From Clostridia bacterium (GTDB taxonomy: Bacteria > Bacillota > Clostridia > UMGS1840), in assembly GCA_045541975.1 (NCBI GenBank), contig JAZQKB010000022.1, forward strand, positions 30,616-94,615: a DNA stretch of 64,000 nucleotides, read 5' to 3'. The stretch's first letter is position 1; the number at the start of each line of letters is the position of its first letter. Shown one piece after another: positions 1 through 64,000 of this stretch. Position numbers and translations under genes: made by a program. Below the pieces are notes generated by a model. The model was not told the origin of the DNA and did not search any database. It was given only the letters and a program-made list of their open reading frames with translations.

Positions 1-2
1 CA

Positions 3-2159
3 GATGGCAGGATTTTAGAAAACTTTTCCATTCAGGTCAACGAAAGCTCTTTGACCGGAGAATCCACAAATGTGGAAAAGAAAGTTACCGATATTTCGGA
101 AGAAGTACCTCTTGGGGATCGTGTGAATATGGTGTATTCCGGTAGTTTGGTTACATACGGCCGTGCCACTGTGGTGGTGACCGGTACCGGTATGGATACC
201 GAAATCGGTAAAATTGCAGCGTTAATGAACGCTACCCGTGAAAAGAAAACACCCTTACAGATCAGTTTGGACCGCTTCAGCAGTCAGCTGGCAATGGTGA
301 TTATGGTGATTTCTGCTGCAGTTTTTTTGTTGGGATTGTATCGACAGATGCCCATTTTAGATTCTCTGATGTTTGCGGTGGCGTTGGCGGTTGCAGCAAT
401 TCCGGAAGCGTTAAGCTCCATTGTAACTATTGTGCAGGCAATGGGCACGCAGAGAATGGCGAAGGAAAATGCGATTATCAAAGAATTAAAAGCAGTGGAA
501 AGCTTAGGCTGTGTTTCGGTGATTTGTTCGGATAAAACAGGAACTTTAACCCAAAACAAAATGACCGTTCAGCAAATTTATATCGACGGTAAAACAATTT
601 CAGCCAAAGAACTGGATTTAAAAAATCAGCTGCATCGTTATTTATTGTATAATGCGATGCTGACCAATGATTCTGCGATTGCGGATGGGAAAGGAATTGG
701 TGACCCCACAGAATACTGTTTGTTGGAAATGGCACGTTCCATTGATATGAATGAAGAGTTTTTCCGTGAAGTGATGCCCAGATTAGCAGAAATTCCGTTT
801 GATTCTGATCGAAAACTGATGTCTGCAAAATACAGACTTCACGGGGTGCCCACCATCTTGACAAAAGGCGCCTTGGATGTGCTGTTAGACCGTACGGAAA
901 GCATCCGTACTTCGGAAGGAATCCGTTCGATTACTCAGGTGGATAAGGAAGAAATCCTGGCAAAGAATATGGAATTTTCCGAAAATGGATTGCGTGTTCT
1001 CGCTTTTGCCTATAAAGAATCCGACGAAGCAGAAACGATGGATTTATCCGACGAAAACGGATATACTTTTGTGGGGTTGATTTCTATGATGGATCCGCCC
1101 AGAGAGGAATCGAAAGCGGCAGTAGCTGACGCAAGACGTGCCGGGATTAAACCTATTATGATTACCGGTGACCACAAGGTAACGGCAACTGCCATTGCAA
1201 AACAAATTGGTATTTTCCAAGACGGTGATTTCGCAGTGACGGGTACCGAGCTGGATGCGATGTCAGAAGAAGAATTGGCAGAAAAAATTGAAAGAATTTC
1301 TGTCTATGCCAGAGTGTCTCCGGAAAACAAAATTCAGATTGTGAACGCTTGGCAGACAAAAGGCTATATTGTAGCCATGACCGGTGACGGTGTGAACGAT
1401 GCTCCCGCACTCAAAAAAGCAGACATCGGTGTGGCGATGGGAATTACAGGAACTGAGGTTTCCAAAGATGCTTCCGCTATGATTTTAACTGACGATAACT
1501 TTGCAACTATCATCAAAGCAGTGGCAAACGGCAGAAATGTGTATCGCAACATTAAAAATTCCATTAAATTCCTGCTGTCCGGCAATATGGCGGGAATTTT
1601 GGCGGTACTTTATACTTCTATTGCAGGGTTGCCGGTACCCTTTGCACCTGTGCATCTTTTGTTTATGAATCTTCTGACAGATTCTCTGCCTGCTATTGCT
1701 ATTGGTATGGAGGGGGCAGACGATAAACTGTTAACCGAAAAACCCAGAGATCCCAAGGAAAGCATTTTAAACAAATCTTTTATGACACAGCTTTTGGTAC
1801 AGGGTGGTTTGATTGCTGTTTGCACCATGATTGCTTTCTATATTGGTCTTCAGGCAGGAGGGGCAGGTTTGGCAAGCACGATGGCATTTTCCACGCTGAC
1901 TTTGGCACGGTTGTTCCACGGCTTTAACTGCAGAAGTGAACAGTCTATTTTCAAAATCGGTTTGTTTACCAATAAAGCAAGTTTAGGCGCATTTATGGCA
2001 GGTGTTGTGCTGTTGGCACTGGTGCTCTTTGTTCCGTTTTTAAGTCATCTGTTTGAGGTTTCTTCCTTCACTGGCAATCAGATCGGACTGGTTGTGTTAT
2101 TGGCGTTTATCCCGTCGGTTTTGATTCAGCTCTTCCGTGTTTTCAAAAAATCAAGATAA
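3..2159 (+). CDS. Cation-transporting (Ca2+-type, P2A) P-type ATPase, 5'-truncated by the window edge
   Basis: The frame is open from base 3 (DGRILENFSIQVNESSLTGES). It has the TGES, PEAL, DKTGTLT phosphorylation, TGD and GDGVNDAP motifs. Confidence 0.95.
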   Translation, partial: DGRILENFSIQVNESSLTGESTNVEKKVTDISEEVPLGDRVNMVYSGSLVTYGRATVVVTGTGMDTEIGKIAALMNATREKKTPLQISLDRFSSQLAMVIMVISAAVFLLGLYRQMPILDSLMFAVALAVAAIPEALSSIVTIVQAMGTQRMAKENAIIKELKAVESLGCVSVICSDKTGTLTQNKMTVQQIYIDGKTISAKELDLKNQLHRYLLYNAMLTNDSAIADGKGIGDPTEYCLLEMARSIDMNEEFFREVMPRLAEIPFDSDRKLMSAKYRLHGVPTILTKGALDVLLDRTESIRTSEGIRSITQVDKEEILAKNMEFSENGLRVLAFAYKESDEAETMDLSDENGYTFVGLISMMDPPREESKAAVADARRAGIKPIMITGDHKVTATAIAKQIGIFQDGDFAVTGTELDAMSEEELAEKIERISVYARVSPENKIQIVNAWQTKGYIVAMTGDGVNDAPALKKADIGVAMGITGTEVSKDASAMILTDDNFATIIKAVANGRNVYRNIKNSIKFLLSGNMAGILAVLYTSIAGLPVPFAPVHLLFMNLLTDSLPAIAIGMEGADDKLLTEKPRDPKESILNKSFMTQLLVQGGLIAVCTMIAFYIGLQAGGAGLASTMAFSTLTLARLFHGFNCRSEQSIFKIGLFTNKASLGAFMAGVVLLALVLFVPFLSHLFEVSSFTGNQIGLVVLLAFIPSVLIQLFRVFKKSR

Positions 2160-2223
2160 TGATTTTGCCGGAAAGGAAAATCTGCTGAATCGTAAAAAAA
2201 CAAGTGACATTTTCCTAAAAAAC

Positions 2224-2284
2224 TTGCAACTTTATAAAGAATATGGTACAATATGATGTAGCAATATTGTACCATATTTTTTTT
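2224..2284 (+). promoter_or_regulatory. sigmaA promoter (TTGCAA-17-TGgTACAAT) overlapped by a 14-bp inverted repeat plus T-run (terminator or operator)
   Basis: -35 at 2224-2229 and -10 at 2247-2252. Arms ATATGGTACAATAT (2241-2254) and ATATTGTACCATAT (2264-2277) are followed by a T-run. Confidence 0.7.
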
Positions 2285-2307
2285 GTAAGAAAAAGGAGAA
2301 ATCCGAT

Positions 2308-3411
2308 ATGCTGTACGAGGGTGTAAAAAAGAATTTTGGCTTTGGTTTTATGCGATTGCCTATGGTTGAAAATGATGTGGATTACCAGCAGGTCAATCGT
2401 ATGGTAGATGCCTTTATGGAGGCTGGTTTTAACTATTTCGACACGGCGCGGGTATATCTGGATGGAAACAGTGAAATTGCCATTCGTGAATGTGTGGCAA
2501 AACGTTACCCCCGTGAAAGTTTTGTGTTGGCAAATAAATTATCTCCATGGATTTATAATTCCGAAGAAGAAATTCGTCCCTTGTTTGAAAGCCAGTTAGA
2601 GTCCTGCGGTGTGGATTATTTTGATGTGTATATTTTTCACTGTATGAATCGGGATTTGTATCAGAAAAACATCCGTTGCAATTCCTTTGAAACGGTGAAA
2701 CAGTTGAAAGAAGAAGGAAAGGTGAAGCGTATCGCCATGTCTTTCCATGATACGGCAGATGTGCTGGATAAAATTCTTACCGAGCAACCCTCGATTGAGT
2801 TTGTGCAGATTCAGTTTAATTATTTAGATTATGATGATGCAGGCGTGCAGAGTAAGGCCTGCTACGATATTTGCAAAAAACACGGTAAAAAAGTGATCGT
2901 GATGGAACCTGTCAAAGGCGGTAATTTGGTAAACTTACCCAAAGAGGCAAAAGAACTTTTAACTAAAAAATCCAATAATTCCGAAGCAGAATTTGCCATT
3001 CGCTTTGCTGCAAGCTTCCCTGATGTTGAGATGGTGTTATCCGGTATGGGTAGCATGGATATGATTTCTGAAAATATTTCCTTTATGAAGGAATTTGTGC
3101 CTTTTGGCGAGGACGAAATGAAGCTTTCCGAAGACTTAAGAAAACTGATCCGTACCGTTCGCCAGATCCCCTGCACAGGTTGTCGTTACTGTGTGGACGG
3201 TTGCCCCAAAAATATTCTGATACCCGATGTCTTCACCGTTTACAACAAGCACTTAGCGGCAGAATCCGTTTGGGAGGAAGCCAAAACAATTTTGCAGGAA
3301 AACCATGCCAATGTGAAAGATTGTATTCAGTGTGGTGTTTGTGAGGGGCATTGTCCTCAGAATATTCACATCAAAGATATCATGAAGTTGTTGGGAGAAA
3401 GCATTTCATAA
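2308..3411 (+). CDS. Aldo/keto reductase with C-terminal 4Fe-4S domain
   Basis: GFGFMRLP start, NYFDTA motif, CTGCRYC..CP and CIQCGVCEGHCP ferredoxin-like motifs; RBS AAGGAG. Confidence 0.9.
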   Translation: MLYEGVKKNFGFGFMRLPMVENDVDYQQVNRMVDAFMEAGFNYFDTARVYLDGNSEIAIRECVAKRYPRESFVLANKLSPWIYNSEEEIRPLFESQLESCGVDYFDVYIFHCMNRDLYQKNIRCNSFETVKQLKEEGKVKRIAMSFHDTADVLDKILTEQPSIEFVQIQFNYLDYDDAGVQSKACYDICKKHGKKVIVMEPVKGGNLVNLPKEAKELLTKKSNNSEAEFAIRFAASFPDVEMVLSGMGSMDMISENISFMKEFVPFGEDEMKLSEDLRKLIRTVRQIPCTGCRYCVDGCPKNILIPDVFTVYNKHLAAESVWEEAKTILQENHANVKDCIQCGVCEGHCPQNIHIKDIMKLLGESIS

Positions 3412-3510
3412 CGAGCGAAAAGCAGAAAGCAAACTGTACTTCTTATTGTTTTGGCAATTGATCGCTTCTCTGTGAAAGATATTATCATAAAAATCAAAGG
3501 AGTAAACAAC

Positions 3511-4533
3511 ATGAAAAAATTCCTGTTACCGGAAAACGGTCAATTTTACAAGGCAAACTTGCATTGCCATACCAACGTGTCTGACGGAAGACTCACACCA
3601 GCCGAAATGAAAGAAGAATACAAAAAACGGGGGTACTCCATCATTGCATACACCGACCATAATGTTTTGGTGGCACATCCCGAGCTGACTGACGATACCT
3701 TTTTGGCACTGCACGGCTTGGAATATGATCTGACCGAGGAATCTAAAGACAATGATCCTTTTCACCGTTTAAAAACCTGCCATATCTGTATGGTCAGCAC
3801 CAATCCGGACTATGTGGTTCAGCCTTGCTTCCGGGATTCCTGGCTGTATCAGCATCTGCCGGATCAATCTGTAGTTCAGCGTGATGAATCTATTCCGCCT
3901 TACGAATTTCAGTATACCCCCGAGTATATCAACGATATGATTAAAACCGCCCGGGAAAAAGGCTATTTTGTGACCTACAATCATCCTGCCTGGTCTCAGG
4001 AAGGCTACGAAATTTACAGCAAATACGAAGGTATGAATGCTATGGAAATCTGCAACTACGGTTGCATGACGGAAGGGTATCACGACTACAATCCCCATGT
4101 GTATGACGAATTACTCCGTCAGGGCAAAAAGCTCTATTGCATCGCAACCGACGATAACCATAACAGTCAGCCGATGGATAGTCCCTACTGTGACTCTTTT
4201 GGTGGCTTTACCATGATTAAAGCAGATAAATTAGAATACAGAGCCATTGGTGAGGCTTTGTTAAAAGGTAACTTCTATGCTTCCCAGGGGCCTGAAATTC
4301 ACAGCTTATATGTGGAAGACAATAAATTACATATTAAAACTTCCGATGCGGTAAAAATTGTGTTTACTACCGGTCTTCGCCATAGCTTCTGTGCATATCC
4401 GTTGGCGGGAGACACCATCAACGAAGCAGAATTTGAACTCCGTCCCGACGATATTTATGTAAGAGTAACCGTGTTTGATAAGTCCGGCAAACCTGCTGAT
4501 ACCAACGCTTATTTTATGGAAGATATTTTATAA
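3511..4533 (+). CDS. PHP-domain metallohydrolase, paralog 1
   Basis: NLHCHT.VSDG, YTDH, NHP.WS and DDNH motifs. Start moved to ATG 3511, which follows RBS AAAGGAG. Confidence 0.85.
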   Translation: MKKFLLPENGQFYKANLHCHTNVSDGRLTPAEMKEEYKKRGYSIIAYTDHNVLVAHPELTDDTFLALHGLEYDLTEESKDNDPFHRLKTCHICMVSTNPDYVVQPCFRDSWLYQHLPDQSVVQRDESIPPYEFQYTPEYINDMIKTAREKGYFVTYNHPAWSQEGYEIYSKYEGMNAMEICNYGCMTEGYHDYNPHVYDELLRQGKKLYCIATDDNHNSQPMDSPYCDSFGGFTMIKADKLEYRAIGEALLKGNFYASQGPEIHSLYVEDNKLHIKTSDAVKIVFTTGLRHSFCAYPLAGDTINEAEFELRPDDIYVRVTVFDKSGKPADTNAYFMEDIL

Positions 4534-4546
4534 AGGAGACCTGTCT

Positions 4547-5584
4547 ATGAGAACTTACTTATTGCCCGAAAAGGGGCAGTTTTATAAAGCAAACCTGCAT
4601 TGTCACTCCACCATTTCCGACGGACAGTTAACTCCTGACGAAATCAAAGAAGCCTACAAACAGCGTGGCTACTCCGTAGTGGCATATACCGACCATAATA
4701 TTTTAGTGCCTCATCCTGAACTGCAAAGTGACGATTTTGTGGCATTATACGGGATGGAATACTATTTTGACGAAGTGCTTCCCGGTCAGACCTGGGAGCA
4801 GTCCAGAACCACTCATTTGTGCCTGATTTCTCGGGATCCTGAAAATGTGATTCAGCCTTGTTTTTATCAGCCTAACTGGTTTTATGACAAACTGCTTGAA
4901 AAAAACGATCCCCGTTACAAAGTTACCTTAGATCCCACCGAACCCAATTACGAACGGGTATTTACTCCAGACGGTGTGAACGAGGTGATTAAAACCGCCC
5001 GTGATAAAGGCTTTTTTGTAACCTACAATCATCCCAAATGGTCCAAAGAAGGTTACGAAACCTATAGCAAATATAAAGGAATGCACGCCATTGAGATTTG
5101 TAACTACAACTCCTATGTGAAAGGCTTCCACGAGTACAATACCAAAGTATACGAAGAAAAACTGCATAACGGTGAAAAAATCTTCGGAATTTCTGCCGAT
5201 GATAACCATAACTTTGCGCCTTTTGACAGTCCGGAAAGTGATTCCTTCGGTGCATTTACCATGATTAAAGCAGAAAACTTAGACTACCGTTCTATCACTG
5301 ATGCCATGGTGAAAGGGCATTTCTATGCATCCATGGGGCCTGAAATCTACAGTATGTATCTGGAAGGTAACAAGCTTCATGTGAAGACCTCCGATGCGGC
5401 AATCATCAATTTTACCTCCGGCATCCGTCATTGCTATAATGAATACTGTCCGGAAGGCGGAACACTCAATGAAGTTATTTTTGATGTGTGGCCTCAGGAT
5501 ATTTTCTTCAGAGTAACCGTGTGTGACAAAGAGGGCAGACGCGCAACATCCAATGCCTACTTTGTGGAAGATTATGTGAAATAA
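4547..5584 (+). CDS. PHP-domain metallohydrolase, paralog 2
   Basis: Same HCH..SDG, TDH, NHP and DDNH motifs. ATG 4547 follows AAAGGAG. Confidence 0.85.
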   Translation: MRTYLLPEKGQFYKANLHCHSTISDGQLTPDEIKEAYKQRGYSVVAYTDHNILVPHPELQSDDFVALYGMEYYFDEVLPGQTWEQSRTTHLCLISRDPENVIQPCFYQPNWFYDKLLEKNDPRYKVTLDPTEPNYERVFTPDGVNEVIKTARDKGFFVTYNHPKWSKEGYETYSKYKGMHAIEICNYNSYVKGFHEYNTKVYEEKLHNGEKIFGISADDNHNFAPFDSPESDSFGAFTMIKAENLDYRSITDAMVKGHFYASMGPEIYSMYLEGNKLHVKTSDAAIINFTSGIRHCYNEYCPEGGTLNEVIFDVWPQDIFFRVTVCDKEGRRATSNAYFVEDYVK

Positions 5585-5599
5585 ACGGGGGATTATGAT

Positions 5600-6640
5600 A
5601 TGAAAAAATACTTATTGCCCGAAAACGGCACCTTTTATAAAGCAAACCTGCACTGCCATTCCACCGTGTCTGACGGGAGACTTTCTCCCGAAAAGATGAA
5701 GGAGGAATATCAGAAACGCGGTTATTCCGTCATCGCATATACCGACCATAAGGTTATGGTTCCTCATCCGTATTTAACCGATGAAAACTTCGTTGCCTTA
5801 ACCGGTACCGAATATGATTTTGACAACGAAACAAAAGAAAATCCCTATCATGTGATTCCCGTTTGCCATATCTGCCTGATTGCATTGGATCCCGACAATG
5901 TGGTTCAACCCTGCTTTAGTCTCCCCAATGCAAACTATGATGAAATTATGGCGTTAAATGATCCCCGTTATCAGATTACTTATGATGAATCCGAACCCTT
6001 ATGGACCAGAGAGTACACGGCGGAAAATATCAACAGCATTATGAAGCACGCCCGGGAAAAAGGATTTTTTGTGACCTATAACCATCCCACCTGGTCGCTG
6101 GAACGGTATGACATCTATAGCAAATACGAAGGAATGAATGCTATGGAAATCGTGAACTACGGCTGTGTGACTGAAGGCTACGACGAATATAATTCCGCCC
6201 AGTATGATGAAATGCTATCTGCCGGCAAAAAAATCTTCTGTATTGCAACCGATGACAATCACAATCATCATCCCTTTGACAGTCAGCGTTGTGATTCCTT
6301 TGGCGGCTTCACTATGATAAAAGCGGAAAAGCTGGAATACCGCGCAATTACCGATGCACTGGTAAAGGGAAATTTCTATGCCTCTATGGGCCCCGAAATT
6401 TATAGCTTATATATGGAAGGAAACAAGATTCACATTAAAACCTCCGATGCCAAACGAATTGTGTTTGCCACCGGTGTCCGCCATAGCTACACCGCATTTC
6501 CCACCGACGGTGACCACATCAACGAGGCAGAATTTGAAGTAAGCCCCAACGATATTTATGTTCGTGTTACCGTGTTTGGTATGGACGGAAAACCTGCAGA
6601 TACCAACGCCTATTTTGTGGAGGATTTGTTAGGCGAATAA
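5600..6640 (+). CDS. PHP-domain metallohydrolase, paralog 3
   Basis: Same motifs; collinear with the two upstream paralogs. Confidence 0.85.
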   Translation: MKKYLLPENGTFYKANLHCHSTVSDGRLSPEKMKEEYQKRGYSVIAYTDHKVMVPHPYLTDENFVALTGTEYDFDNETKENPYHVIPVCHICLIALDPDNVVQPCFSLPNANYDEIMALNDPRYQITYDESEPLWTREYTAENINSIMKHAREKGFFVTYNHPTWSLERYDIYSKYEGMNAMEIVNYGCVTEGYDEYNSAQYDEMLSAGKKIFCIATDDNHNHHPFDSQRCDSFGGFTMIKAEKLEYRAITDALVKGNFYASMGPEIYSLYMEGNKIHIKTSDAKRIVFATGVRHSYTAFPTDGDHINEAEFEVSPNDIYVRVTVFGMDGKPADTNAYFVEDLLGE

Positions 6641-6708
6641 TTTTTTGATAAGGTTTTTTCTCGCTTTTTAAAATGAACAAAAAAATTTTAAAAAATCCTA
6701 AAAAAAGC

Positions 6709-6737
6709 TTGACATTTTGATAAATTGATTGTATAAT
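6709..6737 (+). promoter_or_regulatory. Consensus sigmaA promoter of the rplU operon
   Basis: TTGACA (6709-6714), 17-bp spacer, TATAAT (6732-6737). Confidence 0.9.
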
Positions 6738-6740
6738 ACT

Positions 6741-6835
6741 GTGGTAACCGCTCTGGAGTGGCATAAGAATTTTGCTTCGGCGAAATCACCATCGTCCGGG
6801 CGTGTCCTAAATAACCACCCGAAAGGGTGCAAAAA
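6741..6835 (+). ncRNA. Probable L21 ribosomal protein leader (cis-regulatory RNA)
   Basis: GC-rich structured 5' UTR between the promoter and rplU, with hairpins TTTTGC-TTCG-GCGAAA and CACCC-GAAA-GGGTG. The position matches the L21_leader of Firmicutes. Confidence 0.55.
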
Positions 6836-6857
6836 ATTTAATTGGGAGGTACTTATT

Positions 6858-7169
6858 ATGTACGCAGTTTTAAAAACCGGCGGTAAGCAGTACAAAGTAG
6901 CTGAAGGCGATGTAATCTACATCGAAAAGCTGGGCTTATCCGAAAACGAAACCTATACTTTCAACGAAGTATTGGCAATCGGCTCTGATGACGGCATCAA
7001 AGTTGGTGCTCCTTATGTAGAAGGTGCAACCGTAACCGCAAAAGCTTTAAAAGAAGGCAGAAGCAAAAAGATCATTGTTTACAAGTATAAACCGAAAAAA
7101 GGTTATCACAAAAAACAGGGTCACAGACAGGCTTATACCAAAGTTCAGATTGAAAAAATCAACGGTTAA
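6858..7169 (+). CDS. rplU: 50S ribosomal protein L21
   Basis: [14 protein letters not shown]...GHRQAYT; RBS GGAGG before ATG 6858. Confidence 0.98.
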
Positions 7170-7174
7170 TTTTT

Positions 7175-7507
7175 ATGATAAACATTGAGATTAGCAGGAA
7201 CTATATCGGTAATATTTATCGGTTCACGGTAAACGGTCATTCCGACTATGAAGAAATCGGCAAGGATATTGTGTGTGCCAATGTGTCCACCGCAACCCAG
7301 TCCGTGATCTTAGGAATGTCTGAGTTACTCGGAATCCGCTTAAATATTGTAATCGACGATGGGCACTTAGAGTGCGGTATTCCTGAAATTTCCGATCAGT
7401 TAACTCTGGAAAAGGTAAACATTCTCTTAGAGACTATGGTTTTAACCTTACGCCAGGTGGAATCGGAATATTCTGATTATGTAAAAATGATTGAAGTGGA
7501 GGATTAG
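7175..7507 (+). CDS. prp: Ribosomal-processing cysteine protease Prp (YsxB)
   Basis: GH...G.DIVCA motif; lies between rplU and rpmA. Confidence 0.92.
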   Translation: MINIEISRNYIGNIYRFTVNGHSDYEEIGKDIVCANVSTATQSVILGMSELLGIRLNIVIDDGHLECGIPEISDQLTLEKVNILLETMVLTLRQVESEYSDYVKMIEVED

Positions 7508-7786
7508 ATGATGTTTAAAATTAATTTCCAGTTATTTGCTCATAAAAAAGGTGTAGGTAGCACCAAAAACGGCAGAGACAGTGAATCCAAAAGACTGGGT
7601 GCAAAAAGAGCAGACGGTCAGTTTGTTTTAGCTGGTAACATTCTGGTTAGACAGAGAGGTACCAAAATCAACCCCGGTGAAAATGTTGGGAAAGGCTCTG
7701 ACGATACTTTATACGCATTAATCGACGGTAAAGTAAGATTTGAAACCAAAAGAGACAAAAAACAGGTTAGCGTATACGCTATCTAA
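7508..7786 (+). CDS. rpmA: 50S ribosomal protein L27 with Prp-cleaved N-terminal extension
   Basis: [26 protein letters not shown]. Confidence 0.98.
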
Positions 7787-7801
7787 TTGAAAAATTGTTT
7801 C

Positions 7802-7835
7802 AAAAAAAGAGGTATCAGATTTGATACCTCTTTTT
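7802..7835. terminator. Bidirectional intrinsic terminator between rpmA and lexA
   Basis: A-run, GAGGTATCA-gatt-TGATACCTC, T-run. Confidence 0.85.
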
Positions 7836-7889
7836 GTTTTATTTTTTTGTTCTTTTTTTCTATTATTTCTTTTCGTTTAGATTCATAAA

Positions 7890-8522
7890 TTAATAACTTC
7901 TGAAAAGTCCGACGACCTTTCCCAAAATGGTGAGCTGCGTGGTAATGATGGGTTCCATAGTGTCATTTTCCGGCTGCAGACGGAAATAACCGTTTTCCTT
8001 GTAGAAGGTTTTTACCGTTACTTCATCGTTAATCATAGCAACCACCTTTTCGCCGTTTTCAGCGGTAGGCTGGCGGGCAACAATAATCAAATCACCGTTT
8101 AAAATACCGGCGTTAATCATACTTTCGCCCTGTACTCGTAACATGAACATTTCCTGGTTGGTTGCCATATCCATGGGAAGCGGGAAGGTTCTTTCAATAT
8201 TTTCCACCGCTAAAATCGGGCTTCCTGCCGCAACTTTACCAACAAGGGGGACTTCCAAAATATCGGGGTTTTTGGAATCCTTCGGCACAAATTCGGTGAC
8301 GGTGGCTTCCTTAACAACCGAAATCGCTCTGTTTTTGGCAGAGCTTTTGTTTAATACCCCTTTTTCTTCTAAATTTTTTAAATGGGTAAACACGGTGGCG
8401 GTGGAGCGAAGTCCAACCCCGATACAAATATCACGAACGGTGGGGGGGTACCCGTTTTTTTCCTGGAAATCATTAATGAAATCTAAAATCAGCTTTTGTT
8501 TTTTGGTTAATTCCATATCCAT
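7890..8522 (-). CDS. lexA: SOS repressor LexA
   Basis: Winged-helix GYPPTVRDI; VAAGSP cleavage site; GESM and VTVK catalytic Ser/Lys. Confidence 0.97.
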   Translation of the reverse strand: MDMELTKKQKLILDFINDFQEKNGYPPTVRDICIGVGLRSTATVFTHLKNLEEKGVLNKSSAKNRAISVVKEATVTEFVPKDSKNPDILEVPLVGKVAAGSPILAVENIERTFPLPMDMATNQEMFMLRVQGESMINAGILNGDLIIVARQPTAENGEKVVAMINDEVTVKTFYKENGYFRLQPENDTMEPIITTQLTILGKVVGLFRSY

Positions 8523-8627
8523 AAAGCGATGACTCCTTTTTTATATTTTGCAACAGTCTGCTCTTTTTATTACTAAAATACTGTTATTTCGAGCATTTTT
8601 GTGGTGCTTTTTTCAACTTGTATCTAC

Positions 8628-8744
8628 ATTATAACACAGGATTTCACATTTGTCAAACATTTGTTTGTAATTTTTTCAAAAAAAGTATTGACAAGAACAA
8701 ATGTTTGTGTTACAATAACCTCAGAAAAGGAAAACAAATGTTTG
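8628..8744. promoter_or_regulatory. Divergent sigmaA promoters of lexA and the yneA-like gene, with three LexA (SOS) boxes
   Basis: Minus strand TTGACA (8656-8651)-17-TATAAT (8633-8628). Plus strand TTGACA (8688-8693)-17-TACAAT (8711-8716). Boxes CAAACATTTGTTTG (8654), AGAACAAATGTTTG (8694) and AAAACAAATGTTTG (8731). Confidence 0.85.
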
Positions 8745-8763
8745 CTTTTAGGAGGAAATACAG

Positions 8764-9042
8764 ATGAGATTAACGAAAAAAGGAAAAAGATGTTTGCTTT
8801 TTGTTTTGGTAACGATTTTATTAACAACAGTTGTTGCAATGAATATTGGCGCATCTGCAAGTGAAGAAAATGTGCAGTACATTTCTCACATTGTGGAACC
8901 TAACGATACTTTATGGAGCATTGCAGAAGAATACGGCACCGACGGTGATATCCGCAAAACCATTTATGATATCAAGCGGTTGAATCAGTTAGAGGGTTCC
9001 GATTTGATAGTAGGCACCAGAATTTTAATTGCCGTTTCATAA
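8764..9042 (+). CDS. LysM-domain membrane protein, YneA-like SOS division inhibitor
   Basis: N-terminal TM helix plus LysM (HIVEPNDTLWSIA...LIVG); divergent from lexA as in Bacillus. Confidence 0.8.
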   Translation: MRLTKKGKRCLLFVLVTILLTTVVAMNIGASASEENVQYISHIVEPNDTLWSIAEEYGTDGDIRKTIYDIKRLNQLEGSDLIVGTRILIAVS

Positions 9043-9057
9043 AAGACAAACTATCAC

Positions 9058-9091
9058 AAAGGAGCTGTGGCTTTTTGCCATAGCTCCTTTT
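9058..9091. terminator. Bidirectional intrinsic terminator
   Basis: AAAGGAGCTGTGGC-ttttt-GCCATAGCTCCTTTT between convergent genes. Confidence 0.8.
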
Positions 9092-9917
9092 AACATTCTA
9101 AAACGGTGATGTTTCGGTCCGTGGTAAGAAGTTTATTTACAATTTGTGTTTCGGTAACCGTTTTTAGAAGTTTTCCGTCTTGAAAGATATTGATGATATA
9201 ATATTTTTCCCCGCAGAAATTTTTCAGCAGTTTCTTGGCAGGGTAGTCCCAACGAACGCCCAGATGCTCCACCGCTTGCACCGTTTGAAAGGCTCCGTTT
9301 TCATTGCGAAAAGCTTGGTTTTTTAGCTTTTTGTAGGTAAGTAAACGATTCCCTGAAAGCAGCGTGTAGCAGATAAAAATAAGCACGAGAAGTAACCCGA
9401 AACTGCCGTTTGTTTTTTCAATCAGAAACATCATTAAACATAGCATTGGAATCAGTAGACCCAAGCTAACAAATGCCATTCGTTTTTTTGCCTGTTCTTT
9501 GCCATATTTTTGCTCCATTTTAAGCAGCAGCACCCGTCCGCCGTCTAATGGCAGAATGGGGAGCAAATTGACCAGCCCGAGACTGATGTTTGCTAAAATC
9601 CACTGGGTATATATGAAGTTTTTTTGCCAAAAGTGTAAAAGGATAAAAAAGCCTGCAACAAGCAGATTTCCGATGGGAGCGGAAAGATAAACAACAGCAT
9701 TTTTTGGCATTTGCCGATCTGTTTCGATCGAGATTCCAAATGGTTCTATTGTAATCTTTTGAACGGGAATCTGCTGCTTTGCAAGAAAGTATAAATGGAT
9801 TCCTTCATGAAAAATAAGGGAAACATATGTAATCAGAAACGATGCGAAACTTCCTGTGTACCAGGATATGAAGGCTACCACAAAGAACAGAGGATTTACT
9901 GCAACATGCCTGATCAT
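9090..9917 (-). CDS. spoIVFB: Stage IV sporulation site-2 protease SpoIVFB (M50)
   Basis: HEGIH and NLLPILPLDGG motifs; C-terminal YYII.I...G.L...VTE.Q pattern; downstream of an M23 gene. Confidence 0.8.
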   Translation of the reverse strand: MIRHVAVNPLFFVVAFISWYTGSFASFLITYVSLIFHEGIHLYFLAKQQIPVQKITIEPFGISIETDRQMPKNAVVYLSAPIGNLLVAGFFILLHFWQKNFIYTQWILANISLGLVNLLPILPLDGGRVLLLKMEQKYGKEQAKKRMAFVSLGLLIPMLCLMMFLIEKTNGSFGLLLVLIFICYTLLSGNRLLTYKKLKNQAFRNENGAFQTVQAVEHLGVRWDYPAKKLLKNFCGEKYYIINIFQDGKLLKTVTETQIVNKLLTTDRNITVLEC

Positions 9918-10507
9918 TTTGGTAAAAACAGCATCGGATTCATTCGTTTTTCACCTTTTCGGATTTCAAAATGAAGATGAGGTCCTGTGGTAGTGCCGGT
10001 GTTTCCTGCAACGGCAATAGGAGAACTTTTTTCTACTGTGGTTCCCTCTGTAACAGATACACTTTCCAGATGGGCGTAGCAGGTGGAAAAATTCCCGCTA
10101 TGGGATAGAATCACATAATTGCCAAACCGTTCATCCACACCGATTTTAGAAACTGATCCCGAAGCTGCTGCTTTTACTTGGTTGTCGGTAGATATGTCTA
10201 TATCCATACCGGTATGTAGTTCCGGCTGATTGGTCAACGGGTTGATTCTGTCGCCAAAAGGGGACGTAATTTCTCCCGAAATCGGCATCATAAAGTCAGG
10301 GTAGGTGAGGTGGGTTTGGTAGGATACCTGCACATCGGATAAAAAAGCACCAACATCCGCTTCTCCTCTTAAAAAATAGTCCAAATTTTTGTGAAAACTT
10401 TCGCTGCGAAACAGGCAAAATAATATGATAGCAAGAATCAGAAAAATCCAGAGACAACCACTTTTTCGTTTGGGTGTTTCTTTGGTTTTTTGTTTTGTTC
10501 GTTTCAA
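9914..10507 (-). CDS. M23 peptidase-domain membrane protein, SpoIVFA-like
   Basis: TM helix plus HTGMD and HLHFE M23 motifs. Likely TTG start at 10507 after GGAAGGAG; its stop overlaps the spoIVFB start. Confidence 0.75.
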   Translation of the reverse strand: MKRTKQKTKETPKRKSGCLWIFLILAIILFCLFRSESFHKNLDYFLRGEADVGAFLSDVQVSYQTHLTYPDFMMPISGEITSPFGDRINPLTNQPELHTGMDIDISTDNQVKAAASGSVSKIGVDERFGNYVILSHSGNFSTCYAHLESVSVTEGTTVEKSSPIAVAGNTGTTTGPHLHFEIRKGEKRMNPMLFLPK

Positions 10508-10537
10508 TTTCAGGCTCCTTCCTTGTCCCTTTGGTTT

Positions 10538-10568
10538 ATCATATGAAAAAAAATGAAAAAATATGTGC
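10538..10568 (-). promoter_or_regulatory. sigmaE/sigmaK-like promoter of spoIVF
   Basis: Minus strand GCACATA...T-rich spacer...CATATGAT upstream of the RBS. Confidence 0.55.
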
Positions 10569-10670
10569 ATTTTCTATGGACATTTTAAAAAAATGTGATA
10601 CAATAGTATATTGAAAGACTATACTATTATATATAAGAAAAATTTTTTTATCAAAAAGGAGGGAGAAGCA

Positions 10671-11678
10671 GTGGACACAATCATTATAAAAACGGATCAC
10701 TTAGAGGATGCGGCAAAACTGATTTGTCAGGGTGAAACGGTAGTGTTTCCCACAGAAACGGTGTACGGTCTCGGTGCCGATGCCACCAATCCTGATGCAG
10801 TGCTAAAAATATTTCAAGCAAAAAACCGCCCTGCGGACAATCCGTTGATTGTGCATGTTTCTTCTTTTTCCATGATTGAGGAGGTTACCTCCGATTTTAA
10901 CGAAATGGCAAAAACAGTTGCCAAGCAGTTTATGCCAGGACCAATTACGTTGGTTTTGAAAAAAGCAGACCACATTCCTGATGCAGTGTCTGCAGGACTT
11001 TCCACTGTGGGTGTCCGCTTTCCGAAACACCCGATGGCAAGAGAACTGATCAAACTGGCAAAAACACCCATTGCAGCACCGTCTGCCAACATTTCAGGCA
11101 CTGTTTCCGCAACCCGGTTTTCCGATGTTAAGCGGGAACTTTCCGGTCGGGTTGGTGGCATTATCCAAGGTGATGATTGTGAATTTGGAATCGAATCCAC
11201 CGTGTTGGATGTCACAGGCGAGGTACCTGTGATTTTGCGGCCGGGAAGTATTACGTTGGAAATGCTTCAGGAAATTATTCCTGCAACCTGCCTGCATCCC
11301 TCTTTGGTGAAGGGCTGTGAGGAAAAACGCCCAGCCTCTCCCGGTATGAAATATACCCATTATTCTCCCAAAGCAGACGTTATTTTAGTGTATGGGGAAA
11401 TGCCGAAAATTATCTCTTATTTTGGCAAAAACTTAACCGAAACAGAGTGTTTGTTTCTGTTTTTAGAGGAATATGATACTTTTCCCAAAAATAAAATGAG
11501 TATCGGCACAAAACACGATTTATCCCAGATGGCACATCTGATTTTTTCCAAGTTAAAACAAGCTGATTTAGAGGGTTATAAAACTATTTACATTCCTGCA
11601 GTGGAAGAAAAAGGAATCGGACTTTCTGTAATGAATCGCCTCAAAAAATCCAGCGGAGGGAAGGTGCTTTCTCTGTGA
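10671..11678 (+). CDS. sua5: L-threonylcarbamoyladenylate synthase (Sua5/TsaC2)
   Basis: FPTETVYGLGA, K.RP.DNPLIVH, APSAN.SG and PGMKY.HY motifs. GTG 10671 follows AGGAGGGAG. Confidence 0.95.
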   Translation: MDTIIIKTDHLEDAAKLICQGETVVFPTETVYGLGADATNPDAVLKIFQAKNRPADNPLIVHVSSFSMIEEVTSDFNEMAKTVAKQFMPGPITLVLKKADHIPDAVSAGLSTVGVRFPKHPMARELIKLAKTPIAAPSANISGTVSATRFSDVKRELSGRVGGIIQGDDCEFGIESTVLDVTGEVPVILRPGSITLEMLQEIIPATCLHPSLVKGCEEKRPASPGMKYTHYSPKADVILVYGEMPKIISYFGKNLTETECLFLFLEEYDTFPKNKMSIGTKHDLSQMAHLIFSKLKQADLEGYKTIYIPAVEEKGIGLSVMNRLKKSSGGKVLSL

Positions 11679-12109
11679 TGAAGGTGACCGGTTTAACGCC
11701 CCAAAACGTGGAAGGTGTTTTCCAAATTGAGCAGGCCTGCTTTTCCACTCCCTGGAGTTTAGAATCTTTCAAAAACGATTTAACCAATGAAAATGCTGTT
11801 TATTTTTGTTTAGAAGAAGACGGCAAAGTAATCGGCTATGTGGGCATGTGGCAAAGCTTAGACGAAGGCAATATCAATAACATTGCCGTGTTGCAAGAGT
11901 ATCGCAGAAAAGGATACGGCAAGCTGCTTTTAGAACATCTGATTGCATACGGCAAAGAACACAATCTTTCGTTTTTGACTTTAGAGGTCAGAGAATCCAA
12001 TACGGGTGCCAGAGCACTTTATCAGTCTGTTGGCTTTTTGGAAGTGGGCAGACGGAACAAATATTATGAACGATGTGAGGACGCCATTTTAATGACGTTA
12101 ACATTTTAA
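11678..12109 (+). CDS. rimI: Ribosomal-protein-alanine N-acetyltransferase
   Basis: CF.TPWS, NIAV...RRKGYG, LEVRESN and EDAILM motifs. Confidence 0.9.
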   Translation: MKVTGLTPQNVEGVFQIEQACFSTPWSLESFKNDLTNENAVYFCLEEDGKVIGYVGMWQSLDEGNINNIAVLQEYRRKGYGKLLLEHLIAYGKEHNLSFLTLEVRESNTGARALYQSVGFLEVGRRNKYYERCEDAILMTLTF

Positions 12110-12124
12110 AACGAGGAAATCTTT

Positions 12125-13213
12125 ATGGCAAAAATTCTTGCGATTGAAACCTCTTGCGACGAAACTGCAGCAGCAGTGGTACAAGACGGCAGAGAGGTGT
12201 TATCCAATATCATATTTTCTCAGGCAGATATGCATGCCCGTTTTGGCGGTGTTGTGCCGGAGATTGCATCCCGAAAACACATTGAAATTATTGATAAAGT
12301 GGTAGACGAAGCGCTGTCTTCTTCCAATAACACCTTTGATGATTTGAATGCCATCGCCGTGACCTCCTGTCCGGGCTTAGTGGGAGCACTTTTAACAGGT
12401 GTCTCCTATGCCAAAGCGTTAAGCTACGGACGAAAATTGCCTTTAATTTCTGTCCATCATATCAAAGGGCATATCGCTGCAAACTATTTGGAAGACAAAG
12501 ACTTAAAACCGCCGTTTTTATGTTTGGTGGTTTCCGGTGGACATACTCAGATTGTGCATGTGAAGGATTATCTTTCCTTTGAAATTTTAGCCAAAACCCG
12601 TGACGATGCCATCGGCGAAGCTTATGACAAGGTGGCAAGAGTGTTGGGATTACCGTATCCCGGCGGTATGCGGGTAGACAAAATGGCACAAAAAGGAAAT
12701 CCCGATAAAATCACTTTTACTAAACCAAAGTTGGGCGATACCGACGATTTTTCTTTTAGCGGTATAAAAACAGCGGTAAATTGTTATATTAAAAAAATCT
12801 TGACCAAGCCTGTCAACGAGTATGCAGATGATGAATTTTTAACGGTTGAAGGTTTTTCTGGTTTGGGATTAAAGGTACAAGAGGGCGGCATTACCAAAAA
12901 CGATGTGGCAGCATCTTTTTCCAAAACTGTGACCAAAATGCTTTTGGATCCTTTCTTTAAACTGGCAAAAGAAAAAAATATCAAAACCGTTTGTATGGCA
13001 GGTGGCGTCAGTGCCAACTCTTTCCTTCGTAAAGAGTTTTTTGCCCGTGGAGAAAAATTGGGATTAAAAACCGTTTGTCCCCATATTTCTCTTTGTGGTG
13101 ACAACGCTGCAATGATTGGAAGTTTTGCTTATTTTAAATACGAACAGAAGCTGTTTTCCGACAGTTCTCTCAATGCCATTCCCTACATCACCATTGAGGA
13201 GGAATACAGATGA
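12125..13213 (+). CDS. tsaD: tRNA N6-threonylcarbamoyltransferase TsaD
   Basis: ILAIETSCDET, GGVVPEIASRKH, HHIKGH, SGGHT and DNAAMI motifs. Confidence 0.95.
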   Translation: MAKILAIETSCDETAAAVVQDGREVLSNIIFSQADMHARFGGVVPEIASRKHIEIIDKVVDEALSSSNNTFDDLNAIAVTSCPGLVGALLTGVSYAKALSYGRKLPLISVHHIKGHIAANYLEDKDLKPPFLCLVVSGGHTQIVHVKDYLSFEILAKTRDDAIGEAYDKVARVLGLPYPGGMRVDKMAQKGNPDKITFTKPKLGDTDDFSFSGIKTAVNCYIKKILTKPVNEYADDEFLTVEGFSGLGLKVQEGGITKNDVAASFSKTVTKMLLDPFFKLAKEKNIKTVCMAGGVSANSFLRKEFFARGEKLGLKTVCPHISLCGDNAAMIGSFAYFKYEQKLFSDSSLNAIPYITIEEEYR

Positions 13214-14466
13214 GTGAGAATACCGCATCCATCAGAAAAATACAAAAAAATGCAGATATCTATTTGTTACCTGCAGATAAATTTAAAACCTTTTCCGTAA
13301 GTTTTCACTTTTTTACCGAGCTTCGGGAGGACTGCGTTACCAAAAATGCGCTGTTTCCCTTTCTGTTAAAGCTTGGTAGCAAAAACTTTCCCGATATGTT
13401 ATCGGTCAATAAACGACTCCAGGAATTATACGGCGGTGTGTTTGAATGCCGTGTGGCAAAACGTGGTGACCGGCATATGTTAAGCTTTGTGTTTGAGTTT
13501 CTGCGTCCCGAATACTCCGATGGTGAACAACTGGAAAATTCCTTATCCTTTATGAAGGAGATGCTTACCAATCCCTTAGTGATTGACGGAGGATTTTCTG
13601 AGGAATTTGTTAACCGTGAAAAAGAAAACCTTACCGACTATATTAACGGTATCATCAACGATAAACGAGAATACACCACGCTGCGTCTGGTGGAGGAAAT
13701 GTTTTCGGGCGACAGCTATGCATTATATGAATATGGCAAGGTTTCCGATTTAGCCAACATTTCTGCCAAAGACTTGTACGATTGTTATTGTGATATTCTA
13801 AAGACTGCCCCCTTAATGATTTTCATTTCGGGGAATTTGGAAGAGAAACGGTTTTTAGATACCTTCTCTGTTCTTTTGGAACAGGAAAGAAAACCTCTTG
13901 CTGACAACAAAATTTATGATAGAAATCTTCCTTCCCCCAAAAAAGTGGAAGAAAACGAAAATCTGGTGCAGGGGAAATTTGCCCTTGGCTTTCAGACAGG
14001 TATTTTGCCGGACAGCGAGGACTACTATGCTTTGAATCTTTTAAACAGTGTGTTTGGCTCCGGTCCTCATTCCAAGCTCTTTATGAATGTGAGAGAAAAA
14101 ATGTCTCTTTGCTATTATGTGTATTCCCGTTTAAACCGTATGAAGGGGACCATGCAAGTTGGCATCGGCACAGATAAAGAAAACTTCAAAAAAGCTTATG
14201 ATGCGATTTTAGAGCAGTTGGAATTATGCAAAAAAGGCGAAATTTCTGAAGAAGAAATTGCTTTTTCCAAAAAATTTATTGTTGGTATTTTAAAGCAAAC
14301 TGCCGACAATCAGCATAATATTGCAGATTTTTATATGACAGGAATCTTAGCGGGACGGGTGCTCTCTCCCGAAGAATATATCAAAAAAATTGAGTCTCTT
14401 ACCAAAGAGGACTTGGTACGGGTGGCGCAGAATATCACCCTGCAAACCGAATACTATTTATCGTAG
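13210..14466 (+). CDS. M16 peptidase-like protein, inactive subunit (YmfF/YfmF family)
   Basis: DKFKT and SKLFMNVREKMSLCYY motifs; no HXXEH; paired with the next gene. Confidence 0.85.
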   Translation: MSENTASIRKIQKNADIYLLPADKFKTFSVSFHFFTELREDCVTKNALFPFLLKLGSKNFPDMLSVNKRLQELYGGVFECRVAKRGDRHMLSFVFEFLRPEYSDGEQLENSLSFMKEMLTNPLVIDGGFSEEFVNREKENLTDYINGIINDKREYTTLRLVEEMFSGDSYALYEYGKVSDLANISAKDLYDCYCDILKTAPLMIFISGNLEEKRFLDTFSVLLEQERKPLADNKIYDRNLPSPKKVEENENLVQGKFALGFQTGILPDSEDYYALNLLNSVFGSGPHSKLFMNVREKMSLCYYVYSRLNRMKGTMQVGIGTDKENFKKAYDAILEQLELCKKGEISEEEIAFSKKFIVGILKQTADNQHNIADFYMTGILAGRVLSPEEYIKKIESLTKEDLVRVAQNITLQTEYYLS

Positions 14467-14481
14467 AAAGGAGGAATCAGT

Positions 14482-15765
14482 TTGCAATTTCAAAAACGTG
14501 TGGAAGAAAAATTAGGGGAAACTCTTTATTTTGGCACGCATGAAAGCGGTCTGGACGTGTTCGTGCTTCCCAAACAAGGATTTTCCAAGAAATATGCCAT
14601 TTATTCCGTGAAATACGGCTCTATTGATACCTCCTATACGGTCGGTGGAAAGCTGGTCAACGATCCGATGGGGATTGCACATTTTTTAGAGCATAAGCTC
14701 TTTGAGTTGCCTGGCGGCGGAAATGCGTTTGATTTGTTTTCCAAAACCGGAGGCAATGCCAATGCATTTACCTCTCACGATATGACCGGTTACCTTTTTT
14801 CCTGCAGTGATCATTTTAACGAAAACTTAGACATCCTGCTTTCTTATGTCAACGATCCTTACTTCACCGTGGAAAACGTGGCAAAAGAGCAGGGAATTAT
14901 CGCTCAGGAAATCAAAATGTATGACGATGATCCCGAGTGGAGATTGTTTAACAATGCGTTAGAAGCCTTATATCACAATAACCCGGTGAGAAACGATATT
15001 GCAGGTACGGTGGAATCCATTGCACAGATTGATAAGGATTTATTGTATCAGATTTATAACACCTTCTATCATCCCGAAAATATGGTGCTTTTTGTGGCAG
15101 GAGATGTGGATTTGGAGGACGTTTCCCGCTTGGTGGATAAAAATGTGAAGAAAAGAGAAACGCCCTTTCAGGTGGAAAGAACTGCATATCCCGAACCTGA
15201 TTGTGTGAAGCAGAAACGGATTCAAAAAGAAATGAGCGTGTCAAAACCCAGCTTCATTTTAGGATTTAAAGAAAACCATGTGGGGATTTTTGGAAAAGAA
15301 CTGCTCCGGAAAAATATGGAAACAAGTCTGATTTTAAAGATGCTCTTTTCCCAGTCTGCACCTCTTTATAACGAGCTTTATCAGAAAGGCTTAATCAATG
15401 ATACGTTCGGCTTTGATTGTATTAGCGGCGATCATTATTTTGCCACCTTGTTAAACGGAGAAGCAAACGATATTGATGCAACCGCCGATGCTATTTTAAA
15501 AGGCATTGAAAGAGCAAAGCAGGAAGGCTTTTTAAAAGAAGATGTAGAACGTTACAAAAAGGCGGCAATGGGCAGACAAATCCGCGTCTACGATTCTCTG
15601 GAATCGGTTGCCAATAACTTTTCTTCCAACTATTTTTACGGCATTGATGCCTTTGACTTCTTAGAAATCTATCCCACGATTACGGAAGAAAGTTTGCTTT
15701 CCCGTATGAAAGAAATTTTTAATGAACACTATGCGATTTCCGAAATGTATCCTATTTCAAAATAG
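14482..15765 (+). CDS. M16 zinc peptidase (YmfH/YfmH family)
   Basis: GIAHFLEHKLF, NAFTS and KEQGIIAQEIKMY motifs; TTG start after AAGGAGG. Confidence 0.9.
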   Translation: MQFQKRVEEKLGETLYFGTHESGLDVFVLPKQGFSKKYAIYSVKYGSIDTSYTVGGKLVNDPMGIAHFLEHKLFELPGGGNAFDLFSKTGGNANAFTSHDMTGYLFSCSDHFNENLDILLSYVNDPYFTVENVAKEQGIIAQEIKMYDDDPEWRLFNNALEALYHNNPVRNDIAGTVESIAQIDKDLLYQIYNTFYHPENMVLFVAGDVDLEDVSRLVDKNVKKRETPFQVERTAYPEPDCVKQKRIQKEMSVSKPSFILGFKENHVGIFGKELLRKNMETSLILKMLFSQSAPLYNELYQKGLINDTFGFDCISGDHYFATLLNGEANDIDATADAILKGIERAKQEGFLKEDVERYKKAAMGRQIRVYDSLESVANNFSSNYFYGIDAFDFLEIYPTITEESLLSRMKEIFNEHYAISEMYPISK

Positions 15766-15799
15766 AACCAATCATTGCTAACAAAGGAGAAAATGCACG

Positions 15800-16669
15800 A
15801 TGAGTATTATTGAATTTCCAAATCTGGGATTACAGTTCTCAGTGAATAAAATTGCCTTTTCCATCGGTTCTGTAGATGTGCATTGGTATGCGCTGATTAT
15901 TTTAACCGGTGTTGTTTTAGGATTTTTATATGCCACGCTGTTTGCAAAACGTGAAAAACTGGATACCGATTGTTTATATGATGTGCTTCTTTGGGGATTG
16001 CCCAGTGCCATCATTGCAGCAAGAGCTTATTATGTGATTTTTAATTTCTCTCATTTTCAGGATAATTTGTGGTCAATTTTTTATATCTGGGAAGGCGGAA
16101 TTGCTATTTACGGCGCTGTTATCGGTGCGGCAATTTCCACCTACATATATGCCAGAGCGAAAAAACTTTCTGTGTTGCAGTTATTTGATATGGGAGCCTT
16201 TGGCTTAATCGTTGGCCAGGCAATCGGCAGATGGGGCAATTTTGTGAACGAAGAAGCGTTTGGCTGCGCTACCGATTCCTTATTTGCAATGTCCAGCAAG
16301 TCGATTCGTGTGGAATTGATCCGTCAGGGGCAGTTGGATGTGTTGAGCCCCTTTGCCAATATGATGGGAGCACACCCCACCTTCCTTTATGAATCTGTGT
16401 GGAATTTATTGGGAGCAATCCTCCTTGGCGTTTTTCACCGCTACAAAAAACATCACGGACAGATTTTCTTTTTGTATCTTGCCTGGTACGGAATCGGCAG
16501 ATTCTTTATTGAAGGTCTCAGAATGGACAGCTTATATTGCGGTCCGATCCGTGTTTCTCAGTTAGTTGGATTGGTGACTGCCGTGGTTGGCATTGTAATG
16601 CTTGTGTATTACTTTAAAAAACCGGCAACCTTTCCTGTGAAGCCGGTTTGCGAGGATGAACAAAACTAA
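15800..16669 (+). CDS. lgt: Prolipoprotein diacylglyceryl transferase
   Basis: WY, GGIAIYG, QAIGRWGNFVN.E, HPTFLYES and RFFIEGLR.D motifs. Confidence 0.96.
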   Translation: MSIIEFPNLGLQFSVNKIAFSIGSVDVHWYALIILTGVVLGFLYATLFAKREKLDTDCLYDVLLWGLPSAIIAARAYYVIFNFSHFQDNLWSIFYIWEGGIAIYGAVIGAAISTYIYARAKKLSVLQLFDMGAFGLIVGQAIGRWGNFVNEEAFGCATDSLFAMSSKSIRVELIRQGQLDVLSPFANMMGAHPTFLYESVWNLLGAILLGVFHRYKKHHGQIFFLYLAWYGIGRFFIEGLRMDSLYCGPIRVSQLVGLVTAVVGIVMLVYYFKKPATFPVKPVCEDEQN

Positions 16670-16702
16670 TCCCATCACCAAAAAAAGGAGATACTCTATT
16701 CT

Positions 16703-17836
16703 ATGCTGCACATATCAGAAAACGCACCCTATGCGATCTGGCTGAATCAGATGCTGGGATACGGCAATCAATGCACCAAACAACTGGTAACGCAATTTGG
16801 TTCCCCAAAAGCAGTATTTGATTTAACCTCAGATCAGATTGAAAACATTACATTTTTAAACAAAAAGCAGAAAACCACACTTCATAATAAAAATTTAGAA
16901 TATGCTTATTCGGTGATTGAAACCTGTAAGGAAAAACGGATTTGTGTGTATTGTTTCGGTGACGAAGACTATCCGGACTGTTTGTCGGTAATTTATGCAC
17001 CGCCCATGGTACTATACGAAAAAGGAAAACATTTTGATTACGACAAAATTCCTGCCTTTGCGATTGTGGGTACCCGTTCTTTAACGGAATACGGTAGACG
17101 CACCGCTTTTGATTTCGCCAAAGATTTGGCTCGCAGCGGGTTACTTGTGGTCAGCGGTATGGCAGACGGTTGTGACGCTCAGGCGCATTTGGGAGCTTTA
17201 AAAGCAGGCAAACCCACCGTTGCCGTGTTGGGTACGGGTGTGGATGTGATTTATCCGAAAGTGAACACGGAATTATATGAATATATTGTGGATTACGGTA
17301 CCGTTTTAAGTGAGTATCCGCCCGGAACCAAAGCGACTCACTATGCATTCCCACAAAGAAACCGTATTATCAGTGCTATTTCTATGGGAACGCTGGTAGT
17401 AGAAGGGGATTTGGGTAGCGGTTCTCTGTATACAGCAGATCACGCTAACAATCAGGGAAAAGATGTCTTTGTGATCCCGAATAACATTTATGCGGAAACC
17501 AGCCGTGGAACCAATCAGCTATTAAAGGAATTTGCCTTGATGGCAACTTGTCCTTCCGATATTGTGGAACGCTATGTGGACCGTTTTCCTGAATATTTGT
17601 ATCAGGAAGTTAAGAAGCATAAGGTTCCGCATGAAGTATACTTAGAATCACTAAAAAACCTTACTGATGAACAGAAGCAGGTTGTGGCAGAACTTTCCGA
17701 AAAACCAAAATACATTGATGAAATTGTCCGAAGAACCGGTATGCCGGCAGGAAAGGTAAACGGTATTCTGACTCTTTTGATGTTAAATGATATTGTTTAC
17801 ATGGTACCCGGAAATTCTTACGCACTGAAACTTTAG
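16703..17836 (+). CDS. dprA: DNA-processing protein DprA
   Basis: AIVGTR, VVSGMA.G.D, FPQRNRIIS and GSGSL.TA motifs; upstream of topA. Confidence 0.95.
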   Translation: MLHISENAPYAIWLNQMLGYGNQCTKQLVTQFGSPKAVFDLTSDQIENITFLNKKQKTTLHNKNLEYAYSVIETCKEKRICVYCFGDEDYPDCLSVIYAPPMVLYEKGKHFDYDKIPAFAIVGTRSLTEYGRRTAFDFAKDLARSGLLVVSGMADGCDAQAHLGALKAGKPTVAVLGTGVDVIYPKVNTELYEYIVDYGTVLSEYPPGTKATHYAFPQRNRIISAISMGTLVVEGDLGSGSLYTADHANNQGKDVFVIPNNIYAETSRGTNQLLKEFALMATCPSDIVERYVDRFPEYLYQEVKKHKVPHEVYLESLKNLTDEQKQVVAELSEKPKYIDEIVRRTGMPAGKVNGILTLLMLNDIVYMVPGNSYALKL

Positions 17837-17862
17837 AAACCAAAAAAGGAGAATCAAAATAC

Positions 17863-20040
17863 ATGGCACAGAACTTAATCATTGTGGAATCCCCTGCCAA
17901 GGCAAAAACCATTGAAAAATACCTTGGCGGTGAATATGAGGTTATTGCTTCCATGGGGCATTTAAGAGATTTGCCCAAGAAAACCATGGGGGTAGATATC
18001 GAAAACAATTTTACACCAAAATATCAGATTATGCCCGAACGTAAGGATTTGGTGAAAAAACTCAGTCAGCTTGCAAAATCAGCTGACCGTGTTTATCTCG
18101 CAACTGACCCTGACCGTGAAGGGGAAGCAATCAGCTGGCATATTGCCAATTTACTGAATATCGACGAAAAAGAACCTTGCCGTGTGACCTTTAACGAAAT
18201 TACCAAAAGTGCGGTAACCGAAGCAATGAAGTCTCCCCGTGCCATTGATTTAGACTTAGTGGATGCTCAGCAGGCACGTCGTATTTTGGATCGAATCGTA
18301 GGCTATAAATTAAGTCCATTCCTCTGGAAAAAAATCAGAAAAGGATTATCTGCAGGTCGTGTGCAGTCTGTAACGGTTCGCATGATTTGTGACCGTGAGG
18401 ATGAAATCAGCAAATTCGTTCCCGAAGAATACTGGACCATGGATGCAGAATTTTTAACTGCTGATAAGAAAAAAATGGTTTCCCGTTTGTACGGTAAAAA
18501 CGGCAAAAAATTTGAGATTAAAAATGCGGAAGTTGCATCTTTAGTGGCAACTGAATTGAAAGCATCCGACATTACCGTCAAGAGTGTGAAAAAAACTGTG
18601 AAAAAACGGTATGCATTTCCGCCATACAGTACCAGTACTTTGCAGCAGGATGCTTCCCGTAAACTGAATTTTACTTCCCGTAAAACCATGTCTGTTGCCC
18701 AGACCTTATACGAAGGGGTAGAAGTTGCAGGAAAAGGGTTGCTTGGTTTAATCACTTACATGAGAACCGACAGCTTGCGGGTATCTCAGGATGCCATTGC
18801 TGCTGCCAAAGATTACACCTTAAAAAATATCGGCAAAGAATACTATCCCGATAAACCCAATGTGTATAAGAAAAAAGGTGCTAATACTCAGGATGCTCAC
18901 GAAGCAATCCGTCCCACCTATATTGATTTAGAACCCGATCAGATTAAATCTTCTCTTTCAAACGATCAGTATAAACTCTATAAACTCATCTGGAACCGTT
19001 TCTTGTCTTCTCAGTTAAAACCTGCGTTATTTGACGTAATTACTGTGGAAGTGGAAGCAAACGGTGAAAGTAGTGTATATAATTTCCGTTCTTCTGCCCA
19101 AAATATGACCTTCGACGGTTGCATGAAGTTCTATCTTGCTCCCGATGAAGAGGAAGACGACAAGGTGAAAATTCCTCCTGTGAAGGATGGCGACTCCCTA
19201 ACTTTATCCAAGCTGAAGGATAAACAGAATTTCACCACCCCTCCTGCCCGTTACACCGAAGCAAGCTTAATTAAAGCACTGGAAGAAAAGGGCATCGGTC
19301 GTCCGTCTACCTATGCTCCCACCATTTACACCGTATTAAGCCGTGAATATATTGAAAAAGAAGGGAAAGCTTTAAAACCCACTTCTTTGGGTGCTTTGGT
19401 CACGGATGTCATGAAGAAAAGCTTTGCCAACATTGTGGACGAAAAGTTTACTGCAACCATGGAAGAAGAATTGGACGGTATCGAATCCGGCAAATACTGG
19501 AAGGATGTTTTGGGAGCGTTCTATGAAGACTTCCAGAAAGAGCTTTCTCAGGCAGATCAGACTGTGGAAAAAACTCCCGAGGTTACCGATGTGCTTTGTG
19601 ATAAATGCGGTGCCAATATGGTGATTAAAAGCGGTAAATTCGGCAAGTTCTTAGCTTGTCCCAACTATCCGGAATGCAAAACCACCAAGCCTTTAATTAA
19701 GGAAATTGAAAACATTCCCTGTCCCAAATGCGGTAACAAGCTTTTGGAACGAAAATCCCGTACCGGCAAAATCTTCTATGGCTGCGAAAAGTATCCGGAA
19801 TGTGATTTTGCATCCTGGGATAAACCCACCGGTAAAACCTGCGAAAAATGCGGCAGCTATATGGTAGTGAAAAAATATCAGCGTGGCGGAAAAGAGTATT
19901 GTTCCAACGAAGCTTGTGAACTGAGTGCTCCCAAACCTAAAACCAAAACTGCAAAAACTACCAAAGATACCAAAACAACGAAGGAAACGAAAAAAACTGC
20001 AACCAAAAAAACCACCCGTAAAAAGGCGGAAAAGGAATAA
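17863..20040 (+). CDS. topA: DNA topoisomerase I
   Basis: LIIVESPAKAKTI, ATDPDREGEAI, SAGRVQS, ITYMRTD, zinc ribbons and a Lys/Thr-rich tail. Confidence 0.98.
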   Translation: MAQNLIIVESPAKAKTIEKYLGGEYEVIASMGHLRDLPKKTMGVDIENNFTPKYQIMPERKDLVKKLSQLAKSADRVYLATDPDREGEAISWHIANLLNIDEKEPCRVTFNEITKSAVTEAMKSPRAIDLDLVDAQQARRILDRIVGYKLSPFLWKKIRKGLSAGRVQSVTVRMICDREDEISKFVPEEYWTMDAEFLTADKKKMVSRLYGKNGKKFEIKNAEVASLVATELKASDITVKSVKKTVKKRYAFPPYSTSTLQQDASRKLNFTSRKTMSVAQTLYEGVEVAGKGLLGLITYMRTDSLRVSQDAIAAAKDYTLKNIGKEYYPDKPNVYKKKGANTQDAHEAIRPTYIDLEPDQIKSSLSNDQYKLYKLIWNRFLSSQLKPALFDVITVEVEANGESSVYNFRSSAQNMTFDGCMKFYLAPDEEEDDKVKIPPVKDGDSLTLSKLKDKQNFTTPPARYTEASLIKALEEKGIGRPSTYAPTIYTVLSREYIEKEGKALKPTSLGALVTDVMKKSFANIVDEKFTATMEEELDGIESGKYWKDVLGAFYEDFQKELSQADQTVEKTPEVTDVLCDKCGANMVIKSGKFGKFLACPNYPECKTTKPLIKEIENIPCPKCGNKLLERKSRTGKIFYGCEKYPECDFASWDKPTGKTCEKCGSYMVVKKYQRGGKEYCSNEACELSAPKPKTKTAKTTKDTKTTKETKKTATKKTTRKKAEKE

Positions 20041-20043
20041 ATT

Positions 20044-21375
20044 ATGAACCAAACCATTCATATTGTTGGCGGTGGGCTGGCGGGTGTGGAAGCAGCCTAT
20101 GTCATCGCCAACTTAGGCGGATTTGTGAAGCTTTATGAAATGAAGCCTCATAAAAAATCACCTGCCCATCATAGCGACAATTTAGCAGAGCTTGTCTGCT
20201 CCAATTCATTAAAAGGGAACCGTATTTCCAATGCTTGCGGACTGCTCAAAGAAGAACTTCGTCTGCTGGGTTCTCTTTGTATGAAAAGTGCAGAATTATC
20301 CCGTGTTCCTGCAGGAGACGCCTTAGCAGTGGACCGTGATAAATTTTCGGCTTACATTACCGAAACGATCCAAAATCATCCCAATATCGAGGTGATTTCC
20401 GAAGAAGTGACCGAAATTCCGGATGGTATCTGTATCTTGGCAACAGGTCCTCTGACCTCGGAACCTTTGGCAAAGGAAATTGCCAAACTTTTGGGTGAAG
20501 AAAGTCTGTACTTTTTTGATGCGGCAGCACCTGTGGTGGCAAAAGACAGCATTGATATGTCTGTTTGCTATAAAATGGCACGTTACGGAAAAGGTACTGC
20601 CGATTATATCAACTGTCCTTTTACCAAAGAGCAGTATGATGCTTTTTATGAAGAGCTAATCCATGCCAAACTTGCGCCTCTGCATTTGGAGGAAGAACAG
20701 AAAATCAAGGTATTTGAAGGTTGTATGCCCATTGAAGTAATGGCAAAACGAGGTGAAAAAACCTTACTGTTTGGCCCCATGAAGCCGGTTGGCTTACCTG
20801 ATCCCGAAACGGGCAAAGAATACCATGCGGTGGTTCAGCTTCGTCAGGAAAATGCAGAGGACACCTTGTATAACTTGGTCGGTTTTCAGACCAATTTAAC
20901 CTTCCCTGAGCAAAAACGGGTATTTTCTATGATTCCCGGCTTAGCCAATGCTGAATTTTTACGTTACGGTGTGATGCACCGCAATACCTACATTAATGCC
21001 CCAAAAAATCTTAAGCCTACCAATCAGCTGAAAAAACATCCTCATCTGTTTTTAGCAGGGCAGATGACCGGGGTGGAAGGCTATGTGGAATCCATGGCAT
21101 CGGGCCTTTTGGCAGGGGTGAATGCTTACTTATATGCCAACGGACAAGAACCCCTTGTGTTCCCGAAAGAAACGGCACTTGGCTCTTTATTAGGCTATAT
21201 TACCGATGAAACCATCGAAAATTTCCAACCTATGAATATGAATTTTGGCATCTTACCGAAATTAAACGAACGAATCAAATCCAAGCAGGAGCGTTACGAA
21301 AAAATTGCTACGATTGCTTTGGAAAACATGAAAGAATTTATCTCTCATAACAAAATCTTACGAGGAGAACCGTAA
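20044..21375 (+). CDS. trmFO: tRNA (uracil-54)-methyltransferase TrmFO
   Basis: GGGLAG.EAA, AELVCSNS, YGVMHRNTY and GQMTGVEGYVES motifs. Confidence 0.96.
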   Translation: MNQTIHIVGGGLAGVEAAYVIANLGGFVKLYEMKPHKKSPAHHSDNLAELVCSNSLKGNRISNACGLLKEELRLLGSLCMKSAELSRVPAGDALAVDRDKFSAYITETIQNHPNIEVISEEVTEIPDGICILATGPLTSEPLAKEIAKLLGEESLYFFDAAAPVVAKDSIDMSVCYKMARYGKGTADYINCPFTKEQYDAFYEELIHAKLAPLHLEEEQKIKVFEGCMPIEVMAKRGEKTLLFGPMKPVGLPDPETGKEYHAVVQLRQENAEDTLYNLVGFQTNLTFPEQKRVFSMIPGLANAEFLRYGVMHRNTYINAPKNLKPTNQLKKHPHLFLAGQMTGVEGYVESMASGLLAGVNAYLYANGQEPLVFPKETALGSLLGYITDETIENFQPMNMNFGILPKLNERIKSKQERYEKIATIALENMKEFISHNKILRGEP

Positions 21376-23217
21376 ATGGCAACACAAAACTTACAGAACC
21401 GTCTGGACGAAATCTTATGCGAGGTGGAAAAACCTGCCCGCTATGCCGGTGGAGAATACAACAGTGTTGTGAAAGACTGGGATCAGACCGATTTGCATTT
21501 CACTTTCTGTTTTCCCGATTTGTATGAAATCGGCATGTCACATCTGGGCATAAAAATTTTATACGACATCTTAAACCGTCGGGACGATATCTGGGCAGAG
21601 CGTTCCTTTATGGTTGCTCAGGACATGGAAGATAAACTAAAAGAAAAGGGGATTCCGCTCTATTCGTTGGAAAGCAAAATGCCCTTAAAAAAACACGATA
21701 TTATCGGTTTTACCTTGCAGTATGAACTGTCTTATTCTTCCATTTTGTCCATGCTTTCCTTAGCGGAAATTCCGCTGTTGGCAAAAGACCGTGATGATAC
21801 TTATCCGTTGGTCTGCGCAGGCGGCCCCTGTGCCTTTAATCCCGAGCCGTTAGCCGATTTTATCGACTTCTTCATGATTGGCGAAGGAGAAGATGTCATC
21901 GTAAAAGTGTCTGACATCGTGTTAGCCGGCAAGAAAAACGGTTCTTCCAAAGCAGATATTTTAAAAGAACTTGCAACCTTGCAGGGCGTGTATGTTCCTT
22001 CTTTGGTGGAAGTGACTTATCACGATGACGGCACCGTGGCATCCATTTCTAAAACCGTGGAAAAAACGGTGATTGAAAATTTGTCTGATGCCATTTTCCC
22101 CACAAAACTGGTAGTCCCCTTTGTGGAAGCGGTACACGATCGAATCACGTTAGAAGTGATGCGTGGATGTATGCGAGGATGCCGATTCTGTCAGGCAGGC
22201 TATATTTATCGTCCCAAACGGGAAAAAGATGCAGACAAGCTGTCTGAGATTGCAAAATTATCTTTTTGCAACACCGGTTACGAAGAAATTTCGTTGTCTT
22301 CGCTCTCCACCAGTGATTATTTGCAATTAAAAGATTTAAAATCGAAATTAAATGAATTTACCAAAGAAAAAATGATTAATTTGGCTTTGCCCTCTCTTCG
22401 TATTGATAATTTTCACGAAGAAGCGCTGGAAAGCTTATCTGAAGTGCGAAAAAGCTCTCTCACCTTTGCACCTGAAGCAGGAACTCAGCGAATGAGAGAC
22501 ATTATCAACAAAAATATTTCTGAAGAAACTATTTTAAACACCATGCAGTTTGCCTACGAAAACGGATGGTCCACCGTAAAACTGTATTTTATGATTGGTC
22601 TTCCTTTTGAAACCGACGAAGATGTTTTGGGCATTTGCGAATTGGTGAAAAAAATTGAATCCCTTTATTACAGTGTTCCCAAGGAACAGCGAGGCAAACG
22701 CTTTGGTATTACCGTTTCGGTGTCTACCTTTGTGCCAAAACCGCATACACCGTTCCAGTGGGCGCCTCAGGATTCTTTTGAAACCATTTTACACAAACAG
22801 AATTTGTTAAAAGAGAATTTGCGTTCCAAAAATATCCGCTTAAACTGGCATGATGCTGAGACCTCCGTTTTAGAGGCTGTGTTTGCCCGTGGCGACCGCC
22901 GACTGGGCAAGGTGCTGTTAGAAGCTCATCAGTTGGGCTGTAAACTGGATGGCTGGAACGAATACTTCTCCTTTGAAACTTGGCAAAAAGCATTCCAAAA
23001 TGCCAATGTGGATATGACCTTCTACAGTGAACGGGAACGTTCTTTGGAGGAAGTATTACCCTGGGATGTAACCTTCTGCGGCGTAACCAAAGATTTTTTC
23101 AAACGGGAACTGTTATTGGCAAAAGAAACTCTTACCACGCCCAACTGTCAGGACAAATGTGCAGGCTGCGGCGCCAACCGTTATCAGTGTGACAGTATAT
23201 GTCATAATAGAGGTTAG
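21376..23217 (+). CDS. TIGR03960-family B12-binding radical SAM protein
   Basis: VEKPARY.GGE.N, FPDLYEIGMSHLG, RGCMRGCRFCQAG (CxxxCxxC) and C-terminal C..C.GCG. Confidence 0.9.
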   Translation: MATQNLQNRLDEILCEVEKPARYAGGEYNSVVKDWDQTDLHFTFCFPDLYEIGMSHLGIKILYDILNRRDDIWAERSFMVAQDMEDKLKEKGIPLYSLESKMPLKKHDIIGFTLQYELSYSSILSMLSLAEIPLLAKDRDDTYPLVCAGGPCAFNPEPLADFIDFFMIGEGEDVIVKVSDIVLAGKKNGSSKADILKELATLQGVYVPSLVEVTYHDDGTVASISKTVEKTVIENLSDAIFPTKLVVPFVEAVHDRITLEVMRGCMRGCRFCQAGYIYRPKREKDADKLSEIAKLSFCNTGYEEISLSSLSTSDYLQLKDLKSKLNEFTKEKMINLALPSLRIDNFHEEALESLSEVRKSSLTFAPEAGTQRMRDIINKNISEETILNTMQFAYENGWSTVKLYFMIGLPFETDEDVLGICELVKKIESLYYSVPKEQRGKRFGITVSVSTFVPKPHTPFQWAPQDSFETILHKQNLLKENLRSKNIRLNWHDAETSVLEAVFARGDRRLGKVLLEAHQLGCKLDGWNEYFSFETWQKAFQNANVDMTFYSERERSLEEVLPWDVTFCGVTKDFFKRELLLAKETLTTPNCQDKCAGCGANRYQCDSICHNRG

Positions 23218-23224
23218 CAAAAAG

Positions 23225-24322
23225 ATGAAAAAACTGATTATTGAAACCGAAAAATTAGCGGAAAACGTGAAAAATATCAAAGCATTCTGCAAAGATAACA
23301 CCATTTTCGCAGTGGTCAAAGGGGACGGTTACGGTCTGTCCTTGCTTGCTTATGCCAATTTTTTAAGAGAGCAGGGAATTGCCCATTTTGCCGTTTCCGA
23401 ATCCCAAGAAGCGATTGCTTTAAAAAGTGACGAACGGTTTTCGGATGCTATTGTTTTACTGTTAACACCCGAAAACAATCCCGAATTGGTGAAAGAGTTA
23501 CTCCAAAAAGGTGTTACCTTAACAGTGGGGGCCATCTCTCATCTGGAGCTGATAGAAAAAGTTGCCAAAGAACTGGAAGTTGCACCTTCGGTACATTTAA
23601 AGGTGGACACAGGCTTTGGTCGGTTCGGTTTTTCTTATCGGAATGAGCAGGATATTATTGCCGCAGTGGACAAGCATTTAAAAACCGTCAAGTTTACAGG
23701 GATTTTTACCCATTATTCCTGTTCTTTTGAACCAAAATACAAAATCACAAAAACCCAGGATGAACGCTTTGATTGTATCTTAGCAAAACTTCGTGCAACC
23801 TATCCTGGTTTCTTAGAAAATTTACTCATTCACAGTGCCAATTCCTGCGGTGCGCTTTTATATCCCAACAAAAACCGCAATGCTGTTCGGATTGGTTCTG
23901 CCTTTTTGGGACGTTTGCCTATGAAGTCTCCCGTGAAACTCCATCGGATTGCCTATTTAGAGGTGCGGGTACTGGATGTAAATTCCTTGCAAAAAGGCGA
24001 TAATGTTGCTTACGGAAATACCTACAAAGCGAAAGCAAATATGAATACCGCCGTGATCGGAATCGGCTACAAAGACGGTTTCTTTACCACCAAGCAAAAC
24101 GATGCTTATCGGTTCATTGATGTGCTTCGTTATCTGTATACCGATTTTCGATCAATTGGGAAAAAACAGTATTTGTATCAAGGTAAATACGAAATTTTAG
24201 GTCGGGTAGGAATGTATTGCGCAATCGTAAAAAATGACGGCAGTCTTCATGTGGGGGATCTTGTAAAAGCGGACTGTAATCCCTTGTTTATTGATTCTGC
24301 AATTTGTCGGGAATACCGTTAA
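23225..24322 (+). CDS. Alanine racemase family PLP enzyme (atypical)
   Basis: AVVKGDGYG (PLP Lys), HLKVDTGFGRFG, H.ANS and VAYG..Y motifs. ATG 23225. Confidence 0.85.
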   Translation: MKKLIIETEKLAENVKNIKAFCKDNTIFAVVKGDGYGLSLLAYANFLREQGIAHFAVSESQEAIALKSDERFSDAIVLLLTPENNPELVKELLQKGVTLTVGAISHLELIEKVAKELEVAPSVHLKVDTGFGRFGFSYRNEQDIIAAVDKHLKTVKFTGIFTHYSCSFEPKYKITKTQDERFDCILAKLRATYPGFLENLLIHSANSCGALLYPNKNRNAVRIGSAFLGRLPMKSPVKLHRIAYLEVRVLDVNSLQKGDNVAYGNTYKAKANMNTAVIGIGYKDGFFTTKQNDAYRFIDVLRYLYTDFRSIGKKQYLYQGKYEILGRVGMYCAIVKNDGSLHVGDLVKADCNPLFIDSAICREYR

Positions 24323-24343
24323 ACACGGAAAGGAGAGCATCAA

Positions 24344-25618
24344 ATGGAATATGTTCTTTTAGCATTATCTATCGTGATTTTAGTGCTTTTGATTGTGCTG
24401 TTGGCCGGCAAAAACAATCAGAATGACTTTAGTAATCTCCGTATGGAATTAACCAATCAGCTGAAAAATATGTCCGATTTGTTAAATGAGTCCCAAAAGC
24501 AAGGCTCCGAGCATCAGGACGCCAGAATCAAAGATTTAAACAACCGCTTTGAATCTTTTCAGAAAGATGTTTCCGAGCGGCTGAAATCCTCCGAAGAACG
24601 GTTGAACCAGTTTTCTTTAAATAATGAGAAAAAACTGGAGCAGATTCGGGAAACGGTGGAAAACAAACTGACAAAAATTCAGGAAGACAACAATAAAAAA
24701 CTGGAAAAAATGCGGGAAACCGTGGACGAAAAACTGCAAAAAACCTTAGAAGACAGAATCGGAAAATCCTTCCAATTAGTTTCCGAGCGGTTGGAAGAAG
24801 TGTATAAAGGTTTAGGAGAAATGAAAACCTTAGCATCCGGTGTGGGTGACTTAAAAAAAGTGCTTTCCAATGTGAAAACCCGTGGAATTTTAGGGGAAAT
24901 TCAGCTTGGTGCCATTTTGGAACAGATGTTTTCACCTGACCAGTACGAGCAGAATGTGGCGGTGAAGCCGGGAAGTGCAAACGTGGTGGAATTTGCCATC
25001 CGTCTACCCGGTGACGGCGAAGAACCCTTGTATCTTCCCATTGATGCCAAATTCCCTGTGGATGCCTATACTCAGTTAACCGATGCCTACGATACTGGTG
25101 ATGTTGCGCAGATTGAAGCGGCAAAAACCGCTTTGGACCGCCGTATCAAGCAGTTTGCAAAAGATATCAGCGAAAAATACATATCACCGCCGGAAACCAC
25201 CGATTTTGCGATTATGTTTTTGCCGGTGGAAGGTCTTTATGCCGAGGTGGTGCGTCACGGATTAGTGGAAGTGTTGCAGCGTGATTATAAAATTAATTTA
25301 GCAGGACCTACCACCATCTGTGCATTTCTGCAAAGCTTACAAATGGGCTTTAAAACACTTGCGATTCAAAAACGTTCCAGCGAAGTGTGGAATGTGCTGG
25401 GTGCCGTAAAATCCGAATTTCAAAAATTTTCCGATGTGATAAAATCTGCGCAGCAACGTCTGGATCAGGCTCACGGAGAATTGGAAAAACTGGTAGGAGT
25501 ACGAACCCGTGCCATCGTGCGAAAATTAAACAGCGTTTCCTCTTTATCCGAAGAAGAAACCAAAAAGATTTTGCCCGATGTTTCTGATGTGTTAGATACA
25601 AGCGATCCCGTTGAATAA
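24344..25618 (+). CDS. rmuC: DNA recombination protein RmuC
   Basis: N-terminal TM, coiled coil, KTRGILGEIQL, PIDAKFP and TTDFAIMFLP.EGLY motifs. Confidence 0.93.
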   Translation: MEYVLLALSIVILVLLIVLLAGKNNQNDFSNLRMELTNQLKNMSDLLNESQKQGSEHQDARIKDLNNRFESFQKDVSERLKSSEERLNQFSLNNEKKLEQIRETVENKLTKIQEDNNKKLEKMRETVDEKLQKTLEDRIGKSFQLVSERLEEVYKGLGEMKTLASGVGDLKKVLSNVKTRGILGEIQLGAILEQMFSPDQYEQNVAVKPGSANVVEFAIRLPGDGEEPLYLPIDAKFPVDAYTQLTDAYDTGDVAQIEAAKTALDRRIKQFAKDISEKYISPPETTDFAIMFLPVEGLYAEVVRHGLVEVLQRDYKINLAGPTTICAFLQSLQMGFKTLAIQKRSSEVWNVLGAVKSEFQKFSDVIKSAQQRLDQAHGELEKLVGVRTRAIVRKLNSVSSLSEEETKKILPDVSDVLDTSDPVE

Positions 25619-25633
25619 AGAGAAGGTGCTGTT

Positions 25634-27082
25634 ATGAAATTTAATCCGAATCTCAATTTGTCTATGCTTACCGACTTTTATGAATTTACCATGTCCAACG
25701 GTTACTTTAAAAACGGTATGAAGGATACCGAGGTAGCTTTTGATTTGTTTTTCAGAAAAGTCCCAAACGATGGAGGCTATGCCATTATGGCAGGTCTTGA
25801 GCAGATGATTGAATACATCAACAATCTGCATTTTTCCAAAGAGGATGTGGAATATCTTCGTGGAAAGGGCATTTTTTCCGAAGAGTTTTTAGAGTATCTT
25901 TCAAACTTTTCTTTTTCCTGTTCTGTGTGGGCAATTCCTGAAGGAACCCCCATTTTTCCCATGGAGCCTGTTGTAAGTGTTCGTGGCCCCGTAATTGAAG
26001 CACAGTTGATGGAGACCATGCTCTTGCTTACCGTAAACCATCAGTCTTTGATTGCTACCAAGGCAAACCGTATTGTGCAGGCATCCGAAGGCAGAGCTGT
26101 AATGGAATTTGGCTCCCGCCGTGCCCAGGGGTATGACGGTGCGATTTACGGTGCCAGAGCAGCCTATATTGGCGGCTGTGCCGGAACTGCCTGCACCGTT
26201 ACCGATCAGCTCTTTGATATTCCTGCCTTGGGTACCATGGCGCACAGCTGGGTGCAGATGTTTGATACTGAGCTGGAAGCTTTTCAAACTTATGCAAGCT
26301 GTTATCCTCATGATTGCACACTGTTAGTAGATACCTACAATGTGTTAAAGTCTGGGATTCCCAATGCAATTAAAGCCTTTGATACCGAAGTGGTTCCCAG
26401 AGGATTTCGTCCCAAAGGAATCCGGATTGACAGCGGTGATATTACCTACTTATCCAAAAAAGCAAGAAAAATGCTGGATGAGGCCGGGTATCCCGATGTG
26501 AAAATTGTGGCATCTAACTCATTGGATGAATACATCATTCGTGATATGTTAAATCAGGGTGCCAAGGTGGATACCTTTGGCGTTGGGGAACGGCTCATCA
26601 CTTCCAAATCCGAACCGGTATTTGGCGGTGTGTATAAATTGGTTTCCGTTTTCCGTGACGGGGAAGAAATCCCTAAAATCAAACTGTCGGAAAACGTGTC
26701 TAAAATTACCATTCCCGGTTTTAAGAGTCTGTATCGACTGTATTCCAACGAAACGGGAAAAGCAATTGCTGACGTGATTACAAAATATGACGAAACTTTT
26801 GACGGTATCACTGAGTATGAACTTTTCCATCCTCAGTTTACTTGGAAGAGAAAAACGGTGACGAACTTTACCGCAAGAAAATTACTGATTCCCATTTTTG
26901 AAAACGGGAAACAGGTGTATACCTCTCCTTCCTTAAAAGAATTAAAGGATTACTGCGAAAAAGAGGTTGCCACCTTGTGGGATGAAGTCACCCGATTTGA
27001 AAATCCGCATACCTACTATGTGGATTTGTCTCCCGATTTATGGCAGATTCGGGATAACATGCTCCAGCAGCACCATGAATAA
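25634..27082 (+). CDS. pncB: Nicotinate phosphoribosyltransferase
   Basis: LTDFYEFTM, EFGSRRAQG, GTMAHSW and GIRIDSGD motifs. Confidence 0.95.
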   Translation: MKFNPNLNLSMLTDFYEFTMSNGYFKNGMKDTEVAFDLFFRKVPNDGGYAIMAGLEQMIEYINNLHFSKEDVEYLRGKGIFSEEFLEYLSNFSFSCSVWAIPEGTPIFPMEPVVSVRGPVIEAQLMETMLLLTVNHQSLIATKANRIVQASEGRAVMEFGSRRAQGYDGAIYGARAAYIGGCAGTACTVTDQLFDIPALGTMAHSWVQMFDTELEAFQTYASCYPHDCTLLVDTYNVLKSGIPNAIKAFDTEVVPRGFRPKGIRIDSGDITYLSKKARKMLDEAGYPDVKIVASNSLDEYIIRDMLNQGAKVDTFGVGERLITSKSEPVFGGVYKLVSVFRDGEEIPKIKLSENVSKITIPGFKSLYRLYSNETGKAIADVITKYDETFDGITEYELFHPQFTWKRKTVTNFTARKLLIPIFENGKQVYTSPSLKELKDYCEKEVATLWDEVTRFENPHTYYVDLSPDLWQIRDNMLQQHHE

Positions 27083-27212
27083 TTTTCATCAGTTGAGCAT
27101 ATTTTTAGCATAAAATCGGAAAAATCTGCCGAACTTTTTTGCATTTTTGCAGAAGATTTCACAGCAAAATCTGTTTATGCTATCATAATCTACTGGTGAA
27201 AGGAGGGAAAAC

Positions 27213-27869
27213 ATGGAGCAGATTATTTTCCATCAAAATCTGATGTATTTTATTCGCTTGTTGGTTGCCGGTTTATGTGGTGTAATCATTGGTTTTGAAC
27301 GAACAAACCGTGCGAAGGAAGCCGGTCTTAGAACGCACTGTATTGTTGCGATTGCATCCTGTCTTATGATGCTGGTTTCGATATACGGATTTATGAATAT
27401 CGAAGGTATTACCAACCGTGATCCTGCCCGTATTGCGGCGCAGATTGTCAGTGGTATCGGTTTCTTGGGTGCTGGTATGGTGTTTGTGAAACATCAGATG
27501 ATCAGCGGTCTTACCACGGCTGCCGGTATTTGGGCAACTGCGGGTATCGGTATGGCAATCGGTTGCGGTATGTATGTGGTGGGCGTTTTAGGAACAGTGC
27601 TGATTTTATTGGCACAAACGGTGCTACATTTTCGTACCAAATTTACCGCAAAACGGAAAAGCAAAATTCTTACAGTCAAGAGTATTGAAAATGCGGATGT
27701 GATTAAAGAACGGTTTGCGGAAAACAAAATCACAGTGTTTGATACCAATATTGTAAAGAAAAACGGAATGTTTACCTATGTGTTTTACATAGAAATTCCA
27801 CACGATTTAAACGAAGAAGAATTTCTTCGTTCCATTCCGTATGACTGTGGCTTAAAAAGCGAAATATAA
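27213..27869 (+). CDS. MgtC/SapB family membrane protein
   Basis: G.ER...K.AGLRTH, DPARIAAQIVSGIGFLGAG and GLTTAAGIW motifs. Confidence 0.92.
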   Translation: MEQIIFHQNLMYFIRLLVAGLCGVIIGFERTNRAKEAGLRTHCIVAIASCLMMLVSIYGFMNIEGITNRDPARIAAQIVSGIGFLGAGMVFVKHQMISGLTTAAGIWATAGIGMAIGCGMYVVGVLGTVLILLAQTVLHFRTKFTAKRKSKILTVKSIENADVIKERFAENKITVFDTNIVKKNGMFTYVFYIEIPHDLNEEEFLRSIPYDCGLKSEI

Positions 27870-27876
27870 TTCATTG

Positions 27877-27915
27877 AAAAAAGGAACTGCTCCCGAGGGA
27901 TGCAGTTCCTTTTTT
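27877..27915. terminator. Bidirectional intrinsic terminator
   Basis: AAAAAAGGAACTGC...GCAGTTCCTTTTTT between convergent genes. Confidence 0.85.
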
Positions 27916-27969
27916 CTTAAGAGAGGATTTAAAAAATTGAGATAGAAATGGCTTGTTTTTTGAGAACAG

Positions 27970-28200
27970 TCAGGATTGTGTTACCAGGGCTTCCTTAGAT
28001 TCCTTAATGGCAACATCCAGCCGTTTTTTTGCCAGGTTTAAATTCATAATGGCGATATCAATATATTCATCCCGGGTAACTTCGTTAAATTTACTCCAGG
28101 CAATGGCAACCTCCTGCTTTGCTTCCATCACTGCGTCATAGGAGGGGTTTTCTTCCGGCTTTTGAAATAACGATGCAATTTTTTTAAATAAGTTTTCCAT
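27970..28200 (-). CDS. DUF2508/YaaL-like small protein
   Basis: AKQE...A...FNEVT.DEYIDIAI..L..A..R pattern typical of YaaL; RBS GAAAGGCGG. Confidence 0.7.
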   Translation of the reverse strand: MENLFKKIASLFQKPEENPSYDAVMEAKQEVAIAWSKFNEVTRDEYIDIAIMNLNLAKKRLDVAIKESKEALVTQS

Positions 28201-28234
28201 TCGGGTTCCGCCTTTCTCACAGTTTTTCTATCCA

Positions 28235-28264
28235 AAGTATATTCCATTTTTATGAAAAATATAC
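28235..28264 (-). promoter_or_regulatory. sigmaG/sigmaF-like promoter of the yaaL-like gene
   Basis: Minus strand GTATA-18-TATACTT, directly after the portal stop codon. Confidence 0.45.
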
Positions 28265-28267
28265 CTG

Positions 28268-30136
28268 TTACACAGTTTTTTCATTAGCTGCTACCAGATA
28301 ATTTTCATGTTCGCTAAGATGCTGTTCCCAAAGCGTTGCAAGGGTGGGATCTTTTGTTTCCAGTTCTTCAAATTCGGAGGTCATCATGTATTTGGTATGT
28401 TCTTCCATATGAATTTCGTGATGATCTCTTGCTTTGACGGGGCATGGAATTTTTTCACGCATTTTCAGATTTTCCCGGGCGGCTTTTGTAGCGTGAAGGG
28501 TTTCGGATTCCATTTTGTTTTCCCAGTCTCCCATTTTCAGCATAGAAAGAATTTTAGATTTGGCACAAGGGGTAATTCTACCGGTTTTAGGATCGGTAAA
28601 AAGTCCCATAGCATAGAGTTCCCGAATCAACTCACGTTTTACCGCCAGAGAGTTTTCAATCTCGTTTTGTGTGGTTAATTCTAACTGTTCGGGAAGCAGA
28701 TTTGTCTGGCTCCAACGAATCAGAGCATTATCGGTGTCGTCACCGCCTAAATGAAGCATTCTTTCAAATAACGCAAACTGACGGTATAATCGCAACCACT
28801 GTTTTGCCACCTCCAACACGGCGTTTCGGATATTTTCCGCACTGACAGCCAGACGGTTATCATCCTGCTGGGATAAAATGCTCAATGCCGTTCCCGAGGT
28901 TACATTAGCGGGTGCTGAAGAATAGCGTGACAGCTCCGAAATGCCGGAAATGGAAACAAACGCTTCTTCCAGACGGTCCTGTTTGGATAAAAAGCTGTAG
29001 GGAAGGGCAGGCGTATCCATAAAGCGGGGCGGTTCGCTGCCTCGCAAATACACAATAGGCATTCCGGGTGGCATTCCATAGTATTCCAAGCTATCTACAT
29101 CTACGCTGCCGTCTTCAATTACGGGGATTCCCAAAGCGGCACGGTTTAAGTATTCGTTGATGCGGTTCTGAATAGCGTTGTAGTCTCTTTGGATGGGAAT
29201 TAAGCGTTCAATGATACTGGTTCCGAAAAAACAACCGGGACGGGATACAGATACCTGCTTCACAAAGGGATACCCTCTGGTGCGATACTTGGCATTTAAG
29301 TAAGGGAGAGGTCCTTCGTACAGTAGCACTTCGTTATAGTATGCCACAATCAGCAGACGACCGTCAGGATGTTTTTTCGTGGGTTTTTCATAGTATTCCA
29401 GCACAATGTCGTAGCCATCTTTGGTTTCTTGCCCCACGCTTTCCAGACTGCCTGTCCAGCCAAGACCGCCCGTGACATTGGTCACGTTGGTCATAGAAAA
29501 CAGATTCACAGAAAATCCCTTTAATTCTGCACCCCATTTTTCTTTGATTTCGTCCACATGGTAGGGGTGAGCATGGATGATGCTTCTTTGCTCTGAAACT
29601 TGCTCTGTGTAAAGGCTTTCAGGATAAATCTCATAGGGACTCAGCACCACCGTGTCCACTTCTCCCGACTTAACGGGAGCACCGTCACTAAGGCAAAGAA
29701 AATCTCCCTGGTCCTTTTGCCATACCGTTTTATAGAATGCAGTCCCTAACAATTCCGACACAGAAACTGCGGTGGCAATTTTTTCGGGAAAGTTCAGTTG
29801 CTTGGAAACTGTTTTCAAAACGGCTGTGGAAATTTTTGCGTTGGCAATATCGTTTAAATCGGAGCTGTCTGTGGTGGCACCAATTTGGGGAACCACACCG
29901 GAAAGCTTTGCCACTCTGGTCTCCATAATGGGCGCAATGTTGTTGTAAACAGCACGTTCTTGATAATCGTACAGTTTTTCAACGGAATAAATTTTTCTGC
30001 CGTTGTAGTCTACATCGCAATACTGATTTCCGTTTAGGAAATTAATATTCAGATTCCATTTTAATTCCAGTTGATTTCGCTTTTCCTTGCGGTCATTAAA
30101 TTCATGACAGACAAATAAAGCCAAGTTTTCAGGCAT
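28268..30136 (-). CDS. Phage portal protein-like (P22/podovirus-type head-tail connector), stand-alone
   Basis: 622 aa with W.LN..F..GNQY, N.I.P....RVAKL, GTAFYK..W, G.V....LSPYEIYP, YPF......PG.F.G.S.IERLIP.Q...N, ISG.S..S.....SG.AL..L..QD and a C-terminal H..H..EH, in the order seen in portal proteins. Confidence 0.72.
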   Translation of the reverse strand: MPENLALFVCHEFNDRKEKRNQLELKWNLNINFLNGNQYCDVDYNGRKIYSVEKLYDYQERAVYNNIAPIMETRVAKLSGVVPQIGATTDSSDLNDIANAKISTAVLKTVSKQLNFPEKIATAVSVSELLGTAFYKTVWQKDQGDFLCLSDGAPVKSGEVDTVVLSPYEIYPESLYTEQVSEQRSIIHAHPYHVDEIKEKWGAELKGFSVNLFSMTNVTNVTGGLGWTGSLESVGQETKDGYDIVLEYYEKPTKKHPDGRLLIVAYYNEVLLYEGPLPYLNAKYRTRGYPFVKQVSVSRPGCFFGTSIIERLIPIQRDYNAIQNRINEYLNRAALGIPVIEDGSVDVDSLEYYGMPPGMPIVYLRGSEPPRFMDTPALPYSFLSKQDRLEEAFVSISGISELSRYSSAPANVTSGTALSILSQQDDNRLAVSAENIRNAVLEVAKQWLRLYRQFALFERMLHLGGDDTDNALIRWSQTNLLPEQLELTTQNEIENSLAVKRELIRELYAMGLFTDPKTGRITPCAKSKILSMLKMGDWENKMESETLHATKAARENLKMREKIPCPVKARDHHEIHMEEHTKYMMTSEFEELETKDPTLATLWEQHLSEHENYLVAANEKTV

Positions 30137-30380
30137 TGTTTTTTTCCTCTGTCACTTTTGCAAAATAGGGCTTCTGGTTTACCATTCCGCGTTTGATGGC
30201 AGACTGCTTCATCTTCTTTAAACGGCTTAAGAGCTGCTGCTGTTTTTTCTTTTTTGCTTCTTCCTCTTTTTTTTGCTGGGCAATTATCTTTGCATTGTTG
30301 TCGGTGTGATTGGGACTGTAAAGATTATAGGCTCTGTTATAGCTTTTGTACTTTTCCTGTTCTTCTTTGGTAAGATTCAT
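30129..30380 (-). CDS. Hypothetical basic, coiled-coil protein, translationally coupled to the portal-like gene
   Basis: RBS GAGGTG; Lys/Gln-rich helix; overlaps the portal start by 8 nt. Confidence 0.65.
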   Translation of the reverse strand: MNLTKEEQEKYKSYNRAYNLYSPNHTDNNAKIIAQQKKEEEAKKKKQQQLLSRLKKMKQSAIKRGMVNQKPYFAKVTEEKNNA

Positions 30381-30421
30381 ACTTTCACCTCAAAATAATA
30401 AAAATATTTCCGCACTACTCC

Positions 30422-30455
30422 ACCAAAGAATACCAAAGATGCTCTTTTGTTTCAA
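30422..30455 (-). promoter_or_regulatory. sigmaA-like promoter of the hypothetical-portal pair, with a direct repeat over the -10
   Basis: Minus strand TTGAAA (30455-30450)-17-TGgTATTCT (30432-30427). ACCAAAGA is repeated at 30422 and 30432. Confidence 0.55.
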
Positions 30456-30480
30456 GTTCAGTTTTTTTCTTTGTTTCTAT

Positions 30481-30987
30481 TCAGTTTGTTTCAATGATTT
30501 TTAAGTTTTTCGGATCAATGCCGGCTTCGTTTTTCATAGTGTCCCGAATTTGCGCAATTTCCTGGGGGGTTAATCCTGTAGACTGTACGCTGACGGTGGC
30601 ATCGGGAGAACTTAAAAACACATGCACATTTACAAATCCTTTTTCGGTAAGAATCCGCTCTGCTAAGGTTTCCTTTTCCATATCCTTGGCAATTCGGATC
30701 ATTTCATCCTGCGCTTGGGCTTTTTGCTCAGGGGAGGCATCCTCATTTTCGGATACAGTTTGCAATAAAGCTACTGCTTCGCTTCTGTCTTTTTCCAACG
30801 TAACATCAGAAGACACATATTTTGCCTCTCCATAGGTGGTGTTTTCATCATAGCTTTCGCTGGCAGGCGGAAGAGACAGAGAAACCGTTTGCGTTTCTGT
30901 GTGGTTTATGTAATTGACCACGCCGGCGGTAGCTAACAGAGCAGTGCAAACCACTGCGGCAATTTTTCTTTTGTGTAATAAAATCAT
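30481..30987 (-). CDS. spoIIIAH: Stage III sporulation protein AH
   Basis: N-terminal TM, GEAKYV, EKE...E.IL..KGF and IAQI.D motifs; last gene of the spoIIIA operon. Confidence 0.85.
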   Translation of the reverse strand: MILLHKRKIAAVVCTALLATAGVVNYINHTETQTVSLSLPPASESYDENTTYGEAKYVSSDVTLEKDRSEAVALLQTVSENEDASPEQKAQAQDEMIRIAKDMEKETLAERILTEKGFVNVHVFLSSPDATVSVQSTGLTPQEIAQIRDTMKNEAGIDPKNLKIIETN

Positions 30988-31006
30988 AGCGGATGTTCCT
31001 TTCTTT

Positions 31007-31546
31007 TTAAGGTTTCTCGGTTTGTTTTACGGTTTTAAAAACCACCTCCACAGTGTGTAAGTCTGCTCCCAGAGAGCTTTTGGCCGCCCGATACAGAAGG
31101 TCTTCGGTTTCTCGCTGGTAAGGGCCAAAATAAAAGATGCAAACTCCTTTGATTCTGGGTTGATGTTTGTTTTTGATTTGAATATTTTTATTGGCATCCA
31201 ACACCGGCTTCTGATCGGTTGTGTGCTGTGTTTCGCCTGTGGCGGTTTTGGTATCAGCGGTGGTGGTTTCTTCCCGCACAATTTCCAATTCTCCCGAATC
31301 GGCATAAGCTACCAGTACCCGCACTTTATTGCCGGTTAACTCTGTGAGAAGAGCTTCCAGTTCTTCTGATTGCAGATCTGGTTGATTCATCATATTCGCA
31401 GGTTGAGGATTTGATGCTTTTTTTGTAGGGCTTTGGGGAAATATCAGCAAAATAAATGCCAAGATAAACAGCATGACAATCAGTTTGATTCTTTCTCCTT
31501 TAGGTCGATTTGTCCAAAAGTTCTTCAGTGGGGTAAACCACTTCAT
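31007..31546 (-). CDS. spoIIIAG: Stage III sporulation protein AG
   Basis: TM, L..LL..L.G.KV.V, P.IKGV.I and H.VEV motifs; operon position. Confidence 0.8.
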   Translation of the reverse strand: MKWFTPLKNFWTNRPKGERIKLIVMLFILAFILLIFPQSPTKKASNPQPANMMNQPDLQSEELEALLTELTGNKVRVLVAYADSGELEIVREETTTADTKTATGETQHTTDQKPVLDANKNIQIKNKHQPRIKGVCIFYFGPYQRETEDLLYRAAKSSLGADLHTVEVVFKTVKQTEKP

Positions 31547-31943
31547 AGGGGAACTCTCCTTTCAATACTGCGTGAATTTGAGACGCATCTTCGACGGTAT
31601 AAATTTGCACCGATTTCAATTCATACCGGTCGTTTAAGTGAACCGTTACGGTAACAATATCCAGATTGTTTTCCCGAAGCCTCTCTTTGATTTGGGTGGC
31701 AATGTCGGTTTCGTATTCTTTTACAACAAGATTTTCGTGACTCGTTTCAAAAAACGGTTCCTGAAATTCTGGCAGAGAAAACTCTACCCGGAATACAGAA
31801 GAAAGCAGGAATAAAAACAAGAATAAACTTACGGCAAATTGCACATATTTGCGAAAAGAACCGGTGGATAAGAGTTCCTTTAAAAATTCGCAGACTAATA
31901 CAACCAACACCACTTGCTTTAAATTTGCAATCCATTCTGTCAT
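31500..31943 (-). CDS. spoIIIAF: Stage III sporulation protein AF
   Basis: W......ELL....FRKYV.F...L N-terminus; operon position. Confidence 0.75.
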   Translation of the reverse strand: MTEWIANLKQVVLVVLVCEFLKELLSTGSFRKYVQFAVSLFLFLFLLSSVFRVEFSLPEFQEPFFETSHENLVVKEYETDIATQIKERLRENNLDIVTVTVHLNDRYELKSVQIYTVEDASQIHAVLKGEFPYEVVYPTEELLDKST

Positions 31944-31953
31944 GCCACTCCTC

Positions 31954-32976
31954 CTACATTCCTGTTAATACCAGAATACCAAGCACTCCGATAATCAGAA
32001 CCGTTGCCACTACCCCGGTCATCATTCCAAGACTTGTGGCGGTATCTTCAAAAAAAGTTGCCGTTTTATGATCTGCGAGAAATCCGGCGCAAACGGATAA
32101 TACCTGAAAGGTAACCAGTCCCGCAATCAGCTTAACAAGCGGTGACAAAAACACATAGGAGATTCCGATCACACTGCCTAGCCCTGCTTTTGCTTTCATC
32201 TGACTGATTGCCTGAATCAGGTATTCTCCGGAATCACTGAGACTGCCGCCTAAAAAGGGAATACAGTTTCCCAGTGCCATTTTTGCCGATTGCAGGGTCA
32301 GAGAATCAGAGGCTTTGGTCACGGTTGTGAGCAACGTAAAAACTGTCATAAAAATCCCAATCAAGATGGGAAGCACCGTTTTTAATGCCCAAAGGATTGC
32401 TTTTTTTAGTGTTGTGAAATAATCTTTTTCCAACAGCGGCGATAGTACGGTGCACATAAAATAAACGAGAATCCCCGGGAAAAAAATGTTTTTGATGAGG
32501 AAGGTAATCAGCGTCATAAAGCCTAAAACGAAATAGGTGGATTTGGCGGCGCTCATAACCCGTCCGCTATTGGCAACAAGACCTGTCAGAACGGGAACGC
32601 TCATATAAATCAATTCCGAAAGATTAAAAATGCAGTCCTGAGCTACCTGGGCAAGTTGCTGAAACAATTCTCCCGTACCGAGTGCCAGAGCGCAAAAGAT
32701 GCCAAGATGGACAGTTCGGTTTAAGCTTGCAGGAAAATCCATACAGTTTTTGATACCGATGAGAATCATCAATAGTACGAGGATGGGGATTTTTTGCCGT
32801 AGAAGGAGAAACTCTCCCCAAAGCATTTCACAAATTGTTTCCCAGATTCCCTGAAAGGAAAACGCTGTTTCTTCTGCAATTTCCAAAGAAGAAGCAAAAA
32901 CTGTCTGTGGAGCGATAAAGATCATTGCTGCTACCGTTCCCAAAAGAACCATCCGTTTTATCCGAACAGAGACCAT
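31954..32976 (-). CDS. spoIIIAE: Stage III sporulation protein AE
   Basis: Polytopic membrane protein with IPFLGGSLSD and K...G..S motifs. Start is ATG 32976 or 32952; the longer ORF-track start overlaps spoIIIAD. Confidence 0.85.
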   Translation of the reverse strand: MVSVRIKRMVLLGTVAAMIFIAPQTVFASSLEIAEETAFSFQGIWETICEMLWGEFLLLRQKIPILVLLMILIGIKNCMDFPASLNRTVHLGIFCALALGTGELFQQLAQVAQDCIFNLSELIYMSVPVLTGLVANSGRVMSAAKSTYFVLGFMTLITFLIKNIFFPGILVYFMCTVLSPLLEKDYFTTLKKAILWALKTVLPILIGIFMTVFTLLTTVTKASDSLTLQSAKMALGNCIPFLGGSLSDSGEYLIQAISQMKAKAGLGSVIGISYVFLSPLVKLIAGLVTFQVLSVCAGFLADHKTATFFEDTATSLGMMTGVVATVLIIGVLGILVLTGM

Positions 32977-33347
32977 ACCGTGTCCACAACCTTTCCAAGC
33001 AAAGGGAGAATCAACATTAAAATGATCACCTTGGTAGCAAATTCCATTTTTTTGGCAATGGCTTGTTCTCCCGCATCGGCAATCACATTGCAAACATATT
33101 CCGCACCGATGCCAATGCCCAGAATTTTAAGTACAGTGGCAACGGATTCCGGAGCCAGTCCGGAAGTTTGCATATAATTGGTCAGCGTGTTTAAGATGCT
33201 TGTCAGTTCTCCTGCAATTAGCGAAAAAATGACAATTCCGGTCACAAGAGCAATCATCATGGAAAACTGAGGTGCCTTTTCCCGTAAAAACACTGCTGAC
33301 ACGGCACCGGCAAAGGCAATGCCGGTCAATTTTGCAACAGTATCCAT
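32958..33347 (-). CDS. spoIIIAD: Stage III sporulation protein AD
   Basis: LKILGI....EY....ADAGEQAIAKKMEF..K motif. Confidence 0.9.
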   Translation of the reverse strand: MDTVAKLTGIAFAGAVSAVFLREKAPQFSMMIALVTGIVIFSLIAGELTSILNTLTNYMQTSGLAPESVATVLKILGIGIGAEYVCNVIADAGEQAIAKKMEFATKVIILMLILPLLGKVVDTVWSLFG

Positions 33348-33368
33348 AGATAGCTCCTTTCCTTTGGT

Positions 33369-33563
33369 CTAAAATCCAAACAGACTTTTAATAGTTTCAA
33401 ATAAGTAGGCAATTTCCTGCACAATCACAATCAGTACCACTACCAGGCCTGCCAGCGTGACCATGGTGGCTTGTTCATCCCGTCCCGACTTGGAAAGCAA
33501 CTGATTTAAAATGGCAACGATAATTCCGATTGCCGCAATTTTAAAGATTAATTCAACATTCAT
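33369..33563 (-). CDS. spoIIIAC: Stage III sporulation protein AC
   Basis: MNVELIFKIAAIGIIVAILNQLLSKSGRDEQA. Confidence 0.95.
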   Translation of the reverse strand: MNVELIFKIAAIGIIVAILNQLLSKSGRDEQATMVTLAGLVVVLIVIVQEIAYLFETIKSLFGF

Positions 33564-33574
33564 AGCAATTCCTC

Positions 33575-34069
33575 TTACAGTATCAAAATGGCTACCATTG
33601 CACTGGCGGAACAGACACCGGCAGTAATCATCTTTTTTTCCTTGGGAAATTCTTTTTGCAAGGTATCAAGATGGGTTTTTAGTTGACTTTTGATATGCTG
33701 ATAATGTTCTTGTGTGCTTTTTTTGGTATCTTTTCCAAGAATGAAAAGGTATTGGTTCATCAGTTCGGTTGCTTCCTCGGAGAGGGGGAGACCTTTTAAG
33801 GCCTGCTTCAGTGCATCCCGCAGAGGAAAGACTTTTTTTAGTTTCAGAAATTTTTGTTGAAACATTTTTGGAAATGTGTTTTCGCGTTGTTGGGTCAGAA
33901 TTGCTTCCTCCAGTGTTTTCTTCCATTCTGTCACGCCGTAGGTGACGGTGTTTACAAAAACAATCATTTCTTGCAAACATTGCACGGCTTGTTTTTTTTG
34001 AGCGGTCATGTGTTTGACCAGCAGAAGATCTGCTAAGATGAGTGCCGTAAGGCCGTATAGTTTCAGCAT
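33575..34069 (-). CDS. spoIIIAB: Stage III sporulation protein AB
   Basis: MLKL.G TM start directly after the spoIIIAA stop; LG.D..S motif; C-terminal hydrophobic ILIL. Confidence 0.8.
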   Translation of the reverse strand: MLKLYGLTALILADLLLVKHMTAQKKQAVQCLQEMIVFVNTVTYGVTEWKKTLEEAILTQQRENTFPKMFQQKFLKLKKVFPLRDALKQALKGLPLSEEATELMNQYLFILGKDTKKSTQEHYQHIKSQLKTHLDTLQKEFPKEKKMITAGVCSASAMVAILIL

Positions 34070-34070
34070 A

Positions 34071-34955
34071 TTATTCACCGGTGGTCCTTTGGATTGTTTC
34101 AATACGATCTGTTTTGTAGTTTTTGGATAGATACACTTCATAGTCAAATACTTGTTCTTTCGTTAACTTTTGGATGTTTTTGCGGAAATTTCCGCTTCGA
34201 TCTCCGTGAATGGTTGCCACTACCGAAACCCCTGCGTGATGGGCATAACACAGGCTTTTTTCATCTTCGGGTGTTCCAATTTCATCCACCGCAATAACAT
34301 TGGGAGATAAACTTCGCACTGCTGACAAAATTCCGTCTGTTTTCTGATAACCGTTTAAGATATCGCATCGGCTTCCCAAACAGTTTTGAGCGTCTCCCTG
34401 AAAGGTGGCGGCAAGTTCGCCCCGTTCATCTACCACGGCAATCCGGATACCGGCTTTTTTTTCAGAAAGCTGACGGATAAAATCCCGAAGTAACGTGGTT
34501 TTTCCCTGTCCCGGAGGAGAAATGATGAGAATCCCGGGAAGGGGAGAAATATGTGCAACAGCTTGAAACAATCGGTCTGCAATGTTCGGTACTTCCTTTG
34601 CGATTCGCAGATTGATGGAAGAAATATCTTTAATGTAGGATACATTTCCGTTTTCGTACACTGCGGTACCTGCAATTCCCATGCGGTGTCCACCTTTTAC
34701 GGTGATAAAACCGTTTTTCAAGGAATCAAAATAAGAGGCGGGAGAGCCTTGTGTGAATAAATCCAGTAAATCTTCCATCTGACGGGCATCCAACCGATAG
34801 GGTGTGATCAGCTCCCGATAACTTTCTAAAAACATGATCGGTTGATTCCGGCGAAAACGGATTTCTTCTGTTTCGGGTGACAAATATTCCAAAAGATAGG
34901 CAGGTAACAGCGAGAGAAGTTCCTGTTGATTCGATCGTCTTGTTTGTTGGAGCAT
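34071..34955 (-). CDS. spoIIIAA: Stage III sporulation protein AA (ATPase)
   Basis: EEIR.R, GFITVKGGHRMG, SPPGQGKTTLLRD, VDERGE and RSLSP.VIAVDEIG motifs. Confidence 0.95.
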   Translation of the reverse strand: MLQQTRRSNQQELLSLLPAYLLEYLSPETEEIRFRRNQPIMFLESYRELITPYRLDARQMEDLLDLFTQGSPASYFDSLKNGFITVKGGHRMGIAGTAVYENGNVSYIKDISSINLRIAKEVPNIADRLFQAVAHISPLPGILIISPPGQGKTTLLRDFIRQLSEKKAGIRIAVVDERGELAATFQGDAQNCLGSRCDILNGYQKTDGILSAVRSLSPNVIAVDEIGTPEDEKSLCYAHHAGVSVVATIHGDRSGNFRKNIQKLTKEQVFDYEVYLSKNYKTDRIETIQRTTGE

Positions 34956-34964
34956 ATCGGTTCA

Positions 34965-35010
34965 CCTCGCATTTTTTATCACTATATGTGAGGCTGTCCA
35001 AAAGTATGAC
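34965..35010 (-). promoter_or_regulatory. sigmaE promoter of spoIIIA with an overlapping anti-RBS stem
   Basis: Minus strand GTCATA-16-CATATAGT. CCTCACAT over the -10 can pair with ATGCGAGG, which includes the RBS. Confidence 0.75.
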
Positions 35011-35105
35011 AACCTCTCATGCAGATATAGATTTGCAAATTTGGTTGACTTTTTTTGCAAAACATGATAGGATAATAGAGGATTTCAACAAATGGAGGGT
35101 TCCCA

Positions 35106-35717
35106 ATGAATCAAGTGAAAATTGTTTTAGCATCTCAGTCGCCCAGAAGAAAGGAACTGTTGCAAAAGAATGGCATTCCCTTTACGGTATATGTAACAGA
35201 CACAGATGAAACAGTGACCGAACAGCTGTCTCCGGCCCAGTTCGTGGAAGAACTGTCTTTCCGGAAGGCGAAAAGTGCGGCAGAAGTGTTTTTGGGAGAA
35301 CAGGTATTGATTGTTGCAGCAGATACTGTGGTGGCATTGGAAAATGAAATATTCGGAAAGCCGGATGATGAAGCGGATGCCCGTCGGATGCTTCGGCTCT
35401 TGAGCGGAAAAGCACACAGTGTTTTCACCGGTGTTACGTTGGGTTATGTAGCAGAGAATACGGTGACATATCAGAAAACAGTTTGCGAAACCAAAGTGTA
35501 TTTTTATCCTATCAGTGAGGAAGAAATCACCAAGTATATTCAAACGAAAGAGCCTTTTGACAAAGCCGGCTCTTATGCTATCCAGGGAATTGCTTCCAAG
35601 TTTGTAGAAAAAATAGAAGGCGATTTTGATAATGTAGTGGGATTACCGGTTTTTGCTATTTTAGAGGATATGAAACGCTACCTTGAGGAAGAAGGAGGTA
35701 CCTCTTCACATGAATAA
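35106..35717 (+). CDS. maf: Maf nucleotide pyrophosphatase
   Basis: LASQSPRRKELL, AADTVV, GKP and DKAGSYAIQG motifs. Upstream TTGACT-17-TAGGAT promoter. Confidence 0.95.
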   Translation: MNQVKIVLASQSPRRKELLQKNGIPFTVYVTDTDETVTEQLSPAQFVEELSFRKAKSAAEVFLGEQVLIVAADTVVALENEIFGKPDDEADARRMLRLLSGKAHSVFTGVTLGYVAENTVTYQKTVCETKVYFYPISEEEITKYIQTKEPFDKAGSYAIQGIASKFVEKIEGDFDNVVGLPVFAILEDMKRYLEEEGGTSSHE

Positions 35718-36603
35718 TCAGGTGTTTACCCCGCTGCGGTTAAAAGAGGAATTTGTGATCAAAAACGTAGTCACTATTCACTATCTGGAGTATGCCAAAG
35801 ATTTTAAATTTACCGGTGAAAAACATAACTTCTGGGAGTTCATCTATGTGGATAAGGGCGAAATTAATGCTATTGCCGAAGATACTACCCATCGTTTGCA
35901 GCAGGGGGATGTTTTATTTCATAAGCCGGGAGAATTTCATAATGTGTATTCCAACGGGGTGATTGCTCCCAACATTGCCATTGTTTCCTTTGAGTGCAAA
36001 TCCAAGGCAATGAGCTTTTTTCAGAATAAGGTGTTTCATGTAACCAAAGAAGAAAAGAACCTGCTTTCGTCCATTATTAAGGAAGCCACCAAAGCATTTG
36101 CAACGCCGTTGAATGACCCGTTGACCAAAGGATTGAAACGAAAACCGGAAGCGTCTTTTGGAGCTGAACAGATGATTCTGTTGGGGTTAACCGGATTTTT
36201 ACTCTCTTTATATCGGAACAATTCCATTTCCCACACACCGAAAGCCTCTCTGTCTGTTTTAAAGGAACGGATGGACAACGATATTGTGGAAGATGTGATC
36301 GAATTTTTAAACGAAAACATCGGCAACACCTTAAGCTTTTCGGACGTGTTAAAATACTCCAAAACCAACAGCACCGGACTGAAAATGCTGTTTAAAGAAA
36401 AAACAGGAATGGGGGTTATGCAATACTTCAATTATTTAAAAATTGAACGTGCGAAAATGCTGATTCGTGAGGATAACTACAATTTCACTCAGATTGCCAA
36501 CATTTTGGCATACGACAGCATTCATTATTTTTCCAAACAGTTTAAGAAAATTGCCAAAATGACTCCGTCTGAGTATGCTTCGTCGGTGAAAATTGTGTTA
36601 TAG
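35710..36603 (+). CDS. AraC-family transcriptional regulator
   Basis: Cupin GEKHNFWEFIYVDKG plus C-terminal HTH (YFSKQFKK...MTPSEY). ATG 35710 follows GGAGG. Confidence 0.92.
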   Translation: MNNQVFTPLRLKEEFVIKNVVTIHYLEYAKDFKFTGEKHNFWEFIYVDKGEINAIAEDTTHRLQQGDVLFHKPGEFHNVYSNGVIAPNIAIVSFECKSKAMSFFQNKVFHVTKEEKNLLSSIIKEATKAFATPLNDPLTKGLKRKPEASFGAEQMILLGLTGFLLSLYRNNSISHTPKASLSVLKERMDNDIVEDVIEFLNENIGNTLSFSDVLKYSKTNSTGLKMLFKEKTGMGVMQYFNYLKIERAKMLIREDNYNFTQIANILAYDSIHYFSKQFKKIAKMTPSEYASSVKIVL

Positions 36604-36673
36604 AATGTCTGTTTTTTGGGCTTGTGCTCGGAATTATTTGGCAAAATGTAATAAAAATGCAAAAATCGGAATA

Positions 36674-36718
36674 AATTTTCAGAAATCTATTGAAAAAATT
36701 CACTTGTTATAGTATAAT
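36674..36718 (+). promoter_or_regulatory. sigmaA promoter with adjacent CodY-like box
   Basis: AATTTTCAGAAATCT (13/15 match to AATTTTCWGAAAATT), then TTGAAA-17-TATAAT. Confidence 0.65.
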
Positions 36719-36775
36719 ATTATAGAAAATTTATAAAAACATTCAAAAGCACAAATGTGCGAGGAGGAAAACATT

Positions 36776-37588
36776 ATGAAAAAACTCATTACTCTTCTGT
36801 TAGCAGTTGCAATGCTGGTAACTCTGTTTACCGGATGCGGTGCACCTGCAACCGAAAACAAAGGCGCTACTGATGGTGAAACTGTAGTAGAAGATCAGGC
36901 AAACGGCGATACTCTGGTTATGGCTACCAACGCTGAATTCCCTCCCTATGAATTTATGGAAGACGGCAAAATCGTTGGGATTGATGCTGAAATCGCTCAG
37001 GCAATTGCAGACAAACTGGGAAAAGAACTGGTAATCGAAAATGTTGACTTTGATTCCTTAATCCCCGGTGTATCTTCCGGTAAATTTGACTTTGTTATGG
37101 CTGGTATGACCGTTACCGAAGAAAGAAAAGAAGCTGTAAACTTCACTCAGAGCTATGCGACCGGCGTTCAGGTAATCATTGTTAACGAAGGCTCCGATAT
37201 TACTTCTGCAGATGATTTATTCCAAGAAGGCGCAAACACCACTATCGGTGTTCAGCTGGCTACCACCGGTGACCTGTACTGTACTTGGGATATCGAAGAT
37301 GAAGGTTTAGGTACTGTAGAACGTTACAACAAAGGCGCAGATGCTGTTATGGCATTAAAAACCGGTAAAGTTGACTGTGTTGTTATTGATAACGAACCTG
37401 CAAAAGTATTCGTTGAAAATAACGAAGGTTTAAAAATCTTAGACACCGAATACATTACTGAAGAATATGCAGCTGCAGTATCCAAAGATAACGCAGAACT
37501 GACCGCTCAGATTGACGGCGCTTTAGCAGAATTAATCGCAGACGGCACCGTTGCAAAAATCATCGAAAAATACATCCCTGCTGAATAA
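36776..37588 (+). CDS. Polar amino acid ABC transporter substrate-binding lipoprotein
   Basis: Lipobox FTGC; ATNAEFPPYE and AGMTVTEER motifs. ATG 36776 follows GAGGAGG. Confidence 0.93.
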   Translation: MKKLITLLLAVAMLVTLFTGCGAPATENKGATDGETVVEDQANGDTLVMATNAEFPPYEFMEDGKIVGIDAEIAQAIADKLGKELVIENVDFDSLIPGVSSGKFDFVMAGMTVTEERKEAVNFTQSYATGVQVIIVNEGSDITSADDLFQEGANTTIGVQLATTGDLYCTWDIEDEGLGTVERYNKGADAVMALKTGKVDCVVIDNEPAKVFVENNEGLKILDTEYITEEYAAAVSKDNAELTAQIDGALAELIADGTVAKIIEKYIPAE

Positions 37589-37714
37589 TTGATTCAGTCT
37601 CCTGTATCCTGAGAAAACGGATACAGAATTTATGCAGTAATTGAATTGTCAACCGGAGATATCAAAAAAATCTCCGGTTGGCACTTGCTGTTTCATAGGA
37701 AAGGAATTTTTAAC

Positions 37715-38443
37715 ATGGCAGAATGGTTTAGCGGCATGCAAAAAGAATTTGTAACGGCATTCATTACAAAGAACCGTTGGAAATACATAGTAGAAGGCGT
37801 TCAAAACACCCTGGTTCTGACCTTCTGGGCATTAATTTTAGGGGTTGTTTTAGGTGTCATCGTGGCAGCCATCAGAACCACCTATGATAAGCAATATCGG
37901 GAAATTAAAAATCCGATTGCAAGAATTTTTCTCTGGATTGGAAATGCAATTTCCAAAATCTATCTGACCGTAATCCGCGGCACACCCGTGATGGTTCAGA
38001 TCTTAATTATCTTTTTTGTAATTATGGCAAACTCCCGCGATAAAATGCTCTGCGGTGTGATTGCATTCGGGATTAACTCCGGTGCATACGTTGCAGAAAT
38101 TGTGCGGGCAGGTATTATGAGTATTGATGCAGGGCAGAATGAAGCAGGACGTTCTTTAGGTTTAAACTACATGCAAACCATGTGGTTTATCATTCTTCCT
38201 CAGGCATTTAAAAACATTTTGCCTTCTTTGGCAAATGAGTTTATCGTTCTTTTGAAGGAAACTTCCATTGCGGGCTATGTTGGGGTGACGGATTTAACCC
38301 GTGGAGCCAACATTATCCGTGGTGTTACCTATCAGGATTTTATGCCTCTTTTGGGAGCCGCAGTAATTTACCTTGTGATGGTAATGTTCTTCACCTGGCT
38401 GGTAGGCATTCTGGAAAGGAGTCTGAGAAAGAATGAACGCTAA
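37715..38443 (+). CDS. Amino acid ABC transporter permease
   Basis: [19 protein letters not shown] and [10 protein letters not shown] (EAA loop) motifs. Confidence 0.93.
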
Positions 38444-39176
38444 TTTCATTATTTCAGTCCGTGGTTTGAAAAAGCATTTCAACCGTGGCAAAATCAAAGC
38501 ATTAAACGGTGTTGATTTAGACGTAAAAAGAGGGGAAGTAATCGTAATTATCGGTCCCTCCGGATGCGGAAAATCTACCTTCCTTCGTTCCTTGAACTTA
38601 TTGGAACAACCTACCGAAGGTCAGATTTTTTTAGACGGAGTGGATATTACCGACCGTAACACCAATATCAATCTGCATAGACGCAAGGTTGGTATGGTAT
38701 TCCAGCATTTTAATTTGTTCCCCAATATGACCATTTTAAAAAATATGACCTTAGCTCCCATTCAGCTAAAAAAGGCAAATAAAGCACAGGCTGAAGAAAA
38801 GGCGATGGAGCTTCTTCGGGTAGTTGGATTGGAAGACCGAGCAAACGCATATCCCTCCCAGTTATCCGGCGGTCAGAAACAGCGTGTTGCCATTGTTCGT
38901 GCGTTATGCATGGAGCCTGATGTGATGCTGTTTGACGAGCCTACCTCCGCTCTGGACCCCGAAATGGTTGGCGAAGTGCTGGATGTTATGAAAAATCTGG
39001 CAAAAGATGGGATGACCATGCTGGTGGTAACCCATGAAATGGGCTTTGCCCGTGAAGTTGCCGACAGGGTAATTTTTATGGACGAAGGTGTTATTTTAGA
39101 AGAAGGCACTCCGGATGATATTTTCAATCATCCTGTTCATGAAAGAACAAAAGCTTTCTTAAATAAAGTGTTGTAA
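38433..39176 (+). CDS. Amino acid ABC transporter ATP-binding protein (GlnQ-like)
   Basis: [17 protein letters not shown] and [11 protein letters not shown] motifs. Confidence 0.95.
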
Positions 39177-39243
39177 ATTTGCAAATGACGAAAACCAAAA
39201 TTGGTTTGTTTGATAGAAAAAAATAAGAAAGGATGGTACGAAT

Positions 39244-39600
39244 ATGCCGTTAAAGAAATTAAGCGATGTAGGCGAAATTACCGTAACAGAAAAAGCGATT
39301 GAGGAAATTGCAGGTCACGTTGCTACTCATTGCTACGGTGTGGTTGGCATGTGTGAAAAAAGCAAAGCAGAAGTGTTAAAACGGATGTTTGGTTCTGAAA
39401 GCTTAAGAAAAGGAATCAAAGTTGTCTGCCGTGACGGTTCTGTCAGCATTGAAATTCATATCAAAGTGACTTACGGTGTCAATATTAAAGCACTGGCGGA
39501 AAACGTAAAGCAGGATATCACTTATGCCGTTGAAAAAATGACCGGCGCCAAAATCAAGGATGTTACCGTTTGCGTAGACGATATTGTGGTGAATAAGTAA
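39244..39600 (+). CDS. Asp23/Gls24 family protein (YloU-like)
   Basis: CYGVVGM and YGVNI motifs; upstream of a DAK2 gene. Confidence 0.88.
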   Translation: MPLKKLSDVGEITVTEKAIEEIAGHVATHCYGVVGMCEKSKAEVLKRMFGSESLRKGIKVVCRDGSVSIEIHIKVTYGVNIKALAENVKQDITYAVEKMTGAKIKDVTVCVDDIVVNK

Positions 39601-39641
39601 TTTATCACAGCATCAACTTTGAAAAAGGGAGAAAACATTAC

Positions 39642-41237
39642 ATGAATAAAATAATTAATGGTGAGCTGCTTGCCAACATGCTTCAGGCAGCAAAAATCCA
39701 TTTGTGTAACAACAAAGAAGAGCTGAATGCTTTAAATGTGTTTCCGGTGCCTGATGGTGATACCGGAACCAATATGTCTATGACTTTTACTTCTGCAGCC
39801 TCTGCGGCACACAGCCGAACCGAATCTGCAGGAAGTGTGTTAGACGGTGTTTCTATGTCTGCCCTGCGTGGTGCAAGAGGGAACTCCGGCGTTATTCTTT
39901 CTCAGATTTTACGAGGAATGTCTAAAGCGGCAAAAGGGAAAAGCGAGCTAGATGTAGCAGATATGGTTAACGCATTCCGTTTAGGCTCTAAAACTGCTTA
40001 CGAAGCAATTATGAAGCCCACAGAAGGCACCATTCTCACCGTTATCCGTATGACCGCAGAGCATTTAGAAGAAATTCAGGACGATATTACCGATCTGGAT
40101 ATGTTATTTACCGAAGCGGTAAAAGCCTCCTATGATGCTTTAGCTCAGACTCCAGAAATGCTTCCCAAACTGAAGCAGGCAGGGGTAGTGGACTCCGGTG
40201 GGAAAGGAATTTGCTATATCATCGAAGGTATGGCAAGCTACTATAAAACCGGTGAAATGCCCGAAGAATCTGTGACCGAAGTGGCAAAAACTGCAGAAGT
40301 GTTTACCGATAATCACGAAAATGTAAACTTCCAGTATTGCACCGAATTTATTATTCAGAATCCGGAACGCAAAAAAAATCAGTTAACGCAGCGTTATGAA
40401 TCCTTGGGGGATTCTATTGTTGTGGTTGCTATGGAAGATATCATTAAGGTGCATATTCATACCAACGATCCCGGTATCGTTATTTCCGAAGCATTGAAAA
40501 TCGGTAGCCTCATTGATATTAAAATTGACAATATGAAATATCAGAATGAGAATATTCAAAATTCCATTCCTCAGGAACGTCAGCCTTATGCTTTTGTTGC
40601 AGTGGCAGCAGGGGAAGGCTTTGCCAACATCTATAAAGAACTTGGCATTGAACACATCGTTTCCGGCGGACAGTCTATGAATCCTTCTTCCGACGATATT
40701 TTAAATGCAGCTAACCGCACCAATGCAGATGTGGTTTATGTGTTCCCCAACAATAAGAATATTATTTTGGCAGCAGAACAGGCAGCAGAACTGTATGACG
40801 GTCAGATGGTGGTAATCCCCACCAAAAATATGTCCGATGTTCTGCCTTGTATGGTAGGCTTTGATGAAACTCAGTCACCGGAAGACAATCTGGAACAGAT
40901 GAAGGAAATCATTGGTTCCTTAAAATCTGCACAGATTACCTATGCTGTCAGAGATTCCGTGTTCGATAATATCGAAATCAAAGAAGGCGAAATCATGGCA
41001 TTAAGCGGCAGCTCCATCTTAACCAAGGGCAAAGACCCCAATAAGGTATGTGCTTCCGTAATTGAAAAACTGTGTGATGACACTGTTTCTATGGTAACTG
41101 TGTATGCAGGCGCTGATGTCAACAGCGAAGAAATGGAAAGCTTAGAAAAAACCTTAACCAAAAAATATAAGGATATTGATTTCTCTTTCTATCGCGGTGA
41201 CCAACCCGTGTATTACTATTTTGTTTCTTTGGAATAA
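39642..41237 (+). CDS. DAK2-domain fatty acid kinase subunit (FakA/YloV)
   Basis: LNVFPVPDGDTGTNM, GARGNSGVILSQ, YCTEF and GGQSMNPS motifs. Confidence 0.93.
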   Translation: MNKIINGELLANMLQAAKIHLCNNKEELNALNVFPVPDGDTGTNMSMTFTSAASAAHSRTESAGSVLDGVSMSALRGARGNSGVILSQILRGMSKAAKGKSELDVADMVNAFRLGSKTAYEAIMKPTEGTILTVIRMTAEHLEEIQDDITDLDMLFTEAVKASYDALAQTPEMLPKLKQAGVVDSGGKGICYIIEGMASYYKTGEMPEESVTEVAKTAEVFTDNHENVNFQYCTEFIIQNPERKKNQLTQRYESLGDSIVVVAMEDIIKVHIHTNDPGIVISEALKIGSLIDIKIDNMKYQNENIQNSIPQERQPYAFVAVAAGEGFANIYKELGIEHIVSGGQSMNPSSDDILNAANRTNADVVYVFPNNKNIILAAEQAAELYDGQMVVIPTKNMSDVLPCMVGFDETQSPEDNLEQMKEIIGSLKSAQITYAVRDSVFDNIEIKEGEIMALSGSSILTKGKDPNKVCASVIEKLCDDTVSMVTVYAGADVNSEEMESLEKTLTKKYKDIDFSFYRGDQPVYYYFVSLE

Positions 41238-41336
41238 TTCGATATTATTTCCAAAGAAGATCACAAAGTATATTCAAAATCGAAACGTATTAAACAAGGA
41301 ATATCAAAAGAACCGAAAACTTTGAAGGTTAGAACG

Positions 41337-41374
41337 TTTGGAATCATTTGAAATCATTTGGAATCATTTGGAAT
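41337..41374 (+). repeat. 10-bp tandem repeat (GAATCATTTG, about 3.5 copies) before the recG RBS
   Basis: tttg GAATCATTTG AAATCATTTG GAATCATTTG gaat. Confidence 0.8.
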
Positions 41375-41385
41375 AAGAGGACAAT

Positions 41386-43434
41386 ATGAATCTGTTTTCA
41401 ACGCCCATTTCTAATATATCAGGAGTTTCCGATGCCAGGCTTGTGTATTTTCAAAAGCTTGGCATTTTTTCGGTTGCCGATATGCTTTATTATTTCCCGA
41501 AAACCTACGAAAACCGTATGAACCTAAAAAATGTGTGCGAGCTTCAGGAGGAAGAACTTGCCACGGTAACTGTTCGGGTATTGGATATTTCTACCCGCAG
41601 AGTTCGTCAGAATCTGACACTTCTTAAACTTCTTTGTGAGGATGACACGGGCGAACTGCACGTTACCTTTTTTAATCAGAAATACTTGGCAGGGAAACTG
41701 ACGGCAGGTACCACCGTTACCTTATCGGGGAAGGTGAGCCGTCGGATTGGCTATGTGGAAATGACGAATCCTGCTGTGCAAAAAGAAACTCCTGCCGGCA
41801 ATTTTTCCGAAAATTATATTCCCCGATATGCGCTCACCAAAGGACTTACCCAGGGTGTGATGCAAAAAATTGCCTACGAATGTCTGAAGGTTGCCAAAGA
41901 GCATCTTTTAGAAACCTTACCCATGGAAATCCGCAAAGAATACCATCTTTGTGAGCTTCTTTATGCATTGGAAAACATTCATTTTCCAAGAGGGGAAGAA
42001 GAGCTTCTGGCGGCAAGAAAACGTCTTGCCTTTGAAGAACTGTTTTATCTGATGTTAGGACTTGGCAAAATTAAATTACGGCAGAAAAAAGCCATTGGTC
42101 CTAAACTTGTAAACTATAAAATTGCAGAAGAATTTGCCCACAAACTGCCGTTCCCTTTGACCAACGCTCAAAAACGGGTTACCAGAGAAATCTGTGCTGA
42201 TTTTAAAGCAGGTCACCAGATGAACCGTCTGGTGCAGGGCGATGTTGGTAGCGGTAAGACCATGGTTGCTGCAATGGCAATGTTAATCTGCGCTCAAAGC
42301 GGTTATCAGGCAGTGCTGATGGCACCCACAGAAATCTTAGCCCGTCAGCATTACGAGGGATTAAAGCCGTATTTCGCAGAATTTGGAATTTCCGTAAAGC
42401 TTTTGGTTGCTTCTATGAAGAAAAAAGAGAAAGATGCTGTGATTTCAGGCCTGGCTTCGGGAGAAGTATCGTTGGTCATTGGTACCCATGCCTTGCTGTA
42501 TGATCATGTGCAGTTTTGTAAGCTTGGCTTAGTGATTACCGACGAACAGCATCGGTTCGGCGTGAAAGCACGGTCTGTGTTGACAGAAAAAGGAGAGAAC
42601 CCCCATTGTCTGGTTATGACGGCAACTCCCATTCCCAGAACATTAGCTTTGATTATTTACGGTGACCTGGATGTGTCCGTGATTGATGAATTGCCTCTTG
42701 GCAGAACTCCCGTTGTCACAAAAATTGCGGGAGAAAAGCAGAGAGAGCGTGTGTATCGGTTTGTGATAGAGGAGCTTCAAAAAGGTAACCAGGCATTTGT
42801 GGTTTGTCCTTTGATTGAAGAAAGTGAAACCATGGAATTAGAGGATGCCATCCGTTTGCAGGAAGAATTGCAAAAAACTTACCTGAAAGAATATCGGGTA
42901 GGACTCTTACACGGACGGATGAAGGCGGAAGAAAAAGACCGTGTCATGAATGATTTTCTGCAAGGTGAGATTCATGTGCTGGTTTCCACAACCGTGGTGG
43001 AGGTTGGCGTCAATGTGCCCAACGCTACCGTTATGGTGATAGAAAATGCAGAGCGGTTCGGTTTGGCGAGCTTGCATCAGCTACGGGGACGGGTAGGACG
43101 CAGTAATAAGCAATCCTATTGCTTCTTGAATCTGTCGGATGAAAAAGCAAGAAAACGGCTGGAAATTATGGGAAAAACCACCGACGGTTTCCAAATCAGC
43201 GAGTTCGACTTGAAAAACCGTGGACCCGGTGAGTTTTTTGGAACCCGTCAGCATGGGCTTCCGTCCACGCTGTTAAGCCGATTGACTTACACGATGGAAA
43301 CTGTTCGGCTTGCTAAAAAAGCATCCGAAGCTCTGTTGCAAACTGACCCCGATTTTCTGCTTCCCCAAAACAAACGGATTCTTTCTTCGGTCAACCGCAT
43401 GTTTTCCCAGCATAGCTATGTGAGTCAGTTGTAA
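41386..43434 (+). CDS. recG: ATP-dependent DNA helicase RecG
   Basis: QGDVGSGKT, DEQHRFG, MTATPIPRTL and QLRGRVGR motifs. Confidence 0.97.
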   Translation: MNLFSTPISNISGVSDARLVYFQKLGIFSVADMLYYFPKTYENRMNLKNVCELQEEELATVTVRVLDISTRRVRQNLTLLKLLCEDDTGELHVTFFNQKYLAGKLTAGTTVTLSGKVSRRIGYVEMTNPAVQKETPAGNFSENYIPRYALTKGLTQGVMQKIAYECLKVAKEHLLETLPMEIRKEYHLCELLYALENIHFPRGEEELLAARKRLAFEELFYLMLGLGKIKLRQKKAIGPKLVNYKIAEEFAHKLPFPLTNAQKRVTREICADFKAGHQMNRLVQGDVGSGKTMVAAMAMLICAQSGYQAVLMAPTEILARQHYEGLKPYFAEFGISVKLLVASMKKKEKDAVISGLASGEVSLVIGTHALLYDHVQFCKLGLVITDEQHRFGVKARSVLTEKGENPHCLVMTATPIPRTLALIIYGDLDVSVIDELPLGRTPVVTKIAGEKQRERVYRFVIEELQKGNQAFVVCPLIEESETMELEDAIRLQEELQKTYLKEYRVGLLHGRMKAEEKDRVMNDFLQGEIHVLVSTTVVEVGVNVPNATVMVIENAERFGLASLHQLRGRVGRSNKQSYCFLNLSDEKARKRLEIMGKTTDGFQISEFDLKNRGPGEFFGTRQHGLPSTLLSRLTYTMETVRLAKKASEALLQTDPDFLLPQNKRILSSVNRMFSQHSYVSQL

Positions 43435-43451
43435 AAAACCACGAAAAAAGA

Positions 43452-43480
43452 TTGACATTTCACTTGTTTTCATATACAAT
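43452..43480 (+). promoter_or_regulatory. sigmaA promoter of the GT-cysE fusion and cysS
   Basis: TTGACA-17-TACAAT. Confidence 0.8.
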
Positions 43481-43548
43481 TAATTAGATCAAGCTTACAA
43501 ATGTTTTTTTGGGATTATCTTCCCGTGATGATTTGAAAGGAGGGCCTT

Positions 43549-45606
43549 ATGATGAATTGTTTCCAAGAAAAAACAACAACGTGTTTTCGATTTTTATTTG
43601 TCTTGTTTGCTACCATGGCGTTCGTGGCTTCTTTTGTTGGATTGGTTGTTGGCAGCAATTTGTTTTACGGCGGTTCCTTTTGGTTGCTTCTTTGCTATCC
43701 CATTGTTTTTTTTATCTTAGGAAGCTTGCATTATCGCCTTGTAAAAAGGCAAAAACACAGTTTGCTGACAGGACTGTTCATTTGCGTTACATTTCGTTTA
43801 TTAGCGGTTACTGTCTTGCAACTGGAACCCTTTTCCGATTTTAAAATCTATCACGACAGCGCTAAACTTCTGGCAGAAGGGCAACCGCTTTTGGACCCGT
43901 ATATTTCTGCCTTTCCGCACATTGTAGGTTTTTCGGAATTGGTAAGCTGGTGTTACCGTTTATTCGGCGTCAATTTGTTTGCAGTGCAACTTGGAAATGT
44001 GGTGATAGAAGTTGCCACTGCCTTGATGCTGTATCTGTGCGCAAACAAACTGTTTTCTAAAAAAATTGCGGGAATGACGGTGTTTTTGTATGCCATTTCT
44101 CCTTCGTTTATTTTCTACACAGAATTTGTTGCTACCGAAATTGTTTTTACCTTTTTGTTATCCGTTCTGTTGTACTTAGCAATTCGATTCAGCGAAAAGG
44201 GAAGTACGGTTGTTGGCATTGTTTTTGGCATTCTGACTGCTGTGTTAAACTGTATCCGTCCTTGCGGTGCCGTGGTGCTGTTGGCATTTGGCCTTTATAC
44301 CGTTTTTGCATTGATGCCCAAAAAACGATTCCTTTCTCTGATTCTTGCAATTCTTTGCTATTCCGGCTGTAATGTAATGCTGCATCAGGGTTTGGAACAG
44401 TTAAACGGTCAGCCGATTGCAAATCGACCGATCGGTTATAATCTTTATATCGGATCCAATGCGGAAGAACTGGGCAGATGGAATCCTAAAGATGATCTTT
44501 ACGCCAAAGAACTGATGAGCAATTCTTCTTTGTCGCCTGATGAAGTGCATAACCGTTTGCAGACAGAAGGAATCCAAAGATATCTGTCAAACGGCTTTTT
44601 ATCCAACTGTAAATTGGGCTGTTTAAAATTTGGATTAACCTGGGGTAGCGAAATGCTCCCCACAGTATATATGCGGCAAAGTTCCAGCTACGCCTTTTGG
44701 GACAGCATCTTCCAGTTTGGTAATCTTGCCAATGCATTTCATCTGATACTGATGCTGGGAGCCTTGGTAGGAGCTGTAAAACTACGTCGAGAAAAACGCT
44801 CCGGTGCTGTGATATGGATTTGTATTTTTGTGCTTGGAATCGCAGCTCAGCATCTTCTGGCGGAAGCACAAGAACGCTACTCCTATGGGGCACTTGCCAT
44901 GCTGATGCCTATTGCAGCTTTTGGCTTATGCCGAAGTTATGATGCCGTCCACAATGTGTTTTCCCGACTGCGGGAAGATATCAATGCGGTGATGGAAAAA
45001 GACCCTGCAGCAAAGAATAAATTAGAAGTATTCTTGCTATCTCCGGGGATTCATGCCTTGTTCTGGCACCGTGGAGCACATCGACTCTATCAGAAGAAAC
45101 ACTTCTTTTTAGCACGGTGTCTCTCTCAGGTAACCCGTTTCTTTACTGGTGTGGAAATTCACCCGGGTGCCAAAATTGGTCGCGGTGTGATGATTGACCA
45201 CGGTATGGGGGTTGTCATCGGAGAGACTGCCGAAGTGGGTGATGGTTGCACCATCTATCAGAATGTTACCTTAGGCGGTACCGGAAAAGACACGGGAAAA
45301 CGTCATCCTACCATTGGTAAAAACGTCATGATCGGCAGTGGTGCCAAGGTGCTTGGTCCCTTTACTGTTGGGGATAATTCTAAAATTGCGGCAAATGCTG
45401 TGGTGCTGCGGGAAGTTCCTGAAAACAGCACTTGTGTGGGTGTTCCTGCCCGTGTAGTGATTCGCAATAATGTGAAAGTTTCCGGAGCAGACTGGCAGAC
45501 CGACCAGACTCATATTCCCGACCCCTTGTCTCAGGAATTATGCAGAATGCTTGCCCGTATTGAGCAGTTAGAGGCAGCACAGACGAAGAAAGGAGAATCA
45601 GAATGA
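43549..45606 (+). CDS. cysE: Fusion protein: GT-C/ArnT(PMT_2)-like polytopic glycosyltransferase plus C-terminal serine O-acetyltransferase CysE
   Basis: About 465 aa with multiple TM helices (SDF..YH..A, TE..F, RP, QERY), continuing in frame into [18 protein letters not shown]...[11 protein letters not shown]...[13 protein letters not shown]...KRHPT. Confidence 0.8.
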
Positions 45607-46997
45607 AGATTTTTAATACCTTAACCATGCAAAAAGAGGATTTTAAGCCTTTAGAAGAAAATAAAGTAAAAATTTATGCTTGCGGTCCTACCGTGTATAA
45701 CTATTTTCATTTGGGAAATGCCCGTCCCTTTATCATTTTTGACACCTTAAGAAGATATTTTGAATATCGTGGCTACGAAGTAAAATTCGTACAGAACTTT
45801 ACCGATATTGACGACAAAATGATTAAGCGTGCCAACGAAGAAGGTATCACCGTAAGAGAGCTGGCAGACCGTTTTATCAAAGAATATTACACAGATGCCC
45901 AAGGCCTCGGCGTTAAGGAAGCAGATGTGCATCCCAGAGCAACCGATGTTATTCCGCAGATTATCAAAATGTGTGAAACTTTGATTGAAAAAGGCTATGC
46001 CTACGAGAAAAACGGCGATGTTTATTTTGAAACCAAAAAGTTTAAACCCTACGGCAAGCTGTCTCATCAACCGTTGGAAGATTTAGAAGCAGGGGCCAGA
46101 ATCAACGTGAACGAAGATAAAAAAGACCCTATGGACTTTGCCATCTGGAAGGCAAAAAAAGAAGGAGAACCCTCCTGGACTTCTCCCTGGGGCGAAGGCC
46201 GTCCCGGTTGGCATATCGAATGTAGCGCCATGGTAAATGAATATCTGGGAAAAACCATTGATATTCACTGTGGCGGTAAGGATTTATCCTTCCCGCACCA
46301 TGAAAATGAAATTGCGCAAAGCGAAGCGGCAAACGGCGTTCCTTTTGCCAACTACTGGATGCATAATGGCTACATCAACATTGATAACAGAAAAATGTCT
46401 AAATCCTTGGGCAATTTTTTCACCGTGCGTGATTTAGCAGAAAAATTCCCTTATGATGTACTCCGCTTCTTTATGCTTTCTGCTCATTACAGAAGTCCCA
46501 TCAACTTCTCCGATGAATTGTTGGAGCAGGCAAAAACCGGTTTAGGAAGAATTTTGACCTGTATGAACAATCTGGAGTTCTTGTCTGATAAAGTGGCAGA
46601 TACTCCGGTAAGCGGGGAAGAACAGGCAAGCTTAGATGCCTTCCGTGATAAATTCATCGCCGCAATGGATGACGATTTAAACACCGCAGAAGCCATCGGT
46701 ATCATTTTTGAACTGGTAAGAGAAATTAATACTAAAACCAAAGAACATGCAACCCGTGGTTATGTGGATGCGGCCAAAGCACTTCTTTTAGAATTAACCG
46801 GAGTGTTAAACATTGCAAGAGCAGAGGAATCATCTGATGTGGATGTGGCACTGATTGAGGAAAAAATTGCAGAACGCACCGCCGCTAAAAAGGAAAAGAA
46901 TTTTCAGCGTGCAGACGAAATCCGTGCAGAGCTTCTTTCGATGGGAATTGTGATTGAAGATACCCGCGAAGGGGTAAAATGGCATAAAGCTGATTAG
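45603..46997 (+). CDS. cysS: Cysteine--tRNA ligase
   Basis: [20 protein letters not shown] and KMSKS motifs. Confidence 0.98.
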
Positions 46998-47043
46998 TTT
47001 TCTTTTGATTTTTCCAAAAAATGAAAGAATTTCCTAAAAACAC

Positions 47044-47072
47044 TTGAAAATAAAAAGAGAATAGTGTATAAT
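47044..47072 (+). promoter_or_regulatory. sigmaA promoter of yajC
   Basis: TTGAAA-17-TATAAT. Confidence 0.75.
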
Positions 47073-47117
47073 AATATGCGAAAATCAAAACGAATACTTG
47101 AAAGTAGGTGAACCCAA

Positions 47118-47417
47118 ATGAATCCTGAAGTAATGGCAACTCTCGGTTCTTTCCTGCCGCTGATTCTGATGCTGGTATTCTTCTATCTGTTAATCATGCT
47201 GCCTGAAAAGAAAAGAAAGAAAAAATTCAATGAAATGCTCGCCGCTATGGAAAAAGGTGATGAAGTGATCACCATCGGCGGTATTGAAGGTAAAATTATT
47301 CAGTTAAAAGATACCACCGTTGTGTTAGAAACCGGCAAAAGTGATGCAGACGGTAAAACTACTATTTGCCTGCATAAATGGGCAATCAAAGAAGTTAAAC
47401 AGAAAGAAAAAGCATAG
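47118..47417 (+). CDS. yajC: Preprotein translocase subunit YajC
   Basis: FY.LI..P.KKR and GDEVITIGGI.G motifs. Confidence 0.93.
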   Translation: MNPEVMATLGSFLPLILMLVFFYLLIMLPEKKRKKKFNEMLAAMEKGDEVITIGGIEGKIIQLKDTTVVLETGKSDADGKTTICLHKWAIKEVKQKEKA

Positions 47418-47472
47418 TTTCTTGTGTTCACTCATATGATGTGGTAACAAAATCATAAGGAGTGACGAGAAA
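47412..47472 (+). promoter_or_regulatory. sigmaE promoter inside an RBS-sequestering hairpin
   Basis: GCATA-16-CATATGAT. TTTCTTG..TCACTC.TATGAT pairs with ATCATA..GAGTGA.CGAGAAA, which contains the RBS AAGGAGTGA. Confidence 0.7.
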
Positions 47473-47861
47473 TGAACGGTTCCGAAAGAGAAGGTGTTTT
47501 TTCCGTGAGTGAACGGGTGATTGGCGCAGCTATCAAAGGTTGGCTGTTTTTAGTCCTGGCAGTAGCGTTTTGTGCGCTAATCTTTCATATCTTTTCTCTA
47601 CCTACCGGCTGGATGCCCTGGGTAGTCGGAATCCTTACATACTTAGCAGCCTTTTTTACCGGTTGCAACAGTGCCAAACAGGCGCAAAAGCAGGGGATTG
47701 TGAAAGGCTTTTGGGCAGGAGTGCTCTTTGTGTTAGTCTATTTGCTTGTGCAGATACTCACCAAAAGTCCTCTTCGCCTTCTAAACAGTTTGATTCTTTT
47801 GATTTTGTCTATGATTGGCGGAATCTTCGGAATTAATAAGAAAACAAAACGCAGAAGATAA
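47472..47861 (+). CDS. TIGR04086-family membrane protein
   Basis: Four TM helices with G...G..AG and GGIFGIN motifs; canonical position between yajC and SCIFF. Confidence 0.8.
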   Translation: MNGSEREGVFSVSERVIGAAIKGWLFLVLAVAFCALIFHIFSLPTGWMPWVVGILTYLAAFFTGCNSAKQAQKQGIVKGFWAGVLFVLVYLLVQILTKSPLRLLNSLILLILSMIGGIFGINKKTKRRR

Positions 47862-47878
47862 GAAAGGAATTAACCATT

Positions 47879-48019
47879 ATGAAACAGATTAAAACCTTAA
47901 CCACCAAAAATCTGGCTGAAAACTTAGCAAAAAAAGGTTGTGGCGAATGCCAGACTTCTTGCCAGTCTGCTTGCAAAACTTCTTGCACCGTTGCAAATCA
48001 GAAGTGCGAACAGAAATAA
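47879..48019 (+). CDS. scfA: Six-cysteine ranthipeptide precursor SCIFF (46 aa; missed by the ORF track)
   Basis: MKQIKTLTTKNLAENLAKKGCGECQTSCQSACKTSCTVANQKCEQK; RBS AAAGGA. Confidence 0.95.
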   Translation: MKQIKTLTTKNLAENLAKKGCGECQTSCQSACKTSCTVANQKCEQK

Positions 48020-48032
48020 GTTTGTTTGAATG

Positions 48033-48061
48033 AAAAAAGACGGGTTTTCCCGTCTTTTTTT
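48033..48061 (+). terminator. Intrinsic terminator after scfA
   Basis: AAAAAAGACGGG-tttt-CCCGTCTTTTTT. Confidence 0.88.
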
Positions 48062-48077
48062 GTAGGAAGTGGTGCCT

Positions 48078-48125
48078 ATGACAAAAGAAATGACAAAAGA
48101 AATGGCAAAAGAAATGACAAAAGAA
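48078..48125 (+). repeat. 12-bp in-frame tandem repeat ATG(A/G)CAAAAGAA x4 (MTKE/MAKE)
   Basis: atgacaaaagaa atgacaaaagaa atggcaaaagaa atgacaaaagaa. Confidence 0.9.
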
Positions 48126-48659
48126 GAACTGCGAAAGAATTTACGAGAACAGCGAAATGCTCTTTTGGATAAAACGAAAAAATCTCAGTTAATTATGAAA
48201 AACATCATATCTTCTCCCGTTTTTCAAAAATCATCAGTTGTGATGCTTTACCGAAGTGCAAAAGGAGAAGTACAAACCGATGAGCTTTGGCAGATTTGTA
48301 AAGAACAGGGGAAAACCTGCGTGTTTCCTAAATGCGTTTCCAAAACGGAAATGATTGCCGTGTTAGCAGAAAACGAAGGAGATTTTTCTGCTTCCAAATT
48401 CGGCATTTTGGAGCCGAACTCCGACGAGGTATTCCCAAAAGAACAAATTGATCTGATCATTGTGCCGGCAATTGCTTTTGATCAACAAAATTACCGTATG
48501 GGATACGGTGGCGGTTACTATGACCGTTATCTTGCCGATTATAACGGAGATACCGTTGGATTGTGTTTTACCCAATTGCTGGTGGAGTCTGTTCTGCCAA
48601 ATGAATGGGATATTCCGGTCTCTTTGGTGGTTACGGAACAAGGCTTTTCGGCAAAATAA
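48078..48659 (+). CDS. 5-formyltetrahydrofolate cyclo-ligase
   Basis: K.ELRK, FGILEP, VPAIAFD and RMGYGGGYYDRYL motifs. Confidence 0.92.
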   Translation: MTKEMTKEMAKEMTKEELRKNLREQRNALLDKTKKSQLIMKNIISSPVFQKSSVVMLYRSAKGEVQTDELWQICKEQGKTCVFPKCVSKTEMIAVLAENEGDFSASKFGILEPNSDEVFPKEQIDLIIVPAIAFDQQNYRMGYGGGYYDRYLADYNGDTVGLCFTQLLVESVLPNEWDIPVSLVVTEQGFSAK

Positions 48660-48739
48660 AAAACAAAACAACAAAAAAATCAAAAAGTATTGAATTTTTT
48701 ACTTCGTTCTTGTATAATAAAAGAAAGGAGTTGATATCC

Positions 48740-49300
48740 ATGGACAAAGCTTATGAAATGACGATTGCAGGGGTAAAACGGCAGTTGCCTCTGTGTCCTA
48801 TTGGCGAAAATTTATATATTGGTGCATTTATTATGTTTGGTGATGTGGAATTGACCGAAAAGTGTGCCGAAGCCTTGTTAAAAAAAGCACCCGAACATGA
48901 TGTGTTGGTCACTGCGGAAGCAAAAGGCATCCCGCTGATTTGTGAAATGGCACGTCAGGAGGGGGTAAATCATTATGTGGTTGCCAGAAAAGGCCCCAAG
49001 CTTTATATGAAGAATCTGATTTCTACCGATGTGGATTCCATCACCACTGCAAAAACTCAGACCTTATGTATTGGCGAGCGGGAAACCGAAATGCTTCGTG
49101 GCAAACGGGTGTTGATTGTGGATGATGTAATCAGCACCGGCGAATCTCTCAGAGCATTGGAAAAACTGGTGAATTTAGCAGGCGGAAACATCGTTGGAAA
49201 AATGGCGGTGTTGGCAGAAGGAGACGCCATTGGAAAAGATGGCTTTATTTACTTAGAACCTCTTCCGCTCTTTGACGGAGAAGGAAACCCCATCAAATAA
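48740..49300 (+). CDS. Adenine/purine phosphoribosyltransferase
   Basis: TAEAKGIP and VLIVDDVISTG PRPP motifs. ATG 48740 follows AAGGAG; promoter TTGAAT-17-TATAAT at 48690-48718. Confidence 0.88.
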   Translation: MDKAYEMTIAGVKRQLPLCPIGENLYIGAFIMFGDVELTEKCAEALLKKAPEHDVLVTAEAKGIPLICEMARQEGVNHYVVARKGPKLYMKNLISTDVDSITTAKTQTLCIGERETEMLRGKRVLIVDDVISTGESLRALEKLVNLAGGNIVGKMAVLAEGDAIGKDGFIYLEPLPLFDGEGNPIK

Positions 49301-49302
49301 AA

Positions 49303-49335
49303 AAGAAAACTGTTGCGAAAGCAACAGTTTTTTTA
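49303..49335. terminator. Bidirectional intrinsic terminator
   Basis: AAAACTGTTGC-gaaa-GCAACAGTTTTTTT. Confidence 0.85.
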
Positions 49336-49452
49336 TGCCTTGTTTTCCCGTTCCTGCTCTGATTCTTCCTCTTTTAACAGAAGATAAGCATCAATCCTGC
49401 CGGTTTTTAAAAATAATTCCCAGAAAAAATTTTCGTTATTTTCATTTGTCAT
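49333..49452 (-). CDS. YqzL-like small protein (39 aa; missed by the ORF track)
   Basis: MTNENNENFFWELFLKTGRIDAYLLLKEEESEQERENKA carries the W..F..TG.I..YLL.KE motif. RBS AAGGAG; sigmaF-like TTATA-15-GGAAAGAAT upstream. Confidence 0.8.
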   Translation of the reverse strand: MTNENNENFFWELFLKTGRIDAYLLLKEEESEQERENKA

Positions 49453-49560
49453 ATCTTCCGTCTCCTTTTTTGATTGTTGCTAATATTCTTTCCTTGCTTC
49501 ATTCTTTTTATAACAAATCTTAGTATTTGGCATATCTTGTAAGTGAAAGGGGGCGAAACC

Positions 49561-49620
49561 ATGAAAGGCGACAGCTCATTATTGTTCTTCATTTTAGTTT
49601 TCTTATTATTATTCTATTAA
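49561..49620 (+). CDS. 19-aa hydrophobic microprotein (missed by the ORF track)
   Basis: MKGDSSLLFFILVFLLLFY; RBS GAAAGGGGG; sigmaK/E-like AACA...CATATCTT at 49512-49538. Confidence 0.6.
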   Translation: MKGDSSLLFFILVFLLLFY

Positions 49621-49704
49621 AAACATATTTGAAAAGGGTTGCGACATATACTGTAATGAAGAAAGTTTGTGTCGCTCCCTTTTTTATAAAAAGGAGGAAC
49701 CGCT

Positions 49705-49944
49705 ATGGCAGGATGGGAAGATTTATTCAAAGGGATGGATCCGGGAAAGGTAAAGTCGGCAATGGCACGAGCAAAGGCGCTATCGGAAAATCCAACGGTC
49801 CAACAGGCATTTGCCCGTATGGACCAGAAGGAGATTTTGGATGCCATCCGTTCACTTTCTTCGGAGGATAAAAACCGTTTATTAAAAACGCTGTTTCAAT
49901 CCAAAAACCGGGATTTTCTGAAAGTGATTGAACAGATGAAATAA
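49705..49944 (+). CDS. Hypothetical helical protein (probable sporulation cluster)
   Basis: RBS AAGGAGG; sigmaE-like CATA-17-CATATACT upstream at 49624-49652. Confidence 0.7.
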   Translation: MAGWEDLFKGMDPGKVKSAMARAKALSENPTVQQAFARMDQKEILDAIRSLSSEDKNRLLKTLFQSKNRDFLKVIEQMK

Positions 49945-49962
49945 AAGGAGTTTTTTAAAACT

Positions 49963-50313
49963 ATGGCAGATATTGATAAAAATATGATTATGGGAATGCT
50001 ACAGAATTTATTGGGAGATAGCGAGCAAAAAGCCACAGAAACATCTGACTCCAATTCGAGAGAGCAATCGGTTTCTTTGCCGGTAACACCCGCCGCAAAG
50101 GACACTGACGATTTCTTAAACACTGCCGCTATGATGAGCCGTTTTACCGATATTATGGGAAAATTTCAAACTGCAGGAAACTCGAAAGAAGCAGCACTGC
50201 TATCTGCATTGCGACCGTATCTTCGCTCTTCCCGCCAACCCAAGGTAGACACTATGTTACGGGCGTTGCAAGCTTTTCGTGTGTTTTCGGAAATGAAAAA
50301 AGGAAATTCTTAA
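49963..50313 (+). CDS. Conserved clostridial hypothetical protein (LL.AL.PYL...R..KVD motif)
   Basis: RBS AAGGAG; the motif ALLSALRPYLRSSRQPKVD resembles small clostridial hypotheticals. Confidence 0.7.
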   Translation: MADIDKNMIMGMLQNLLGDSEQKATETSDSNSREQSVSLPVTPAAKDTDDFLNTAAMMSRFTDIMGKFQTAGNSKEAALLSALRPYLRSSRQPKVDTMLRALQAFRVFSEMKKGNS

Positions 50314-50332
50314 ATGATACATAGGGATAGGA

Positions 50333-50602
50333 GTGAAGAGGATGTATCAGTCAATCCCCAAACGGGTGTATACCCAAAAAGAAAGTGCGATGCCAAAGTT
50401 TCCAACCTCACAACCGTTTTCCAATGACAAACAGGAACATTATGCCGTTTCCAAAATACCAAAAATACCAAAAATACCGAAAATATCGAAAAATCTACAA
50501 ACGGATGATCTTCTTTTAATCGGATTATTAATCCTATTGCTTTCTGAAGAGGGAGACAATGAGCTTCTGATATTGGTCGTTGCGTTTTTATTATTTTTTT
50601 AA
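50333..50602 (+). CDS. Hypothetical protein with C-terminal DDLLLIGLLILLL.E..D membrane hairpin
   Basis: Hydrophobic C-terminus; internal 9-bp repeat encoding (PKI)n at 50451-50490; start codon uncertain. Confidence 0.65.
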   Translation: MKRMYQSIPKRVYTQKESAMPKFPTSQPFSNDKQEHYAVSKIPKIPKIPKISKNLQTDDLLLIGLLILLLSEEGDNELLILVVAFLLFF

Positions 50603-50632
50603 AAAATTTTAATTTTTATTTTTTAATAACGG

Positions 50633-50662
50633 GTATATTTTATTTCAAAAAAGTCCATAGTA
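50633..50662 (+). promoter_or_regulatory. sigmaG promoter
   Basis: GTATA-18-CATAGTA, near-perfect match to the GHATA-N18-CATAHTA consensus. Confidence 0.75.
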
Positions 50663-50717
50663 ACAGTGAAAAGAAAATCTTTTCAGTACCAAATCAAAAA
50701 CAAGGAGGCTTTTTTGT

Positions 50718-50879
50718 ATGAATCAGGCAAACCATTGCATCAAATGTACCGTACAGCAGTGTAAACACCATTGCAATTCAGAAAACTACTGTTCCTTAGA
50801 CTGTGTAACCATCGGTACCCATGAATTAAATCCTGCTATGGATCAGTGTACTGACTGTAAGTCTTTCGCAAAGAAATAA
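50718..50879 (+). CDS. DUF1540 Cys-rich small protein (53 aa; missed by the ORF track)
   Basis: MNQANHCIKCTVQQCKHHCNSENYCSLDCVTIGTHELNPAMDQCTDCKSFAKK; RBS AAGGAGG. Confidence 0.85.
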   Translation: MNQANHCIKCTVQQCKHHCNSENYCSLDCVTIGTHELNPAMDQCTDCKSFAKK

Positions 50880-50979
50880 CAGTCCGAACAAAAAACTAAA
50901 AAACACCATTCATACTTTTTTCATCCTTTTTTTACTACCGCATTTTGTCTAATTCCCTTGGCAAAATGTAAATTCCCCG

Positions 50980-51013
50980 AAAAAGAACAGTTTTTATAAA
51001 ACTGTTCTTTTTT
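50980..51013 (+). terminator. Intrinsic terminator
   Basis: AAAAGAACAGTTTT-tat-AAAACTGTTCTTTTTT. Confidence 0.75.
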
Positions 51014-51099
51014 GTTATTTTGGTTACAAATCTGATAAAATGCTATACAAATAAAAGAATCTGTGATATACTGACTCTATCATAAAGGAGGATCACACT

Positions 51100-51855
51100 A
51101 TGAAACTCATTTCCTGGAATGTAAACGGTCTTCGTGCTTGCTTAACCAAAGGTTTCTTAGATTTTTTCCGTGAAGTGGATGCAGATATTTTTTGTATTCA
51201 GGAAACCAAAATGCAAGAAGGTCAGGCGGAGCTTTCTTTAGATGGCTATCATCAGTATTGGCATAGCGCCCAGAAAAAAGGCTATAGCGGAACTGCAGTG
51301 TTTACCAAAGAAAAACCGCTAAGTGTTACCTACGGAATCGGAGATAAGCATAATGATGAAGGCAGGGTAATCACTTTGGAGTTTCCCGAGTTTTACTTGG
51401 TCAATTGTTATACGCCAAATGCCCAGCAGGAATTAAAGCGGTTAAGTTACCGTATGGAGTTTGAAGACGATTTCAGAGCCTACTTACAAAACCTTCCCAA
51501 ACCTGTGATTTTATGCGGTGACTTAAATGTTGCTCACGAAGAAATTGATTTGAAAAATCCAAAAACCAACCGTCAAAATGCAGGCTTCTCCGATGAAGAA
51601 CGTGGCAAAATGACAGAGTTGCTATCTGCCGGATTCTCCGATACCTTCCGTACGCTTTATCCCACCAAATCCGATGCCTACACCTGGTGGTCTTACCGTT
51701 TTTCTGCAAGAGCAAAAAATGTGGGATGGCGGATTGACTATTTTATTGTATCCTCTTCTGTGATGGATAGCGTTTCAAACAGTGTGATTTACTCAGATGT
51801 CCTGGGAAGTGATCATTGCCCGATTGGGGTAACCATAAATTTACAAGAAAAATAA
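51100..51855 (+). CDS. exoA: Exodeoxyribonuclease III / AP endonuclease
   Basis: ISWNVNGLR, CIQETK, GDLNVAH, GWRIDY and GSDHCP motifs. Confidence 0.95.
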   Translation: MKLISWNVNGLRACLTKGFLDFFREVDADIFCIQETKMQEGQAELSLDGYHQYWHSAQKKGYSGTAVFTKEKPLSVTYGIGDKHNDEGRVITLEFPEFYLVNCYTPNAQQELKRLSYRMEFEDDFRAYLQNLPKPVILCGDLNVAHEEIDLKNPKTNRQNAGFSDEERGKMTELLSAGFSDTFRTLYPTKSDAYTWWSYRFSARAKNVGWRIDYFIVSSSVMDSVSNSVIYSDVLGSDHCPIGVTINLQEK

Positions 51856-51932
51856 AAAAAATAGAAAAAACTATTGAAATTTCAAAAAAAATGTAGTAAG
51901 ATATAAGCATACTTTTAAGGAGGTGTTTTCCA

Positions 51933-52103
51933 ATGGCTTTTAAAATTACTGATGAATGCATCAGCTGTGGTGCATGTGAAGCTGAATGCCCGGTAAGCTG
52001 TATTACCGCAGGTGACAGCAAATATGAAATTGATGCAGATGCTTGTATCGATTGCGGTACTTGCGCAGGCGTATGCCCCGTAGGTGCTCCCGTTGAAGGT
52101 TAA
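51933..52103 (+). CDS. 2[4Fe-4S] clostridial ferredoxin (56 aa; missed by the ORF track)
   Basis: MAFKITDECISCGACEAECPVSCI...CIDCGTCAGVCPVGAP; RBS AAGGAGGT. Confidence 0.95.
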   Translation: MAFKITDECISCGACEAECPVSCITAGDSKYEIDADACIDCGTCAGVCPVGAPVEG

Positions 52104-52111
52104 TCCGAAAC

Positions 52112-52149
52112 ATAAAAAACCGTAAGAGTTTTCTCTTACGGTTTTTTAT
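52112..52149. terminator. Bidirectional intrinsic terminator
   Basis: ATAAAAAACCGTAAGAG-tttt-CTCTTACGGTTTTTTAT. Confidence 0.88.
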
Positions 52150-52175
52150 TGTGTATACAACAAGGTTCCGGGGCC

Positions 52176-52218
52176 CCCGACCCAATAACGCAATCTTTGA
52201 TTGCGTTATTGGGTCGGG
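52176..52218. repeat. Perfect 20-bp inverted repeat
   Basis: CCCGACCCAATAACGCAATC-ttt-GATTGCGTTATTGGGTCGGG. Confidence 0.85.
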
Positions 52219-52232
52219 TTCTTATTTTATCC

Positions 52233-52676
52233 TTACTTTTCCAAAGTCATTTGCTGGTAGGGGAGCATATCAAATCCCAAATGGCGATACAGCTTTTTTG
52301 CCCCTTCGTTTTCTTCGGTCACTTCCAGACGGAACCGTTTGGTATTTTTTTGATATTTTTTGATAATCCATTCTAAAGTCTGTTTTCCAAGGCCTTGGTT
52401 ACGGTATTCTTCTTTTACATATAATTCTTCAATCCATACCACCATACCCCCTACTTCATTGGAGTAGGTAAAGGAAAGAAGCACATAGCCTAAAATATGA
52501 TCGCCTTCTGTCATCACGAGTCCCCGAAGGTAAGGAGACCCTTTTTGAGTTAGCTGAAAGGTGGTTTTCATATCATTTTCTTTGATTTCGTGGCAAACGG
52601 CAGGAGAAGAGAAAAAATCACGGCACATGGCATAAAACTCGGTTTCGTGATTGGGAGCAAAATCTAACAGTATCAT
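52233..52676 (-). CDS. GNAT acetyltransferase
   Basis: WIEELYV..EYRNQGLG, RLEV..EN and LY..LGF motifs. Confidence 0.9.
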   Translation of the reverse strand: MILLDFAPNHETEFYAMCRDFFSSPAVCHEIKENDMKTTFQLTQKGSPYLRGLVMTEGDHILGYVLLSFTYSNEVGGMVVWIEELYVKEEYRNQGLGKQTLEWIIKKYQKNTKRFRLEVTEENEGAKKLYRHLGFDMLPYQQMTLEK

Positions 52677-53377
52677 ATCACAAATCCTCCGTTGGGACTT
52701 ATAATCTGCCCGGTTATAAAACTTGCCTTTTCGGATACTAAAAAGCTGACCGCCTGGGCAATATCTTCGGGTGTTCCCAGTCTTTCCAAAGGCGTTTCTT
52801 CCGCTAAGTCTTTTAAATCTTCTTCGCTAAATTCATGTAACATATCGGTTTTTATTACACCGGGTGCAACGCAATTTACCCGGATGTTACTTGGAGCCAC
52901 TTCTTTGGCAAGTGCTTTGGTAAAGCCGATGACACCAGCTTTTGCTGTGGAATAATGCACTTCGCAGGAAGCACCCACCATTCCCCAGATGGAGGAAATG
53001 TTCACAATTGCACCGCATTTTTCGTGAATCATATGCGGTAGCACCGCTTTGGTGACTAAGAACATACTTTTTAAGTTGTTGTTCATCATCGCATCCCACT
53101 CGTCTTCCGAAATATCGGTAAAAAGCTTTTGCTGTGCAATTCCGGCATTGTTGATTAAGACATCAATTTTTCCGTATTTTTTGATGATTTCATCTATCAT
53201 ATTGGTTACATCGGCAGAGTTTGACACATCCGCCCGATAGCTTATCTCCGTTTCGGTGTTGGGAATTTCGGTATTTTTACTGTTGGCAATCACAAAATAA
53301 CCGTCTTCCTGCAGTTTTTTGGCAATCTCTTTGCCAATTCCGCGACCGGCACCGGTTACCAATGCAATTTTTTTCAT
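52673..53377 (-). CDS. SDR oxidoreductase, FabG/YmfI (EF-P 5-aminopentanone reductase)-like
   Basis: TGAGRGIG, NNAG and SSIWG..GASCEVHYSTAK motifs; promoter TTGACA-17-TATGAT at 53462-53434. Confidence 0.85.
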   Translation of the reverse strand: MKKIALVTGAGRGIGKEIAKKLQEDGYFVIANSKNTEIPNTETEISYRADVSNSADVTNMIDEIIKKYGKIDVLINNAGIAQQKLFTDISEDEWDAMMNNNLKSMFLVTKAVLPHMIHEKCGAIVNISSIWGMVGASCEVHYSTAKAGVIGFTKALAKEVAPSNIRVNCVAPGVIKTDMLHEFSEEDLKDLAEETPLERLGTPEDIAQAVSFLVSEKASFITGQIISPNGGFVI

Positions 53378-53458
53378 AGCGGAAAATCGCTCCGTTTCTT
53401 AGGTTCTTTTTGTTGTTATAATTGGATGCCATCATCATACCATATTCCGAAATAATTG

Positions 53459-53989
53459 TCAAGCAGGGGCAAGAAACAAGTTCACCGTCAGCATTGCTAA
53501 AAAAATCACTATCACATCTGCACATAATCCTAACAGTAGGGGCAGTTTCGTTTTTTTTATTTTTGTGACGGCAAAATAAACGGTCACAGTGTAAATGGTG
53601 GTTTCGGTAGATGCACATATGACGGATGCCAACAGACCTTCGTAACTATCAGGGCCAAATTGATGCAGAATGTCCGATAGTAGCACCATCGCCCCGCTTC
53701 CTGAAATAGGACGCACTAAAATCAGCTCTCCGATTCCTTCGGGAATCCTAAGAAATCGAAACAGGGGAGAGAGCAGAGATAAACAAAAAGATAATGCACC
53801 CGATTCCCGAAAGACAGCAATAGATACCATAATCGCAAGGATATTAGGTGTGATTTTTGCAATTGCAGAAAACCCTTTCTTGGCACCTTGGGTAAATGAG
53901 GAAACAGCATCTTTTTTCTGGAAAAAAGCGAAGAGAAACAACGTCATAAAAAACAAAGGGAGTATTCCATCTGAAAGGAGATTGATCAT
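53459..53989 (-). CDS. spmB: Spore maturation protein B
   Basis: F..GAK.G, RPISGSG, GPDS..G and STETT.Y...VYF motifs. Confidence 0.9.
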   Translation of the reverse strand: MINLLSDGILPLFFMTLFLFAFFQKKDAVSSFTQGAKKGFSAIAKITPNILAIMVSIAVFRESGALSFCLSLLSPLFRFLRIPEGIGELILVRPISGSGAMVLLSDILHQFGPDSYEGLLASVICASTETTIYTVTVYFAVTKIKKTKLPLLLGLCADVIVIFLAMLTVNLFLAPA

Positions 53990-54567
53990 CGTAGCAATCT
54001 CCCTTCTTTATGAGAAAGTGCTAAATGACAAAGAAAAAGCGCACCGACTAATCCCAAAAATCCTGTCACTAAAACAGGAATTACCACGGAGGATGGAGAG
54101 GTGGAGCCTGCCATAGCCCGAAGACCGATGACAGTAGTGGGAATGAGTTGCACCGAACAGGTGTTAAATAGAATAAAACGGCACATATCAGAAGTTGGAA
54201 AGTCGTATTTTGATTCACACGCCAACTCTTCCATAGCGGCAAGACCTGAGGGAGTGGCAGCATTGCCAATGCCTAACATATTTGCTGAAATATTTAAGGA
54301 CATCAATTTTTTTGCTTTTTCATTTTTCGTGTAAAACAAGCGGTTTAGCAAAGGAGATAGTAGCTTTGCCAACACTTTGGTTAATCCGATTGTTTCCCCG
54401 ATTTGAATCATTCCTGAAAAAAATGCCGTCAGAAATAAAAGCTTTAACACAAAGCTTCCGCAGTTGGCGGTAGCGGTGGAAATAATGGTGCTAAGCGCAC
54501 CTAAATTTTGATTGATTGCCAAAAACACAATTCCCGATATCCAAAAAAACGAAATCACATATCCCAT
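53986..54567 (-). CDS. spmA: Spore maturation protein A
   Basis: ANMLGIGNAATP.GL.AM and NTCSVQLIPTT motifs. Confidence 0.92.
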   Translation of the reverse strand: MGYVISFFWISGIVFLAINQNLGALSTIISTATANCGSFVLKLLFLTAFFSGMIQIGETIGLTKVLAKLLSPLLNRLFYTKNEKAKKLMSLNISANMLGIGNAATPSGLAAMEELACESKYDFPTSDMCRFILFNTCSVQLIPTTVIGLRAMAGSTSPSSVVIPVLVTGFLGLVGALFLCHLALSHKEGRLLR

Positions 54568-54626
54568 AAAAAAATCACCGAAGTTTCCTTTCTCTTTATT
54601 CTATGAAAGACCACTTCGGTGATATG
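54568..54626 (-). promoter_or_regulatory. sigmaE promoter of spmAB inside a hairpin that doubles as mnmE terminator and RBS sequester
   Basis: Minus strand CATA-17-CATAGAAT. Arms ATCACCGAAGT and ACTTCGGTGAT are followed by a T-run and then ATG. Confidence 0.65.
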
Positions 54627-54680
54627 TTTTTTTTGGTTATTTTGTTATTTTTAGTATTCTTTAGGAGTTCACATTTGAGG

Positions 54681-56027
54681 CTATTTTCCGATACAGAAGT
54701 TTTTGAAAATATTGTCAATTACTTCATCGTTCACAGTGGTACCCGTGATTTCTCCTAAGTAGGATGCAGCATCTTCCAAATCAATGGAACAAATGTCTGC
54801 CTCCAGATTCATTTTGAGGGTGGAGATTGCTCTTTGCAGACTTTCTTCTGCCATTAACAGTGCCTGATAATGCCGCTCGGAAAAGAGGGTTTCTTCTGAT
54901 TCGGACTGTTCCAGTCTTGCTTCGATATCATCTTTGATACCGTTTAACAGTTCTGCTACCCCTTCGTTGTTTTTGGCGCTGATACAGTACACTTTTTTGT
55001 CCAAATTTCGGGGGATTTCCGGTGTATTCAAGTCGGTTTTATTGTAAATTACCACCGTATGAGAGGGAAGAGAACGAATGTATTCTATTTCTTCGACGTC
55101 TGCTTTTTTGCTGGAATCCAAAAGATAGAGAATGTAGTCTACCTGCTCAATGTATTGATAAGATTTTAAGATTCCTGCCTGTTCCACAATGTCAGAGCTT
55201 TCTCGAAGGCCTGCAGTGTCGGCAATGTTCATCACATAACCGCCAATGTCGATCCGTTCGGTGATAACATCACGGGTGGTGCCTTCAATGTCGGTCACGA
55301 TGGCACGGTCTTCGTCTAAAATCGCATTTAACAAAGAGGATTTCCCCACATTGGGTTTTCCGCAGATGGCTGCAGTGAAACCGTCTTTTAAGATTTTTCC
55401 CTTATCATAGCTGGTGAGCAGGGCACTGATATCTTTTAAGATGCCTTCCAGTCGGGATAAAATCACATCGTTGTGATTACCGCCTGTTTCGTCGGGAAAG
55501 TCGTTGCCTGCCAAAATATTCATAATTTCCGTCATAATGCGGTTGCGTAATCCGTCAATTTTATGACGAAGCTTTCCGTCTAAATTTTCCTGTGCCATCA
55601 AAAGAGCCGACTTTGTTTCGGCACCAATGGCATCAATCACGGCTTCTGCTTGCGTTAAGTCCATTTTTCCGTTTAAAAAGGCACGTTTGGTAAATTCACC
55701 TTTTTCCGCAAGGCGGGCACCGTTTTTTAGTAATTCCCGCATGACACATTCGGTAACGGTTTTTCCGCCGTGGCAATAAAACTCCACGGTATCTTCTCCC
55801 GTGTAAGATTTGGGAGCCAGCATTTTCACTGCCAGACAGTCATCTAAAATATTGCCTTCCCTGTCACGGATTTTGCCGTATACTAAGCTTCTGTCGGTGG
55901 CTTTTTGTAGTTTACCGCCAAACAAAGCATCTCCGATTTGGACGGCTTTTTCTCCGCTTAAACGGATGACGGATACAGCACTTTGTATATTTTTGGTTGC
56001 AGGCGCTGCAATGGTATCGTAAAACAT
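54681..56027 (-). CDS. mnmE: tRNA modification GTPase MnmE
   Basis: SYTGED.VE..CHG, GEFTKRAFLNGK, GKPNVGKSS, GTTRD and FCIGK motifs; own promoter TTGACA-16-TATAAT at 56093-56066. Confidence 0.97.
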   Translation of the reverse strand: MFYDTIAAPATKNIQSAVSVIRLSGEKAVQIGDALFGGKLQKATDRSLVYGKIRDREGNILDDCLAVKMLAPKSYTGEDTVEFYCHGGKTVTECVMRELLKNGARLAEKGEFTKRAFLNGKMDLTQAEAVIDAIGAETKSALLMAQENLDGKLRHKIDGLRNRIMTEIMNILAGNDFPDETGGNHNDVILSRLEGILKDISALLTSYDKGKILKDGFTAAICGKPNVGKSSLLNAILDEDRAIVTDIEGTTRDVITERIDIGGYVMNIADTAGLRESSDIVEQAGILKSYQYIEQVDYILYLLDSSKKADVEEIEYIRSLPSHTVVIYNKTDLNTPEIPRNLDKKVYCISAKNNEGVAELLNGIKDDIEARLEQSESEETLFSERHYQALLMAEESLQRAISTLKMNLEADICSIDLEDAASYLGEITGTTVNDEVIDNIFKNFCIGK

Positions 56028-56099
56028 CCGGAAAACTCCTTTAGTTCTTAGAATTTAACATTCCCATTATACCATATTTCAAAAAAATGTCAATATGGA

Positions 56100-56137
56100 A
56101 AAAGACGTATCACCAAAATAGGGCGATACGTCTTTTG
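56100..56137 (-). terminator. Intrinsic terminator after the holin gene
   Basis: AAAAGACGTATC...GATACGTCTTTT. Confidence 0.8.
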
Positions 56138-56142
56138 GATGG

Positions 56143-56361
56143 TTATAAAACTTGGTTTTTGGCAACTGATTTGATGTCTTCGGAAATTTTTTCTAAGGTT
56201 TGTGAAATCTTTTCCAGCCGGTCAGATTGACTGTCCACAATAGACATCAATCGTTCCTCACGTTCTTTTGATTCCTTCTGATAAGTAAAAAATAACCAGA
56301 TGAATAACGCAGCAAAAACACCTTGTCCCATTACCATTTCCATTAATGCCTGTATGTCCAT
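56143..56361 (-). CDS. BhlA/UviB-family holin-like protein
   Basis: QGVFAALFIWLFF...KESKEREERL motif plus coiled coil. Confidence 0.88.
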   Translation of the reverse strand: MDIQALMEMVMGQGVFAALFIWLFFTYQKESKEREERLMSIVDSQSDRLEKISQTLEKISEDIKSVAKNQVL

Positions 56362-56364
56362 ATG

Positions 56365-57054
56365 TTACTCCTTCTCGTAGCTTTCGAGCATTTTTTGATA
56401 TAAATCCTTGCGGTAGGGATGTTGGTCCAGTAATAAAAAAACCGGTTCGGGATTGGATAACTGCCATTTTTCTGAAAGCTTTGTTTTCACAGATTGCAGC
56501 TCGTCTTGGATTGCGATGCCTAAAAACTTCAAAATTCCTATGGCAATTGCAGATGCAAATTCTTCCGGTTTGGTCTTTAAAAGATTAGCGTCTGCCGGAT
56601 GGTCTAAAAAAGCAGTTTCCACTAAAATAGCAGGGCAGAGAGTTTCTCTTAACACCAAAAGATTCGCATTTTTGACTCCACGGGAGCGAAGATTCAAGTT
56701 TTTAATCAGCTCTCCAAGTACCGATTCTCCCATCTTTTCTGCTTGACCGCCTTTTTGAATGACCAATACTTCCGTTCCGGTTCCGCCACCTGCGTTGCAA
56801 TGAATGGAAATGAAGTAATCGCATCCTGCCTGATTAGAAATTTCGGCACGCTTTTTTAAACTGCTGTTCACAGATGTGCCTAAATTTTGGGTAGCGGATT
56901 CTCTGGTCAATATCGTTTGAATTTGGTATGCATTCAGAATTTCAGAAAGTTTTTCTGCAATCTGAAAGGTAATATCCTGTTCCTTCAAATGATTTGCCAC
57001 AGCACCGGTATCCCATCCCGAATGGTTGTGACCTGCATCAATACAGATTTTCAT
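56365..57054 (-). CDS. N-acetylmuramoyl-L-alanine amidase (Amidase_3), endolysin-like
   Basis: IDAGH...DTGA, E, ISIHCNA and ILVETAF motifs; no signal peptide; short helical C-terminal domain. Confidence 0.9.
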   Translation of the reverse strand: MKICIDAGHNHSGWDTGAVANHLKEQDITFQIAEKLSEILNAYQIQTILTRESATQNLGTSVNSSLKKRAEISNQAGCDYFISIHCNAGGGTGTEVLVIQKGGQAEKMGESVLGELIKNLNLRSRGVKNANLLVLRETLCPAILVETAFLDHPADANLLKTKPEEFASAIAIGILKFLGIAIQDELQSVKTKLSEKWQLSNPEPVFLLLDQHPYRKDLYQKMLESYEKE

Positions 57055-57110
57055 AAAAACACCTCGTTTTGAACGGTAAAATAAAAGAGCGACCTTTTTT
57101 GTCCCGTGTT

Positions 57111-57139
57111 ATTATGGTGGAAAAAGTGGAGGAAGTCAA
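57111..57139 (-). promoter_or_regulatory. sigmaA-like promoter of the amidase-holin pair
   Basis: Minus strand TTGACT-17-CATAAT. Confidence 0.6.
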
Positions 57140-57266
57140 GTTAATTCCAATGATTTGGTCGAATCTCGATGTTTTTATAAAAATTGGAAATAAAGGTTGC
57201 ATTTTTTGTGATATAATGTTATAATATAGTGTGATATTTTATAAACGAAATCAGGGAGGACGTACC

Positions 57267-58022
57267 GTGTTTGAAAAAGTAGACGTGCTTGGCGCAAAGA
57301 TTTCCAATGCAACGATTTCCGAAATTGTTGCAAAAATCATTTTCCGCATCAAAAACGGGGAAAGCACAGTGGTATATACCCCTAATTCCGAAATTATTGA
57401 ACAGTTTCGCAAGGATGCCTCTTTGTTGGAACTGTTAAACTCTGCCGATATTTTAACGGCGGACGGCATCGGCGTGGTAAAAGGTGCCAAAATGCTTGGT
57501 ACTCCCTTAAAAGAACGTGCTGCGGGATATGATATTGCCTGCAAACTGTTGGAGGAAGGTGCCAAAGAGGGGATTTCTTTCTATCTGTTTGGCTCCCGGG
57601 AAGAAGTGTGTGCCAAAGCGAAGGAAAACCTTTTGCAAAAATATCCCGGCATTCAGATTGTTGGCACGCAGAACGGATTTTTCCAAGAACCTGTGGGTGA
57701 AAAAATTGCTGCAGCTAAGCCACAGGTGGTGTTCGTTTGCCTAGGAGCAAAAAAACAGGAGCAATGGATTTATGATAACAAGCATTTATTCCAAGCAACT
57801 GCATTTTTAGGTATCGGCGGAAGTATGGACGTGTTTGCCGGCGTTGTGAAACGTGCACCGGATTTTTTCATTAAATTGCATCTGGAATGGTTCTACCGTT
57901 TATGCAAGCAACCCAGCCGATTTATCAGAATGTTGGCATTACCCAGATTTTTATGGCAGATTCTTTTAGAAAAACGCAGACGGCAACGTCTGGCAAAAGA
58001 AAATAAACAAAAAGGAGCGTAA
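57267..58022 (+). CDS. WecB/TagA/CpsF family glycosyltransferase
   Basis: TPN.E, ADGIGVV, ER.AG.D, LGA.KQE.WI, GGSMDV and KRAP motifs. GTG 57267 follows GGGAGG; promoter TTGCAT-17-TATAAT at 57197-57225. Confidence 0.92.
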   Translation: MFEKVDVLGAKISNATISEIVAKIIFRIKNGESTVVYTPNSEIIEQFRKDASLLELLNSADILTADGIGVVKGAKMLGTPLKERAAGYDIACKLLEEGAKEGISFYLFGSREEVCAKAKENLLQKYPGIQIVGTQNGFFQEPVGEKIAAAKPQVVFVCLGAKKQEQWIYDNKHLFQATAFLGIGGSMDVFAGVVKRAPDFFIKLHLEWFYRLCKQPSRFIRMLALPRFLWQILLEKRRRQRLAKENKQKGA

Positions 58023-58028
58023 CAAAAC

Positions 58029-58763
58029 ATGTTAAAAGTTATTTTAATTTCTCACACTCCCAATCCTGAAAAAGTGGTAGCTGCAGCTGCTAAAATGTGT
58101 TATTCCAACAGTGGCGCAGTAAACATCTTAGATAAACTGGACGACGAAAAAACTGCCAAATTTTTAGAGCATTTAACAGCGATGGGGCATGAAAGTCCCT
58201 TAGAACACATTACCTTCACTTTTGCAGTGGAAGGTGTCAGCCGTGCTTTGCTGGCGCAACTCACCCGTCACAGAATGGCATCGTACAGTGTAAAATCTCA
58301 GCGTTATGTGGAGGAAGCAAATTTTGAATACATCACTCCTCCTGAAATTTTGGAAAATCCCGATGCCAAAGCTCTCTATGATGAAACTATGGCAAAAATC
58401 GGTGATGCCTATGAACAGCTTACTGAAGTGTTGTATCAGAAACACGTGCAGAATATGGACGAAAAAGCTGCCAAGAAAAAAGCCATTGAGGATGCCCGTT
58501 TTGTGCTTCCCAATGCTTGCGAAACAAAACTGATTATGACCTTTAACGCTAGAAGTTTATTAAATTTCTTTCAGCTTCGTTGTTGTAACCGTGCGCAATG
58601 GGAAATTCAGGCGTTGGCAGATGCCATCTTGTGGAAAGTGCGGGAAGTAGCACCGATTATTTTTTCACACGCAGGTCCCAAATGTGTGAACGGAGCCTGT
58701 CCCGAAGGTAATATGAGCTGCGGGAAACGTGCCGAAATGCAGCAACGTTACCGTATGAAATAA
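58029..58763 (+). CDS. thyX: FAD-dependent thymidylate synthase
   Basis: GHESPLEH, RHRMASYSVKSQRY, EDARFVLPNA and AQWEI motifs. Confidence 0.96.
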   Translation: MLKVILISHTPNPEKVVAAAAKMCYSNSGAVNILDKLDDEKTAKFLEHLTAMGHESPLEHITFTFAVEGVSRALLAQLTRHRMASYSVKSQRYVEEANFEYITPPEILENPDAKALYDETMAKIGDAYEQLTEVLYQKHVQNMDEKAAKKKAIEDARFVLPNACETKLIMTFNARSLLNFFQLRCCNRAQWEIQALADAILWKVREVAPIIFSHAGPKCVNGACPEGNMSCGKRAEMQQRYRMK

Positions 58764-58778
58764 AAAGGAGAAGACTTC

Positions 58779-59717
58779 ATGGAGCTTTTAGTAGCCCTGT
58801 TTTTCGGTGCTGTGCAGGGAATGACAGAATTTTTGCCCATTTCGGGTGGCGGTCACCTTGCAATGATACAAAATTTTAATCAGACATTGTTTGGCGTGGA
58901 GCTGTTTGCCCCTACGCTGACTTTTGATATTTTGCTCCGTCTGGGAGTGCTATTAGCGATTATCTTTGTGTTTTTTTCCGATATCAAACGGCTTTTTAGA
59001 GAATTGATTCTGTGTGTAAAGGAGATTTTTCACAAACGGTTTTCCTTACATACCAACCGTCCGTACCGACAGTTTTTATATATGCTGACAGTGACGATGC
59101 TGTTTCTGATTCCTGCCGTATTTGTAATGGACTATCTGGAAAGCAACTTGTCGAAACTGACGGTGATTGCGTTTACTCTGATGTTAACCGGGGTTGCAAA
59201 CATCTTAATTGATACCGTTGATGCCAGAAGAATCAAAAAAGCAATGTTATCTCATCCGGAAGAAACGGAAGCGATTTCTAAGCCGTCGCCCGAAAGCAGA
59301 AATCCTGCCGCTGTCCCCGTTGCAGATGCAAGCCACCCCAAACAGTTTCTTCGACAGGGAGCTGTTGTTGGCATTTTTCAGCTGATATCGGTGATTCCGG
59401 GAATTTCCCGATGTGCTTTAACGGTGATGGGCGGTTTGATGGCAGGGTTTCGGAAAGACTTTGCAGTAAAGTATGCGTTTCTTTCGGCAATTCCGGTGCT
59501 TACCGTTAAAATTTTATTGCAAACCGTAACCGTATTGCAGGATGGGATTCGGATGAACTGGATTCCCTACCTTTTAGGGATGATTGCTGCTTTTATCAGT
59601 GGAGTTCTGTCGATTGCACTGATGCGCAAGGCAATTCGTAAAAACTGGTGTAAACGGTTTGGCATTTACTGTTTCTTCATCGGAATTATTATTCTGATGA
59701 TTCAACTCAGAGGATAG
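58779..59717 (+). CDS. UppP/BacA-family protein with degenerate catalytic motifs
   Basis: QGMTEFLPISGGGH and PGISRCALT, against canonical (Q/E)GLTEFLP(V/I)SS(S/T)GH and PGxSRSGxT. Confidence 0.85.
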   Translation: MELLVALFFGAVQGMTEFLPISGGGHLAMIQNFNQTLFGVELFAPTLTFDILLRLGVLLAIIFVFFSDIKRLFRELILCVKEIFHKRFSLHTNRPYRQFLYMLTVTMLFLIPAVFVMDYLESNLSKLTVIAFTLMLTGVANILIDTVDARRIKKAMLSHPEETEAISKPSPESRNPAAVPVADASHPKQFLRQGAVVGIFQLISVIPGISRCALTVMGGLMAGFRKDFAVKYAFLSAIPVLTVKILLQTVTVLQDGIRMNWIPYLLGMIAAFISGVLSIALMRKAIRKNWCKRFGIYCFFIGIIILMIQLRG

Positions 59718-59732
59718 AAAGGATAAATTTTC

Positions 59733-62090
59733 ATGGCAATTAAGAAAAAAAAGACATCCCGCTCTGCAAAACGGGTTTCCAGAATTGCACCGCAGAAAAA
59801 AGATAAGAAAATCAAACTGGATCCTCAGGTTTCCTTTGTGATTAAGTTATTATGCGGGATTGCATTGCTGATTTATATGTTCTTAAGTGTATACACTGAT
59901 CTGGCAGGGGGGCTTGGTTCCTTTTTCAGATGGCTTTTATGTGCATTGTTTGGAGAAGGTGCATTCTATATTCCCTTAATCACCGTTTATGCAGTGGTGA
60001 TGGGTTGCATCTATATGAAAACCGGTGACGGATTGGGTAAAATCATTACTGCAATTGTCCTGATGCCTGTGGTTTCTATGGGATTGCACGTATTGTGTGG
60101 ATGCCAGGTTTCCAGCTTATCTCTCGGTAATTGGGGTGCCATTACTGCTGATGCTCAACTGGGTTTAAACGGCGGTCTGTTCGGTACCTATCTTGGCGCA
60201 TTGGTTCGCGGTTTGTTAGGCGAATGGGGTGCTATTATCTTTGTTGTGTTAGCAATGCTATTCTGTCTCTTTGTCATGTTTAACGAAATTGTTGCTGCCG
60301 GATTTTCCAGACTTTTCACTTGGCTCGGGAAAAAACTGCGTCAGGAAAAGACCTCCAAGGTGTTCCGTGTGCCTGGGGTGAAAGCGGATAAGGTCCGTTC
60401 TGAAGACGTGATTCAGAAGGAAATTGAAAAAACCACGTTGGATGTTCCCATTACCATGGAAGCACCGGATCATGCAGACGTGATTATTGAAAAATTTGCA
60501 TCCCCGGAAGACCAGATGAAAAATCCTGAAATTACTCCCGAACCGGTGGTAGCTGCCGAAGCTAACCGAAAACCGGCATTAAGCAATCAGGAAATTGAAA
60601 CCGTTGCGCAGGAACTGAATGAAGCAAAAGAGCAGGAAGTGAAAGAATATATCTATCCCTCTTTGGATTTTCTCAATAAAGGAACAAACCGTCCTACCGG
60701 TTTATCCAAAGAAGAACTGAACGAAAATGCTATCCGTTTGGTATCCACGATGCGGGAGTTTGGTGTAGAAGCAGAAGTGGTCAGCGTGCAGGAAGGCCCC
60801 TCTGTAACCCGATATGAAATCCGTCCCCAGGTAGGGGTTAAAATCTCCAAAATTATGGGATTAAGTGAAGATATTGCTCTTCGTATGGCAGCCAAAGGAA
60901 TCCGTATTGCACCCGTTCCCGGAAAAACCGTGATCGGGGTGGAAATTGCCAACCAGAAGGTAATGCCCGTTTTCGTGCGTGACGTTATTGCATCTCCCGA
61001 ATTTATGGAGCATAAATCCAAAGTGTCTTTCGCAGTTGGGAAAGATATTGCAGGCACAACTGTGGTGGGTGACATTGCCAAAATGCCTCACTGTCTGATT
61101 GCCGGAGCAACCGGTTCCGGTAAGAGTGTATGCATTAACTCTCTGATTACTTCTATCTTGTATAAAGCAAGTCCGGAAGAAGTTAAAATGATTATGATTG
61201 ACCCCAAAGTGGTGGAATTATCTGTTTATAACGGTATTCCTCATCTGCTGATTCCTGTGGTAACAGATCCCAGAAAAGCTGCAGGTGCCTTAAACTGGGC
61301 GGTTATGGAAATGCTCAACCGCTATAATCTGTTTGAAAAAGCCAACGTTCGTGACTTAGATAGCTACAATGAGCATCAGATTGCCAACGGCGAAAATACG
61401 CTGCCTAAAATTGTAATTATTGTGGACGAGCTTGCCGACTTGATGATGGCATCTCCCAAGGAAGTAGAAGAATACATCTGCCGTCTGGCACAGCTTGCCA
61501 GAGCAGCAGGCATGCATTTGATTATTGCAACTCAACGTCCCTCCGTGGATGTTATCACGGGTCTTATCAAAGCAAATATGCCGTCTCGTATTGCATTTGC
61601 GGTATCCTCCCAGATTGACTCCAGAACCATTTTGGATATGGGCGGAGCAGAAAAACTTCTGGGAAAAGGGGATATGCTGTACGCTCCTATCGGAGAATCC
61701 AAACCTATCCGTGTGCAAGGTGCTTTAATCACGGACAAAGAAGTGGAACAGATTGTTGATTTCTTAAAACAGAACACAGAAGTTTCTTATGATGACGACG
61801 TGATTTCCCATATTGAAACTGCAGGTACCAAAGACGGTCCTTCTTCTGTTAGTGATGGCGGTGATGCAGACCAGATGCTTCCTGATTGTATCGAATTTGT
61901 GGTAGAATTGGGAGAAGCTTCTGTTTCCAAACTACAGCGTCGGTTCAAACTGGGATATTCCAGAGCTGCGCGCATTGTGGACCAGATGGAAGACAGAGGT
62001 ATTGTGGGTCCTTCGGAAGGCAGCAAACCCAGACAGGTATTAATGACCAAAGAACAGTACTACGAAATGAAATTAAACGAAGGAATTTAA
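59733..62090 (+). CDS. ftsK: DNA translocase FtsK/SpoIIIE
   Basis: N-terminal TM helices, GPSVTRYE, HCLIAGATGSGKS, QRPSVDVITG and gamma domain LQRRFKLGYSRAAR. Confidence 0.96.
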   Translation: MAIKKKKTSRSAKRVSRIAPQKKDKKIKLDPQVSFVIKLLCGIALLIYMFLSVYTDLAGGLGSFFRWLLCALFGEGAFYIPLITVYAVVMGCIYMKTGDGLGKIITAIVLMPVVSMGLHVLCGCQVSSLSLGNWGAITADAQLGLNGGLFGTYLGALVRGLLGEWGAIIFVVLAMLFCLFVMFNEIVAAGFSRLFTWLGKKLRQEKTSKVFRVPGVKADKVRSEDVIQKEIEKTTLDVPITMEAPDHADVIIEKFASPEDQMKNPEITPEPVVAAEANRKPALSNQEIETVAQELNEAKEQEVKEYIYPSLDFLNKGTNRPTGLSKEELNENAIRLVSTMREFGVEAEVVSVQEGPSVTRYEIRPQVGVKISKIMGLSEDIALRMAAKGIRIAPVPGKTVIGVEIANQKVMPVFVRDVIASPEFMEHKSKVSFAVGKDIAGTTVVGDIAKMPHCLIAGATGSGKSVCINSLITSILYKASPEEVKMIMIDPKVVELSVYNGIPHLLIPVVTDPRKAAGALNWAVMEMLNRYNLFEKANVRDLDSYNEHQIANGENTLPKIVIIVDELADLMMASPKEVEEYICRLAQLARAAGMHLIIATQRPSVDVITGLIKANMPSRIAFAVSSQIDSRTILDMGGAEKLLGKGDMLYAPIGESKPIRVQGALITDKEVEQIVDFLKQNTEVSYDDDVISHIETAGTKDGPSSVSDGGDADQMLPDCIEFVVELGEASVSKLQRRFKLGYSRAARIVDQMEDRGIVGPSEGSKPRQVLMTKEQYYEMKLNEGI

Positions 62091-62108
62091 TTCCCGAAAG
62101 GAACAGCT

Positions 62109-63818
62109 TTGAAACATCCTTTTTATTTTGACGGTGCATTCGGAACCTATTACGCCGAACTCTATAAGACTGATGAACCCTGTGAGCTTGCGAATGTGAA
62201 TCATCCCCAGCGGGTGGCAAACATTCACAGGGAGTATATTCGTGCGGGTGTTGATGCTATCAAAACCAACACGTTTGGGGTAAATCATTCGTTAGCTGAT
62301 GAAGAAACCGTGGTTTCTCTTTTGAAAACAGGGTATCAGATTGCCTGCGAAAGTGCGCAGGGAACAAATGTGCAAGTTTTTTGCGATATCGGTTATATCG
62401 ACGGAGAAGAGAGCGAAGCGGAATATAAACGGAATGTAGACGTGTTTCTTTCCTTGGGTGCCAAATACTTTTTATTTGAAACCCTGCAGGAGTACGGCTT
62501 TTTAGGAAACGTAATTTCCTATCTGAAAAAGAGGGAGCCTTCTGCAACCGTTTTGGTATCCTTCAGCGTTTCGCAGGATGGCTATACCAAAAAAGGATAT
62601 CATTACAAGAATCTTTTAAAACAAGCGGCAAAAGATGCCGATATTGTAGGATTAAACTGTCAGTGCGGTCCCGCTCATCTGTACCGTTTGATTAGTCAAC
62701 TTAATTTAACGGATTATCCGTCTTTTTCGGCAATGCCCAATGCCGGATATCCGCAGTCTGTAAACGGACGGACTGTTTATTCCAATAATATTTCCTACTA
62801 CAGTGAAAAACTGCTTGCCATCGCATCCTTGGGCGTTCCCGTACTTGGCGGTTGCTGTGGTACCACACCTGCCCATTTAGAGGCAGTGATTGGTGGTGTG
62901 ATTCCCACTGCCGAAACAGTTGTTGTTTTGGAACAGTCCAAAACAACAGCGCAGAAGAACAGCTTATTGGAGTATTTTAAGAGTGGGAAAAAGATACTGG
63001 CAGTCGAAATTGATCCTCCTGTGGATACAGATGTTTCTTTTTTGATGTCGGCATCCCAACAAATAAAGCAGGCTGGTGCTCACGTGATTACCGTAGCGGA
63101 TTCACCGTTAGCTCGTACCCGTGCAGACAGTTTGATGCTTGCGGCTAAAATCAAGCGTGATATTGATATTGATGTGTTGCCTCATTTGTGTTGCCGTGAT
63201 AAAAATTCAATCGCAATCAGAAGCTCTCTGATTGGAGCTAATATTGAGAATGTCAATAATGTGCTGGTGGTGACCGGAGACCCGATTTCCCGTAATGACG
63301 GCGGTGTTTTTCAGTTCAATTCTTATACGTTGATGAATCTGATTTCCAACTTAAATCAGGAGATTTTTCATGAAAATCCATATACTGTTTGCGGTGCATT
63401 AAATGTGAATGCCTTGCATTTTGAAGCAGAACTTGCCCGTGCGAAAACCAAAATTGCATCAGGGGCCAAAGTGTTTTTGACTCAGCCGATTTTTTCCCGG
63501 CAGGCAGTGCGAAATTTTCATCTTGCAAAAAAGGAGCTGGATGGTTATCTTCTGGCGGGTATTCTTCCCATTGCCGGTTGGAAAAACGCCCTGTTTCTCA
63601 ATAACGAAGTGTCTGGCATCGAAATCCCTACGGATTTTATCGAAGCGCTAAAAGAAATGCCACCTGAACAAGTAGCGAATGCAGTTGTGGATTACAGTAT
63701 GGATATCATCCGTCAGGTATATGATGTTGCAGACGGTTTTTATATTATGACGCCACTTCGGAAAACTGAATTGGTGGCAAACTTACTGTCTCGGATAAAA
63801 GCTTTGAAAGAAGGTTAG
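62109..63818 (+). CDS. Bifunctional homocysteine S-methyltransferase / 5,10-methylene-THF reductase (YitJ-like)
   Basis: FDGA.GT, TNTFG, GLNC, PNAG and GGCCGT motifs; MTHFR part VEIDPP, ADSP.AR, H..CRD.N and TQP. Confidence 0.9.
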   Translation: MKHPFYFDGAFGTYYAELYKTDEPCELANVNHPQRVANIHREYIRAGVDAIKTNTFGVNHSLADEETVVSLLKTGYQIACESAQGTNVQVFCDIGYIDGEESEAEYKRNVDVFLSLGAKYFLFETLQEYGFLGNVISYLKKREPSATVLVSFSVSQDGYTKKGYHYKNLLKQAAKDADIVGLNCQCGPAHLYRLISQLNLTDYPSFSAMPNAGYPQSVNGRTVYSNNISYYSEKLLAIASLGVPVLGGCCGTTPAHLEAVIGGVIPTAETVVVLEQSKTTAQKNSLLEYFKSGKKILAVEIDPPVDTDVSFLMSASQQIKQAGAHVITVADSPLARTRADSLMLAAKIKRDIDIDVLPHLCCRDKNSIAIRSSLIGANIENVNNVLVVTGDPISRNDGGVFQFNSYTLMNLISNLNQEIFHENPYTVCGALNVNALHFEAELARAKTKIASGAKVFLTQPIFSRQAVRNFHLAKKELDGYLLAGILPIAGWKNALFLNNEVSGIEIPTDFIEALKEMPPEQVANAVVDYSMDIIRQVYDVADGFYIMTPLRKTELVANLLSRIKALKEG

Positions 63819-63825
63819 TAAACAA

Positions 63826-64000
63826 ATGTTAATCATTTCCGAAAAATTAAATAGTTCTATTCCGTCCGTGTTGGAAGCGTTTCAGCGGAAAAATGATGAA
63901 TTGTTAATAGAACTGATCAAAAAACAAGAGGATGCAGGTGCAACCTATATTGATATTAACACTGCCGTGTTGCAGGAAGCGGAATTAGAAACGATGCTTT
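63826..64000 (+). CDS. Pterin-binding methyltetrahydrofolate:corrinoid methyltransferase (AcsE/MetH domain-like), 3'-truncated
   Basis: MLIISEKLNSSIPSV..A...K.......KQ.DAGATYIDIN. Confidence 0.75.
   Translation, partial: MLIISEKLNSSIPSVLEAFQRKNDELLIELIKKQEDAGATYIDINTAVLQEAELETML

Follow-up and report, generated by a model that had tools for sequence, protein, structure and literature searches.

A podovirus-type portal gene located beside the spoIIIA operon of a gut Clostridia genus is probably one piece of a scattered, phage-derived particle system

Introduction

How is a full-length phage portal gene that stands between spoIIIAH and a yaaL-like gene to be explained? Such a gene was pointed out in the first-pass annotation of the 64,000-nucleotide stretch of DNA analysed here (the window, on contig C22 of genome G000). 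That annotation took it for a host-maintained, domesticated portal and offered two uses for it: one piece of a dispersed particle resembling a gene transfer agent (GTA), or a ring channel co-opted in sporulation. The host genus consists of uncultured animal-gut Clostridia known only from metagenome-assembled genomes. For GTAs in Gram-positive gut anaerobes, the underlying genes were first identified in 2026, in the case of FpGTA of Faecalibacterium prausnitzii (Borodovich et al., Nat Commun 2026, PMC12946183). We argue that the portal probably belongs to a phage-derived particle system that is fixed in the host and distributed over three or more chromosomal sites, and that this system is most likely a GTA like the one recently described from Faecalibacterium.

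Results

Identity of the portal gene

The 622-aa open reading frame is uninterrupted, as first described, and lies on the minus strand. Its product exceeds the Pfam cut-offs of both P22_portal (PF16510; 50.1 bits, cut-off 26.1) and SU10_portal (PF23899; 32.5 bits, cut-off 30) and matches PHROG_156, “portal protein”, at E 5e-27. A Foldseek search of the PDB with its AlphaFold2 model (pLDDT 79, pTM 0.72) gave 159 matches at E <= 0.001; among the matches listed, all are podophage portals. The best is Pan3 (9vyf; E 1.8e-15), and the others include SU10 (7z44), Pa223, N4, T7 and P22. The fold is common to the Pan3, SU10, P22, T7 and N4 portals (E 1.8e-15 to 1e-10, TM 0.42-0.65) at a sequence identity of only 10-16%, and the nearest portal in 50,697 GenBank phage records is just 25% identical. 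The solved portals come from complete phage genomes, where they lie beside terminase and head genes. With Pfam, PHROG_156 and the structure comparison all pointing to a portal, the original reading of the protein holds. We consider it probable that the gene encodes a working podovirus-type portal, a claim made as part of one joint reading of the whole system.

Neighbourhood of the portal gene

The genes spoIIIAG to spoIIIAA are located upstream of spoIIIAH on the same strand as the portal gene (spoIIIAA and spoIIIAE were confirmed). The portal had been described as following spoIIIAH directly, without an obvious terminator. The common strand stands, and a pattern scan of the minus strand from spoIIIAH to orf83 found no terminator-like site; the two genes are, however, separated by orf83 (Table 1). 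By tblastn, all ten genus loci contain a match to orf83 (37-81% identity), those in L009 and L010 being partial (32 and 68 of 83 residues), and its dN/dS is 0.197. Pfam, PHROG and NCBIfam gave nothing credible for orf83, and a protein-atlas search gave no match. Promoter blocks between spoIIIAH and orf83 are conserved in the aligned genus loci and would act as a sigma-A-like promoter of the orf83-portal unit.

Downstream of the portal lies orf76, which is a host gene outside the phage-derived set (dN/dS 0.078). It had been called yaaL-like. Its three nearest named protein-atlas clusters are indeed DUF2508/YaaL (score 0.88, 198 of 256 features shared), but neither Pfam nor NCBIfam gave a DUF2508 match for the 76-aa protein, and the identity drawn from atlas neighbours is a lead, not proof. 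The forespore-type promoter proposed for it corresponds to a conserved motif, which we take to be of this type from the sigma-F/G consensus. The terminator after orf76 likely also ends transcripts of the portal unit; it was read from the sequence and was not listed by the pattern scan, which we attribute to its 11-nt loop.

Within about 10 kb of the portal are topA, a GIDA-family gene (presumably trmFO), a radical SAM gene, alr, rmuC, an NAPRT gene, mgtC and spoIIIA. GC content is flat across the region (0.40-0.465), and the composition is the same as that of the flanks. The genome contains five integrase-family matches, none of them on C22, C34 or C37.

Table 1. Features discussed in the text. 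Positions refer to the window unless a contig of genome G000 is named.
Feature	Position	Strand	Basis or remark
lexA, predicted repressor of the C37 packaging operon	7890-8522	-	PF01726, 69.6 bits
Hairpin + T-run terminator after orf76	27877-27909	-	Conserved, with compensatory stem changes, in 11/11 loci
orf76, yaaL/DUF2508-like host gene, 76 aa	27970-28200	-	Nearest protein-atlas clusters
GTATA-N14-GGAATATACT motif, putative forespore-type promoter of orf76	28236-28264	-	Conserved in 11/11 genus loci
Portal protein gene, 622 aa, podovirus P22/SU10 type	28268-30136	-	Pfam, PHROGs, AlphaFold2 and Foldseek
orf83, Lys-rich 83-aa ORF between spoIIIAH and portal	30129-30380	-	Stop overlaps portal ATG by 8 nt
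Predicted sigma-A-like promoter of orf83-portal unit	30427-30455	-	TTGAAA-17-TATTCT, TG before -10; pattern scan
spoIIIAH, last gene of the spoIIIA operon	30481-30987	-	Pfam SpoIIIAH, 87.7 bits
BhlA-family holin-like gene, 72 aa, probable lysis partner	56143-56361	-	Holin_BhlA, 38 bits, cut-off 22.6
N-acetylmuramoyl-L-alanine amidase, 229 aa, probable endolysin	56365-57054	-	Pfam Amidase_3, 142.8 bits
Locus A: orf83 + portal	window (C22)		Inserted between spoIIIAH and yaaL-like gene
Locus B: scaffold/capsid/nozzle operon	C34:58878-63876		Between leuB and serC
Locus C: Zn-ribbon protein, TerL, orf115, TerS-like, small sigma/ArpU-like regulator	C37:62716-65481		

Cognate genes at other sites

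Around distant portal homologs, the gene arrangement is conserved: TerL comes first, then small ORF(s), portal, scaffold and capsid, followed by further genes. The neighbours of these homologs were used as queries against the portal's own genome and retrieved a TerL on C37 (43-55% identity), as well as a capsid, a scaffold, a 131-aa protein and a nozzle, all on C34. Portal, TerL, capsid and nozzle are present in one copy each. The dispersed particle genes for which the first-pass annotation had proposed a genome search were found as one cognate TerL and one scaffold/capsid/nozzle operon.

In locus B, the genes for the scaffold and the major capsid protein are accompanied by those for the 131-aa protein, an adaptor-like protein of 177 aa and a tail nozzle of 596 aa, and by a 61-aa ORF. 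Of these products, the capsid protein matches phrog_14242 (E 5.6e-57) and the scaffold matches cluster c4 (hhalign, 98% probability); for the 596-aa protein (model pLDDT 86), the top 31 Foldseek rows are podophage nozzle or hub proteins. The 177-aa protein may be an adaptor, judging from its gene position and a weak profile match to c32 (hhalign, 31%).

At locus C, TerL exceeds the cut-offs for both Terminase_6N (54.2 bits), of which it is the sole match in the genome, and Terminase_6C (25 bits). It aligns to the solved terminase 5oe8, and the aligned stretches are taken by us as the Walker B and nuclease motifs. The TerS-like protein scores below the Pfam cut-off (26.4 bits against 29.4), the Zn-ribbon protein zn68 matches c15 at just 15% (hhalign), and the sigma/ArpU-like regulator is 166 aa long. 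Searches with this regulator in G009, G005 and G002 gave no match, a negative that says nothing about its presence in those genomes. A tRNA-Ser gene adjoins this locus. Compared by hhalign with 11 selected protein clusters of the related gene clusters (scaffold, adaptor-position and small ORFs), neither orf83, orf76, orf115 nor the TerS-like protein gave a match.

Loci A, B and C are flanked by housekeeping genes and have no replication, lysogeny or integration genes, which is the gene content expected of a GTA. Among the genes of the system, no tail fibre, receptor-binding or ejection proteins were identified.

A candidate lysis pair in the window

The claim that no phage genes lie near the portal is borne out for the housekeeping and sporulation flanks of about 10 kb, which are without an integrase. 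It needs one qualification: an amidase gene and a BhlA-holin gene form a pair (56143-57054) in the window, 26 kb from the portal. The tagA-amidase-bhlA arrangement is syntenic in nine of the ten genus genomes, with mnmE inside the flanks of six of these nine loci. The amidase is 49% identical to one located about 12 kb from a capsid gene on a prophage contig of G009, and the BhlA-like protein matches the profile of c8, the small protein that ends the related compact clusters, at E 1.4e-12. From these likenesses, the pair probably belongs to the particle system, as its locus D.

Inheritance and selection

Portal orthologs are present at the matching site in all ten genus genomes (77-94% identity), and the capsid locus is present and syntenic in all ten as well. 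TerL has an ortholog in eight; the locus C operon is syntenic in seven of these and cut by a contig end in the eighth. No TerL ortholog was found in G005 (77% complete) or G009 (92% complete), whose only TerL comes from a related prophage. Related prophages were seen in two genus genomes (L045 and L046).

The three genes are full-length, without an internal stop in the matched span. Their median pairwise dN/dS values (portal 0.054, TerL 0.055, capsid 0.064) can be set beside those of the controls MgtC (0.081) and spoIIIAH (0.077). The genus forms one clade in each of the three gene trees (SH-aLRT 99-100), with broadly matching inner branching. Thus, vertical inheritance and purifying selection, both expected of a GTA, are seen for portal (10/10), capsid (10/10) and TerL (8/10), and the check suggested earlier, vertical descent with dN/dS well below 1, came out in favour of a host-maintained portal, to which the fixed site and the 25% identity of the nearest phage portal also point. 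The genus clade groups with a prophage-type clade in the portal tree (support 93) and is sister to a compact-cluster clade in the TerL tree (support 98); given these differing placements, a single origin of all pieces is not settled.

In the sister genus, orf76 directly follows spoIIIAH in 4 of 4 loci, the spoIIIA operon is complete and there is no portal. Since spoIIIAH and the yaaL-like gene are direct neighbours there, orf83 and the portal constitute a 2.1-kb insertion, and the empty site limits this insertion to one genus. Elsewhere in the order, the portal has only one match, a prophage-type copy at 34%. The rest of the order also yielded no capsid ortholog: there was none in nine cases in family f2, and genus g2 has only a 35% prophage copy in one of five genomes.

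Predicted control of transcription

Locus C has a TTGACA-17-TATAAT promoter with a predicted LexA box behind it (C37:65543). This box is the sole match at 10 of 10 positions to the consensus CGAAC-N4-GTTCG in 1.69 Mb; a site at recA matches 9 of 10 positions, and several LexA-box-like repeats are located upstream of lexA. Promoter and box are conserved in nine of nine genus loci. It is this box that suggests a link between lexA and the particle system, which is probably SOS-induced. Inspection by eye of the aligned upstream regions of loci A, B and D revealed no common promoter or operator motif, so that co-regulation of these loci is a guess. Locus B has a conserved palindrome of its own (TTGTT...AACAA).

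A metatranscriptome library (X2) yielded two short contigs, 28157-28355 and 30279-30441, at a depth of about 2, with DNA carry-over possible. One of them extends past the predicted -10 element by ca. 10-20 nt on its upstream side. As they leave the rest of the portal gene uncovered, they are evidence neither of expression nor of read-through.

Discussion

The C37 TerL, the C34 operon, the housekeeping flanks and the genus-wide conservation agree with the first of the two uses put forward for the portal, one piece of a dispersed GTA-like particle. One can imagine the following course of events. Upon DNA damage, LexA would leave the box behind the locus C promoter. The terminase and the regulator would then be made, and the regulator or host sigma-A would switch on the other loci. 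A portal dodecamer would nucleate assembly of scaffold and capsid, and the terminase would load host DNA through the portal into small heads, after which adaptor and nozzle would seal the portal, and amidase and holin would free the particles. The product would be either a GTA-like device comparable in kind to FpGTA or a particle resembling PBSX, without DNA delivery.

As far as the cited sections of its description go (PMC12946183), FpGTA is, like the present system, phage-derived, found in gut Clostridia and near-universal in its genus. Both comprise TerS-like, TerL, portal, scaffold, capsid and short-tail proteins (the TerS-like and adaptor assignments being weak here), lack replication and integration genes, occupy more than one locus and have lysis genes set apart from head genes. 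Locus I of FpGTA has head and packaging genes in one operon of ~10.5 kb (PMC12946183), and the gene order described for it recurs in the compact clusters of 9-11 kb that surround distant portal homologs in other families of Clostridia. In the present system, by contrast, the head and packaging operon is divided over three sites, with TerL on C37, capsid on C34 and the portal on C22, alone but for orf83. A LexA operator is predicted for the packaging operon, which also includes a sigma-like regulator; neither feature appears in the cited sections (PMC12946183). No tail-fibre or receptor-binding locus was found here. The likeness is drawn from described gene content and order and is a precedent in kind; the present system is known from its genes alone, and from these we infer particle formation, DNA packaging and DNA transfer.

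RcGTA of Rhodobacter capsulatus is a multi-locus GTA (PMC5026251). As in the reading proposed here, it is a domesticated phage particle encoded at several chromosomal loci and inherited vertically. It is a siphovirus-like agent of Alphaproteobacteria with an HK97-type head, and a single cluster of roughly 15 kb contains its genes for terminase, portal and capsid, whereas here these genes are separated. With PBSX of Bacillus subtilis, the present system has in common a Firmicutes host, a phage-derived particle and SOS induction, the last being, like host-DNA packaging, only predicted here. PBSX forms a single uninterrupted prophage-like region and has a long contractile tail, unlike the podovirus-like, split system described here. 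PBSX is classed as a GTA-like defective prophage, and in some systems GTA production is tied to the SOS response, as stated in the cited sections of PMC12946183.

If our reading is right, a GTA-like system can fragment until terminase, portal and capsid each sit alone amid housekeeping genes. Such scattered core genes would escape prophage finders and GTA searches that rely on clusters, and a lone portal would look inexplicable. For annotation, this means that a phage structural gene that seems to stand alone, yet is under purifying selection, calls for a whole-genome search for its partners. The perfect predicted LexA operator on the packaging operon, together with the internal sigma-like regulator, provides a testable regulatory hypothesis.

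The same gene set would also serve a killing or decoy function, in which the scattered genes build PBSX-like particles whose packaged DNA is not delivered and whose role is bacteriocin-like or linked to lysis. The predicted SOS control resembles the induction of PBSX, and the lack of identified receptor-binding or ejection proteins fits this explanation, while the adaptor-like protein and the nozzle, parts of the DNA exit channel in podophages, are under purifying selection, which speaks against it. Sequence alone separates delivery from non-delivery in no respect, and the same question is left open for FpGTA in the cited sections (PMC12946183). We regard a non-delivering particle as unlikely, yet deserving of serious consideration.

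Two further proposals involve expression of the portal from the spoIIIA transcript. One is a GTA coupled to endospore formation, with the portal also transcribed by read-through from spoIIIA and the packaging operon under LexA; two cell-death programmes would then drive the particles, and a lysing mother cell would release DNA-filled particles with the spore. We find this combination improbable. The other is the second use proposed by the first-pass annotation, in which the mother cell makes a portal ring from the spoIIIA transcript under sigma-E, and this ring acts without any capsid, either together with the SpoIIIA-SpoIIQ channel or in a similar way. In its favour are the position of the portal behind spoIIIAH on a common strand, with no terminator-like site between, an adjacency seen in nine of ten genus loci (in the tenth, G002, a contig end interrupts the locus), and the RNA-library contig that reaches past the predicted -10 element, at low depth and with DNA carry-over possible. 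Against it, a conserved sigma-A-like promoter belongs to the orf83-portal unit itself, the full phage-portal fold is kept, and equally strong purifying selection has preserved TerL, capsid, scaffold and nozzle at places in the chromosome that have no connection with sporulation. A component of the channel should occur wherever the spoIIIA operon does, and all four sister-genus loci have the complete operon followed by orf76, without a portal; as the only match in the order outside the genus is one prophage-type copy, the channel needs no portal. Co-option in sporulation is thus very unlikely.

Equally hard to sustain is a mobile satellite (a capsid-forming chromosomal island) or helper-dependent element still moving between cells. 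A set of TerS, TerL, portal, scaffold, capsid and connector genes is like the gene content of capsid-forming islands, and the prophages at L045 and L046 are related, but three separate sites are fixed with identical housekeeping flanks in every genome, none of the five integrase-family matches is on their contigs, and the genus is a single clade in three trees with broadly matching inner branching.

A decaying prophage, i.e., scrambled and functionless remnants kept by chance, would account for the scattering of one head module, for the missing replication, lysogeny and integration genes and for the tRNA-Ser gene as a possible old attachment site, but it is the least credible explanation and was rejected, being contradicted by genus-wide synteny (portal and capsid 10/10, TerL ortholog 8/10) and by dN/dS values of 0.05-0.06, equal to or below those of flanking housekeeping genes, in three main genes that are intact over the matched span and have the composition of their flanks.

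A Lone Portal Gene beside the spoIIIA Operon

The first-pass annotation had described a portal-like ORF standing apart from other phage genes, and the ORF is present as it was drawn; it lies on the minus strand, which the annotation had not specified. Its 622-aa product matches the Pfam families P22_portal (50.1 bits; cut-off 26.1) and SU10_portal (32.5 bits; cut-off 30), and residues 12-495 match PHROG_156, “portal protein” (E 5e-27). The sequence profile alone connects it to one solved portal only (8jov, E 2.6e-06). An AlphaFold2 model was prepared from 57 homologs (pLDDT 79, pTM 0.72) and compared with the PDB by Foldseek. Each listed row was a podophage portal, with 159 matches at E <= 0.001; Pan3 (9vyf, E 1.8e-15) and SU10 (7z44, E 1.2e-14) came first, followed by Pa223, GP4, N4, KHP30, T7, P22 and PaP3, so that the modelled structure agrees with the portal fold anticipated earlier. 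With three independent lines (Pfam, PHROG and AlphaFold2 with Foldseek), the protein is a portal, and the observation of a lone portal gene is confirmed.

Upstream, the strand that carries the portal gene also carries the eight spoIIIA genes; for SpoIIIAH, SpoIIIAA and SpoIIIAE, Pfam confirms the identity. The remaining flanks carry topA, a GIDA-family gene that we take to be trmFO, a radical-SAM gene, alr, rmuC, NAPRT and mgtC, and the GC content is flat across the portal region. The neighbourhood had thus been drawn essentially correctly, the sole departures being two omissions: orf83, an ORF whose stop region shares 8 nt with the portal start (ATG), and a separate sigma-A-like promoter, blocks of which are conserved in the genus alignment. 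No credible family match for orf83 was found in Pfam, PHROG or NCBIfam, and no match in the protein atlas. A scan of the minus strand from spoIIIAH to orf83 revealed no terminator-like site, as had been stated.

The gene downstream of the portal, orf76 (76 aa), is preceded by the motif GTATA-N14-GGAATATACT and by a ribosome-binding site, both conserved in 11/11 genus loci, and is followed by a hairpin terminator with compensatory changes in the stem. Its three nearest named atlas clusters are DUF2508/YaaL (0.88; 198 of 256 features shared), while Pfam and NCBIfam returned no DUF2508/YaaL match. In the sister genus its homolog directly follows spoIIIAH, and in this genus its motif is strictly conserved; within the family, orf76 may accompany the spoIIIA locus as a conserved partner expressed in the forespore.

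Features of the portal locus and of the partner loci (C34 and C37, other contigs of the same genome; L064 and L065, fetched loci)
Feature	Location	Strand	Remarks
Portal gene	window 28268-30136	minus	622 aa, ATG start
orf83	window 30129-30380	minus	83 aa, Lys-rich; between spoIIIAH and portal
Sigma-A-like promoter	window 30455-30427	minus	TTGAAA-17-TATTCT, with TG
spoIIIAH	window 30481-30987	minus	Pfam
orf76	window 27970-28200	minus	downstream of portal
lexA	window 7890-8522	minus	PF01726, 69.6 bits
Region upstream of lexA	window 8523-8800	minus	LexA-box-like repeats in tandem, four or more (AAACA-WW-TGTT core), one of them across the -35 element
BhlA-family holin gene (c8 match)	window 56143-56361	minus	38 bits, cut-off 22.6
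TerL gene (c2 match)	C37:63851-65350		43-55% identity
tRNA-Ser(GGA)	L065 4369-4459 = C37 ~62368-62458		directly 3' of the regulator gene of the TerL operon
Capsid gene (c1 match)	C34:61941-63086		34-48% identity
c3, c4 and c21/c5 matches	C34		adjoining the c1 match
Palindrome TTGTTTAA..TTTTAACAAT, then ATTATACT and TTGTCAA	L064 ~9878-10080 = C34:63877-64079		upstream of scaffold gene; in 10/10 genus loci

The Portal Gene Is Maintained by the Host

Portal orthologs (77-94% identity) are present in all ten other genomes of the genus, and in every case the gene lies between a match to orf83 (covering only part of it in L009 and L010) and a homolog of orf76. In nine of the ten loci spoIIIAH and spoIIIAG lie upstream; the G002 locus is cut by a contig end, with spoIIIAH on another contig. 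For the portal, the median pairwise dN/dS (Nei-Gojobori; 35 of 55 pairs could be used) is 0.054, with values from 0.036 to 0.114; the neighbouring control genes MgtC, spoIIIAH and spoIIIAG give 0.081, 0.077 and 0.189. Beyond the genus, identity does not exceed 45%; matches at E <= 1e-20 occur in 27 of the 399 scored genomes of the class (15 of 216 genera). Only 14 of 50,697 GenBank phage records contain any match, the best being Microbacterium phage Shocker at 25% identity. With genus-wide orthologs, low dN/dS and distant phage portals, the gene is therefore neither strain-specific, nor neutrally evolving, nor close to recent prophages, and its proposed maintenance by the host, at one site in every genome, is borne out.

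Partner Genes Are Scattered over the Genome

Flanks of up to ~10 kb on each side of 20 distant portal homologs were fetched, and their ORFs were clustered (c1, c2, etc.); ORF calling gave the portal in 19 of these loci, and tblastn recovered it in L044. The conserved order is c2 (~480 aa, 16 loci), c7, sometimes c15, portal, c4, c1 (~390 aa, 17 loci), c3, c6, c5 and c8. All neighbour clusters were searched against the genome under study (completeness 97.9%) and gave single matches, on other contigs or, for c8, in the window. The search for scattered partners suggested by the first-pass annotation thus retrieved a single TerL on C37 and scaffold, capsid and nozzle genes on C34.

TerL (448 aa) exceeds the cut-offs of Terminase_6N (54.2 bits; its only match in the genome) and Terminase_6C (25 bits), matches phrog_2 and can be aligned to the solved terminase 5oe8. 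It lies in a single-strand operon encoding a Zn-ribbon protein (68 aa), TerL, orf115, a TerS-like protein (128 aa; GP3_package at 26.4 bits, under the 29.4 cut-off) and a 166-aa protein, the putative regulator, with weak matches to sigma-70 region 4, ECF-sigma and ArpU. This operon, which would package DNA, is flanked by tRNA-Ser, possibly an ancient phage attachment site, and by a B12-binding-domain gene adjoining argH.

The second operon, between leuB and serC, encodes the capsid protein (phrog_14242, E 5.6e-57), a scaffold matching c4 (98% by hhalign) and a 596-aa protein with just 30 homologs among 5.8 billion proteins. The top 31 Foldseek rows for the AF2 model of the latter (pLDDT 86, pTM 0.84) are podophage nozzle or hub proteins, including those of Pan3, T7 (gp12), GP4, P22 (gp10) and SU10. 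In the window, the BhlA holin gene is preceded by an Amidase_3 gene, and the pair would serve lysis; on the prophage contig of G009, ~12 kb separate the capsid gene from an amidase gene whose product is 49% identical to this amidase.

Searches of the genome for Phage_portal, Phage_capsid (HK97) and TerL_ATPase gave 0 matches each. SPP1_portal gave a single partial match (PF05133, 128.7 bits) on the orphan contig C2 (1,894 bp), which also carries another phage-like ORF; this contig has no relation to the particle system and probably represents a piece of phage or prophage DNA that was binned with the genome.

The partners are likewise host-maintained. The capsid gene is present in 10/10 genus genomes (88-99% identity), and the order serC, scaffold, capsid, 131, 177, 596 (numbers are protein lengths) is found in 9/9 full loci; the G005 copy, cut by a contig end, retains capsid, 131, 177 and 596. 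TerL was detected in eight of the ten genomes (85-97% identity), and its operon is syntenic in all seven loci free of a contig-end cut, the G002 contig ending inside TerL. In G005 (77% complete) and G009 (92% complete) the domesticated TerL was not found, only that of a related prophage. The tagA-amidase-bhlA arrangement occurs in 9/10 genomes, with mnmE as a flank in six of these nine loci. dN/dS is 0.055 for TerL, 0.064 for capsid, 0.063 for the regulator, 0.069 for the Zn-ribbon protein, 0.061 for the 177-aa protein, 0.109 for the TerS-like protein, 0.184 for the 131-aa protein and 0.27 for the scaffold. In quick ML trees the genus forms a single clade for portal (support 100), TerL (99) and capsid (100), with broadly agreeing inner groupings; together with dN/dS of 0.054-0.064 for these three genes, this fits the vertical inheritance under purifying constraint that had been predicted.

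Of the two roles proposed earlier for the portal, that of one piece of a dispersed particle is supported by TerL, capsid, scaffold and nozzle genes that are scattered on other contigs and conserved in the genus; the genomic arrangement is solid, and the products would assemble into a DNA-transferring particle. The other, a channel co-opted during sporulation, is not supported, as the gene has its own sigma-A-like promoter and the sister genus has a portal-less spoIIIAH-orf76 arrangement. Among the matches listed in the literature searched, none linked a portal protein with spoIIIA.

Regulatory Sequences

Upstream of the Zn-ribbon gene, a TTGACA-17-TATAAT promoter precedes CGAACATTTGTTCG; the two elements are kept in 9/9 genus loci, the final half-site having T in place of C in three of them. 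The genome contains 25 GAAC-N4-GTTC sites and 12 sites matching CGAAC-N4-GTTCG, presumably the Gram-positive LexA box, at 9/10 positions or more. The sole 10/10 match is the site upstream of the TerL operon, which would be SOS-induced, and the recA site (9/10) has the same core. The lexA promoter is closely similar to that of the TerL operon. In the aligned regions upstream of the portal, capsid and lysis loci, neither a LexA-type box nor a common motif was seen. The conserved palindrome preceding the scaffold gene is a possible activator site.

Comparison with FpGTA and Origin of the System

The system is a variant of the kind recently described as FpGTA, the gene transfer agent of Faecalibacterium prausnitzii, whose operon was present in 12/12 Faecalibacterium genomes examined and whose podovirus-like particles (~40 nm) contain 8.4-8.9 kb DNA (PMC12946183). 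In FpGTA, locus I is a 10.5-kb operon whose ten ORFs encode a TerS that has no DNA-binding domain, TerL, the portal, scaffold and capsid proteins, and conserved hypothetical proteins; a second operon of 5.5 kb, locus II, lies ~125 kb away and comprises genes for tail fibre, receptor binding, holin and endolysin (PMC12946183). The compact clusters around distant portals agree in gene order with that description of locus I (PMC12946183). The present system has genes of the same kinds, but its equivalent of locus I is split three ways.

In the sister genus, an orf76 homolog directly follows spoIIIAH in all four loci long enough to show it (L131-L134; L142 is truncated). This adjacency points to orf83 and the portal as a 2.1-kb insertion specific to the genus or, less simply, to a deletion in the sister genus. 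Among the 25 genomes of the order, 10/10 of the genus and 0/9 of the other family have the capsid ortholog; one of five sister-genus genomes has a prophage-type capsid (35% identical). The TerL clade of the genus has compact clusters from three further Clostridia families as its sister group (support 98), as does the capsid clade, but weakly (67), while the portal clade joins a prophage-type clade of G005, G009 and G012 (93, under the 95 mark). Since the TerL and portal trees differ in nearest relatives, the pieces may stem from a single element or from more than one.

L045 (G009:C18) and L046 (G005:C95) represent a complete related prophage, which encodes a DnaB-like helicase, TerL, a portal, a capsid protein and a nozzle-like protein of 760 aa. 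It occurs in the same two genomes that have no detected domesticated TerL operon; between its portal and the domesticated portal, identity is 36-40%. In another Clostridia family, f46 (genomes of 0.8-1.0 Mb), a portal-scaffold-capsid-c3-c6-c5 block lies in conserved chromosomal synteny in L049, L050, L053, L054 and L056 (G161, G187, G314, G134 and G073). TerL does not adjoin these blocks (in L056 it is ~7 kb upstream), and in L048 and L051, which belong to other f46 genera, it is still adjacent. The blocks without adjoining TerL look like a halfway point of the same fragmentation.

The portal homolog of L039/L043 (G143:C5:106801-108699) was matched in two neighbouring parts, one covering query residues 3-170 and the other 157-611, which may reflect a frameshift, a split gene or a search-reporting artefact. 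In the compact cluster of L051 (G362:C2), the capsid gene is present in two tandem copies (390 and 405 aa).
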